Of a stretch of 64,000 bases of DNA, positions 1-64,000 are shown piece after piece; positions within the stretch are counted from its first letter, which is position 1, and every line of letters starts with the position of its first letter. The notes under the pieces are model-generated. The model was not told the origin of the DNA. It made no database searches and saw only the letters and a program-made list of their open reading frames with translations. Origin of the DNA: Eledone cirrhosa. Its lineage: Eukaryota. Where the stretch lies: positions 308,512,001-308,576,000 of the forward strand of contig OZ024740.1 of NCBI GenBank assembly GCA_964016885.1. Reading direction: 5' to 3'. A program made the position numbers and the translations under genes.

Positions 1-224
1 AAACAGAAACGACTAGTGTGAGTTATGTGATAAAGGTGGTGGTGTATGTGTGTGAGAGAGATAGATAGATAGAGAGAGAGAGATAAAACAGTAAGAGGGG
101 GGAGAAAGGTATTAAATACCAGAAATAAAGTGAAAGAACACACACACATTTGGTTTGTCATTTGATTTAAATTATATATATATATACACACACACACACA
201 ATTTAAAATAGAAATGGCTTCTAC

Positions 225-305
225 AAGACTAGAACTGTTTCATTCGAAGGAAATGTATTGAGTACTTTACTCACCGTGGTTACCCCCGTTTGAACACGGG
301 ACTCA
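225..305 (-). mobile_element. Short TA-flanked element, family C (hairpin-GGTAACCAC-GTACTCAATAC)
   Basis: The minus strand reads gagtCCCGtgttcaaaCGGGggtaaccacggtgagtaaaGTACTCAATAC. Related copies lie at 4073-4135(+), 14890-15010(-) and 15570-15658(-). Confidence 0.55.
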
Positions 306-609
306 TATATATATATAATATATATATGAGAGAGAGAAGAGAACATGAGACTGTGGTAACAGCAGAGGCAGTAAAAGGAAGGAGCAGTGGTGTTATCTCC
401 AGAGAGAGAGAGAAACAGCACCAACAGAACAGTATTGAGTGCAATACACATAAGAGATATGTAATAAACGGTAACGGCAATAGAACATCATGAAGAAGAG
501 AGAAAGAATGAAAAGACGAGTGAATAAGTGTAGAAGAAAGAATGTTAGAGTGAAAAGACAAATGGTGACTCTAACAACAACAACCAAGAGTCCGAGTCAG
601 CGAGTAAGC

Positions 610-1468
610 TTCTACATAGTTGTTTGATATGCTAGAAATAGCTGCCAAATCTCCATTAAATCGCACCTATCGGCTTTAAAATAAGTGTGGGGGAGGGGCA
701 GATTCGATAATGTAGTCGTAGATACACTCAAAAAGACGGGATAGTCACGGCTGGAATATCTTTGATCATAGATCTGCTAAACATTAATCACCAGTAGTAA
801 TATTGATAGGAATTGCTTAAATAGTTAATAGTGGCATTGCAGACAGTCTGTCTCTCTCTCTTATATATATATATTTGTGTGTGTGTGTGTGTGCGTATGT
901 CTGGGAGGGTGTGTGTGCATACTATATAATGTATAACAAGACATGAAAGCGACCGTGCCGCCAACATTCCTTAATAGAAACAAAAACAATAAGAGAGAGA
1001 GAGAGAGAAAGAACTAGAAAGATTAACGTTACCAGCTCCTACAACAACAAAACTAACAAAAGACAAGCCACCAACGTTTTCCAACGTCACTAAAACCATG
1101 TAACACTGATAATATTAATAGCTAATAATAATTTTCATTATTTTTATTATTATTTTATATAATAATTAATCAATACGTGAATGAAGCGAATAAGTAGGTC
1201 CCCAATGATTAAACATTGGATTTCGACATTTGAAAAATAAAAAAAGCCATAAAAGATTTCCACGAAAAATCCATAGACACGACGAAATAGCATTTTAATA
1301 CATAAACCTTCATTGATTTTTGGTTGAAAGTTCTTTATATATATACATATTTTATCATTTTTCCAGGATTTCTCTTGTATTCAAATTTGTTTCATTAATC
1401 TATTATAAATTATATATAAATTACACACACACACACACACACATATATACACACAGACGCACACACAC

Positions 1469-1538
<70 letters not shown>

Positions 1539-3466
1539 ATATATATAAATACACACATATGTGTGTGTGAGCAATTTATGTAGATAAAATATATCAAAAA
1601 GAGTAACAAAGCAAGAAACTTATAAGATTACAACAGAGAGGCGAAGATTAACAACAAATATTACTACTGCTGCTATAACAACAACAACTACTGCTGCTGC
1701 TGTCGCCACTGCTGCTGCTGCAATACAACTATTAGTAGTAATATTACTACTACCGCTACCACATCTAGAAGTAGTGTAAGAGCAATAGTAGCAGCAGCAA
1801 CAAGAAGCAGAAGGGTCTTTAGTGTGCGTGTGATAAAGGACAGCTCCAGTAGTAAAATAAACATAAGAAGAACACTAGTAATAACGATTTGAACATTTGT
1901 AATAACTACAACAGTAGCATCAACAGTAGTAAACCCCTCCAGTCACTGTTTTAACAACCATCACCGCCCTCTTTTTTTGGCTTACTAAAAACAACCCGAC
2001 ATTATGCCTGAAAATATAACTGTGTCCGAATTTCTACGGGAGACGTGGGACGATTACCATTCGCCGACCACCTCTACCTTTGTTTCAAGAATGCCTCTCT
2101 GCAAAAATACCATCTCTGGCCTGGAAGAGGTAAGCAACTACCACCACTACCATTACACTATCATTACTACCGCATTATCACCATGCACATTTTACCACCA
2201 TCAACAACAACAACGAGCTAATGAACGAGTCTCTATGTGGTCGTTCCTCCTGTTAGAAAGAGCAGCTAATTTTCCCTCAATTTTCTCCCCTACTGTCTTT
2301 CCCAATGCAATTCATACATTAGATAATATAGTGGTACATACACATAAAGGCAAGATGATCATGGCTAGAATGTCTTTGATCATAGGTCTACTCCATCGGA
2401 GTTGACTTGGAGCTGAACAACAGCCATACAACTACTACCAGTAACAACATAACAGTACATCTCTATTATTAATAGTTATTACTCGTACTATATTAACACT
2501 ACAATTCATTCCAAACTACAACAGTATTACTATCATCAATAACTACTACAACCAAGATACTACCGCCACTTATGACATAAAATATCGTTATCATTAATAC
2601 CGCCAGTACATTACTACTACTACTACTACTACTACTGAACACTACACCACACTGATAAAACTACATAACACAACCACCAACACTATCTTACAATCACACT
2701 ACAACATAACTACAGCACAATCACCAATGCTACGTCACAACCACCGCCACACTTCAAAACTCAACATTACTACCATACAACACAAATTTTTTTTAGAGCC
2801 TCGATCTGCTAGAAATGGTTGACAAATTTTCCTCAAATCACACACCTTAAAAGAAAGGAAGGGCACATTGTGTGATGTAGTCCTGGGTAAACTATGTCTG
2901 AATATGAGACGGGATGGTCACAGCTGGAATGCACTTAACCAGAGGTTTCCTCGATCACGACTGACTTAGGGCTAAGCAACAACAAAAATTTCCCCAAATG
3001 TTGTAAATTAGAAGGGACACATAAAATGATGTAGTCAGAGATTACACTGTGTCCGAAAAGAAAGAGGGGATGATCACGGCTGGAAGGCTTTTGATCATAG
3101 ATCTGCTCAATTAGCCCCGATATGGGGCTAAACACTAACCCTACTACACACTATAACATCCACTAGCACTACCACACAACTGCTGCCGCAGACGTCAACC
3201 TTGTTGTATACTACAACGTATATCACCACTAACACTGCCACACGAGCGTAACAGATCATATACGTGGTCGCTGAAGCTGCTACAAATAGCAGTCAACTTC
3301 TTATAAATAACATCCTACCGTCTTAAAATAGGAAGGACACATTTGTTAATGTAATCCTTCACATGAAAAAAAACGAACAAAACAAAACAAAAAAAAAACG
3401 GGTGATTATGATTGGAATGCCTTTGATGAGGGTTGACCCAAGACTAGACTGCGACAACAACAACAA
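610..3466 (+). repeat. Cluster of five 5'-truncated copies of a SINE-like repeat (about 610-780, 2228-2425, 2800-2985, 2990-3140, 3265-3466)
   Basis: Shared body 'ctgctagaaatagcagccaaat..ccctcaaatc...gggatggtcacggctggaatgcctttgatcatag.tctgct...gctaaacaacaac'. The same body occurs at about 33780-33900, 47632-47735 and 58455-58655. Confidence 0.75.
2004..2129 (+). CDS. ASAP: First coding exon of an ASAP-family Arf-GAP (ArfGAP with SH3, ankyrin repeat and PH domain; start of the N-terminal BAR region)
   Basis: Translates to MPENITVSEFLRETWDDYHSPTTSTFVSRMPLCKNTISGLEE, which closely resembles the ASAP2/Drosophila Asap N-terminus as I recall it (MPDQISVSEF..ET.EDY..PT.SSF..R...CRNT...IEE). Homology ends exactly at a strong phase-0 donor, GAG|GTAAGC (2130). 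The rest of ORF 2004-2405 is intron read-through. Confidence 0.92.
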
Positions 3467-3875
3467 CCTTACTATACAGCTACTCCCACCAACACTGACA
3501 CTCAACTACTAACCCTATTACACAACCACATCCAACAACACTACCATACAAGTACTTTCAGAAACTGACCTTACTACACAACCACCAACACCACTATGTA
3601 ACTGACCTTAGACCTTATCTAACATACAACAGCGCCCCCATTTCCCCAATCACACTAATTAATATAATTATCCACAGGTGGGTTTGATAGGTTGTTGGTG
3701 TTTAATGGTGGTTTAATGTCTGTATTGTTATACAATTATTTATTATTAAACAATTATCATTGTACAACTATTTCTGAAATGTGTAACATATCTGCTTTAT
3801 GTATCTGAATATATTTAATGAGTGAGTGAGTGCTTGTATTTAATTGTTGTTTATACATCCCCCCCCACCTCCCCC

Positions 3876-3916
<41 letters not shown>

Positions 3917-4149
3917 AAAATAAAGAAAAACATCATTTCAGAAGGTAAATATTTATTGTACTGCTGGGATTATACTGTCGTACTACTCTGAGTTTTGCGA
4001 ATGTCGCTGGTCACGTTACGTGATTTAGCAAAATGCGAGAATATATACGAGTACTTTATATATATATATAATGTGTGAGCCCCTGGTTCATTCGGGGGGT
4101 AATCACTATAAGGTACTACTCAATAATACATTAGTAGAGTGTATATATT

Positions 4150-4345
4150 TATATACATATGTATAAATATGCATATACATATGTATAAATATGCATATAC
4201 ATATGTATAAATATGCATATACATATGTATAAATATGCATATACATATGTATAAATATGCATATACATATGTATAAATATGCATATACATATGTATAAAT
4301 ATGCATATACATATGTATAGATACACATATACATATGTATAGATA
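4150..4345. repeat. 22-bp minisatellite (TATACATATGTATAAATATGCA)n
   Basis: About 8 direct tandem units visible. Confidence 0.9.
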
Positions 4346-4570
4346 CACATACACATATATACATACAAATGTATGTATGTATATATATATATATACACAC
4401 ATATATATGTGTGTATGTGTGTGTATATATTCATATATGTGTGTGTGTGCATAGACATACACACACACACGAGCTGATACTTGTGAAAATTTCTTGATCT
4501 AATTAGAAACAACCACCAAGTATTAAAGATCAATATAATATTTTCAATGTTTTATTTATAGTTATTTATC

Positions 4571-12489
<7,919 letters not shown>

Positions 12490-12565
12490 TAACCCATTTA
12501 AAAGTAATAAATAAAAAGGGAAAAAAAAATATTTTTCTTCCTAATAATCGTCTTTTTCTCCATGT

Positions 12566-12623
<58 letters not shown>

Positions 12624-12822
12624 TAAAATAAATCGAATAAATTTAAACACATATCTCAATGGAATAATTTACACATTTATAATTTGAAGGTAAACAATAT
12701 TTTACTTAAAAACAATTCATGCCCTCCCCCTCCCAGACATATACTCACCATCCTCTTTCCATACATAATATAACGTGGGATTTCGGCATTGCTGCCACAA
12801 CAAGCACTATCGTTGCCGCCGG

Positions 12823-13155
12823 TCTCTCTCTCTTTCTCTCTCTCTCTCCTTCTTCCTCTCTCTCTCTCTCCTTCTTCCCCCTCCCCACTCCCCCTCTCTC
12901 TCCTCCCCATTCTTCTCTCTACCGCCCTCTTCCCCCCTCTCTCCTCACTCGCCCTCTCTTCCCCCTCCCACCCCTCCTCACATCTCTTCCCCCTCTCTCC
13001 TCCCATCGCTTCGCCCTCTCCCTTCCCCTCTCTCTTTCTCTTCCCCCTCTCTCTTTTTCTCTTTTTATTTTCCTTTCTCTCTTTTCCTCTCTCTTTTCTC
13101 TCTTTCGCTTCCTCTCTCTCGCTTCCTCTCTCTCTTCTTCTCTCTCTCTCTCTCT
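12823..13155. repeat. Imperfect (CT)n polypyrimidine tract
   Basis: C/T-dominated low-complexity sequence. Confidence 0.9.
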
Positions 13156-13480
13156 TACTTGCCATCCCCTTTCCCCAACATGATCGACGTTTAAAAAAAT
13201 AATTTATCTTTTAGCTCTTTCTCCCCCACACACGTACGCTTTATCATCCCCTTTCCATTAAGACGGGAGATCTCCAACACCACCACCACCGCTCTCTTTC
13301 TCCCTCTCATACACACATACAGTCCTACCATCCTCTTTCCAGCGTAACAGATTTTTTTATACCATAAAAACACCAGCTTTAATGTAATAGATAGTAGATT
13401 AAAATCTCTCTCAATATATATATACAGAGAGAGAGGGTATATATATATATGTATATATATACAGAGAGAGAGAGAGAGAG

Positions 13481-13623
13481 GTCAGGATGGATTCAATTTG
13501 AAACTGGTTACACCATTATTCAACAGAGTACTCGATACTTGGGGTAGTAGAGTATAGTTATATTATAAAGAGTCGGGACCTGATGGCTGAGCTCTTGCCG
13601 TCGGGTCCCCACTCTTCATAATA
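13481..13623 (+). mobile_element. Short element, family B (GTACTCGATAC motif plus terminal hairpin)
   Basis: Motif at 13528-13538 followed by ttggggtagtagagtat, then an inverted repeat at 13561-13623. A reverse-complement homologue lies at 45010-45395 and a relative at 42681-42873. Confidence 0.7.
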
Positions 13624-14310
13624 TATATACATAGATACATAATCATGTAAAATGGTTAATGATAGGAAGGAAATTCATCTGTAGAAACCATGACTAAAAA
13701 GACACGATAATCTTTGTAGTGTCGGTGAAGGGATAACATTCTGTAAAGTGGTTAGTGAAAGGCTAAAAAAAAACAACTTGCGAAATGAAGGGTGAAGAGG
13801 ACACTTCAGTTGTGCCAAAGACATGACAACTCTCCTACTGGTGCAAAGCTAGAATGTACATGGGACACTCTGTAGAGCACGGTATGTGGGATGTGGGACC
13901 CTAGATCGTCCGAGAAGTCTGTAGATCTGATTGAAAATTGGTTTGTGAAGACCCGTCCAATACTTGTTAGCCGAGGAGGAGGGGGGGGGATGATGATGAT
14001 GATAGTAGAATATGATATGTGTATATCATCATCATCATTATTAAAATCCCGTTTTCCATGTTAGTAAGAGTTGAACATGTCGCCATAGACCGGTGAGAAC
14101 TCATGCGGGAGTCTCTGACCTCTACCAAGTGCATCTGATCGTGCCATGAATACTTGTGAGGTAGTTATGTTTTTTGGTATAGCAGAAGAGTCTTCGGTAA
14201 GATTATCTATTAACTGGTAGTCCTCAGCGAAATGTACATTACGGATTTTAATAAACCAAAACCAAATGAATATGGCCGCTGATTTATATATATATATATA
14301 TATATATATA

Positions 14311-14581
14311 AAGATGAAATCGAAAATGCAACCGAGGTCTTATTTAAAAAAATATATATATATTTATTTGGTTCCTTTACCGGTTTCGCAGTTCTTCTGC
14401 TTTTCAAAAGTAGAGTTGAGATGGAGGGTCTGTGGTTTTTCTGAGATGTGAGAAAAACCACAGAACCCCCCATCTCAACTCTACTTTTGAAAAGCAGAAG
14501 AACTGCGAAACCGGTAAAGGAACCAAATAAATATATATATTTTTTTAAATAAGACTCCGGTTGCATTTTTGATTTCATCTT
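14311..14581. mobile_element. Palindromic (fold-back) Penelope-like terminal repeat with a hammerhead-like motif in each arm
   Basis: About 130-bp arms that are near-perfect reverse complements, with a short spacer near 14443-14450. It directly follows (TA)n. A solo arm occurs at 17578-17705. Confidence 0.8.
14484..14519 (+). ncRNA. Minimal hammerhead-ribozyme variant (UUGAAAA core)
   Basis: ctt-TTGAAAA-GCAG(aagaa)CTGC-GAAA-CCGG-TA-aag gives stem I, a variant core, stem II, GAAA, a palindromic stem III and a GUA site. Confidence 0.55.
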
Positions 14582-14653
14582 TTTTTCTTTATACTTTCAC
14601 TCGTGTAGGACACCTCGATTATTTTTCATTTTGTAAAAAATCTTCGCTTTCTA

Positions 14654-14686
<33 letters not shown>

Positions 14687-14688
14687 TC

Positions 14689-14861
14689 CGTGTGTAGTTG
14701 ACGATCTAGAGGAAAGAGTACTGAATTCCGAAGTAGAATTTAAATATTCATTTTATTAAAGCTAAATAGTGAGTCTTGTTACTCTAGAGTTTCGCCTGGT
14801 GAGAAGCAGACGAAACTCTAGAGTAACGAGACTCACTATTTAGCCTTAATAAAATGAGTAT
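14689..14861 (+). mobile_element. Family A element with fold-back of the hammerhead 3' half
   Basis: 14690-14745 matches the reverse complement of 44945-45000. The hairpin at 14745-14861 contains GAAA-CTCTAGAG-TA-ac and AATAAA. Confidence 0.75.
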
Positions 14862-15019
14862 GTGTGTGTGTGTGTATATATATATATGATATCTCACGTA
14901 GAAATCATTTCTATAATAAAAAGAGAGAAGCTTATACTCGACTAACGTATTGAGTACCTTTTTTAACTGACGTGTCACCTCCCGATATACATCGGGAATC
15001 CACTTATTATATATTATAA

Positions 15020-15220
15020 TCTTGTCCAATGGGTAAGGCAAAAGCGGATACAGCCTGGCACCATTGTCGTCGCAACTCATTTCTACAACTAAGTAAACTG
15101 GAGGAACGTAAAATAAAGTGTCTTGCTCTAGGTCAGAACACCCACCCCTGGTCTGGAAATCGAACTCAAAACTTCACGATTGTGAGCTCAACGGTATAAC
15201 TACTAAACTACGCGCCTTCG
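15020..15220 (-). mobile_element. tRNA-derived SINE with CORE-like central domain (old copy)
   Basis: The minus strand has a B-box gagttcgatttcc and 'gagcaagacactttatttt...ctccagtttactt', similar to 52604-52943. Confidence 0.7.
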
Positions 15221-15224
15221 CGCG

Positions 15225-15231
<7 letters not shown>

Positions 15232-15268
<37 letters not shown>

Positions 15269-15475
15269 ACACCACACCACACCACACCACACCACACCAC
15301 ACCACACCACACCACACCACACCACACCACACCACACCACACCACACCACACCACACCACACCACACCACACCACACCACACCACACCACACCACACCAC
15401 ACCACACCACACCACACCACACCACACCACACCACACCACACCACACCACACCACACACACCACACACACACATA
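15232..15475. repeat. (CA)n plus (CACAC)n pentanucleotide microsatellite
   Basis: Read directly from the sequence. Confidence 0.95.
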
Positions 15476-15656
15476 TAATGTGTGTATGCATACCATAATC
15501 ATCCCACTGATTGAGTGCTCTTCAAATTTTTACCAAATTACACACACACACTATATATATATATATGAGAATCTCGTTTATATTAAAACTTTTATACTCC
15601 GCTATGTATTGAGTACCTTACTTACTGTGGTTACCTCCGATTCAACCCGGATAACT

Positions 15657-15700
<44 letters not shown>

Positions 15701-15939
15701 TAAAATAACAGATTAAAGTTTAAGCAAAGAATCGCTGCTTTCACCTTTAACGGGATCTTATATATTTGATATATATTTATCCTTATCGAGCCCTCTTTGG
15801 ATTTTAGTCTTCAAATTTTTATTATTATTATATATATATATATATATATAATGGAAAATTTGAACAGGAACAAAACAGAGAGGCAGTACAACGAATGTTT
15901 ATTAATTTCACGCTCTGGAGAGTGGGGTGGTGGTGGGGA

Positions 15940-15971
15940 ACGACGTTTCGGGCATAAGCCCTTCCTCAGGT
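15940..15971 (-). ncRNA. Minimal type-I hammerhead motif in a Penelope-like 3' end (element about 15851-16000)
   Basis: The minus strand reads ac-CTGAGGA-a-GGGC(ttat)GCCC-GAAA-CG-TC-gt, then AATAAA about 40 nt downstream, and ends in (TA)n. Confidence 0.7.
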
Positions 15972-16489
15972 GAGAAGTGTGTGGGAACAGAGTTCAAAGG
16001 GTGTGTAGGGGAGTGGTGGAGAGACATATAGCGAAAGGAAACGGTGCGAATGAAATTAAAAATAAAAATAAACCATGATCAAAATAAAAATAAATGAAAT
16101 AAAAATAAATATAAAAGCATGATCAAAATAAACTGAAATAGGGAGGGAGAGAGAGAGATTATCATTTAACGTCCGCTTTCTCTGCTAGCAAGGGTTGAAT
16201 GGGTCTTTACAGACCGATTCATTGTTCCAGCCGGGCAACTGATCTCGCTTACATGTATATTAAAGTGAAAGCAGCACATTGCAGGTTATGTCTTTGGCGT
16301 GCATATGTATGCATGCATATATTAAATTGAGAATTAAATGTTAAGAAAAAGGATTTATGAACGGCTTTTAATATTATAAATGTGCTGTATGTATGTCTGT
16401 ATGGTATGTATATATATATATATAAATACATATATATATATACACACACACACACATATATATATATGCATGTATATGTATATATGTAT

Positions 16490-17110
16490 TTATTATACTT
16501 GTATATATGTATTTTTATATATATATATACTTGTATATATGTATTTATATATATATATATATATACTTGTATATATGTATTTATATATATATATATACTT
16601 GTATATATGTATTTATATATATATATATACTTGTATATATGTATTTATATATATATATATATATACTTGTATATATGTATTTATATATATATATACTTGT
16701 ATATATTTATATATATATATATATATATATACTTGTATATATGTATTTATATATATATATATACTTGTATATATGAATTTATATATATATATATATACTT
16801 GTATATATGAATTGATATATATATATATATACTTGTATATATGTATTTATATATATATACTTGTATATATGTATTTATATATATATACTTGTATATATGT
16901 ATTTATATATATATACTTGTATATATGTATTTATATATATATATATACTTGTATATATGTATTTATATATATATACTTGTATATATGTATTTATATATAT
17001 GCATACTTTGTATATATGTATTTATATATATATAATACTTTGTATATATGTATTTATATATATATAATACTTTGTATATATGTATTTATATATATACATA
17101 CTTTATATAC
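16490..17110. repeat. Minisatellite TACTTGTATATATGTATT(TA)n
   Basis: About 20 tandem units with variable TA spacer. Confidence 0.9.
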
Positions 17111-17491
17111 ATGTATGTATTTATATATAAATACGTATATATATATATAAAAATAAATAAATACACACTCACATATAACAATAAGAATGGTAACAGTAGA
17201 AAGCTCAAATTCGTAAATTTCAAACTCAATGCGGTTTAATAGTCAGCTAATAGAACGAATAAATTCATCTAAGATATAATCCATATGGAATCAAGAATTA
17301 AAACATTAGGTAAACAGATCCTGGTTATTTAATGAGTCTAAATACACAGGATATTAATATGTAATAAAGCGAAAAATTCCAAGGGAATTTAAAACATTTT
17401 CATCATACGCGCGTTTTAACAATTGAAGTGCAAAGAGTATGGCTAATGGAAGATTTTCATTACAATGCAATCCAGTATGTAGAAGTGTGTG

Positions 17492-17577
<86 letters not shown>

Positions 17578-17583
<6 letters not shown>

Positions 17584-17705
17584 CGAAAATGCAACAGGAG
17601 TCTTATTTTTAGAAAAATATATATATTTATTTGGTTCCTTTACCGGTTTCGCAGTTCTTCTGCTTTTCAAAAGTAGAGTTGAAATGGAGGGTCTGTGATT
17701 TTTCT
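17578..17705 (-). mobile_element. Solo arm of the 14311-14581 family (hammerhead variant on minus strand)
   Basis: Near-identical to 14315-14442 and starts at a (TA)n edge. Confidence 0.8.
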
Positions 17706-17718
17706 CATAATTATAAAA

Positions 17719-18113
17719 GCGAGGAAAGATTTGACAAAGAATTACATATTTTTTCTTCTAAGTCCCTACTGCAGTTTCATCGACTGGTCTGCAGCAATAA
17801 TGTACCAGAGAAGTGCACCAACGCCGTCAGTTTATCGAATCTTCAAGGAGACCCCTCATTTTGTGGACTGTTTCCCGACCTGACCTTGTCCACGTGGTAT
17901 AGGTCTGTGGCGATTATTCCCGCAAGAGAAATAATCACTTTGTAACGGTCAAGTCAGAAAACAGTCCACAGCATGAGGGGTTTACTTGAAGATGCGACAG
18001 CCTCACGGCGTTGGTGCACTTCTCTGGTGCATCACTGCTGCAGACCAGTCGATGAAATTGCAGTAGGGACTTTGAAGAAAAAATAGGTAATTCTTTGTCT
18101 TTTTTTTCCTCGC
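17719..18113. mobile_element. Diverged palindromic element with hammerhead-like motif (expanded stem II) in each arm
   Basis: Arms 17719-17885 and 17947-18113 are imperfect reverse complements. Minus strand 17762-17853 reads gtctcc-TTGAAGA-tTCGA...TCGAt-GAAA-CTGCAG-TA-gggac. Confidence 0.7.
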
Positions 18114-18255
18114 ATTCATAATTTGATAATTAGCTCTGATTAAATGATTATTTTAATTCTTCTGTTTATTTTAACTCGTTCGGTCATTGCGCAACGCAGG
18201 TCAAGGTGGGACATTACACACACACATAGATGTGTCTGTGTGTATCTTATTACTT

Positions 18256-18300
<45 letters not shown>

Positions 18301-18457
18301 CGTTAGGCCATACTGGTTTAGCCTGAAGGTAACTAAACTACCAGATATAGAATGTCTATGTCCTATGCTAGTTGGCATTTGAAACCTCAGGTAGCATGCA
18401 TTTTTGTGTTGAAAACTAATTCATATAATATACTTTGGGTCTGTGTGTCTATATACA

Positions 18458-18549
<92 letters not shown>

Positions 18550-20431
18550 TTTTAGTTGGATTTTATGGGACTACTTATTTCATAATCTTTACTGATAACG
18601 ATACATATCCTACATTACCAGAAGCTGTATGTACAACTCACAATGTCCAATCATAAACATTAGGAAGGGCATCCAGCCACAGAACTCAAGTTGTGAGTGC
18701 GAACATTACGTGGTCACCTGACCAGTCTAACCTCAATATGTGACAACCCACCGAACTCACGGAAGCATCGAATATTGATGTAAAATGGAGATGATAGTCA
18801 TGATGTACACATACATATACATATATGTACTTACATATATATATACGTACATTCATACATTGACGGGCCATGGCCACCCTGTCTTCTAATGAGTAGGTTT
18901 ACATTATTCAATATCTCTTTACACTCCCCACGTGTATGTGTGTGTCTGTAAAGAGACACTAAATAATGTAAACCTATTTACACCCACGTGTGTGTGTTAT
19001 TACACTTAAACGTCACCATAAATGACATTTGTATGTGTGCAAACACACATATATAAGGATAAAAGCATCTATACTTTTTAAAATAATTTCTATCGATCTA
19101 TTCATCGTGTATGATTTTGTCTGTGTTGCAACGTCCTAACGTAAGAACCTTATCTATGCTGTACGGTTTTCACGTCTGTGACAGAGAGCTACCGTGATCA
19201 ACTCAATAATACTCTATATCAGTACGTAGGTTAAATACCCGTGTTGTGATGACTTCACATATCAGAGCTTATATTATATGGCCCTTGACATAGTAAGAGT
19301 TCATGTTCCTTAGCTTGACATCGTCACTAATTAAATTTCTTAGAACTGTCTTAAGGCTTCGAGAACATCGATGTAATTATTATACTTGTACGTATATAAC
19401 GAGGATGAAAGACGGATAAAAGAGAAAAGCGCTTTGATAGTACGGAAAGGGAGAGCGAGAAGAGCTTTTATGGGAGGAGAAGTAAGAGGGAAACGTTGGT
19501 ATGTGGGGAAACGTCATTTATAGGTAAACGCGCCCACACCCGCGCGCGCGCGCACACGTGATGTACTGAGAACTGCAGTTGGTGATGTTATTGTTATGGA
19601 TAGTGATTAATGCTTATGGTGGTGTAAGGGATTGCGGTAAGTAGGGGAAGACGAAGACTAGTCTCTTTTTAGTAATATTTAATATTTATTTTAAATCGTT
19701 AATTATTTAACGCATGCGCTTTAGTGCAATTAGCTGTCATTTGTTAGACTGAACCTTTTACAAAAACTCAGTTTCTACTGAGATGAGATTATTCAACGAC
19801 ATTTAACAAAACACAGGGTGAAACATTGAATAAGGTATGGATTTACTTTCCACAACCAGTGTTTAGTCGTTAAATTCTTTAGGGCTAGGAAATTAACTGA
19901 TGGTTTTGTTAGAGTAGTTAATACCAACAGACAAGAAAATCAAAGAGAAAAACGGATCACTAAAGTGACTCTATATAAAGAACTATTAAATTAATGTTAT
20001 AAATTATGATAATGGTATATTGATTCAAACGATATCAGAATAATAATTATTACATTAAAAAAATATATAATGAAATATAATTGCAGTGTAGATAGCAGAA
20101 CCCTCATATCACCAGTTTCATTTACGTAATAATTTCGTCTCCTAATGCTCAGTTCAAATCCTATCCTCCCTGGAGGAGTTGATAATATATACACCAGAAA
20201 TGAAACGAAGCAATACTTGGTTATATATTCTTCCCTGTAAATTTATGGCTTGGCTACCTTGATCCAATTTGCCTTTCATACTTTTGCAATCGATAAGTAT
20301 AGATCTGACTAGTCTTCTAAAATTTCTTGCATTGTTTTAATGTCGGAAATCGCTATTTTTATTAATCTAAATTATGTTTAGCATCAGCTAGTGGGTTTCA
20401 ATTCCCTGTTAAATTCAACGATTCTCATATA

Positions 20432-20823
20432 CGAGGGTAATCCCAAAAGTAAGGTCTCCAAAGCGATGGGGAACGCATAGAAACTGTTCGTACGGCTGTT
20501 GGCAACACTGTTGTGATTGGTGCTTCCTTCACTCCCAAACAAGCATGCGCGCGCTTCGCTGGGATGCTCAATCTTGGCTTGGCAGCCGTTGAGAATGGAG
20601 CTCCCGTTGAACGCTACCACCAAGTGCGAATTTCGCGCAGTTATTATATAGAGGGCAATCCCAAAAGTAAGGTCTCCTTCCGAGGAAAACATGCGTAAAG
20701 ATCGGCGGATCACTCCGGATGCTCTCTGCATTTTGGTTCCTGAGGTTTCCCGAAGCACCATCCACAGGATTTTAACGGAAAAGTTGCAATATCGGAAGGA
20801 GACCTTACTTTGGGATTGCCCTC

Positions 20824-20824
<1 letters not shown>
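20432..20824 (+). mobile_element. Mariner deletion derivative
   Basis: TA|CGAGGGtaatcccaaaagtaaggtctcc ... ggagaccttactttgggattgCCCTCG|TA. Internal remnants translate to MELPLNATTKCEFRAVI and ENMRKDRRIT...SRSTIHRILTEKLQYRK (mariner HTH region). Confidence 0.88.
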
Positions 20825-20871
<47 letters not shown>

Positions 20872-21104
20872 CGACAGGAGGCCGGCCAGGTTAAATTCCT
20901 TCAAACTTTTATGGAATTTAACCTGTCCGGCCTCCTGTCATTTTACTCTATAATATCATTGAACTCCGTTTCTGCACCACCCATAGGATTCAACATCACA
21001 GATGGATGAGTTGCGCAATGTCGAGTGCTTTCCTACTATTGCAACATGATTAACATTCCGGAATGACTGGTTCTATCGAGCGGTGAACCACCAAACTTAA
21101 ATGA

Positions 21105-21212
<108 letters not shown>

Positions 21213-21768
21213 CTCTGTCTAAGCGAGAAATCAGTATTATTTGTAGTGAGATATTTAATCACACATGAACCTTTAATTGCTGATGCTCTTCAGAAAGGCC
21301 TGGATGCTATAACTTCTCATTTTCTCGATAAACAACAACAGCAATGTCAGCTTTGATGTTCATTATGTCCATGATGTTTAAGCAGAATGTTATAATATAA
21401 CAACAACAGTAATGGCTGGTATGTATTTCCACCTTCACCAAATCGTTCAATATATGGTGGTGGTAGTGGTATTGGAGTGCTGCGTTAATAATAATAGTAC
21501 TAATATGTTGGAGGTTTTGATGGTAATAAAAAAGTCTCTGTGGTATTCTGTTGATCTTTGTCCTGTTGTCGACAGCCGGCGTAGGCTGTAGCAGTGCTGG
21601 TCACCACAACAGCCATACCACTAGGTTAGTAAATATGCATCTCCACATTCACACTGTCTCTGTAATACATTTCGCTGACAAATTTCACTACATCTAAATA
21701 CATGTACATCAACAAAAATGCTCTCCTCCGTGAACTCTGTATTGTAATAATAATAATAATTATTACAA

Positions 21769-21945
21769 TGGCAGTATCGGTAGAGGGTCGGACGCCATGC
21801 TTTCCAGCATAGTTACGTCCCTTTACGATCTGAGTTCAAATCCCGCCGAGGTTGACTTTGCCTTTCATCCTTCCGGGGTCGATAAAATAAAGTACCAGTA
21901 ATGCACTGGGTAATTGATGGCCTTGTGCCTAAAGTAGAAACAATT
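21769..21945 (+). mobile_element. tRNA-derived SINE with Meta-domain-like core (other copies about 22319-22530, 27440-27545, 33950-34105(-), 50259-50470, 62770-62900, 62911-63100)
   Basis: A-box-like tggcagtat.ggta and B-box gagttcaaatccc, followed by 'tttgcctttcatcctt.cggggtcgataaaataaagtaccag'. The domain name is from memory. Confidence 0.8.
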
Positions 21946-22975
21946 ATTACAAACACACTTTTGCATATTTCTGTTGGGATTTTGTTTGTCGCATGGTTTC
22001 GTTGAATTCCATGACAAGAACTAAACATTCAAATTAGCAGTCTTGTTTCTTTGTTGGTCTATGCCAACATCGATCACTTCAACCACTCAATAACTAACGG
22101 TCACATCGATCATCGATTAGACAAACTAACCAAACATTACTGCTAAATATGCATGCATACAATCTGATTTGTATTTGTTCGGCAAGTGACCTAATCACTA
22201 CATTTATATTGAAAATGAAACAGCTATATTCTGGACGAACTATATCTATTTAAAATACACAATACTGTTATGTTCACTTTTGTTTTATTTTGTAATAGTA
22301 TTATTATATGCTATATAAGGGCGGTGTATTGGTAATATCAGTAGAGTCGGACACCATGCTTTGCAGCATAGAGTTACGGTCCTTTACGTTCTGAGTTCAA
22401 ATCCCGCCGAGGTTAGCTTTGCCTTTCATCCTTACGAAGTCGATAAAATAAAGCACCTATAATGCTCTGGGGTCAATGTAATCGACTTTCCTCTCCCCTT
22501 CAAATTGCTGAACTTGTGCCTAAAGTATAAACACTTATTAAATGCTGTACAGAGTCAAATCATTTTACGTACATCTATATTATGGAGTTACGTCAGTTAT
22601 CAAGTCGTAGTGGCACGGCGTAATTTTGACATCATTTACAATATTATAATGTTTATCACGATATGTGTTCAAGTGTTACTTTTAAAGAACCATAGCTTTT
22701 TAAACAAAATAAAACATAATGTTACACTTTCAACAAATGGAATTCCGTCAAGACTACATCAGTGACATACTAAATGCTGTGACACACTAAAATGCTGTGA
22801 CACACCAAAAAATTATTGATGACACACAAAATGTCACAAAACACCTAGAGATTATTAGCGACACAAATGGAATGAAATCGAAAACCTAATGATACCATGT
22901 TATGAAGATCTTTAAATGGATGCATCAAAATAGAAATAAAGGCTATTTACAAAACGTGCATAGTGTGTGTGTGTA

Positions 22976-23075
22976 CAGGATGTCCCCGAAAAATGTATAC
23001 ACACTTCAACAGCATTCTAAAAAATATTGCCTGTACAGGTAATCAAAGGATGTATACATTTTTAGGGACACCCTG
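22976..23075. mobile_element. ~100-bp Tc1/mariner-type MITE (second copy 26635-26731)
   Basis: TA|CAGGaTGTCCC...GGGACACCCTG|TA. The two copies are similar throughout. Confidence 0.85.
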
Positions 23076-23079
23076 TATA

Positions 23080-23310
23080 TCTGGCTTAATCGTTAGAGGG
23101 TTGGATTCAGAATCGTTGTGAGTTCGATTCTTGGTCTGGACGATGCATTGTGTCCTCGAGCAAGATATTCTTTTCATTCTTTTCACGTTTCTCCAGTTCA
23201 CTGGGATGTAAAAATGAATTGTGACGTCACTGGTGTCAGGTTGTACTGGCCTTTCCATTGGACAACATCGATGGTGTGGAGATGGGAGACTGCTATGCAT
23301 TGGCGACTGC
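23080..23310 (+). mobile_element. Old tRNA/CORE-like SINE
   Basis: tggcttaatcgttagag...gagttcgattc...ttgtgtcctcgagcaagata. Confidence 0.6.
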
Positions 23311-23354
23311 TGGTCACCCCCAAAAATGTTCCCCTCTGAGACCAACAGTTTCGG

Positions 23355-24249
23355 ATGGTAACTTTCTAGGTCAGTTTTCTTGTGCATTTGGTCTTGATAG
23401 ACTTTCGTAACTGTCTCAGCAAGTTGGTATAATAGTCTCCATTGATGGTGTCGTCCTTTTGCAGATAGTCAATAAACACAATGCCTTTTGCATCCTCCTA
23501 AACTGAGGTTATCACCTCCCCTGCATATGAAACAACTTTGGCCTTCTTTAGAGCAAGTGTGAAGGGGTGTTTCCATTGCATGGATTGTCTTTTTGTCTCT
23601 GGCTCAAAGTGATGAACTGGGTTAGGAAACGTTCAAGGAAACCAGCTAGATTTGCATCAAACAATGTCAGATTTCCCCGAGATGTGATTAGCCTGGTGCT
23701 CTTTTAATCATGTGTCAGAAAACGTGGCACCCACCGAGCAGAAACCTTTGTCATGCCAAGTTCATTGTGCCGAATATTCTCAACTCTCACGGGATATGCT
23801 AATATTATTGGGTATTTGATTTATAATCAGTCGCCTTTCATCCATCACCATGTGGTGAAAACGATCAATGTTTTCCTTGGTGGTGGCTGTTGCAGGACGT
23901 CCAGACCATGGATGATCTTCAAGACTTTTCTTTCCCCTCTTCAGCTGCCCACTTTTGCATTGTTGATAAAGCTGAAGCATCATCCCCTAATCTAGCAACC
24001 ATGTCAGCATGAATGTCCTTGGGGTTAAACCTTTTTTTTTTGCAGTTACATGATAACACCTCGATGCCAAATGTCCATTTTCAAGAGAAATTGTTACTAG
24101 TTACTTTTGAAGTCTTCTTTTAAGAGACAGATGTCAATTTACCTGGAAAGAAGCAATGCAGTTATTAAGAAGTGTTGAAATTAATGCATGAGCGATTTCA
24201 CAGCTCTAGCATCACTCCTTTATAGTCAGCATATGAACTTTTCAACCTC

Positions 24250-24254
<5 letters not shown>
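23355..24254 (-). pseudogene. Decayed mariner transposase element (3'-truncated)
   Basis: The minus strand encodes SLEDHPWSGRPATATT..., MTKVSARWVPRFLT, HHFEPETKRQSMQWKH and DAKGIVFIDYLQK..TING.YY with frameshifts and stops. A TIR-like aaggtgaggttgaaaagttc abuts (TA)n at about 24254. Confidence 0.9.
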
Positions 24255-24287
<33 letters not shown>

Positions 24288-24289
24288 CA

Positions 24290-24425
24290 TGTTATTAAGG
24301 GTAAATGAATCTTGTTACTCTGGTGTTTCGCCCGTTTATCACAGGGTCATCTTGTCTGTTAAAATGAATATTAAAACTTTACTTCGGTATTGAGTACTCC
24401 TTTCTCTCATCCGCCAACCATATAC
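24290..24425 (-). mobile_element. Family A hammerhead element (damaged core)
   Basis: The minus strand has GTACTCAATAC (24387-24397) ... GATGA-CCCTG(tgataaa)CGGGC-GAAA-CACCAGAG-TA-ACAAG...ccttaataa. Confidence 0.7.
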
Positions 24426-25003
24426 GGATATATATATATATGCGCACACGCACACACATATATATCGCACACACAGACACACTATCATCTCTATTTCACT
24501 GTCTAAAACGCAAGGAATGAATGATGTTTTCGTTGCTGTCTCAATCTGCTGGGAGTTCCCATTGCATTCCGTTAACTCCTCCATATTACTGCTTTGGCGG
24601 CGGGAGGGAGACTTCATTTGCCTGTTCCATTTTACTTTCGTTTCTTTTCGCCTTTTATATGTATTACTTTCCTCATTTTTCTTTTCTTCATATCTTTGTT
24701 TCTTCAGTCCTTCCTATTTTCTTTCTTTCATTCTTTTTGTTTCTTTCCTTTGTTTTCATTCACTTCTTCTTTTCTCTTTGTTTCCTTCTTTCGTTCTTTA
24801 TTCATTTTCCTCCTTTCGTTTTTTTCTTTCCTTTTTTTTCTTTCCATCTTTTTGTTTTTTTCATTCTTTTCCTCTTTCGTTTTTTCTTTCTTTCATTTTT
24901 TTCTTTCTATCTTTTTGTTTCTTTCATTCTTCGTATTTCTTTTCATTCGTTTAAACATATTTCTTTCCTTTTCTTTTTCATTTATTCCTGCTAGTAGTAA
25001 CAT

Positions 25004-25060
<57 letters not shown>

Positions 25061-26142
25061 AATATGCGCCCGGGGCGTCATACTCCTGCTAAAATACATA
25101 AGATTGCAGTGTCGGCATTTGACATCGTGTCAAGATGATCTATCTATCGACTTTACGCGTTATTCAGAGCGGACATTATTTTGGTGAATGTAACCGCAGA
25201 CGTATGAAAGTAGGATGTCGACTGTGATGTGATGTCTGCCGATAGTTTAGTGACGTTTTGTTTTTAGGGTCGTCTTGCACTCTGCTATCACACTTCTCAC
25301 TTGGCTTGCGTATGTGTGTTCGCGCGCATGTATATTTACACACACACATATTTTCTGAGGCTAGGTTACAACCTTAAAAATTCATAGCAAAAGGCTCTCA
25401 AATGTTTTTCATAAACATCCCGTATATTATTCAATATACAATACGTACATTTATATGTATAACGCTGTTGGAGCACCAATACAAATATATATATATATAT
25501 ATTCAAATGCGTATAATTAATTTAATATATAATAATTTCCTGCGATCAATAAATATACCACTAAATATCTTTGTCACGTAACACTGTTGTGGAAACATCC
25601 AAAGCGATGTAGGGAATAGTATGGTGTTATGACTTGTAACATGATTTGGGGTGTGGACTATGTAGTGCAGAATTAATAATTTTTATAGTTGAAGCTATTT
25701 TATTTCGGAGAATGGAGTGCATAAGGTAGAGCTAACATAGGGCTCTTATTACGCGGGTGCCGACCCTCCATCTGTCTATAAAATATGTATTATATAAACG
25801 TTATATGTGTATTCGTATAATATTCATAAAACTGTATATATTCCTGTCGGCTTCGACAAAGAGTATCAATTGAATTACATACTCATTGTAATATCGTGTG
25901 ATTGAGTGAAAATTCCACGTATGGTGGGAACCTTAAAGAATTCTCGGGCAGAATCAGCATAACACAACGTGTTTATCAAAACTGCACCTTTAAATTAATT
26001 GCAGGCATAGTCCATCAAACGGGCTTGCAATTTCTGTCTACCTAATTTCATTCAGAAGGCTTGGGTCGACACGAAACAGTGGTAAAAAAACATTTGCTCA
26101 AGAAAAACGCAGAGAGATATCTAACCCGCTACCTCATGTTTG

Positions 26143-26340
26143 CAGACCTGCCAACCTCTAAAAGCCCAAACGGGGTGTACCATGAAAAGATAGAGCCCCT
26201 AAAACGGGGAGAAATGAGGCAAAATGGGGAGATTTTACATAATGAAAGCTATCCCCGTTTTCACAAGAAAACACATCGCTCACCCACCCCAAAATGGGTG
26301 GGAGATCTCCCCGTCAGACGGAGAGAGTTGACAGGTTGTG
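26143..26340. mobile_element. Probable hAT-type MITE
   Basis: Imperfect TIRs cagacctgccaacctct / agagttgacaggttgtg. No clear TSD. Confidence 0.5.
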
Positions 26341-26797
26341 AAGCAAACTGTCGGGTATTTTTATTTGTGGCTTTCTGTGTTATTCAGGAATGTGTCTGTC
26401 TCCTGGCTGACAGTCTGTCTGTCTGTATGTATGTCTGTCTGTGTGAGTATGTATGTATGTATGTGCGAAAGTGTGTCATTTTCTTTACTGTCCTCTATTT
26501 TTTACGCCGATATGTGTCGGTTGACGAGTCTTTTGCTTGTCTACAATTTGTGTTCACTATCTTGATCACACACACAAGTAAGGTGCTTCGGTTTCGACGG
26601 CTATTTGGAGGAAGTATATATATATATATATACACAGGGTGTTCCCCCAAAATGTATACATACTTCAACAGCATTCTAATAAATATTGCATGTACAGGTA
26701 ATCAAAGTGTGTACACATTTAGGACACCCTGTGTGTGTGTGTGTGTGTGTATACGAAATTCACATACATATTTGCATACAGCTATGTCGAAGCTGCG

Positions 26798-26842
<45 letters not shown>

Positions 26843-27964
26843 AAAGTGAATGTCAGTGTATACGCAATTAAACATACGTTTGTCTACATAATACATGCAT
26901 ACAATGTGTTCTGCTGTCACTATATTTGTAGTCATGTTATATTGATCTGTACTCTTGCTTCTGTGAACACAGTTATATTTGTATATTACCAATATTTGTT
27001 TGTAAGTGTCTCTGTGTGATGTACACACGTACGTACACATTTCTATACATAAACACGCATGCACCCACACATGTATGAGTGTGTGTGTACATATACAGAC
27101 GTGTGTTTTGCGAATTTTCTGTACATATTTAATGTGTGTATACATATGCATCACAGGAATTGGTTCTATACACATCTACACATTTCTATATATAAACACA
27201 CACACACACACATAATATGTATGTATGCAATTGTGCGTGTGTATGTACGTGTATATATACAAACGTGTTATGCGAATTTTCCCTACATAATTGGTTCTAA
27301 ACACATCGGCTCCCATTAAAACTTTAGTTAACGCGGGCCCTTCGACTGGCCACAAGTAACAACCTACTGTCTTGAAACAAGAGACTGTATAATCATTGCC
27401 TGAAAGAAAGACGGTATGGTCATTGCTGGGATGTTTTATAACGCCGAGGTTAACTTTGCCGTTCATCCTTACGGGGTCGATAAAATAAAGTACCAGTTAT
27501 GCTCTGGGACAATTGCTGGCCTTGTGCCAAATGTAGAAACAATATTAGGTTTGTATTATAAGAGACGATCTGGAGCTAAACAAGTTGATTTTTTCAGGCC
27601 AGAACAGAAAGAATCATATGAGTTAGTTGACACCAGGATCCTACGATTTTGAGGAGGGGTGGGATACTTGTTAGAAGCAAAGGAGGACACTGATAAAGGG
27701 TTTTTTTTTTTTCAAATCATTAAAAAAGTCGTTCTTTTATTTTTTATTCGTTTTGTTATCTGTTATACATAAACATATTATGTCAATTATATTTACAAAC
27801 AGAAGTTATACAATGGTGGAAATATTTTATCTGATAGACTAAACATATTATGTCAACTATATTTTACAAACAGAAGTTATACAATGGCGAAAATATTTAA
27901 AAAAAAAAGATAAAAACAAAATTAAGTAATGAAAAAACAAGGGGGGAAAAGGGGAAGAAGGACA

Positions 27965-28154
27965 TATCTGACTGTATAGGAAAGGACTATAAATGCCATA
28001 AATGGGAAGTAAAGGAAGGAAACAGCAAGGACTATTAGGCAAGGAAGATAGGGAGAGGGTGACAGACTCTGTGCCTAGGTCAGGGTGGTGTTTCGGTTGC
28101 ACCCCATGAACAAAACTGCAAAGGCATTTCTGCGGACAATGGCCAGCGACACCC
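27965..28154 (-). mobile_element. 3' end of CRE-like (RLE) non-LTR retrotransposon
   Basis: The reverse complement aligns with 33181-33380 (VSLAIVRRNAFAVL plus 3' UTR). Confidence 0.75.
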
Positions 28155-31100
28155 AGAGTTAGTTTACACATTGACACCTCAACCCATTCTATTTTATAAC
28201 AAATGGGATTTCTAGTAATGTACTTTTTTTGTCACGTATAATGTTTCTTAAAATTAATTGTCGCAGGAATGCTGCAACTTAGAATAAAATTTCGCCGGAG
28301 ATAGATTAGCAAAATTTAATTAGTGAGGGGGACTGAAATAAGAGCTGGTAAGAAAAAATTATGATTCGTGAGTTCAATCTCAACTCGATCTTTTGTCACC
28401 TTATAGAAACTCTTCTTCTTCGTATCGTGTCCACACTTATAACTGTTGCTTGTGGTGGTGATAGGATTACCAGTATCTTATCAATACCCCAGGCCCGTGG
28501 CGTGGACGCTCCTATTATGACCCTAAAAGAAACTAATATAGCTTTAGCTGTCCGAAACGAGTTTTACGAAACACTTCGTTTTAACTGATTCTGGCCAGAT
28601 CGCTGTGAATATGCTAGAAAAATTACCATAAGATTGCATATCTCTCTAGCTTTCTTGAGAGCAGTGTTTTCAGAAGGGATTGATCGTATTTCCTTAGTGT
28701 ATTTTTTGGTTTAAAGCTGTTTGGTTGAGTATAGAGTGAATAATGTAAATTCTAGAACTAACTAGTACTCACTGCATATTAAAAAACGGTTTCATTAAAT
28801 GATTTAATATAAATGCACTTAAAATATCTTCAGAGTAACTAAAATGGAACAAGGTTTTTTGAATGACAACTATATTTTGAATACGACACTAAAAGAGCTA
28901 ATTTCAGAAAAGTGCAATCTTTTTACATTGCTGAGTACACGTTAATATTAGTATTGGAATATTCATTTTCACTGGAGTTTATGTAATTTTGGCCTAATCG
29001 ATAATACTGTTTTGCTGTATGATTGCAACTTCAACTAACTGATCTTTTGCAATTTTATTCAGTAGTTAGACGTATATATTCATGAGCAGCAGTGAAATTG
29101 GCTTAAGAGCAATTTTTCCGCGGAGTTAATATCACCCATGGATATCTAGTAAGGAAAAACATTCTTGATCGAATCTGATAGTTTCTGCGACAATCTAATC
29201 TCAGAATTTTCCATGTACAAGATAGTAACATGTTAATGAATTCAGGAGAGTGTATTACTGGATATTGCCATTAAAAAGCCTTGCATCTGGTTTTGGACAC
29301 ATTTTATAATTTTATTTTTTTTAATATGAAATGTGGAGAGTATGATATTTTCACTTAAGGTTTCTTTCTCATAAAACACTATTCGATAATTTGTTATATT
29401 ATTTCGTATCCAGTCGTTTATAACATTCAAATCTTACTATATTGTTTCTTTGCAATTTTATTTCTAGTGACATCTTAGTTACAACCACTTAGCAGGTATA
29501 AAACCCCCATGTATCGTAATGTGCTAAAGCTGTGGGCGAATCTCACTTTGCAATAATCCACGAGAGCCCCCTCCCCCCTCCCATACATATGTGGCCCTAG
29601 AGCCCTTTCTTTTCTATATTCCATTTATCTATCTACTGGGTGTCCACTTTTCTGAAAGCTGGAAAACTAGACATCTATTTTTTTTTTCTTTCGTTCAAAT
29701 GTGAAAGTTATTTCAAAGGCATGATGCCGGGGTCAACTCCGCCGAAAGATTTGCCAGAATATTGATAGACACATTCAACGATAAACCTTGTCAAATGAAA
29801 TGTTTACTGTCTCATCATAAATGTAAATATACAAATGTTAGACAGCATCGCCTAGAATTATGTTGAGGAAGTTATTGTTACCAATATAATTGTTTCACAA
29901 ATTCATGTCTACTTACAACTACCCTTATCTCTCTAATTTCATTTCATTCTCTCTCTCTCTCTCGTTATGACTCAATATTATATAACATTCTAAACCCCCA
30001 GCAACATGAATTCCCTCTTTCTCACACACACATTTACACCTCCACCTGCAGTGATTTACGATTTGATGATGATGGACTGGTATTGTTGATGTTATTTGGT
30101 ATTTGTCCGTTGGTCAGTGGTTTACATTCATTGTGGTGTGGCAGTGTGTTTGTGGTAGTAAACTTTTGGCTTGATGGGTATTATGTATAAGGTTGGCCTG
30201 TCCCATATGAAGCGTTTTGTGAAATACAGTTGAATGAACAAATAAACAATGATCGCTGCTTAAATTTTATTCAAGAATAACCTGCTACGAAGTTATTGAT
30301 GAAAACAGTGTAACAAGGCAGTATTGTATGTTTGTGTATGTGTTTGTGCAGAGTGTTCGAAAGATGATATACACTGTTGGGGCATAAACTAACCTTTTGT
30401 TGTTGTAGGACGGGCATAAAGCTCGCGGGCCCTTGTCGATAGCGTTTTTAACGACTGCATCGCTTAGAATGCGATGATGAAGCTGGTTATCTCAGATGAA
30501 CTCCAGTTGGACACTCTCCTGACTTGTCACTTTGACCTACTTCGCCAATATGAGAACAAAAGTTCAAATTACTGCCACACACCTACTCATGTTGTTTCCT
30601 TCTTGGCATGCACTATTTTACCACTTCATCCTTCTCTATAGACACCGTCACAAGACCTTATGTTTACCGAAGAGCGGAAATGGGATGTTGTGACGTTACT
30701 GTCTCATTATAGCATAAGTGTTGTAAAAAATCTGCTGTGCAGAATTGAAAGTGGATGGCAGATTCGGTCGGTTGTTAGCATATCTTTTTACTCTACTTGA
30801 CTATAGAATGCATACAAATAAATATAATTTATATAAAAATTTATGCTAAAAATGAGTGAGAAGATACACAAACATAATGTCTCAACAAGGGGTGCTGGAG
30901 TTTCCTTCTAATAATTTTCGTGGCAAACCAACACACACACAGCATTATCACGGGTGATAACGAAGCTAATACGCTGGAATAACCAAGCACCCGTGTGGTC
31001 ATCACTTGATAAGGCGAGCCACCAACCGAGACAAGAACTTTGTCGTTAGGGGGTCCAGCTCCCCAAAACATCACGAACGCTACCGGCCGCGAAAAAGAGT

Positions 31101-31699
31101 TGGCTGATAATTCCTAGCATTTTAGAATTTTATTTTGTTCGGCTATTGTTGCAGCGACCCTCACAACTAGTTTCAGAAAAAAGAAAAAAATCTCGAAAAG
31201 CAAATATTCTCATTCGGTTAGATAAGCAGAAAAAACAATTGACCCACTGTTAACTAAAGCGTTAACAAAGAGAGTATGCTTTCCTAATATACAGTAATAA
31301 CCCGCTTGGAGCTGATTCACTATAGCGCCCTCTTTTCTTTGAGACAATATATCTTATGTGGATAGCACTATATTATTATAATAATTGTACGTTAATATGT
31401 AAGAAAATGATTCACTCTCGTATACACACGAATTATTCACACAATTGTTTATCCATTATGAGTGGAAACAGCTTGCAACTCCTAGTGCTGAAAAATCATT
31501 TAAGGTGACCCCAAAAGTATCACAGTAAATATAAAACTGCAAGTGTTGAGGTGATTGGAAGCTGGCAAACGTCAAGTGTAGTCTTTAAACTTGGCTGCAT
31601 CAACGATTAGAACAATGCGGACAAAGTAAAAGCTTCTGTTTTGTAAGGCCCCATTGTTATCAACGTTTGTGTATGTGTGGTATATATACATATTCTTCC

Positions 31700-32660
31700 G
31701 TGTTCGGACCTGGTCTGCAGCGTCAGTTGTCCGTAGGAGGTAGTGGTTTGTACTTAGCGAAGGTTTTTAGAACCGTGTGTTTGCGATGCCAATACGCGCG
31801 CGCGATGAGATAGTGAAAGCGTTGCCGTGGAGTCAGTCGGCCAGCGATGCTCGTTGCATATCATCTATTCCACCTCACATAGCCCCCTTCTCAAGCGGGA
31901 TGCTATCATCCCGATTTTGCAGAGGAAATCTGTAGTCCGGCGACCGATGTCATCGGAGGTCTCTGTGGCGACCAGTACAAACAGGAATCAGTCTGGTAAT
32001 GTTTGATATTTGGTCCCTTTTTCTGCTTCTCTGTATTACAGGCGGTACAACCTGGATTTATGGCCGAAGCGATGAGGTTGGCACCAGAGAAAATGTTGGA
32101 ACATGCAGCGTTTCAGATACGTGACCTATTCCTCTAAACGAACGTCTACCATTTCGCTGTCAAACTCGACAGGCTCTAATTATGATGGGAAATATAAATT
32201 ATAAGAGGATTTCATCACGAGCTCATTTGCCTTGCACATGGACCTCCGCATGTGTGAACCGTGACACTACCGATTTCTCATTACAACTGTAACCTGTTGA
32301 CCTCGATCGCCACAACGCTAGACAGGATAACCCTTTTCTCGTTTGAGTGTCGTGGGTCATTAATCTGGGATGCTCAGTGGTTGTAACTCTTTCTTGGGTG
32401 ACAACCTTTTCTTTTCGAACATTTACCCATGCTCTACCAACCGTAAGGCAGAGAAGCGGAAGACAACCAGATATCGGACCGGTTCCTTTTTGTTCTGGTC
32501 ACCATTAAAACCTTCGGTATAGTCGGTCACCAGACTGTCTTTATACTCCACTAAATCGGGATGAGGGCACCATACCCGATGAAGTTGTCTCGTGATTTGG
32601 AATGGCTGATCAGTGGATATCGCCGCAACACACTCCTCATCTTGTACGCAATGCACAGAT
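31700..32660 (-). pseudogene. Heavily decayed CRE-like retrotransposon C-terminal region
   Basis: Minus-strand fragments NAACSNIFSGANLIASAINPGCTACNTEKQK, FVLVATETSDDIG...KIGMIASRLRRGLCEV, MQRASLA and HGNAFTI parallel the peptide at 32872-33260. The upstream boundary is uncertain. Confidence 0.65.
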
Positions 32661-32871
32661 GCCATATACTGTCCAGCCGAGGGTATTGAGTTTGACTTTT
32701 CCGTGTTTTTTTTTGTTTAGTTTTTTTTTTTGTTTTTTATTAATCTTACTTTTAATTGTATTTGTGCTAGTTGTTAAGTTCTGTAACTAAAAGTACACAT
32801 CATTTTCTTGGGCGTCAAAGAAGTTTGTTTTATTAATTAAGGATATAATTTACAACCGGAGCCAGTAAACC

Positions 32872-33385
32872 TGACCAGACGGAATTCCCCTCTTCCCATT
32901 TGAAGGAGGTAAATCCCTCATCAGGGACGCCACATGCTGTGACATGTTCTCCGTCTCCAACTTAGTTACCTCGGCCGTCACAAATCCCGGTACCGCGGTT
33001 CGCAATGCAAAGGACAGGAAGACAAGCAAATACCGGAGCTTGTCATGCCGCTCCTCTTTGCACCGATCGCCGTCGAGACCTTAGGTGTCCCTGGATACCG
33101 GACAGCTAACCTCCGTAAAATCGATTCGATAGCAGCCCGTCTGAGAAGGGAACCTTGTGAGATGGGGCGGCTGTTGCAGCGGGTGTCGCTGGCCATTGTC
33201 CGCGGAAATGCTTTTGCCATTTTGTCCGTGGGGTGCAGCCGAAACACCGCTCTGACCTAGGTGTAAAGTCTGACACCCTCCCCCTTTCTTTTCTCCTTTG
33301 CCTCGTAGTTCTTGTGTCCCCCCCCCCCCCCCTCCGTCACTTTCCTCTATTTATGGCATTTATAGTCCTTTCCAATACCGCTTTC
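32872..33385 (+). pseudogene. CRE-like non-LTR retrotransposon fragment: restriction-like endonuclease domain plus 3' UTR
   Basis: PDGIPLFPFEGGKSLIRDATCCD...KTSKY...FAPIAVETLG...LLQRVSLAIVRGNAFAIL fits the PD..D-type RLE pattern of CRE-clade elements. Frameshifted. Confidence 0.8.
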
Positions 33386-34693
33386 TTTTTCTGTACGTTT
33401 AACCATTTACAAAAGCAAACGGACAATAACATAACTGATATCTTTTGAGTTGACCACTTCTCGACTACTTTTACAACAGACTTTCCTCCTCCCTTCTTTC
33501 TCCCAGTCGCTACCATATTGTTTCCCTCTCATACCGTTTGCCAATTGTCGCTCTTCGCTATTTCTTGTTTCTCTCTATCCTTTGTCTTTCTTTCCAGTTC
33601 CTTTCCTCCTAACGACCTCCCTTTCTCTCTTCTGTCTCATTTCCTTCTTTCACCCTCGTCTCTGTCTTTCTATCTAAACTACTTCTTTTTTTCTTCTCTT
33701 CAGTCTTAAAATACATTTGTCTGTGTGTATATTACGCTATAATATAACATCTTTGACAACAAGCCTTTACGCAAATATATCAAATTAGTTGCTAAATTCC
33801 CCTCAAATCACAGACAAAGGCGGGAGAGATTTAGTCCTAGATACAAATGTCTAAAAATAAAAATGGAATGTTTTAGATCTGCTGAATCAGGACTGACGCG
33901 AGTGTGGTAGCTACACCACTAATATTACTTTCGCCTTCGCCGCCAATATGACAGATGGAAGGGAAAAGAATTGCACCAGCACTGGGCTGGTACTTTCTTT
34001 ATCGATCCCGAATGGATGAAATGCAAAGTGGATCTCGGCACAGTGAGCTTTGAATTCAGAGCGCAAAGATGGAACACTTATCCAACGCTCTAACAGCTCT
34101 GCCAAATCAACCTGCTACTTCTACACTACTTATTATTATGACACCCTGACCCTCAGATATGGGGATCGTATGAGGCTACTACAAAACTATACATTATTTT
34201 GCTTCTTTCGTTGTTTGTAGTTTTTCCTTTTGAGTATATTTTTAATAGCGTGGATGTGAGAGTTATCAATCACACATCCACACTATTAAAACTATACTCA
34301 TCTACACTATTAAAACTGTTTATGACTAACTACATTGTCCAGCGTCTCTGTCACTTTTACATGTTATTTAAATGACATTTTACTGCTATTTCTAGCAGTT
34401 CGACAATCATGGGTTGTTGTTTTTTTAACTGTGTGAGTTGTAATGACTATGACATGTTTACGGCGTTGTTGAACTGTCCATCTTCACCAGTGTGAGTCCA
34501 GGCAGTAATGGAAAGTGATGTTTATACATCTAATAACAGTCCTGTTGGACAGAATGTCGACTGCGTCTGTTTTCTTTTGGCTTTCCTCCCCTCGTCTCAC
34601 TTCGCTCCTTTCCTACATCCCTTTCTTTCTCGCTTTGGTGTCATGTGACTCAGATGTCATTCGGAACACCTGTTTCGGATACTTTCCAACCCG

Positions 34694-34724
<31 letters not shown>

Positions 34725-34999
34725 TACATGCATACGTTTTTACTGTTCTTATTCTCTCTACATATTTATCTGCATATCTTCCTTTATTCATATTTGCCTT
34801 ACCTCTTTCTCCGTCTATCTTTCTATCTTATTTCCCTCCCACTGGATTTTTTTTGTATACCCTATCTTTGCATTTCGTCCACTACCACTTTTATTTTTCA
34901 TTTCTTCTTTTTCTCCCCCCCCCCCCCTTATTCCTGAGAGGGTCATGGGGGCAGGGTCCTGAAACACTCCTTCCAGCAGGTCCTGTCAGAAGCAATCAT

Positions 35000-35790
35000 C
35001 TCCAACTGATCTGGCTGGATCCCCAAGCGAGACCAGCCAAGCTCATGGATGTTATCCAACCATCTTGTTAGGGGTCTATCCATGGGTCTCCTCTAGGTTG
35101 GTTTTACCTGTAAAATCTTTCCCGAGACATTCTAACCACATGTCCATTGCATCGGAGCTGTGATCTCTCAATTCAGAGAATTAGTGGCTCTACCTGGAGT
35201 GACTCTCTGGTCACCAAGCTACGCACTCTATTGAGTAACATTAGTACAAAGACCCTTTGGCGGAACTCCATTTCGGCCGCTTGTATTCACGATTGTATTC
35301 TTTCAGTCATTACCCAAGATTCATGACCATAGGTAAGGGTTGGTATGAATACTGAATTGAAGATAATGAGTTTAGCTTTTACACCTGGTTACCGAATGCT
35401 GAAACTGGTGCATTGCTGCACTAGCTCCTGCAATTCTTGCAGTTAATTCAGCCTCCTGCCTTCCATCACTTCTAGCCTCGAGATACTTGAATTTCTCTAC
35501 CTGCTTCAGTAGAACTTCCATTCACATGTAAGGTGTACTGCACAGGCTTCCCTGCGAGGACAAGTGTCTCAGTTTTTGCAGCACTGATTTTCATTCCAGC
35601 CATGCAGCATCTAACTTATCAAGTGCAAGGCAAAGATCACTTTCTGTCAAGTTAAGTAACACCATGTCGTCTACAAATTCCAGCTGACTGATTTTACACC
35701 TGCCAGTCGTGATACCACTTCCAACCTGGCTCATCATGTCAATCCTGTTCATGAAAATAATGAACAGAAGAGGTGACTTTACTCGTGCTT
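35000..35790 (-). mobile_element. Decayed RTE-clade LINE fragment (RT C-terminal part)
   Basis: The minus strand shows SPLLFIIFMNRI, FVDDMVLL, GMKISAAKTE, QVEKFKYL and YGHESWVMTERI.SR.QAAEM-type remnants. Confidence 0.75.
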
Positions 35791-36539
35791 AATTTTATGT
35801 CGGATTCAAAAGAGTTGGAAGCCTCTGAAATATATTTATTTGTGCCTCTCATGGTAACCCTAGAATCCTGCGTTCTTGTCATGACAGTAATCAGAATTCC
35901 TGATGGTTAGAGAGCTAAGATGTGTGGGTTACTTTCAGACACTTTGGTTTTCACACTGTATAAGAAGGATTTTATTCTCATTGGTGGTTTATCTTCTCAC
36001 TCTCCAGTTTCCCCTAATTTTTAAGATTTTTAAAAGAATTTCAAGAAAGATAACACAATATTATGTTTCATAATAGTTTCAGATTAATTAAAACTGTTTT
36101 CGCTTTCATTTTCACTTAATCCTGTGTTCTTATTTAATATACATGAGTTAGTTATATGGTGTTTACACAATTGAATTACAAAGTATACTATTCATATTCA
36201 CCAAATAACTCACTGTATTAAATGTCAGAATGCTATAGATGCTTTGAAAAAAATGATAATTTTTTAAATGAATGCATACTTTTCAAAAATAATTCAAATG
36301 TTCTATTAAACTGGAAATGCTTTCATTAAGAAAGATTCTGGTACACTTATAGTTACTTTTCAAGCTGGGAAATGCTGTCTACTCTGTTAGTACAAGTGGT
36401 TGAACAAGTGTCACTTGTTAAAAGAAAAAAAATCACTCAGTATTACAAAAATAGAAATAAATATTTTATGGAAGTAGGCTGAATGACAGGAAACAGTCCA
36501 GTAATGTGCCAGCTTCAGCACTCAGTCTTCAGAAGAAGA

Positions 36540-36990
36540 GAGGTAGGTGTAAAAGCCAAACTCTCTAACTTCAATTGGTGACCGTGCCAACCCTTACCTG
36601 TGGTCCTGAATTTTGGCTAATAATTAAAAGAATAAGATAATGTTACCCAATAGGGTGCATAGCTCAGAGATTAGGGACCAGGGTGTCCAGCACCAGGTAG
36701 AGTTGCTACTTCTACAATTTGATAAATCACAACTCCAGTACTACAGACATATGGTTAGAATGTCTAAAGAAAGATTACTGAATAGATTTTAGGGGCAAAG
36801 CCAATGGGCAAGAGACCCAGAAGTGGACCACGAGTAAGATAGTTGGATAATATCCATAAGCTCGGTTGGCTTTGCTTGGGGATCTAGCCAAATCAGTTGG
36901 AAAAAATGGCTGCTTCAGTTAGAACCTTCTAGAAGGTGTGTCTGAGAAGTCTACCCCCCACAACCTTCCCAGAAACAAGTGGGCAAATAG
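36540..36990 (+). mobile_element. Decayed RTE LINE C-terminal fragment
   Basis: Remnants such as PTLTCGPEFW, LQYYRHMVRM and GKRPRSGPRVR. Confidence 0.55.
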
Positions 36991-37187
36991 GAAAATATTT
37001 ACTATATAGAACCACCATCAAAACATCTTACTTGGAGTTTCAGACATATAAAGTCAATGTACTCAATACAAGCTGGTGTCATGGTCAAGCTTTTACTTTC
37101 CTCTATACCCACTCTGATTTTTGCCATGCTTAGAGTACATAGAGTACTCTCCTGATTTGTGGTCTCCCTGGCTCAGGACCACAGACT

Positions 37188-37218
<31 letters not shown>

Positions 37219-38624
37219 GGTCTGACTTCCCCCATAATGGGATCACTCAACTCCTAAATTATGATTTTGGTGTGAGCAAGGTATGGTGCAATCAACTGGC
37301 CAGACCCTCCTCATAACGGTGTCACTCAGTTCCACACTGTAAATGTGGTTGGTGTTAGGAAGGGCATCCATCTGTAAAAGTCCCAGCCAAAATATAGTTC
37401 TGTCTGTGCAAGGTATGGCACAGCCAACTGGCCAGACTTGTCTCATGACATGGAAAAAATAAACATTAAATGGTGATGATGATGATACATATATATGTTT
37501 CTGAGTGGTGTTAGTGGGTAACCATAGTTAAAAGAGGTGCTCAGTTCATTGGTAGAGTATAGGCATCTTTATTATTATATATATGTGTGTAGTAACTGTA
37601 CACACCTCCCTTTGTCCTCGGAGAAGTATGCAACTAATGGCTTTATAAGCTCACCAATTATGAACAAAGTGAAAATTCCAGTTTGCACAATATTAGTGTT
37701 TACACCTGTAGCTAATTCAATTAGAAGCTAAATTGTGCACTAAGCAGCTGAGATATAGGATAGATTCATATCTGTACTGAAACAGTAGAATATTTAACTA
37801 AAGCTGTGTAAATAAATACACTGACAAATGTAAATAGGTGACTTTTTTTATATATATTTCTCCATGGACAGAAAAAGAGTGAACAATCTGACTCAAACTG
37901 TTCAGACACGCACGCACATACACACACACATCATCATCATCACCGTTTTACATCTATTTTTCCATCCTAGCATGGGTTAGACGAGCTGTCCTGTTGTGTG
38001 CAATGACAGGTCAGGTGACCATGTCTTGCATATACAGATCTGATTTTGGCTTTGTTTCTATAGCTGGATGCCTTTCCTATTACCAACCTCATTTAGAGTG
38101 AGTATGTGTGCATAGTCGCTGCAGATAATAATAGCTTTCGTTTTATTATATAGAAGCTACGTAATATGATAGCTGCATCTTGATAATCTCTATCTTCCCA
38201 ATCGAGTGGCTAATAAGGTCCAGTTAGTAATGTCATTGGTGAGTGATACTTTGAAATTCTTATAACATAAATAATATCTCATTTCCATCCATTATATATG
38301 AAAGTAGAGGCATATTTACAAAAAAGCAACTTGTTTTATTAGCTAGATTTTATATCTATATTTAAAAAGTAGTTAAATGTGTAATTCTTTTGGTAATCAA
38401 TTGCTATACTTGATTATGAAGCCAAGATATTTACAGTTCTATAGCAAATTCTTTTGAAAAACATGGTATTCTATTTTTAAATCTGTTAGGTTATGCGAGG
38501 GACAATACAAGTATAATGATGGACTCAATAAGAATTCAGTTTTCTGAAGCAGAAAGTACCATATTTTTTTGTTCAAGACTCCATATTCCATCCAATACAT
38601 TTATGGGAAGACTATGAGTGTATA

Positions 38625-38890
38625 GGCATGTGGCCTAATGGTAAGGGTGTTGGATTTATGATTATAATGGGTTTGATTTCTGGGCTGGGTTGTGTGTTCT
38701 TAAGCAAAACACTACATTTCACATTGCTCCAGTATACTCAACTGAAAAGGGGTACCAGCAATAGCTAGGGATTTAACTCTGTAATGGACTGGCATCCTGT
38801 CCAGGGTGGAGTCTTCTTGTACTCTGTCGCTTTATGCCACAAAATCAGGATAAGCACTGACTTGATGAATCTCTGAGTTCAAGACAGACT
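38625..38890 (+). mobile_element. Old tRNA-derived SINE (CORE-like plus 'atggactggcatcctgtccaggg' domain)
   Basis: A-box tggcctaatggtaag, and a central domain resembling that of 52604-52943. Confidence 0.6.
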
Positions 38891-38983
38891 TAAGACTTCT
38901 GACTATTTAGATGTCATTTTTTTTTTAGATATTTTTACAATTTTTTAGAATGCTGTAATTTTATATGAGTGCTTTTTAAAAGA

Positions 38984-39017
<34 letters not shown>

Positions 39018-39129
39018 TTTAGTGTTACCTTACTTAGCTGGGAACAATATTTTACTTTTAAATTGTTTACTAAAAGAAATAGTCTTATTCTAGCTCCTTT
39101 GCTCTCAGAACAACATCCTCCTCTGCAAA

Positions 39130-39400
39130 TTAGATCAACCAAGTAATAGAAGCTATCAACTACTTCTATAGATCCTTCCTGAATTTTCAAAAAGCATATT
39201 TCACTGATGTGCCTATTACTAACTATCCCTGTGCATCTGCTACATATAAAGCCTACCTTTTTTGTTAGTCTGCTTGCTATCCTATTACACTTCTTGTGTA
39301 CATTGTATAGGGTTTCTTTCTATTACTTTTCTACATATTTAGCAAGGCCAGTTCCCTGAAGGGATTGGGAGGGGGGGGGGGTGTCTCCTTTCCTACTCAC
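39130..39400 (-). mobile_element. Decayed RTE fragment including the Cys-rich finger
   Basis: EGSIEVVDSFYYL.DLICRGG.CSES and PSGNWPC..CRK, homologous to 54420-54730. Confidence 0.7.
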
Positions 39401-41117
39401 CTTTTTTCTTTGCAGTTTCTCTCCCAGTCTCAGTAATTCTCAGTAATTCCTTAATTTTGGTGATGAAGTTACTGAAAACCTCAATAGTAAGAATTCTTTA
39501 TATTATCATTGGGGGTCATGAGGCTCATTCCAGATGTGTTATTGAGCTAACACCTGCAGCTCTTCAACAGATACAGTTTTACTGTAAGACTATATTTGAT
39601 TATATTTATTGACTTCTCCAATTCTTCCACAATGACATTCTCTCTTCATTGGTTAGCTCAACAATGATTTGATGACTGCTGGTAATATTTTGTCAGTAAA
39701 TTCCAGCAAGTCATTACAAGTATATTACCATAGCTTCTCCCAAACTCTTCTCAGGCAGTCCTTGGGTTACTTTATAACAGGTTGCTTTGATATTATCAAT
39801 GTTCACCATGATATGGTAGTTTGCCACAGATCCCTGCTAAATTGTTTATCTTGGTGATTTGTTTCTTCAACAAATTGTATGAAAGAGTGAAGGTAGTAGA
39901 CTTTGACATTGGAGTAAGGAAGTGTTGTTTAGTGTTAAGTAAATTACTTGAACAGAAATACATGCCTGAAGTGTGTCAATATTCTAGGTGTGGTCTGGAG
40001 TATTATCATCGCCAACAATGTTGTGTTCTTCATAATATTTTTTCAGGAATGGACAAGTGTATTGAAAAAAAAAAAAGAAAAAAAAAAAAAAATTTATAAC
40101 AGTACATTGTTTATCATATTACACTATTGTTATGGTTACAAAGATACCATTATATGAACATTGCCTCTTTGATAATTTTACAAACAAAACTTGGTTGATT
40201 TTGAAATCACAAGCAGACACATTTAACTTGAGAAATTTTCACCATGTGGTGTAAATGGCCTGTTTCTACTTTGAAACAAGAAGTGATTTTATTTCCTCCT
40301 TTAGGGATAAAAGTGTGGGATGGCATCATTTTTCAGAATAGACTTGTTTCATCTTCCCTGAGGAGGGTAGCTACCACTCTTAATAATAGTCTTAAGAACC
40401 CATGGACATTTCTTAGCTTCCTGGATGTCTGTACTTGCAGTTTCACTAGACAGTGATGTAAGAATGGTGTCATTGTTTGGATTTTTTAAACCAGCATCTG
40501 CTTGTTGAGAATGCTTCTTAATTATTCTTCTTGTAAATGCCTTAGGATGCTCCTTAGGTTAACTTTGTGGCATGTTGTGTTGCATTTTGTTGTCTGCCTA
40601 TATAGTAATTAAACTGTTCATTTTCCCCAAAAAATTTCGTCCATGGGTGAACACCCTTTTTTTACTGATAACAATGGGGGTTGTCATGACACTTATATTA
40701 TGTCTGCACTTTTTTTTTTTTGTTGATGTGGCTGAGATTTAAGACCACATACGCTTGACATTTGTCACCTTCCAATCCGCTAAACACTTGGAGTTTTACA
40801 ATCAGTGTGATGGTTTTACATCCATCCATTTATATATTAGGTATTAATTTAACAATGAAAATAATAACAAAGAAGTCGAGTTATTTTAATAGGCAAAATA
40901 ACTCGACTTTGTTGTTATATTTTCATTGTTAAATTAATATCTAACATCTGACTCTGTATCTAAGGAATTAACTCAGCGGAACACGGAAACTTTCTATGGA
41001 TTTCATTAGATTACTCGCGATCAGATTACATTGAGTCCTATCTACGGTTTGGACCCTACCACTAAGGGTAGACCACATTGAAACACTTTGTTCCATATAT
41101 ATATATATAGTTGTGTT

Positions 41118-41168
<51 letters not shown>

Positions 41169-41317
41169 ATAATATAATAAGGCAAAGAAAGCCAAGATGA
41201 AAAATTAAGTCACTTTATTTTCTTAAAATGTTTCTACAAAGACAAATAAAATAAAATAAAAAAACAAAGTAAAATTAAAGCCTTGTTGGAGCTCCATCGT
41301 TCATATATATCATATAT

Positions 41318-42235
41318 CATCATCATCATCACCATTTAACGTCTATTTTTCCACACTAGCATGGGTTAAACGAGTTGTCCTGTTGTGTGCAATCCAAGGT
41401 CAAGTGACCATGTCTTGCTCATACAGAACTGATTTTGATTTGGTTTCTACAGCTGGATGCCCTTCCTAATGCCAACTACATTTACAGTGAGTACTGGGTG
41501 CTTTTTGCCATGTCGCCATCATGACCACTTTACTGTGTGGGCTGGGCGCTTTTTGTTGTGTCACCATCATGACCACTTTACTGTGTGGGCTGGAGGCTTC
41601 ACTGGATGTATACTTCAGCTTGTCCTCATGGGAAATGTATGGGAGTGGGTGCGATGGGCTGATGCATACTATATATATATATATACTTCAGTTTCGGTTT
41701 GTGCCCGTGGGAAGGCAGGTCTTCTTTTATCACCTCATCCCAAGTCTTCCTGGATCTCCCCACTCCACGGCTTCCATTGACTTTGAGCGCTCTGCACTTT
41801 TTTAGGCAGCTGTCATCCTTCATACGCATTACATGTTCATACCAATACAATTTCCTCTCCTACACACTGCATCTGATTCCTCTTATGCCTAGCTTCTCTC
41901 TTAGTTCATTTATGTTTTGCCATTCACGTATATTACTATTACACATCCATCGGAGCATGCAAGCTTCATTTCTTTCCAATCTACGCAAGTCTTCTACACA
42001 CAGCACCTACGTCTCACTACTATGCAGCATTGCTGTTTGTATGCATGCATCATACAGTCTGCCTTTCATTTTGAGGGAAAAGCCCTTTGTAGCTAGCAGT
42101 AATAGTAGCTCCCTGAACTTCTTCCATCCTATTCTCACTCTGGCTTCTGTACCTTCAGAACACCCACCTCCGCTGCTAATTTGGTCAACCAGGTAGCAGA
42201 AGCTGTCTACTGCTTCTACCGAGCCTTCCTGGAAT
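41318..42235 (-). mobile_element. 5'-truncated RTE LINE copy (C-terminus plus 3' UTR with (GAT)n tail)
   Basis: Minus-strand peptide YWYEHVMRMKDDSCLKKCRALKVNGSRGVGRSRKTWDEVI is homologous to 54620-55140. The 3' UTR contains ttaggaagggcatccagctgtagaaa. Confidence 0.85.
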
Positions 42236-42680
42236 TGTATTTATATATCACAATTTGAACATTAAATCAAGGGATTTATAATTAATTTTGTTTGTAAAAT
42301 TATCAAAGAGGCAATGTTCATATAATGGTATCTTTGTAACCATAACAATAGTGTAATATGATAAACAATGTACTGTTATAAATAAACTGTTTTCTATGAA
42401 TACATACATCTACCTAAACATATTTACATACATACATAAACCCATACATACATATATACATACATATTATTCATTAAACAGAGTATGTATGTGTGATCTT
42501 GAAAATTCTTCAAGATAGCAGCATTCTATCTTCAGTTATGCATGAAAAACATAAGGCTTCATCATTGGAATTTAAACTAACGACTTTAACAAAAGTTGTG
42601 TGTGTGTGTGTGTGTGTGTGTTTGCCAGGATGTAAAATGATGACGATGGTGATGATGATATATATATATATATATATATA

Positions 42681-42873
42681 ACGAAGGAAATGTGGTAAGG
42701 AACCAAGTGGACCATAACGCACCAAAGTACTCAATACTTAGGGTAGTAGAGTATGTAATAGGAACAAATAAGACCCCGACGGCTGAGCTCAAGCCGTTTC
42801 GACGGCTAATTCAGTCCAGAATTAGCCGTCGAAATGGCTTGAGCTCAGCCGTCGGGGTCTTATTTGTTCCTAT
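42681..42873 (+). mobile_element. Family B-related palindromic element with hammerhead 3' half
   Basis: GTACTCAATAC at 42727-42737. Arms of about 55 bp (42758-42812 and 42819-42873) with one mismatch. Flanked by (TA)n on both sides. Confidence 0.8.
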
Positions 42874-43421
42874 ATATGTATATATATGTGTGTGTGTGTT
42901 TTGTGTGTATACATATGTGTGTATCATATGATCTGGTCTGGTAGTTGAGAACAATCTGATTGTAGGATATCCTTAGTAACCAGGTGAATTTGACAATTAT
43001 AAGGTGAGAGAAAAGTGTTATGATGCATTAGAAGAGAATGTAAATATACATTGTTACATAAAGAGCTACTGAATAATAATAGATCAAAGAGTATTATTCA
43101 GTAACAGATCTAGGCTATGTGAGTGCAAACAAACTCACACATACACACACATGCATAGATAATGTATAAATATTTGTTCATTATACAATATACATGCATG
43201 GACACAAATTACACAGAAGAGACAGGCACAGACACATACAGGGAAATAAATATAGACATGTTATGCATAACATGTTTATATATATTTGCCTGTTACACAC
43301 ATACATAGACAAACATCAAAACTAGGTTGACATGTTACTTACAGTTGATGGTTGAAGAAGCTAACATTGTTTTCTATTTGTCCAAGTTTCCTGTGTGTTT
43401 TTGTCGCCATTGTGTTTATTT

Positions 43422-43489
<68 letters not shown>

Positions 43490-43795
43490 TGTGATTCCCA
43501 CATTTTCAAAGTTTCAAATCATCCAGAGCTTCCATAGGGATGTTTCATGCTGTGGCAACTTCTCTAGTGGCAAGGCTGAAGGTGGCAAACTGGTCAAATA
43601 TCAGCCGTTTTCTGGTACGTTTGTGGTAAAGCCTATAGCTGTGGAGTCTTCTGGCATTCTTGGTTCCGGACCACATCCCTACTCACTGCTATCAGAGCTA
43701 CCTACAGGTGCAAGCCCCAGAAGTGGAGTGGCTGTTCCAGTGCGTCTCCCTCGCCACCCTCTGGGGCAATGTATTTTCCATCCTGTCGGCGATGA
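43490..43795 (+). mobile_element. Decayed CRE-like RLE fragment
   Basis: FVVKPIAVESSGILG and EVEWLFQCVSLATLWGNVFSILS, adjacent to (TA)n. Confidence 0.65.
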
Positions 43796-44287
43796 CCAAG
43801 AGGTTGTGGGTAAGATAGTTGTTGGTAGAGGATACTTGTTCAGATGTCACACACATAAACACATACACAAAATAGATAAAAAGAAAGGAACAATTTTTGC
43901 AATATCTAATTATTAAAGAACCTAAACCTACACAACTCGGTTAGATGTCAAGGTTAGACATTAAAAGAACACATTTGTTTACATCGGGCTGTAGGCTGCA
44001 AGTTGTTCAGTGTAGCTGCCTAAATTTGACATAATTTGTTGTCAGTCACCCCTTAGCTTAATAGTAAAAGGACTTGACTGGAATTTGACATATACAGTTT
44101 GATTTTTCGTAGCAGCTGCTGATCCCTTTATTTTCCAGCTCTAGGATATTTTACCCAATTTTCTAAGCTATTATTTATAACGATCAACTGCTGTTACAGT
44201 AATTTTCCTCATTTGGGTTTACCACATTTTCAAAATGTTTTCTATGACTGGATACCCTTCCTATATATATATATATATATATATATA

Positions 44288-44625
44288 TCATCATCATCAT
44301 CATCATCATTTTACGTCCGCTTTTTCCCTGCTTGCAAGGGTGGGACGGGAACTGATTCTAGCTTGATTTCTACAGCTGGATGCCCTTCCTAACACCAACC
44401 TCATTTACAGTGAGTGCTGGGTGTTTTTTTGCCGTGGCACCCCCACGACCACTTTGCAGTGGAATGATAGGGACCCCAGTCTCTATCATCTCATTTCTAC
44501 AGCTGAGTAAACAGGAGCAATGTGAAATAAAGTGTCTTGCTCAAGGAAACAACACATCACCCGGTCTGAGAATTGAACTCACAACCTTTCGATTGCAAGG
44601 CCAATGCTCTAAGCCATGTGCCGCC
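44288..44625 (-). mobile_element. tRNA-CORE-like SINE with RTE-derived tail
   Basis: Near-identical to 49746-50089 and to the reverse complement of 52604-52943. Confidence 0.88.
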
Positions 44626-44849
44626 ATATATATATTGGTAAACGGAAAAGAAAATGCTGACAAATTGTTCCCAGTGAAAAATAGTTTAATTAGGAATAAG
44701 TAAAAATTAGTAATAGTATTGGTTAGTATTCAGTTTTGGTTTTAAGTTTTACCGGTTGCGCATTTCTAATGCTTTTCAAAAATAATTTTGAGATAGAGCG
44801 CCCGTGATGTTTGCTCTAATCTGAACATATATATATACATATACATTCA

Positions 44850-45000
44850 TTCATTCATTCATTTTATTAAGGCTAAATATTGAGTTTTGTTGCTCTGGAG
44901 TTTTGCCTGTTTATCACAGGGTCATCAGACAAAATCTTGTTGCTTTTAAAATTCTACTACGGTATTGAGTACTCTTTTCTCTCAGCTGTCAACCACATAC
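44850..45000 (-). mobile_element. Family A ~150-bp element: GTACTCAATAC, hammerhead, AATAAA
   Basis: Motif at 44962-44972, hammerhead at 44885-44934, then ccttAATAAAatgaatgaat. Confidence 0.78.
44885..44934 (-). ncRNA. Type-I hammerhead ribozyme motif (this copy mutated)
   Basis: TTTTGT-CTGATGA-cCCTG(tgataaa)CAGGc-aAAA-CTCcAGAG-cA-ACAAAA gives a 6-bp stem I and the canonical CUGAUGA. Sister copies supply GAAA, CTCTAGAG and TA. Confidence 0.75.
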
Positions 45001-45009
45001 AGATATATA

Positions 45010-45395
45010 TATATTATAAAGAGTTGGGACCCGAGGGCAAGAGCTTAGCCATCAGGTCCTGACTCCTTATAATAAAACCATACTCTACTACCCCAAGTAT
45101 CAAGTACTTGGATGATATATATAATGAAATTATTGTGTACAGTGCTCAGGTGCACTACAACTCATCAAAGGTGCATGTATAGTACATAGAATAATGTACA
45201 AATGTCAGGAAAATGAACAGTGTATGAGTCATGATATAATAATAATAATAATAATGAAATATTGTGTACAGTGCCCAGGTGCACCACAACTCGTCAAAAA
45301 GTGCATGTACAGTACATAGGGCAATGCACAAACATCAGGAAAATGAACAGTGCACAAGTCATGGTCTAACCAGTTTTAAACTCATTCTATCCTGA
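45010..45395 (-). mobile_element. Family B element interrupted by two tandem ~115-bp units
   Basis: 45010-45108 and 45360-45395 match the reverse complement of 13481-13623. Units at about 45121-45233 and 45251-45363 carry (ATT)n tails on the minus strand. Confidence 0.7.
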
Positions 45396-45648
45396 TTTAT
45401 ATATATATATATCTCATCATCATCATCGATTAACGTCTATCTTACACGGTAGCATGGGTTAGACAGGTTTGTCCCATTTAGAGGCAAGTTGAGTCGGGTG
45501 ACCGTGTCTCTCTCGTTCATATAGGAGATTTTCTGGCTGGTTTTGTACTGCTGGATGCCCTTCCTAACGCCAACCACATTGACAGTGTGTGCTGGGTGCT
45601 TTTTGCCATGTCTTTTACATGTCCACTTTACAGTGTTGGCTGGGTGTT

Positions 45649-45724
<76 letters not shown>

Positions 45725-45898
45725 ATTGAACTCACAACCTTTCGATTGCAAGGCCAATGCTCTAACCACTAATTTCTCTTTCTCTGTATGTATATCTGTG
45801 TGTGTATATAAACATGTCTGTATGTATATATGTGTATATTTATGTACACACCTACTCACATATATATATCTACTATGCAAACATTTAATTGGTATGTG

Positions 45899-45930
<32 letters not shown>

Positions 45931-46267
45931 CCTATATGTATGCATGTGTGCATAATATGTATGTGTATATATGTGTGTGTATGAATATATGTGTATATTT
46001 ATGTACACACACTCATATATATATATATATATATGTACTATGCACATATTTAATTAGTGTATGTGTGTGTATGCAGGTGTGTCTGTATATGTGTGTGTAT
46101 ATATGTATTTGTGTATGTGTGTATATATGTGTGTGTTTGTGTGTCTGTGTGTGCGTGTGCCATATTGGAGATCAGATGACAAAAATCCTGTGTAATTTTG
46201 TAATTTTGTTACTGTCAAGTGGCCAGTAAGAGGTAAATTAATCTCCTTGCCTGAAGCCATCTGACCA

Positions 46268-46335
<68 letters not shown>

Positions 46336-46656
46336 GTGTGTGTGTGTGTTGGGAGAGAATTGTAATCTCTATTGTTATCTTGAAAAGGCTACTACAATGT
46401 ATGTATGTATGTATGTGTGTATGTATGTATGTATATGTGTGTATGTATGTGTATGTATGTATATATATATTATATATATATATATGTATGTGTGTATGTA
46501 TATATATATATATGTATGTGTGTATGTATATATATATATATATACATATATATGTGTATGTATGTATGTATATATATGTGTGTATGTATATATATATACA
46601 TATATATGTATGTGTATATGAATGTATGTGTGTATGTATGTATGTATATATGTGTG

Positions 46657-46701
<45 letters not shown>

Positions 46702-47207
46702 ATATGAATGTATGTGTGTATGTATATATATATGTATGTATGTGTGTTTGTATGTGTATATATATATATATATATACACATATATGTGTATGTTTGTATG
46801 TACATATGTGCCTGCATACAATTGTGTGTGTGTGTATGTATGTATGTATGTATGTATGTATGTATGTATGTATGAGATTATGTACATTAAGGAGAAGGAA
46901 GATGTTCAGATAACATGAACTTGTCATAGCATGATGTATATATCTGTTGTTTGTTGTGTGTGTGTATATAGGAGGAGACAGAAAGTGGAGATGGAAGAAT
47001 AGGCAGTGTGCGTATTAGCCAGCATCTTCTGCTATGACCATTTGTTCCACATCCTTTATAAAGACTCTACACCACTTGCCACCTTTCACTCTATTGTTAC
47101 AGACCTCTTTTGTTGATCTACTTACACTATATTACCTGGACAAGTGCCTTGTGCATTGTATGTATGTGTTTTGTCTATACATACATTACACATACTCACA
47201 TATGTAT

Positions 47208-47255
<48 letters not shown>

Positions 47256-49745
47256 TCATACACATGGACACACAGGCACATAAACACAAACACACACACA
47301 CACACACACACATACATAACAGGCATGGATCTTGCTGCATCAATATAAAATTCTCTGCACAACTGCATCAGACTTTGGGCAATGGTTGTAAAAATGAATG
47401 TGAGTGTGGAGAGAGAGAGAGAGAGAGAGAGCGCGAGTGTGTGTTGAAAGAAGAGTGAGATTGAAGTGAGAGTGAGTGTGTGTGTGTGTGGAAACAGAAA
47501 AACATGAGGAAATCGGTTTGGAATTAATGTATGTGCCTGTGTATAAAAGACAAGTTAACCTGACTGCATGTAATTGTGTGTCATCTAATTCCTCCAATTA
47601 TCTATTGTCCACTACTGTTCTATGAGATTCTATGTGGTCAACTGACCTATGAGAAATCTCAGTCGGTCACATGGCTAGAATACCATTGATCATAAATTTG
47701 CTCTATGATGACAGGCCTGGGTCTAAACAACAGCCACTGTTCCAATATTTCTATCAGCCATCATCACCATCATCACCACCCAGTCTCTATCATCCTCTAA
47801 CTTTGTTCCATATGATGTCCTCTGACTTATGATGTAGCAGAGTATATCTAAAAAACATTTTATCATAGCACTAGTACTAGTGACTTTGCTTTGGGATTCA
47901 CAAGACTAAAGGGAACTTACACATTTATTATGCATTATAGGTGCAGCGAAGCCTTAAGATTTTAAGTTATGGAAAATGAGTCACTTGACATTCCAATAAC
48001 AAATTAAAAAAATACCTCATATATATGTACTATATATGTGTGGTGTGCATGTATATAATTCACATGCTTTTGGTTGGTAATGGAAGTTGTTCTGGGTTGT
48101 GCTGTATGCATATGCCAAGATCATGAGAGCAAACTATATATATATATATATATATATCATTATTGTCATTTTAACGTCTGCTTTCCCTGCTAGCAAGGGT
48201 TGGACGGGTCTATTATAGGCCAAGCCACTGATCCCCCAAACAAGCAAGCCAGGGATCTGTGTGACGCTTGCTTGACACCTCTGTCCAGGTCTTCCTCGGT
48301 CTATCTCTACTGCAGCTTCCATCCACTAGCATTTCCTGGCACTTCTTCATCTATCGATCATCTTCCATGCCCATTACATGTCAATACCAACGCAATTTTC
48401 TCTCCTGCACACCACCTCAGATGTAGCAATATTTAGCTAGTGGTAACTTTCGACTAAAGTCTTGCAAAGACCTCTTTAATTATTGCATTAGAGTTTTAAG
48501 TTTGACTGACTTAACCGAAGTTTCTCATGGCACACCTAATTGTACAAGTACAACTTTTAGCTTCCACTTAAAGACTTCTTGAGACCCTCTTGAAAGGTTG
48601 AGAGGTCTGTAAAAACATCTAAGTCTCTGCAAACAATGCAGATTAATGGGTTAGGTTCTGAACTTTTGTTATCTTTGAGAGGACAGTTTAATCATTGTAG
48701 ACTTGCATAACACTCTGTAGTTTGAGTATTTCTGTGACAGGCAGTTACAGAAGTTAGCATTAAGAAGACATTTTTAAAATGTTTTAAGTGTCGTTTAGAG
48801 TATAGTTTTTGTTTCACAACTCCATTACATAATATTTTACCAATTTACAACTGTTTTGAGGGTCATATTCATTCAAAACGTGTAAAAAAAAAACTATAGG
48901 TAAAACAGGTGTCACCTCCAAAGTAAAACTGGTGTAATATTCACCTCCAAAGCGAAAATATTTTAGCACCTCATTTGTGTAGAATTTAAAGTTAGTGAAA
49001 ATCGGCCAAATTTTGACCTTGAATACAATCTACCCATTTCCCATTTTAACATCTATTTTTTTTTTTGTCACATATTTCTCAGCTTCTACAAGATGAGTAT
49101 ATTCATCATCATTTTACGTCTGCTTTTCCCTGCTTGCAAGGGTAGGACGGGTCTTATTAAGCACGGAATCTTTCCATTCATCACAGTCCTTTGTCATCTC
49201 CTCTGATCGCTTCAGCGATCTGAGGTCTGCTCTCACCACCTCTGCCCATGTTTTCCATGATCTTCATCGACTGCGTCTTATTTCTACTGGGATTTCTTGG
49301 CACTTCTTTACCCAGTGGTCATCCTCCATGGCATCATATGTCCATACTAATGCAGTCTTCTCTCTCATACACTACAGTCTATCTCTCTTATACACAGTTT
49401 TTCTCTCAACTCGTCTATGCTTGGTCGTTCATGCACATTGACATTGCACATCCAACGGAGCATGCTTGCTTCATTTCTCTCCAGCCTTCGCATATCTGCC
49501 ACAGTTGCTGCCCATGTCTCACTACATAGTACATTACTAGAAATCCCATACGTTTTAAAACAAATAGGATGTGTTTAGGTCTCTATGTAAACTTAATGAC
49601 TAATTCTGGTTTTTAAAAATATCAATGAAGACAACATAGAAAAATAACCTATTTTCAAATCCAACCCCCAAGCTCTGCCTGCTTATTCCACCCCACCCTC
49701 GCTTATTCTACCCCCCACCTAACTGTTTTAAAATGGTTTCCACCA

Positions 49746-50089
49746 ATCATCATCATCATCATCATTTTACGTCCGCTTTTTCCCTGCTTGCAAGGGTGGG
49801 ACGGGAACTGATTCTGGCTTGATTTCTACAGCTGGATGCCCTTCCTAACACCAACCTCATTTACAGTGAGTGCTGAGTGCTTTTTTTTCCATGGCACCTC
49901 CACAACCACTTTGTAGTGGAATAATAGGGACCCCAGTCCCTATCATCTCATTTCTACAGCTGAGTAAACTGGAGCAATGTGAAATAAAGTGTCTTGCTCA
50001 AGGAAACAACACATCACCCGGTCTGAGAATTGAACTCACAACCTTTCGATTGCAAGGTCAATGCTCTAACCACTAAGCCATGTGCCTCC
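49746..50089 (-). mobile_element. Full-length tRNA-CORE-like SINE with RTE tail
   Basis: Reverse complement of 52604-52943 with few mismatches, and a (GAT)n tail. Confidence 0.9.
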
Positions 50090-51080
50090 ATGATAGTAAT
50101 TCATCTGATAGTAATTCATCTGAAAGATTGAATCAAATAGTTAGACTCTGTTTTATGTTTTACTTCAGTTACATTGACCTTCTTTTCCACATTCTTTTCT
50201 CACAATTCTTGTTTTCTATAAGTAACTGATAAATACTTTGATGACATTATTATGGATTGGGCAGTGGATTGGCAGTATTGGTAGAGCGTCAGACACTATG
50301 CTTTGCTGCAGAGAGTTATGGCCCTTTACGTTCTGAGTTCAAATCCCATCGAGGTTAACTTTTGCCTTTCATCCTTACGGGGGGGTGGGGGGGGGGGGGG
50401 CGATAAAATAAAGCACCATTAACGTACTGGGCTAATTGCTGGCCTTGTGTCAAAAGTAGAAACAATTATTATGATGACTAGATGAGGGCGATGTCTTCTC
50501 CCTCTTTCTGCCCCCCCCCCCCCACACACACTCTCTCTCTTTCTCTGTCTAAACAATTTTTCTCTGTACCTATATACATATCTCTTGCTTGGCGCACCCC
50601 CTCTCTCTATATAGATGGGGGCAACGTCATAACTTTCTGTATATCTACCTCTTTCTATCACCTTGAAAACACATGGCGTTCCTATTTCTCTATCTATGTA
50701 CATATCTTTTGCTTGGTGCTCCCCCTCTCTATATAAAGTGAGCGTGACAGATGGAGGGACAGACAGACAGACAGTGCTCTTATAATATAGATTACAATTA
50801 TGGGTTGGTCAGTTAAGGCCATTGACATCTCTCCCTTGCAATATATTTTATATATTTTGGTGTAAATAAAAAAATAAAAAATATCTGACATTACGCATGA
50901 GGCTTTAACTTCAAATAAAAGAAGACCTGTCCAATGTGTCTAGCTATTTTTAAGATGGCAAAGTGTGATTTGATTTTGGCTGTTATTTCTAGCCAGATTT
51001 ATAGTTAATTTAGTTTGTGACAATAAACATCTTGCTAGATATCTTAATTTTGTCTTATTTCCAGTCTATTTGCTGATTAA

Positions 51081-51300
51081 CCCTTTAGCATTTACATTAC
51101 TCTATATATATACTGCTGTATTTTTGTGGTAAAGGCTTTATCTTACATAATTATCACACATAATATTGAATCTATGAGATTGGGAGGTTATTTATTTTGA
51201 GAACCATACCTTAATGTAGGTATGAGCAGGCAGTTACAGTCAGTTTGAACAGAAAGAGAGAGAGTTCTGGCCGGATATGGCCGGTTTAAATGCTAAAGGG
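51081..51300 (+). mobile_element. piggyBac-type MITE
   Basis: TTAA|CCCTTTAGCATTTA ... TAAATGCTAAAGGG|TTAA. Confidence 0.9.
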
Positions 51301-51363
51301 TTAAAATAATGTGTATCATGAAACCAGGGGTAAGTTTTGGTAGTTTGGTATCAAATGAGTTAA

Positions 51364-51560
51364 CTCTTTTGCATTTAAAACGGCCATATCAGGCCAGAAT
51401 TCCCTCACCTCTTCCTGTTCAATCGGTCGCTCATACCAATGTTAAGGTACTGTTCTCAAAATAATTAACATCAAAACCTTGTAGCTTCGATATTATATGA
51501 GATAAAGCCTTTACCATGTAAATACAATAGTAAATATAGAGTAATGTAAATGCTAAAGGG
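51364..51560 (-). mobile_element. piggyBac-type MITE, same family, inverted
   Basis: TTAA|CtCTTTtGCATTTA ... TAAATGCTAAAGGG|TTAA. The body is the reverse complement of 51081-51300. Confidence 0.88.
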
Positions 51561-52603
51561 TTAAATTACCATCCTGCCTAGGTTATTCAGCCAAAGAAAC
51601 CATGCAGTAACTCCAAATATGAGTAAATGTAAAATGGTGATGAGAAAGGAAGGAGTGCTGAGTGGAGTATCTCTATGTGCTCCTGTGTGGAGAGTAACAG
51701 GGGCAGAGCCAAAGCAAGATTATCTGATACCAGCTAACCATGAATGTTATGTTAGTGTTGATCCACACTATCCATGCAAGAATATCATTACCACTACAAT
51801 AAACATTATTACTACTACCACCACCACTGCCAACTACTCCTACCACCGCCAACACTGCTGTTGCTACAAATTACCACTCCTCATCTTTCTTGATTTCATA
51901 AACAATCATGATGAAACAGCTAACAATATGATTTCCTTGTCAGTTTAAGAGGAAATTTGTAGATTTACAAGTGTTCATGATATACAACAGACCTTCCTAA
52001 AGCTTCACTGTTACAAATTTAACAGAGTTAATTCTTTATACAAATACCGTAATCTCAATTCCATACATCTTGCTTTGCTCTGTCTCTATGAATTAGATTT
52101 AAGATTTGATTATAACTGTTGCTGATGGATTTGTTCTTTGACCCTTTGAACATGAGCAGCTGAACTACCAGCTACTACAGTCTAGCATCCTTAATATGAA
52201 CAACTCATCTATCTGCCACCAAGTGATCTATCTAGTTTATAAAGAAATAAGCGACCTCCTGACCAATTAAAAGTTTTGTTTCATATTATGTATGGCTCAT
52301 AAGATCACAGAAAGTACAGTATGTCTATGTTTACAGGCATAAAACATTTACAGGCATAAAACAATCTTTTTTTTTCTAATTTGGTTCAGAAACCTAGTGT
52401 AGAAGTTGCAAACTATTCAGAAGATCAACAGTTAAAGGTTTAATTCTTAACATCCTGTACCACATGAAACCACATTAGCAAGACATTCCTGAAAAGTACA
52501 AAACAGCACTATGACTACATCACATAGAAAATTGAAAAATTTCTAAACATTCTGTCCACAAGTAAATATATTTTATACATTTGAATTAACAGACCTGTTA
52601 TCA

Positions 52604-52943
52604 GGAGGCACATGGCTTAGTGGTTAGAGCATTGGCCTTGCAATCGAAAGGTTGTGAGTTCAATTCTCAGACTGGGTGATGTGTTGTTTCCTTGAGCAAG
52701 ACACTTTATTTCACATTGCTCCAGTTTACTCAGCTGTAGAAATGAGATGATAGGGACTGGGGTCCCTATCATTCCACTCCAAAGTGGTCATGGAGGTGCC
52801 ACGGCAAAAAAACACCCAGCACTCACTGTAAATGAAGTTGGTGTTAGGAAGGGCATCCAAGCTGTAGAAATCAAGCCAGAATCAGTTCCCGTCCCACCCT
52901 TGCAAGCAGGGAAAAAGCAGACGTAAAATGAAATGATGATGAT
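52604..52943 (+). mobile_element. Full-length tRNA-derived SINE (A box, B box, CORE-like domain, RTE 3' tail)
   Basis: A box TGGCTTAGTGG and B box GAGTTCAATTC, then ccttgagcaagacactt. The 3' part (ctgtaaatg..gttggtgttaggaagggcatcc...gacgt.aaa (GAT)n) matches the RTE 3' UTR at 55450-55700. Confidence 0.9.
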
Positions 52944-53172
52944 CAGATATATTCTGCTAAATCACTGCAAGGTGTTAAGAATTAATAATAATAATTTAAA
53001 AAATCTGTTATTGGGGTTCATATGCCCTGATATTAGACTATTTTCTGTTAATATATAATGAAAGCTTCTGATTCTATTTTCTATATATATGTATATACTA
53101 TCATCAGCATTGTTTCACTGTCACTTTTACATCTGCTTTTCCTTGCTGGTATATATATGTATATATATATAT

Positions 53173-55224
53173 AACAGTAAGGTGGAGGAGTCAATTAAGT
53201 CCAAAAAGCAGGCTTGGAAAGTATGGCGGGATGGGGGAAGTAGAGAAGACTATCAAGTGGCCAGGAGGGAAGCTAGGAGACAAGTGTACTTCGCAAGAAG
53301 GGAAGCAGAGGAAAGAAAGTTCAAGCATGTTCTACAACGTGAGGACCAAAAGCGTGAGGTGTTCAGGATTGCTAGGCAATGTGTCAAGGAAAACCGTGAT
53401 ATTGTCGGGGAGAAGTGTGTACTTAATGATGATGGTATACTTGTCATTACTGACGCTGATAAGAAGGTAGCTTGGAAGTGTCACTACGAAAGGCTACTAA
53501 ATGAGGAGAACAAATGGGAGAAAGACAGTCTCCCCCACATCGACCCAATAGAGGGACCAGCAGTGTTAGTCGAAGGTAGTATAATAAGTAAGGCAATCAA
53601 AGATATGAAGACGGGTAAGGCGGCTGGGCCTTCGGAAATAGTTGCTGAGATGCTGAAAGCCTCTGGAACGGTGGGACACACCATGGTCACCCGGATAGTA
53701 AACCAAGTCATACAGAATGGGGTTGTTCCGAAGGACTGGCATAGCAGCATCATCATTAACTGTTACAAGGATAAAGGAGATGCCCTAGATAGGTGTAACT
53801 ATAGAGGCATTAAATTAATCGACCAGGTCATGAAGGTCACGGAAAAAGTAATAGCGCAACTAATCAGAGAGAGAATTGATCTAGATGAAATGCAGTTCGG
53901 GTTTGTGTCAGGCAAAAGTACCACAGACGCTCTTTTCATTGTACGACAACTACAGGAGAAGTACCTAGCTAAAAGTAAACCCCTATACTTAGCTTTTGTT
54001 GACTTGGAGAAAGCCTTCGACAGAGTCCCCCGTTCCATTATCTGGTGGGCTCTTAGAAAACTAGGTGTTGATGAATGGCTTGTGAGGGCTATACAAGCCA
54101 TGTATAAAGAAACAGTCAGCAAGGTTAAAATTAACAACGAATATAGTGAAGAGTTTAGCGTAAAAGTTGGTGTCCATCAGGGCTCTGTTCTTAGCCCCCT
54201 ACTATTTATTATTGCCCTTCAGGCTATAACAGAGGAGTTCAAGACCGGCTGCCCATGGGAACTCCTATACGCAGATGATCTAACGCTCATAGCTGAATCA
54301 ATGACCGAGCTAGAGAAGAAATTCCAAACATGGAAGCACGGCCTAGAATCAAAAGGCCTTAAAATTAACCTGGCTAAGACTAAAGTTCTAGTTTGTAGGA
54401 AAGAAAATAAGGCGGCGGTCCCTTCCGGGAAATGGCCATGCTCAGTGTGTAGGAAAGGCGTAGGTAGAAACTCCATTTTATGTCCCAAATGCAAAGTATG
54501 GGTGCATAAAAGATGTAGTGGGATCACAGGTAAGCTAACTAAGAACATAGATTTTACATGTGGCCGGTGCTCTGGTGCAATAAGTAGCAGCAAGTGCCCA
54601 TAAAATACTAGCTCTTTCAATTGCGCAGAGGGTTCTATAGAAATAGTGGACAGCTTCCGTTACCTGGGTGACAAAATCAGCAGTGGGGGAGGGTGCTCTG
54701 AAAGTACAGTAGCTAGAGTCAGAACTGGATGGAAAAAGTTCAGAGAGCTTATACCACTATTAGCCGCTAAAGGGTTCTCCCTAAAAATGAAAGGCAGGTT
54801 ATATGATGCCTGCATACGAACAGCAATGCTGCATGGCAGTGAGACCTGGGCATTGTGTGCAGAGGATATACACAGGCTAGAGAGGAACAAAGCTTGCATG
54901 CTCCGCTGGATGTGCAATAGTAATATACGTGAACGGCTAAGCATAAACGAACTAAGGAAAAAATTAGAAATAAGAGGGATCAGATGTTGTTTACTCGAGA
55001 GAAGGCTACGTTGGTATGGTCACGTGATGCGCATGAAAGACGACAGCTGTATAACAAAGTGCAGGGCAATAAAGATAGACGGTATCCACGGAGTAGGCAG
55101 ACCCAGAAAAACCTGGGACGACATGATAAATTCCGACCTCACACGCTTACACCTCTCCAAGACAATGTCACTGGACCGAGACCTTTGGCGGTACTCAGTA
55201 ATAGAGAAGACCCGCCTTACCTAA
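53173..55224 (+). pseudogene. RTE ORF: reverse transcriptase, PHD-type finger and C-terminal domain, with one in-frame stop
   Basis: Motifs NYRGIKL, QFGF, FVDLEKAFD, GVHQGSVLSPLLF and YADD (54268-54279). ORFs 53089-54603 and 54646-55224 are in the same frame, separated only by TAA at 54601-54603. Confidence 0.95.
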
Positions 55225-55698
55225 ATACAAAGTAAAACCTACTACAGTCAGTAGGCATCTCTATCAAAACACACCCCCGTCCCACCACCCCCACCCCATC
55301 CACACCGCCCCTTTCAATGTAAAGTTATGTTGGTGCCACAACATCCAGGCCGAAACAAATGAGATCGTGTAGGTGTCACGACAAAAAACACACAGTCCAC
55401 GCTGTAATGTGGCCGTGTAGGCAACACGGTAAAAACCTCCCAGCCCCACACTGTAAATGTGGTTGGTGTTAGGAAGGGCATCCAGCTGTAGAAAACCCGC
55501 CAGACAGTCCACGCTGTAATGTGGCCGTGTAGGCAACACGGTAAAAACCTCCCAGCCCCACACTGTAAATGTGGTTGGTGTTAGGAAGGGCATCCAGCTG
55601 TAGAAAACCCGCCAGACAATCACTCTTGCCTCAAGTGGGAAAACCCCCATCCAAACCCATGCAAGCGTGGAACACGGACGTTAAACGTTGATGATGAT
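53174..55698 (+). mobile_element. 5'-truncated RTE-clade LINE inserted in (TA)n
   Basis: RT ORF plus C-terminal domain plus a 3' UTR ending ggacgttaaacgtt(GAT)n. (TA)n-AA flanks on both sides. The APE endonuclease is missing. Confidence 0.95.
55392..55617 (+). repeat. Apparently perfect 112-bp tandem duplication in the RTE 3' UTR
   Basis: Units start at 55392 and 55504 (acagtccacgctgtaatgtggcc...gaaaacccgccag). Confidence 0.9.
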
Positions 55699-58326
55699 AT
55701 ATATATATAAGACATGCATATGCTGGAGAGAAATGAAGCAACCATACTTTGTTGGATATGCAATGTAAATGTGAGAGAAAGGCAAAGCTTGGATGAACTG
55801 AGGGAGAAACTGAATTTAAGAAGAATCCGAAGTGGTGTTGGTATGGACATGTGATGTGTATGTATGATGATCGCTAGGTGAAGACGTGCCAGGAAATCCT
55901 AGTGGTGAGGGAAATATTCTGCAACAGTCTCTCCAATTTGCAGGGTTCACACTTGCAGGTAGCCAACTCCCTTAGCAGTGAGTAGCAATGTGGTCTGGGG
56001 GCCAATAATGCTGGAAGTTTCCACTGTTACAGGCTCGACCACAAACCTATTACAGAATGGCCAATACTTTGACAGTTTGCCCTGATGAGCAGTGAATCCT
56101 AGTGATATTTTTAGTGACATACATGAAAAGAATATGCTGACCGAATGAACAAATCTCTTACATTGCTGTTGACTATTTATAAACTAATTTAAATTTCTTT
56201 TAGATTTGCAAAGAACACAGACTTGATAACACCACTGTGTCATATTAATTAGCTAAGTAATTATAAAGTAGGGGTAGTGATGATAATGAGACTTTTTAAC
56301 ATAAGCTAATGTATTATCTGCTTAACCTTTCTTAGGTTCAAATCAACTGGCTGTAAGCCAAAATTCATTTAAAATACAATCATTTTTCTTTTATATGATC
56401 CCCCTTCCCTCAGAAGAATTTAGAGTTCTAATGATATTATGATTATTGGTTCAAACCATATCTATACCAATGTTTGTGTTATTGCCCTCAGTAAGTTACA
56501 CAATTCTACTTAGTCTGGCTATGCCATACAAGTTCCAGTCATATTTCAGTGAGCTAACTTCTAAGTCATTTTTCAATGAACCTTCATTAGCTGCATTCTT
56601 CAGTGAACTTCCTTCTTATGTTATCTTCCCGTGAATCTATTCCTCTCATAAAACAGAAGGAAATTCAAATTCAGGTGGATGTTCCTCTGAACTAGCTAGG
56701 TGCATGCCCTCTTCACTCAGGCTCATCCAACCTATCCAACTTTTCTTTTCTTGTTACTTTTACTGTGGCTTGTCCTATCTTTCAGTAACCCTTCAGTAAC
56801 AGTCTAATTATACAAAGTCTTTCCTTGAACACTATGACTTAAATTCAATTTCCAAGTGAGGCTTTTAGCTACAAGCATCTTAACAGTCTTCAGTATCTTT
56901 TAAAACCCTTTTCTATCAATTATTATTAAATGATGTTAATTCAGGATTAACCTCAGTCGCACTAAGTCCTAACTCTTCTCTTCTACTATGGAACCACCAA
57001 CCTGCTTTAATGCAATCAATAAATGAAGTTATTCATGATAATTGAACCAAAAATCAAACCCCAGACCAAGTCCTAACTCCTTTACTTTTCTGTGGAACTG
57101 TCAACCTATTTTCTTTGAATCAATAACTGGAGGTATTCAGAATTGAACCTAACAACCAACAAGTTCTAACTCCTTCATCAACCTATTTACTTGGGAATCA
57201 ATAACTGGGAAAATTTAATTACATTAAGTGAAATATGGTTGTTGTCTTACTAAGTGAGTTGGTGGTGCAGTTTAGGTAGAAATGCTGTTTCTTTCAATTT
57301 AGAATATTCTGCAGTCAATACACAATAGAATGTGTATTGGGAGAGAAAAATGGCTGCTTCTGACAAGCATTCAGCTAAAATTGTATCTCAGTAATGTCAA
57401 GAAAATTCCTTTAAATGCATTTTACATATATTTTTGTATTTTTACATTCATTTTCTTCACGCTAAGCTTGATATTTTCTTAATTTAATTAATCTAAGACA
57501 GTAGGGCAGTACCCATGGCTATTTTATACTTTTTAGGCCTTCTTTGTCTGGAGAAGCAGAAGGTCTGAGTGGATGTGTTATTAAACTACTTGTTTGTATG
57601 TGTTGAGTTGAAATCCATGTAGGTATTTTGTTGTATATTAAAGCAGTATAATTTTGCCTCAGTTTACTTATGTGTTGGCAATGAACATCATATCTTCAGG
57701 GAGAGTTACTGACATGAAGGCACACTGACATAGGGAAGATTTATCTTATTTACTTAATCTCATGAAACTGGAGTTAAGCGCTGCCTTTTAAAAGGCCTTC
57801 AGGGAGTTTTAGTGACATTTGGTCCCAATTTTTCACTGTCACCTAGAGATTCTATATAAATGAATTGTTAATATTAGAGAAATTTTAATTGTTTTAAATT
57901 CAAAGTTTAAGGAAACAGAAACACATGAGCAGGAAGTGTTGGGTAATAGTGGTGGTAATGGTGATGGAGAAGTTAAGATAGGGTTTGAAACAAGCAGATG
58001 ATGATGGTTCAAGTGGTAGTAATGTTTTGTATTAATTTAATACTCATGATTTTTGTATGTCCTCTCAGAATGGTGGGATCAATGCAGTTGATGCAAGTTG
58101 ACATCTACAAGAAAAACATGGGCATGAGAAAAAATTCTAAAATGCTGAAATTCTGAAAAGAATCTTCTGGAAAATGCATGGGATCTGGGAGCTGAGACAC
58201 TGAAAGATACACATGTGTGTCTGGTGAGCTGGGCTAGAGTATATATGCAATTAACTAGTTCAGAAGAATAAAGGCTGTTGTAGTGGCCATAGAAGAGGTA
58301 GAGAGAATAAACACATTTGTAAACCA

Positions 58327-58655
58327 GCACACAGCCATATCATGCTGTAAACACTGCTTCACATTATCACTGAAGTTAAGCAGCATTTAGCTTGGTTAGT
58401 ACTTAGATGGGCAACCAATTGAGAAATCTAGGTGCTGTAACTGAGTCATCAAAAGAGCCTTTGTGCAGTCGCTTGACCTGCTAGAAATAGCAGCTAAATT
58501 TCCCTGAAATTGCACTTTGCCATCTTATAGAAGAACAAGACATATTCGATGTTGTACTCTTACACATACTAGAGAAGACATGACAGTCATGGTTGGAATA
58601 CCTTAAATCATAGGTCTGCTCAATTAGGGGTCACCTAGAGTTAAATAACAACAGT
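58327..58655 (+). mobile_element. 5S-rRNA-derived SINE (SINE3-like): decayed 5S head 58327-58442 fused to the repeat body seen near exon 1
   Basis: acagccatatcatgctg...atcactgaagttaagca...ggttagtacttagatggg...ggtgctgta matches metazoan 5S rRNA including the internal control region. It runs directly into gcttgacctgctagaaatagcagc...gttaaataacaac. Confidence 0.8.
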
Positions 58656-58932
58656 AACTAGTGATTGTAATTCATTAGTACGTGAATCTTTTCCAACCTG
58701 TCAAATGCTTTCTTTTTTATGTAGTCAAATATCTTCATGAGTGCATAATGGTAGCATGTCCTATATATGTGAGTAATATTCAATGTCTTTGAACTTTTTA
58801 GTGTATCAGCAAGTGATCAGGGCTGAAATATTTTCTAATTCTGGTGAGGCAGCTTCACCTACTGAGATGAGGTTTAGGCAATGTAATATATGTAGAGTGA
58901 CCATGAGAAGTCATCAGAGAGTCCATTTAGAG

Positions 58933-59274
58933 CAGAGGTTCTCAAAGTGGGTGCTACCGCCCACCGAGGGACATTGAGAAGGTCTAGTGGGCGCTGGGGT
59001 CTAAGGGGGCATGGTAGAGATGATATAGGAAAATAAAATATCAAATTATACATTCTAAACCCATGCTAGCATGGAAGATAGACGTTAAATGATGATGATG
59101 ATGATGACATATTATATAAATATAAGTAAAATAAAAAATATTTATTATTTATTATATATAAATTGATGATTTTATTTATTATATATTATTTACAATTTGC
59201 ATGTAGGTAGGTCTCTCTGGATATACATGCCGTGAGGGGGCGATGGCCCAAATAAAATACTTTAAGAACCTCTG
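58933..59274. mobile_element. hAT (Charlie-like) MITE with a nested RTE-tail fragment
   Basis: TIRs CAGAGGTTCTcAAAGT / ACTTTaAGAACCTCTG and 8-bp TSD ATTTAGAG / ATTTAGTG. Nested cccatgctagcatggaagatagacgttaaat(GAT)n at about 59055-59107. Confidence 0.85.
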
Positions 59275-59887
59275 ATTTAGTGAATCAATGGTGATCAAAA
59301 TAGTTGCTGATGTCAAAGATAACAACTTTACCATTCCTGAAGTTATTCAAAGGCAAGAAAAAAGTAGTAAATGTTTCAAGAATAGTGTTTTTTTTTTAGA
59401 ACCTGAATGTTCAGAATTCATACTATTGTTCACATAACTTTGGTCAGCGTATCTAAGATCTCTACAAGAAATAAAACATTGTTCATGGTGCACAGACTCA
59501 TTTTGTAACATAATCAGGCGAAATATTTGACCTGGTATTTATTATAAAATTGACATGTGAAAAATTGTTTGGTATGTAACTCTATCTAGGCTTATTTTGT
59601 ATTGCCTATCAACTGTTATGTAACTGATTTAATTTTTTGTTTAACCCTTAACTTAGTATATGATGTATTGATGAAAGCTCAGATTAGGCACTACATAACA
59701 CCTAAATTCCTGTACCACATGGAACCACATTAAAACAGCTCTATGACATTAACAATTGAAGTCATTCCTTTATTAGAGCAAATTCTCATAACAATCTATC
59801 CACTAGTAAAGATACTATAAACATTTGAATTAACAAGCCCTTTCTTAAAGATATTTTCTGCTAAATTATTATAGGATAACTTCTTAA

Positions 59888-60093
59888 CCTTGTAGCATTT
59901 ACATTACTCTATACTTACTATTATATTTTCATGGTAAAGGCTTTACCTACATAATTATCTCACATAATATCGAATCTATGAGATTTGGATATTATTTTGA
60001 GAACAAAACCTTAACATCAGTATGAACAGCCGGTTTGAACAGAAAGAGGTGAGAGAATTCTGGCTGGATATGGATGGTTTCAATGCTAAAGGT
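59888..60093 (+). mobile_element. piggyBac-type MITE (third copy of the 51081 family)
   Basis: TTAA flanks, degenerate TIRs and the same body. Confidence 0.85.
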
Positions 60094-60697
60094 TTAAACA
60101 AAAACAAATGTTTTAGAAAGCCGAAAAGGAACAATTATTTTGTTTCACAAAGAAATCATTGTCAAAAGTCAGGACTAGTTTTTAGCTTCAGTAATTTTTT
60201 GTGATACCAAATTGGATGCTATAACTAAGCAAAAACTGAGAGAGTTTAGCTATATTTTGGTTGTTCAATATTTTTGGTAAGTGACTGGTGGTAACGGTGC
60301 ATAATAAACTGTTTCAAGATGTAGAAGTTAGTTAAACACATTTGACATGGTTTTTTTTTCTTCAGGGATGGGAGTGGAGGGAATATCAGTTTTCTAGGCG
60401 TGGCCATTCTATTTATATTTGGTCTCATGTGATCTAGAATACTAGATGGTAGAGCTTAGTTTGTGGGAAGAATTGGCTGCTGCAATAAAATAGATGTTCA
60501 TGTGGTTTTTGTCTATAAACTTCCTTACTGTATCTTTTGATCTGTTATTGCTTAGCGATAATTGAACAGAGCTATGCATGTATGTATGCATACATGTATG
60601 TATGTAATCATCACTGTTTAACAACAGCTTTTCTTGTTAGCAAGAGTTGGACACAAACATATATTTGTATAAGTAGGGAATAATTTTTCTTTCGAAC

Positions 60698-60729
<32 letters not shown>

Positions 60730-60742
<13 letters not shown>

Positions 60743-61694
60743 GAGGATGTCTGTCTATGTAAATCCCTAAAACTCGAGAAGTACCTGACCGATTTTTTTT
60801 CAAACTTTACACATGCGTTACTTATATTTCTTGAAGTGCAATGGGCTAAAAAAATTTAACTTTTTCTGCCCTAGGGCCCACAGTAGGCGAAAAACCGCAT
60901 TTTAAAGGCATTCTTAGGCTTTTTTGAGGATTTCCTTGAAATTTGCATCACACATTAGTTAGTCCCCTCACATTGCTGTAGACAAACAAAATTTCGATTC
61001 CATGAACGGTTTTTAGGAAATTTACGAATTAGCATTGGGCATTACATGTCATTTTCAATATAAACGCTATTTAAACATAGGTAGCGTATAATATTTCATT
61101 AAAAATTTGGTTTATTTAACAGAGGACACAACACTTACTTACTTTTAAGCAGGACCATTTTCGGGGGATTGAGGAAATGAGGAGGACCTTGAAATTTTTG
61201 TCGGTGCCCTGTTGACGCTTCGTGCTTTCATCACGTGCAAATCTGGGCCCTGTGTACATTGCCGTGTTATTGACACAGTAAAACTCACGTCTGTGCTACT
61301 TCTACTAAGACCCCTTTTGTTGCACCTACACCGCAGTATGAACGCCCTGCGCAAGTACGCCAAACAGCGGTTGTGCTAATTCTGCAGTGACTCCGTTTGT
61401 CACACCTTTGTTGCTGTGTAAACGCAGTGCAACCAGTGCCGCCTAGCGTTTGTGCTAATTGCACTATGACCCCCTTCTGCTGCAGCTGTGTTGCCACGCT
61501 GATTTCGTCATCTCAATATCCCTACTTAAACGTACATCCCTACTTGGTTTTCACACAATTAACTACATCGCTCCCCAATCATTCCCTGAGAATAAGAGAA
61601 TTCAAAAAGTACACAGCTACATTCCTCAATCTTTGCATATGCGTGTTGCTATTTCAGGGTTCCTACTCCGTGCAACGCCGGGTCCTGCTGCTAG
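60730..61694 (+). mobile_element. Non-autonomous Helitron
   Basis: The 5' end tatatataaaa..gtctgtct..aactcgagaa..accgatttt..aaacttt is typical of Helitron-N starts. The 3' end has a GC-rich hairpin-like ccgtgcaacgccggg followed by CTAG|T. Both ends lie in (TA)n. Confidence 0.75.
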
Positions 61695-61696
61695 TA

Positions 61697-61729
<33 letters not shown>

Positions 61730-63580
61730 GTGTGTAGACCTATAGTCAAAGGCATTTCCGACATCAGGCATTTCAGGATGGATCATACCATCTTTTTATG
61801 TGCAGGGAATCCTGTGTTACATTATCTAATGTGTCCTTTTTAAGCTGTTAGGATATAATTTGATGGCAATTCAGCTGCATTTTTTTGTCAAGATCATGAA
61901 GAAGCTTCTTCATTGGCTCATGTTGATGTTGGTGACTGGTGCTAGTAGTGGTTTTTGTGTGTGTGATCTTGTTATTGATAGTGGTGATAGTATTGGTGCT
62001 TTTTCTTTTAGATGAACCTACACCACAAGTGTATTTGTTTTCGGTGAGTGTTGGTTTTAGCCAACTTTTGTGTAGTATTTAGTCACACTCCACTGTCATT
62101 GTGTGAAGTCTGCCTTCTTTAACCACATGTTAGTGTTGTAGTACTGTGTTGTACAGCCACTAGTTCACCTTTGGATGACTTACTTCAAGTACTTTCTAGT
62201 GTAGCTAGCATAATGGTGAGTGTGACACTGGGGATGCTAGAAAAGACAGGAGAGAGGGTGATGTATTTTTTCTGGGTGGCGGAGGGAGGGGGGAGTAATT
62301 AATTCTAGATATATAATTATTTGGAATCACCACTAACACCAGAGTGTTTACTGTCATGTCCACATTCTGGCAAATAATGGCTGTTGTTTGATTGTTATGG
62401 GTGGTAGTAGTAATGGTTTAGTAGTAGCAGGAGTGAATTTAACAGAAACTGTCAATTACTGGATGTTTGTACATATGTCTGTATTTTTCTATGTGAAAAT
62501 TCCATATTGAAGTATGATGTAATTTCAATATATACTGGTGCCTAAACTGGTTCATATGTAGTGTTTGTAGTCATGATGGTGGTACTAATGGTCCATTAAT
62601 GAAGGTTAGTAGTGATTAAATAGCATAGTTAAATGTAACTGCCATTAACTGGACTATAATTACTGGGTATCTGAAACTAAATGGATCCTATTGCCTCAGG
62701 ATTAATTAGTATATTGACGGTGAACCAATACTACTGAAATGTATGGTGGTTGTATGTCAGGAGGGTGCATGGCCCTTTATGATCTGAGTTCAAATCCCGC
62801 CGAGGTTAACTTTACCTTTCATCCTTATGGGGTCGATAAAATAAAGTACCAGTAATGCTCTGGGATAATTGCTGGCCTTGTGCCAAAAGTAGAAACAATT
62901 ATTAGATTATAGGGCGGTGGATTGGCAGTATTGGTAGATGATCGGATGCCATGCTTTGCTTCATAGTTACGACCCTTTACTGTCTGAGTTCAAATCCCGC
63001 CGAGGTTAGCTTTGCCTTTCATCTTTACAGGGTCAATAAAATAAAGCATCAGTAATGCACTGGGATAATTGCTGGACTTGTGCCAAAAGAAGAAGCAATT
63101 ATTAGACTATGGTGCTTTGACAATATGTCAATCTATCTGTGACAAGCCTTGACAAAGTATTTTTGTGACATCTTGATTGTGTCTGTTCCTACAAGCCTTG
63201 GCAGTGTCTCTTTGAGCAAGTCTTTGGATGTCTTGGTTTGTGACACCTTGACAATATCTATCTGTGACAGGCCTCAGCAATCTGAATATATCTGTGACAG
63301 TGTGTGTCCATGAGAAGTTATGTCAATGTCTGTTGTACTTAGTGACACTTAAACTGTTTGTGATATACTTTGATTTAACTGTATTAAAGTCTTTCACAAA
63401 CATATCAAGCTGATAAAACACTCTTTTACAATTCTGCCACTGCAGTGAGCCATTCTACACTGATGCCTATATACAACCAGGTAGACTGTGGGTTAGGCAT
63501 TGGTAGTTAGGATTTTACCATAAATACAGTGGAATAATGCCGATAAACAGTAACGATTATTAGCTTTAATGAACTTTTAA

Positions 63581-63836
63581 CTCTTTTGTTACCAGAATTC
63601 TAATGAAAAATACCGCCTATAACATTCAAATCATTTAAAAAATAATCGTGCATGCATTTGGAATGATTTAGTAATATAACTTTCTCATTATTAAGCTGGT
63701 GTTTGGGACATAACTTAGCAAAGGTTCTTGTATAAAACTATGATGAAAGGTTTCTAGATAAATATAAACATTTTAGAATAAGGTGATTTGTATTGTATAA
63801 CCAGGGTCAGTTTTATGTGGTTTGGTATCAAAAGGG
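63581..63836. mobile_element. piggyBac-type MITE, second family
   Basis: TTAA|CTCTTTTGTTACCA ... TGGTATCAAAAGGG|TTAA. Confidence 0.8.
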
Positions 63837-64000
63837 TTAAAGGCCAATACTTAGTTCAAATTTCATAATGCAATATAGATGAGAGGATAGGATATCAGTC
63901 TATTCAGTACTTTCTTTCTGCCTGGTGCAGTTTTTTGTCTTGCCACTCTCTGTAGTCATTCGACATCTAGCAGAGACAACTGGAGATTTCTGGCATTCTT

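Follow-up and report, generated by a model that had tools for sequence, protein, structure and literature searches.

A decayed hammerhead insertion in the octopod Eledone cirrhosa, probably derived from the 3' end of a Penelope-like retrotransposon

We have analysed a 64-kb window of Eledone cirrhosa DNA (the whole stretch under study), repeat-rich eukaryotic sequence with long (TA)n runs, in which a sequence-only reading had described positions 44850–45000 as a minimal complete unit of ~150 bp carrying an 11-mer, a CUGAUGA hammerhead and a poly(A) signal. All three parts are located, the 11-mer at 44972–44962, CUGAUGA at 44928–44922 and AATAAA at 44868–44863, and a type I hammerhead layout surrounds the CUGAUGA box on the minus strand (Table 1), the 11-mer running opposite to it. 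The insertion is bordered by microsatellite on both sides, within which target duplications are unreadable at this locus.

Table 1. Features of the insertion at 44850–45000 and of its two relatives in the window
Feature	Position	Strand	Basis
Stem I 5' strand, UUGU	44929..44932	-	read from sequence and descriptor
Hammerhead core C3-A9, CUGAUGA, intact	44922..44928	-	sequence and descriptor
Stem II region, unpaired C.C at base replacing G10.1-C11.1	44905..44921	-	fold and descriptor
G12-A15.1 box, AAAA in this copy, G12 lost at CpG	44901..44904	-	descriptor
Stem III, CUCCAGAG, imperfect palindrome	44893..44900	-	descriptor and aligned pieces
Cleavage triplet, GCA in this copy, GUA in family	44891..44893	-	descriptor
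Stem I 3' strand and downstream arm; stops short of tail	44857..44890	-	sequence and copy comparison
ACAA (stem I 3' strand)	44890-44887	-	sequence
AATAAA	44868-44863	-	sequence
Private junction between modules	44933..44945	.	depth and internal repeat
Element 3' tail, inverted relative to hammerhead	44946..45002	+	joints, loose ends, colinear left arm of 14.8-kb copy
11-mer GTATTGAGTAC, tail motif common to unrelated short elements	44962..44972	+	window searches
AC-rich loop (44990-44998), weak 4-bp stem, element 3' end	44986..45002	+	read from sequence
(TA)n and (ATTC)n microsatellite flank	44826..44856	.	sequence
(TA)n flank, tail end	45003..45014	.	sequence
Second copy, same layout, core split by 9-nt inversion at 24350-24358	24286..24428	-	
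Third copy, without CUGAUGA; 14745-14860 is a near-perfect 116-nt fold-back about loop II	14686..14860	.	

A relaxed type I descriptor returned a single match in the window, the 44850–45000 copy, and none in 300 dinucleotide shuffles, a test favourable to the motif as the descriptor was drafted after the motif had been seen. The copy carries two core changes, G12 to A at 44904 and U16.1 to C at 44892, and thus lacks the intact CUGANGA/GAAA/NUH core of the family majority. The consensus proposed earlier, UUGU-CUGAUGA-GAAA-UA-ACAA, therefore holds at this locus for UUGU, CUGAUGA and ACAA, AAAA and GCA being found in place of GAAA and GUA. The G10.1-C11.1 pair closing stem II is also missing, a C.C mismatch occupying its place in both window copies that retain the site and in the family majority; the remainder of stem II consists of 5 bp (44920–44916 with 44910–44906, minus strand) and a 5-nt GAUAA loop. 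Rfam hammerhead families gave no match in the window at gathering score, none at 44700–45150 with E values up to 10 and none at 13400–18200. The copy folds no better than its own shuffles (z -0.03 to -1.2), and its forced hammerhead fold reaches -3.1 kcal/mol compared to -9.3 kcal/mol for the best fold. Loss of G12 by itself abolishes hammerhead cleavage. Judged from its letters, the copy is probably unable to self-cleave, and the stretch probably represents a dead remnant of ordinary kind rather than a complete small unit of circular RNA; it is a poor choice for the experiments for which it had been recommended as the best starting point. The ancestral RNA would fold into a type I hammerhead requiring dimer formation or protein help.

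Two further copies were found in the window by BLAST and nhmmer. At the split core of the 24.3-kb copy a UCUUGU 6-mer also adjoins CUG (24350–24358). In the 14.8-kb copy a mirror image of the 3' half of the core stands in place of its 5' half, generating a 116-nt hairpin which folds with z = -18 against shuffles and bears the tail on its left arm only. Inverted 5'-truncated arms and a tail of ~55–60 nt at one end only are present in all three copies, each with a different junction, and CUGAUGA is whole in one of the three, that at 44850–45000. The consensus previously derived from them is a composite, since the copy that supplies CUGAUGA is not the one that supplies the perfect palindrome: the 8-nt palindrome assigned to stem III, CUCUAGAG, is confined to the 14.8-kb copy, whose two mirror arms both carry it and are non-independent, and the other two copies have CUCCAGAG and CACCAGAG. 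The colinear arm of the 14.8-kb copy (14686–14800) places the AC-rich loop 80–88 nt and the element end 92 nt past the cut site, and has stops in all three frames. Tandem Repeats Finder detected no array of copies in the window, all three being solitary.

The insertion belongs to a repeat family that is abundant in the animal's DNA. Four of ten sequencing runs (X1, X3, X8 and X9, X3 bearing a second organism label) were aligned to 44857–45000 at 80% likeness, yielding 2,717 and 1,070 contig pieces for X1 and X3 and 1,596 and 1,815 reads for X8 and X9, respectively; as depth is not copy number, the repeat is graded only as abundant. Exact-pattern scans for the family detected no outside locus in metagenome contigs or viral contigs. 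In X1, summed depth is ~48,000–52,000 along a large part of the arm and rises to 50,000 on the tail, yet falls to 182 at the join (44937–44941), which is therefore peculiar to this locus. Depth does not end at the cut site (44891), as would fit an uncleaved template. Among the 15 joints listed (of 55), ten link the 3' end of the arm to 44946–44962 on opposite strands and none is head-to-tail; further opposite-strand joints connect 44883–44902, 44887–44932 and 44904–44932. Of 389 loose ends, the 24 listed include ends at 44946, 44949 and 44999: those before 44946 end in ...AATAAAATGAATA, those before 44946 and 44949 finish in AATAAAATGAAT sequence, and beyond 44999 they continue into (TA)n in both X1 and X3. 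Combined, the joints and loose ends give a native order of hammerhead, AATAAA, 11-mer, AC-rich end and (TA)n on one strand, an order which the left arm of the 14.8-kb copy displays directly.

At 44850–45000 the two modules lie on opposite strands, joined back to front with the tail flipped. The description of this stretch as a minimal complete unit is consequently not sustained, since hammerhead and 11-mer module run in opposite directions and are linked by a private join. Positions 44944–44933 at the join repeat the cut-site region 44894–44883 in 10 of 12 letters, a 12-nt repeat that may have arisen by template switching; a 50-nt mini-circle formed from the duplicated cut-site piece was set aside in view of the private nature of the join (depth 182). 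The AATAAA hexamer is followed by ~65 more element bases and then by (TA)n, not poly(A), and its role as a poly(A) signal was rejected. Upstream of stem I, loose ends at 44925–44932 agree over only ~5 letters (agreement 0.45–0.69).

Family letters were deduced from the aligned pieces, letter changes being taken from the 40 rows listed of 68. GUA is present in 84–91% and G12 in 59–66% of aligned letters, so that the GAAA and GUA previously written for the family are those of its majority. The family form of the stem I 5' strand is UCUUGU, 44933 being changed from A to G in 79–99% of aligned letters at low depth. At 44897, X1 and X9 show no change, all their G>A places being accounted for elsewhere and the palindrome-making G>A being below 5% (in X3 and X8, two places and one place are unlisted, respectively). 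Thus, stem III of the family is CUCCAGAG and not the perfect palindrome, with a predicted homoduplex of -7.2 kcal/mol for the majority 10-mer compared to -13.8 kcal/mol for the perfect form. Similarly, a G>C change of at least 5% occurs nowhere in X1 or X3 and C at 44921 is therefore the family letter. The expectation that the fold suits dimer cleavage nevertheless stands, the motif being type I with a short near-palindromic stem III, a trait shared with the Penelope-like hammerheads described in PMC4209133.

A core no more conserved than its flanks had been named as an outcome that would refute the complete-unit reading, and for genomic copies this is the outcome obtained. G12 lies in a CpG (C11.1-G12) and is lost in 36% of X1 letters compared to 43% at the tail CpG at 44987, both values being overestimates, since it is the decayed letter that stands in the query; at the CpG partner positions, loss is 19% at 44905 and 13–14% at 44961 and 44988. 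All but two changed places in X1 are accounted for outside the non-CpG core, indicating that non-CpG core letters vary by less than 5%, as do non-CpG flanks. In genomic copies the core is thus without special protection, the catalytic G12 decaying like other CpGs. Dead insertions would be expected to lack such protection, and little about the master element can be learned from this.

The 11-mer is a polar 3'-end tail motif, not a 5' part. GTATTGAGTAC has seven exact matches in the window (255, 14947, 15606, 24387, 37059, 42727 and 44962) and nine within one mismatch, where 1.9 are expected. All seven exact sites are 31–50 nt upstream of a TA run, compared to 12% of random positions that lie within 8–70 nt of one, and by our own reading of the comparisons the carriers form at least three groups with unrelated bodies. 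Near-matches at 4126, 13538, 14728 and 45097 behave like the exact ones. A bulged hairpin around the 11-mer, aligned across ten window tails, pairs in 84% of cells with no two-sided change and shuffles perform equally; the hairpin thus receives no support from covariation. A literature text search with the 11-mer letters returned no transposon paper by title among the matches listed.

Other hammerhead-like cores with inverted arms are present in the same window. A second hairpin group, with a GC-rich palindromic segment resembling stem III and the same tail motif, occurs at 42758–42873, 13527–13620 and 45010–45108, the 42.8-kb element being a perfect 116-nt fold-back. A third family has a hammerhead-like core of the minimal U3-A8 type (GAAA-CCGG-UA; 14310–14582, 17597–17687 and 44748–44794), and a decayed copy of it adjoins 44850–45000, the three families being clustered at 44750–45110. 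A minimal hammerhead core at 15946–15969 on the minus strand (CUGAGGA, 4-bp stem II, GAAA-CG-UC) is textbook-looking, solitary and apparently intact, and an inverted repeat with 188-nt arms at 17709–18123 contains hammerhead-like halves in which a U.U mismatch closes a long stem II. Further fold-back elements are found at 51077–51564, 40834–40947, 20870–20942 and 34231–34300, and ~8 kb at 4563–12487 is nearly pure TA microsatellite. Among plus-strand features, 53062–55221 encodes a non-LTR reverse transcriptase with a PHD-like finger (Pfam RVT_1, E 2e-32) and one stop at ~54600, which we take to be RTE-like, not Penelope-type. The frame at 32943–33257 is without Pfam match, its end motif presumably being that of the restriction-like endonucleases of CRE-type retroelements. 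A short frame at 2004–2130 is presumed to be the first coding exon of an ASAP-type Arf-GAP, for which Pfam and PDB searches gave no confirmation. Degenerate 5S rRNA-like (58327–58443) and tRNA-like (52611–52674) sequences are probably SINE heads or pseudogenes.

We consider it reasonably probable that the locus is a decayed insertion in which a hammerhead arm adjoins a tail of inverted orientation. Its likely source is a Penelope-like retrotransposon with endonuclease, of which it would be the 3' end (pseudo-LTR) truncated on the 5' side, and it probably does not self-cleave. The near-palindromic stem III, inverted truncated arms, one-ended tail, TA targets and spacing of the AC-rich end lead to this reading, and an AT-rich or microsatellite target without a poly(A) tail is likewise a trait of the family. 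According to published accounts, Penelope-like elements carry hammerheads in their pseudo-LTRs with a palindromic helix III and weak, dimer-dependent cleavage (PMC4209133; dimer-cleaving Penelope hammerheads are also cited in PMC6765202), mostly as single truncated motifs, with decayed versions numbering thousands in many animal genomes (PMC4209133). Their insertions include inverted truncated copies with a one-ended tail (PMC8557442; PMC8969392), 5'-truncated inverted copies with such tails being Penelope signatures for which self-priming at palindromes has been proposed (PMC3846280). In the Anolis Poseidon element, the cut lies at +26 and an AC-rich stem-loop at +111–118, 85–92 nt further on, is where reverse transcription begins; targets are AT-rich and hammerhead cleavage is dispensable in vitro (PMC11167929).

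By analogy with these elements, a GIY-YIG nuclease would nick (TA)n DNA and reverse transcriptase would start at the AC-rich end of an uncleaved RNA, 44986–45002 being the candidate start site, although its weak stem is absent from the minimum-energy fold of the 44850–45000 copy. Some 90 nt would be copied up to the hammerhead, where the new DNA, being self-complementary, could snap back or switch template, producing a head-to-head insertion with a tail on one end that would subsequently decay without selection. Against the Penelope-like reading, no long common upstream sequence is seen, loose ends agreeing over ~5 letters; the tail is ~55–60 nt compared to 30–40 bp in print and the AC-rich stem is weak; and G10.1-C11.1 is absent, Rfam gives no match and the colinear arm is closed in all frames. 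No Penelope reverse transcriptase or GIY-YIG open reading frame was found in the 150 frames scanned of the 292 filtered from the window.

Several of these points bear equally on a less favoured but still serious alternative, in which the master is itself a short (~145–150 nt) non-coding element of pseudo-LTR origin that extends from stem I to the AC-rich end and is mobilised by Penelope protein in trans. Upstream of stem I, copies do appear to stop within a few bases (loose ends at 44925–44932), all frames of the colinear arm are closed, the frames scanned hold no Penelope sequence, and pseudo-LTR sequences are described as sufficient for mobilisation in trans (PMC3846280). However, an internal Pol III B box is lacking from the 44850–45000 copy, even with one mismatch allowed, and no two copies share a junction. 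A long master would yield equally short copies if snap-back took place at the hammerhead, and its long copies could be hidden from view, given that Logan contigs end at branch points and that RAD reads cover few loci. If a short master were responsible, the size given earlier would be about right and the order of parts wrong.

A rather more doubtful extension of the Penelope-like reading is that the hammerhead fold acts at the DNA step and not as a cutter, its helices promoting cDNA snap-back or self-priming, and that the 11-mer is a common signal for Penelope protein. Six hairpin elements in the window with hammerhead-like halves were compared: two centre on loop II (14.8 and 42.8 kb, the native loop of the latter not being independently known), two (13.6 and 45.04 kb, which may derive by deletion from a single master) on a stem III palindrome, and the last two (14.4 and 17.9 kb) upstream of the core. 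This distribution of fold-back centres is suggestive only, and no paper tying inversions to hammerhead helices was found in a search of the open literature. If correct, hammerhead snap-back would explain both the inverted repeats of Penelope elements and the copies halting at the hammerhead, and an 11-mer serving as a protein recognition signal would offer a direct handle on the insertion mechanism.

The earlier assignment to a non-LTR retrozyme monomer, whereby a tandem repeat is transcribed, cut into monomers by the hammerhead and circularised, now appears very improbable. The hammerhead is type I, GC content is low and the size falls at the lower edge of the 150–450 bp range (PMC7229834); the C.C at the base of stem II need not be fatal, as helix II of an active axolotl retrozyme hammerhead has U.U mismatched at its base. 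However, the solitary state of all three window copies, the absence of a head-to-tail joint from the 15 listed of 55, the running of tail ends into (TA)n and the private layout at 44850–45000 are all contrary to this assignment. Equally improbable is a fold-back or MITE-like DNA element with an incidental resemblance to a hammerhead, as the near-perfect 14.8-kb hairpin (z = -18) and blank Rfam result that could suggest it are opposed by the unequal arms, one-ended tail and variable junctions, by restoration of GAAA and GUA in the family majority and by the lack of a descriptor match in 300 shuffles.

The single locus at 44850–45000 matters little, decayed hammerheads of the Penelope type being common in animals. 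With C.C mismatched at the base of stem II, the family's hammerhead is an additional variant, and its copies are natural material for investigating what the hammerhead does in Penelope elements and how inverted arms and a one-ended tail originate.

The motif and the family are real and the unit is incomplete. Animal non-LTR retrozymes resemble the family in being small, non-coding and low in GC with a type I hammerhead but are head-to-tail repeats expressed as circles (PMC7229834), whereas the copies described here are solitary, inverted and (TA)n-ended. Naiad Penelope-like elements, reported from Octopus spp., share (TA)n targets, inverted copies, a tail and high copy number but, as characterised in PMC8557442, are without the canonical hammerhead which the family has; the main text of two octopus repeat papers, in the portions available, lists Penelope families and does not mention ribozymes. 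Closest are the pseudo-LTRs of EN+ Penelope-like elements (Penelope/Poseidon, Neptune, Nematis and Hydra clades; PMC4209133, PMC8557442), which likewise have a type I hammerhead whose helix III is short and near-palindromic, occur mostly as single truncated motifs spread through the genome, and show inverted truncated arms, one-ended tails and microsatellite targets. The family differs from these in having C.C in place of G10.1-C11.1, a 4-bp stem III that is longer than in minimal motifs, a tail of ~55–60 nt and no linked open reading frame among the window frames scanned. Relative to the Anolis carolinensis Poseidon element (PAc; PMC11167929), stems I and III are more developed in the family, and the AC-rich region starts an open reading frame in PAc whereas the one colinear arm of the family is closed in all frames; conversely, both have AT-rich targets, an apparently uncleaved template and an AC-rich end past the cut at nearly the same distance, 80–92 nt in the family and 85–92 nt in PAc.
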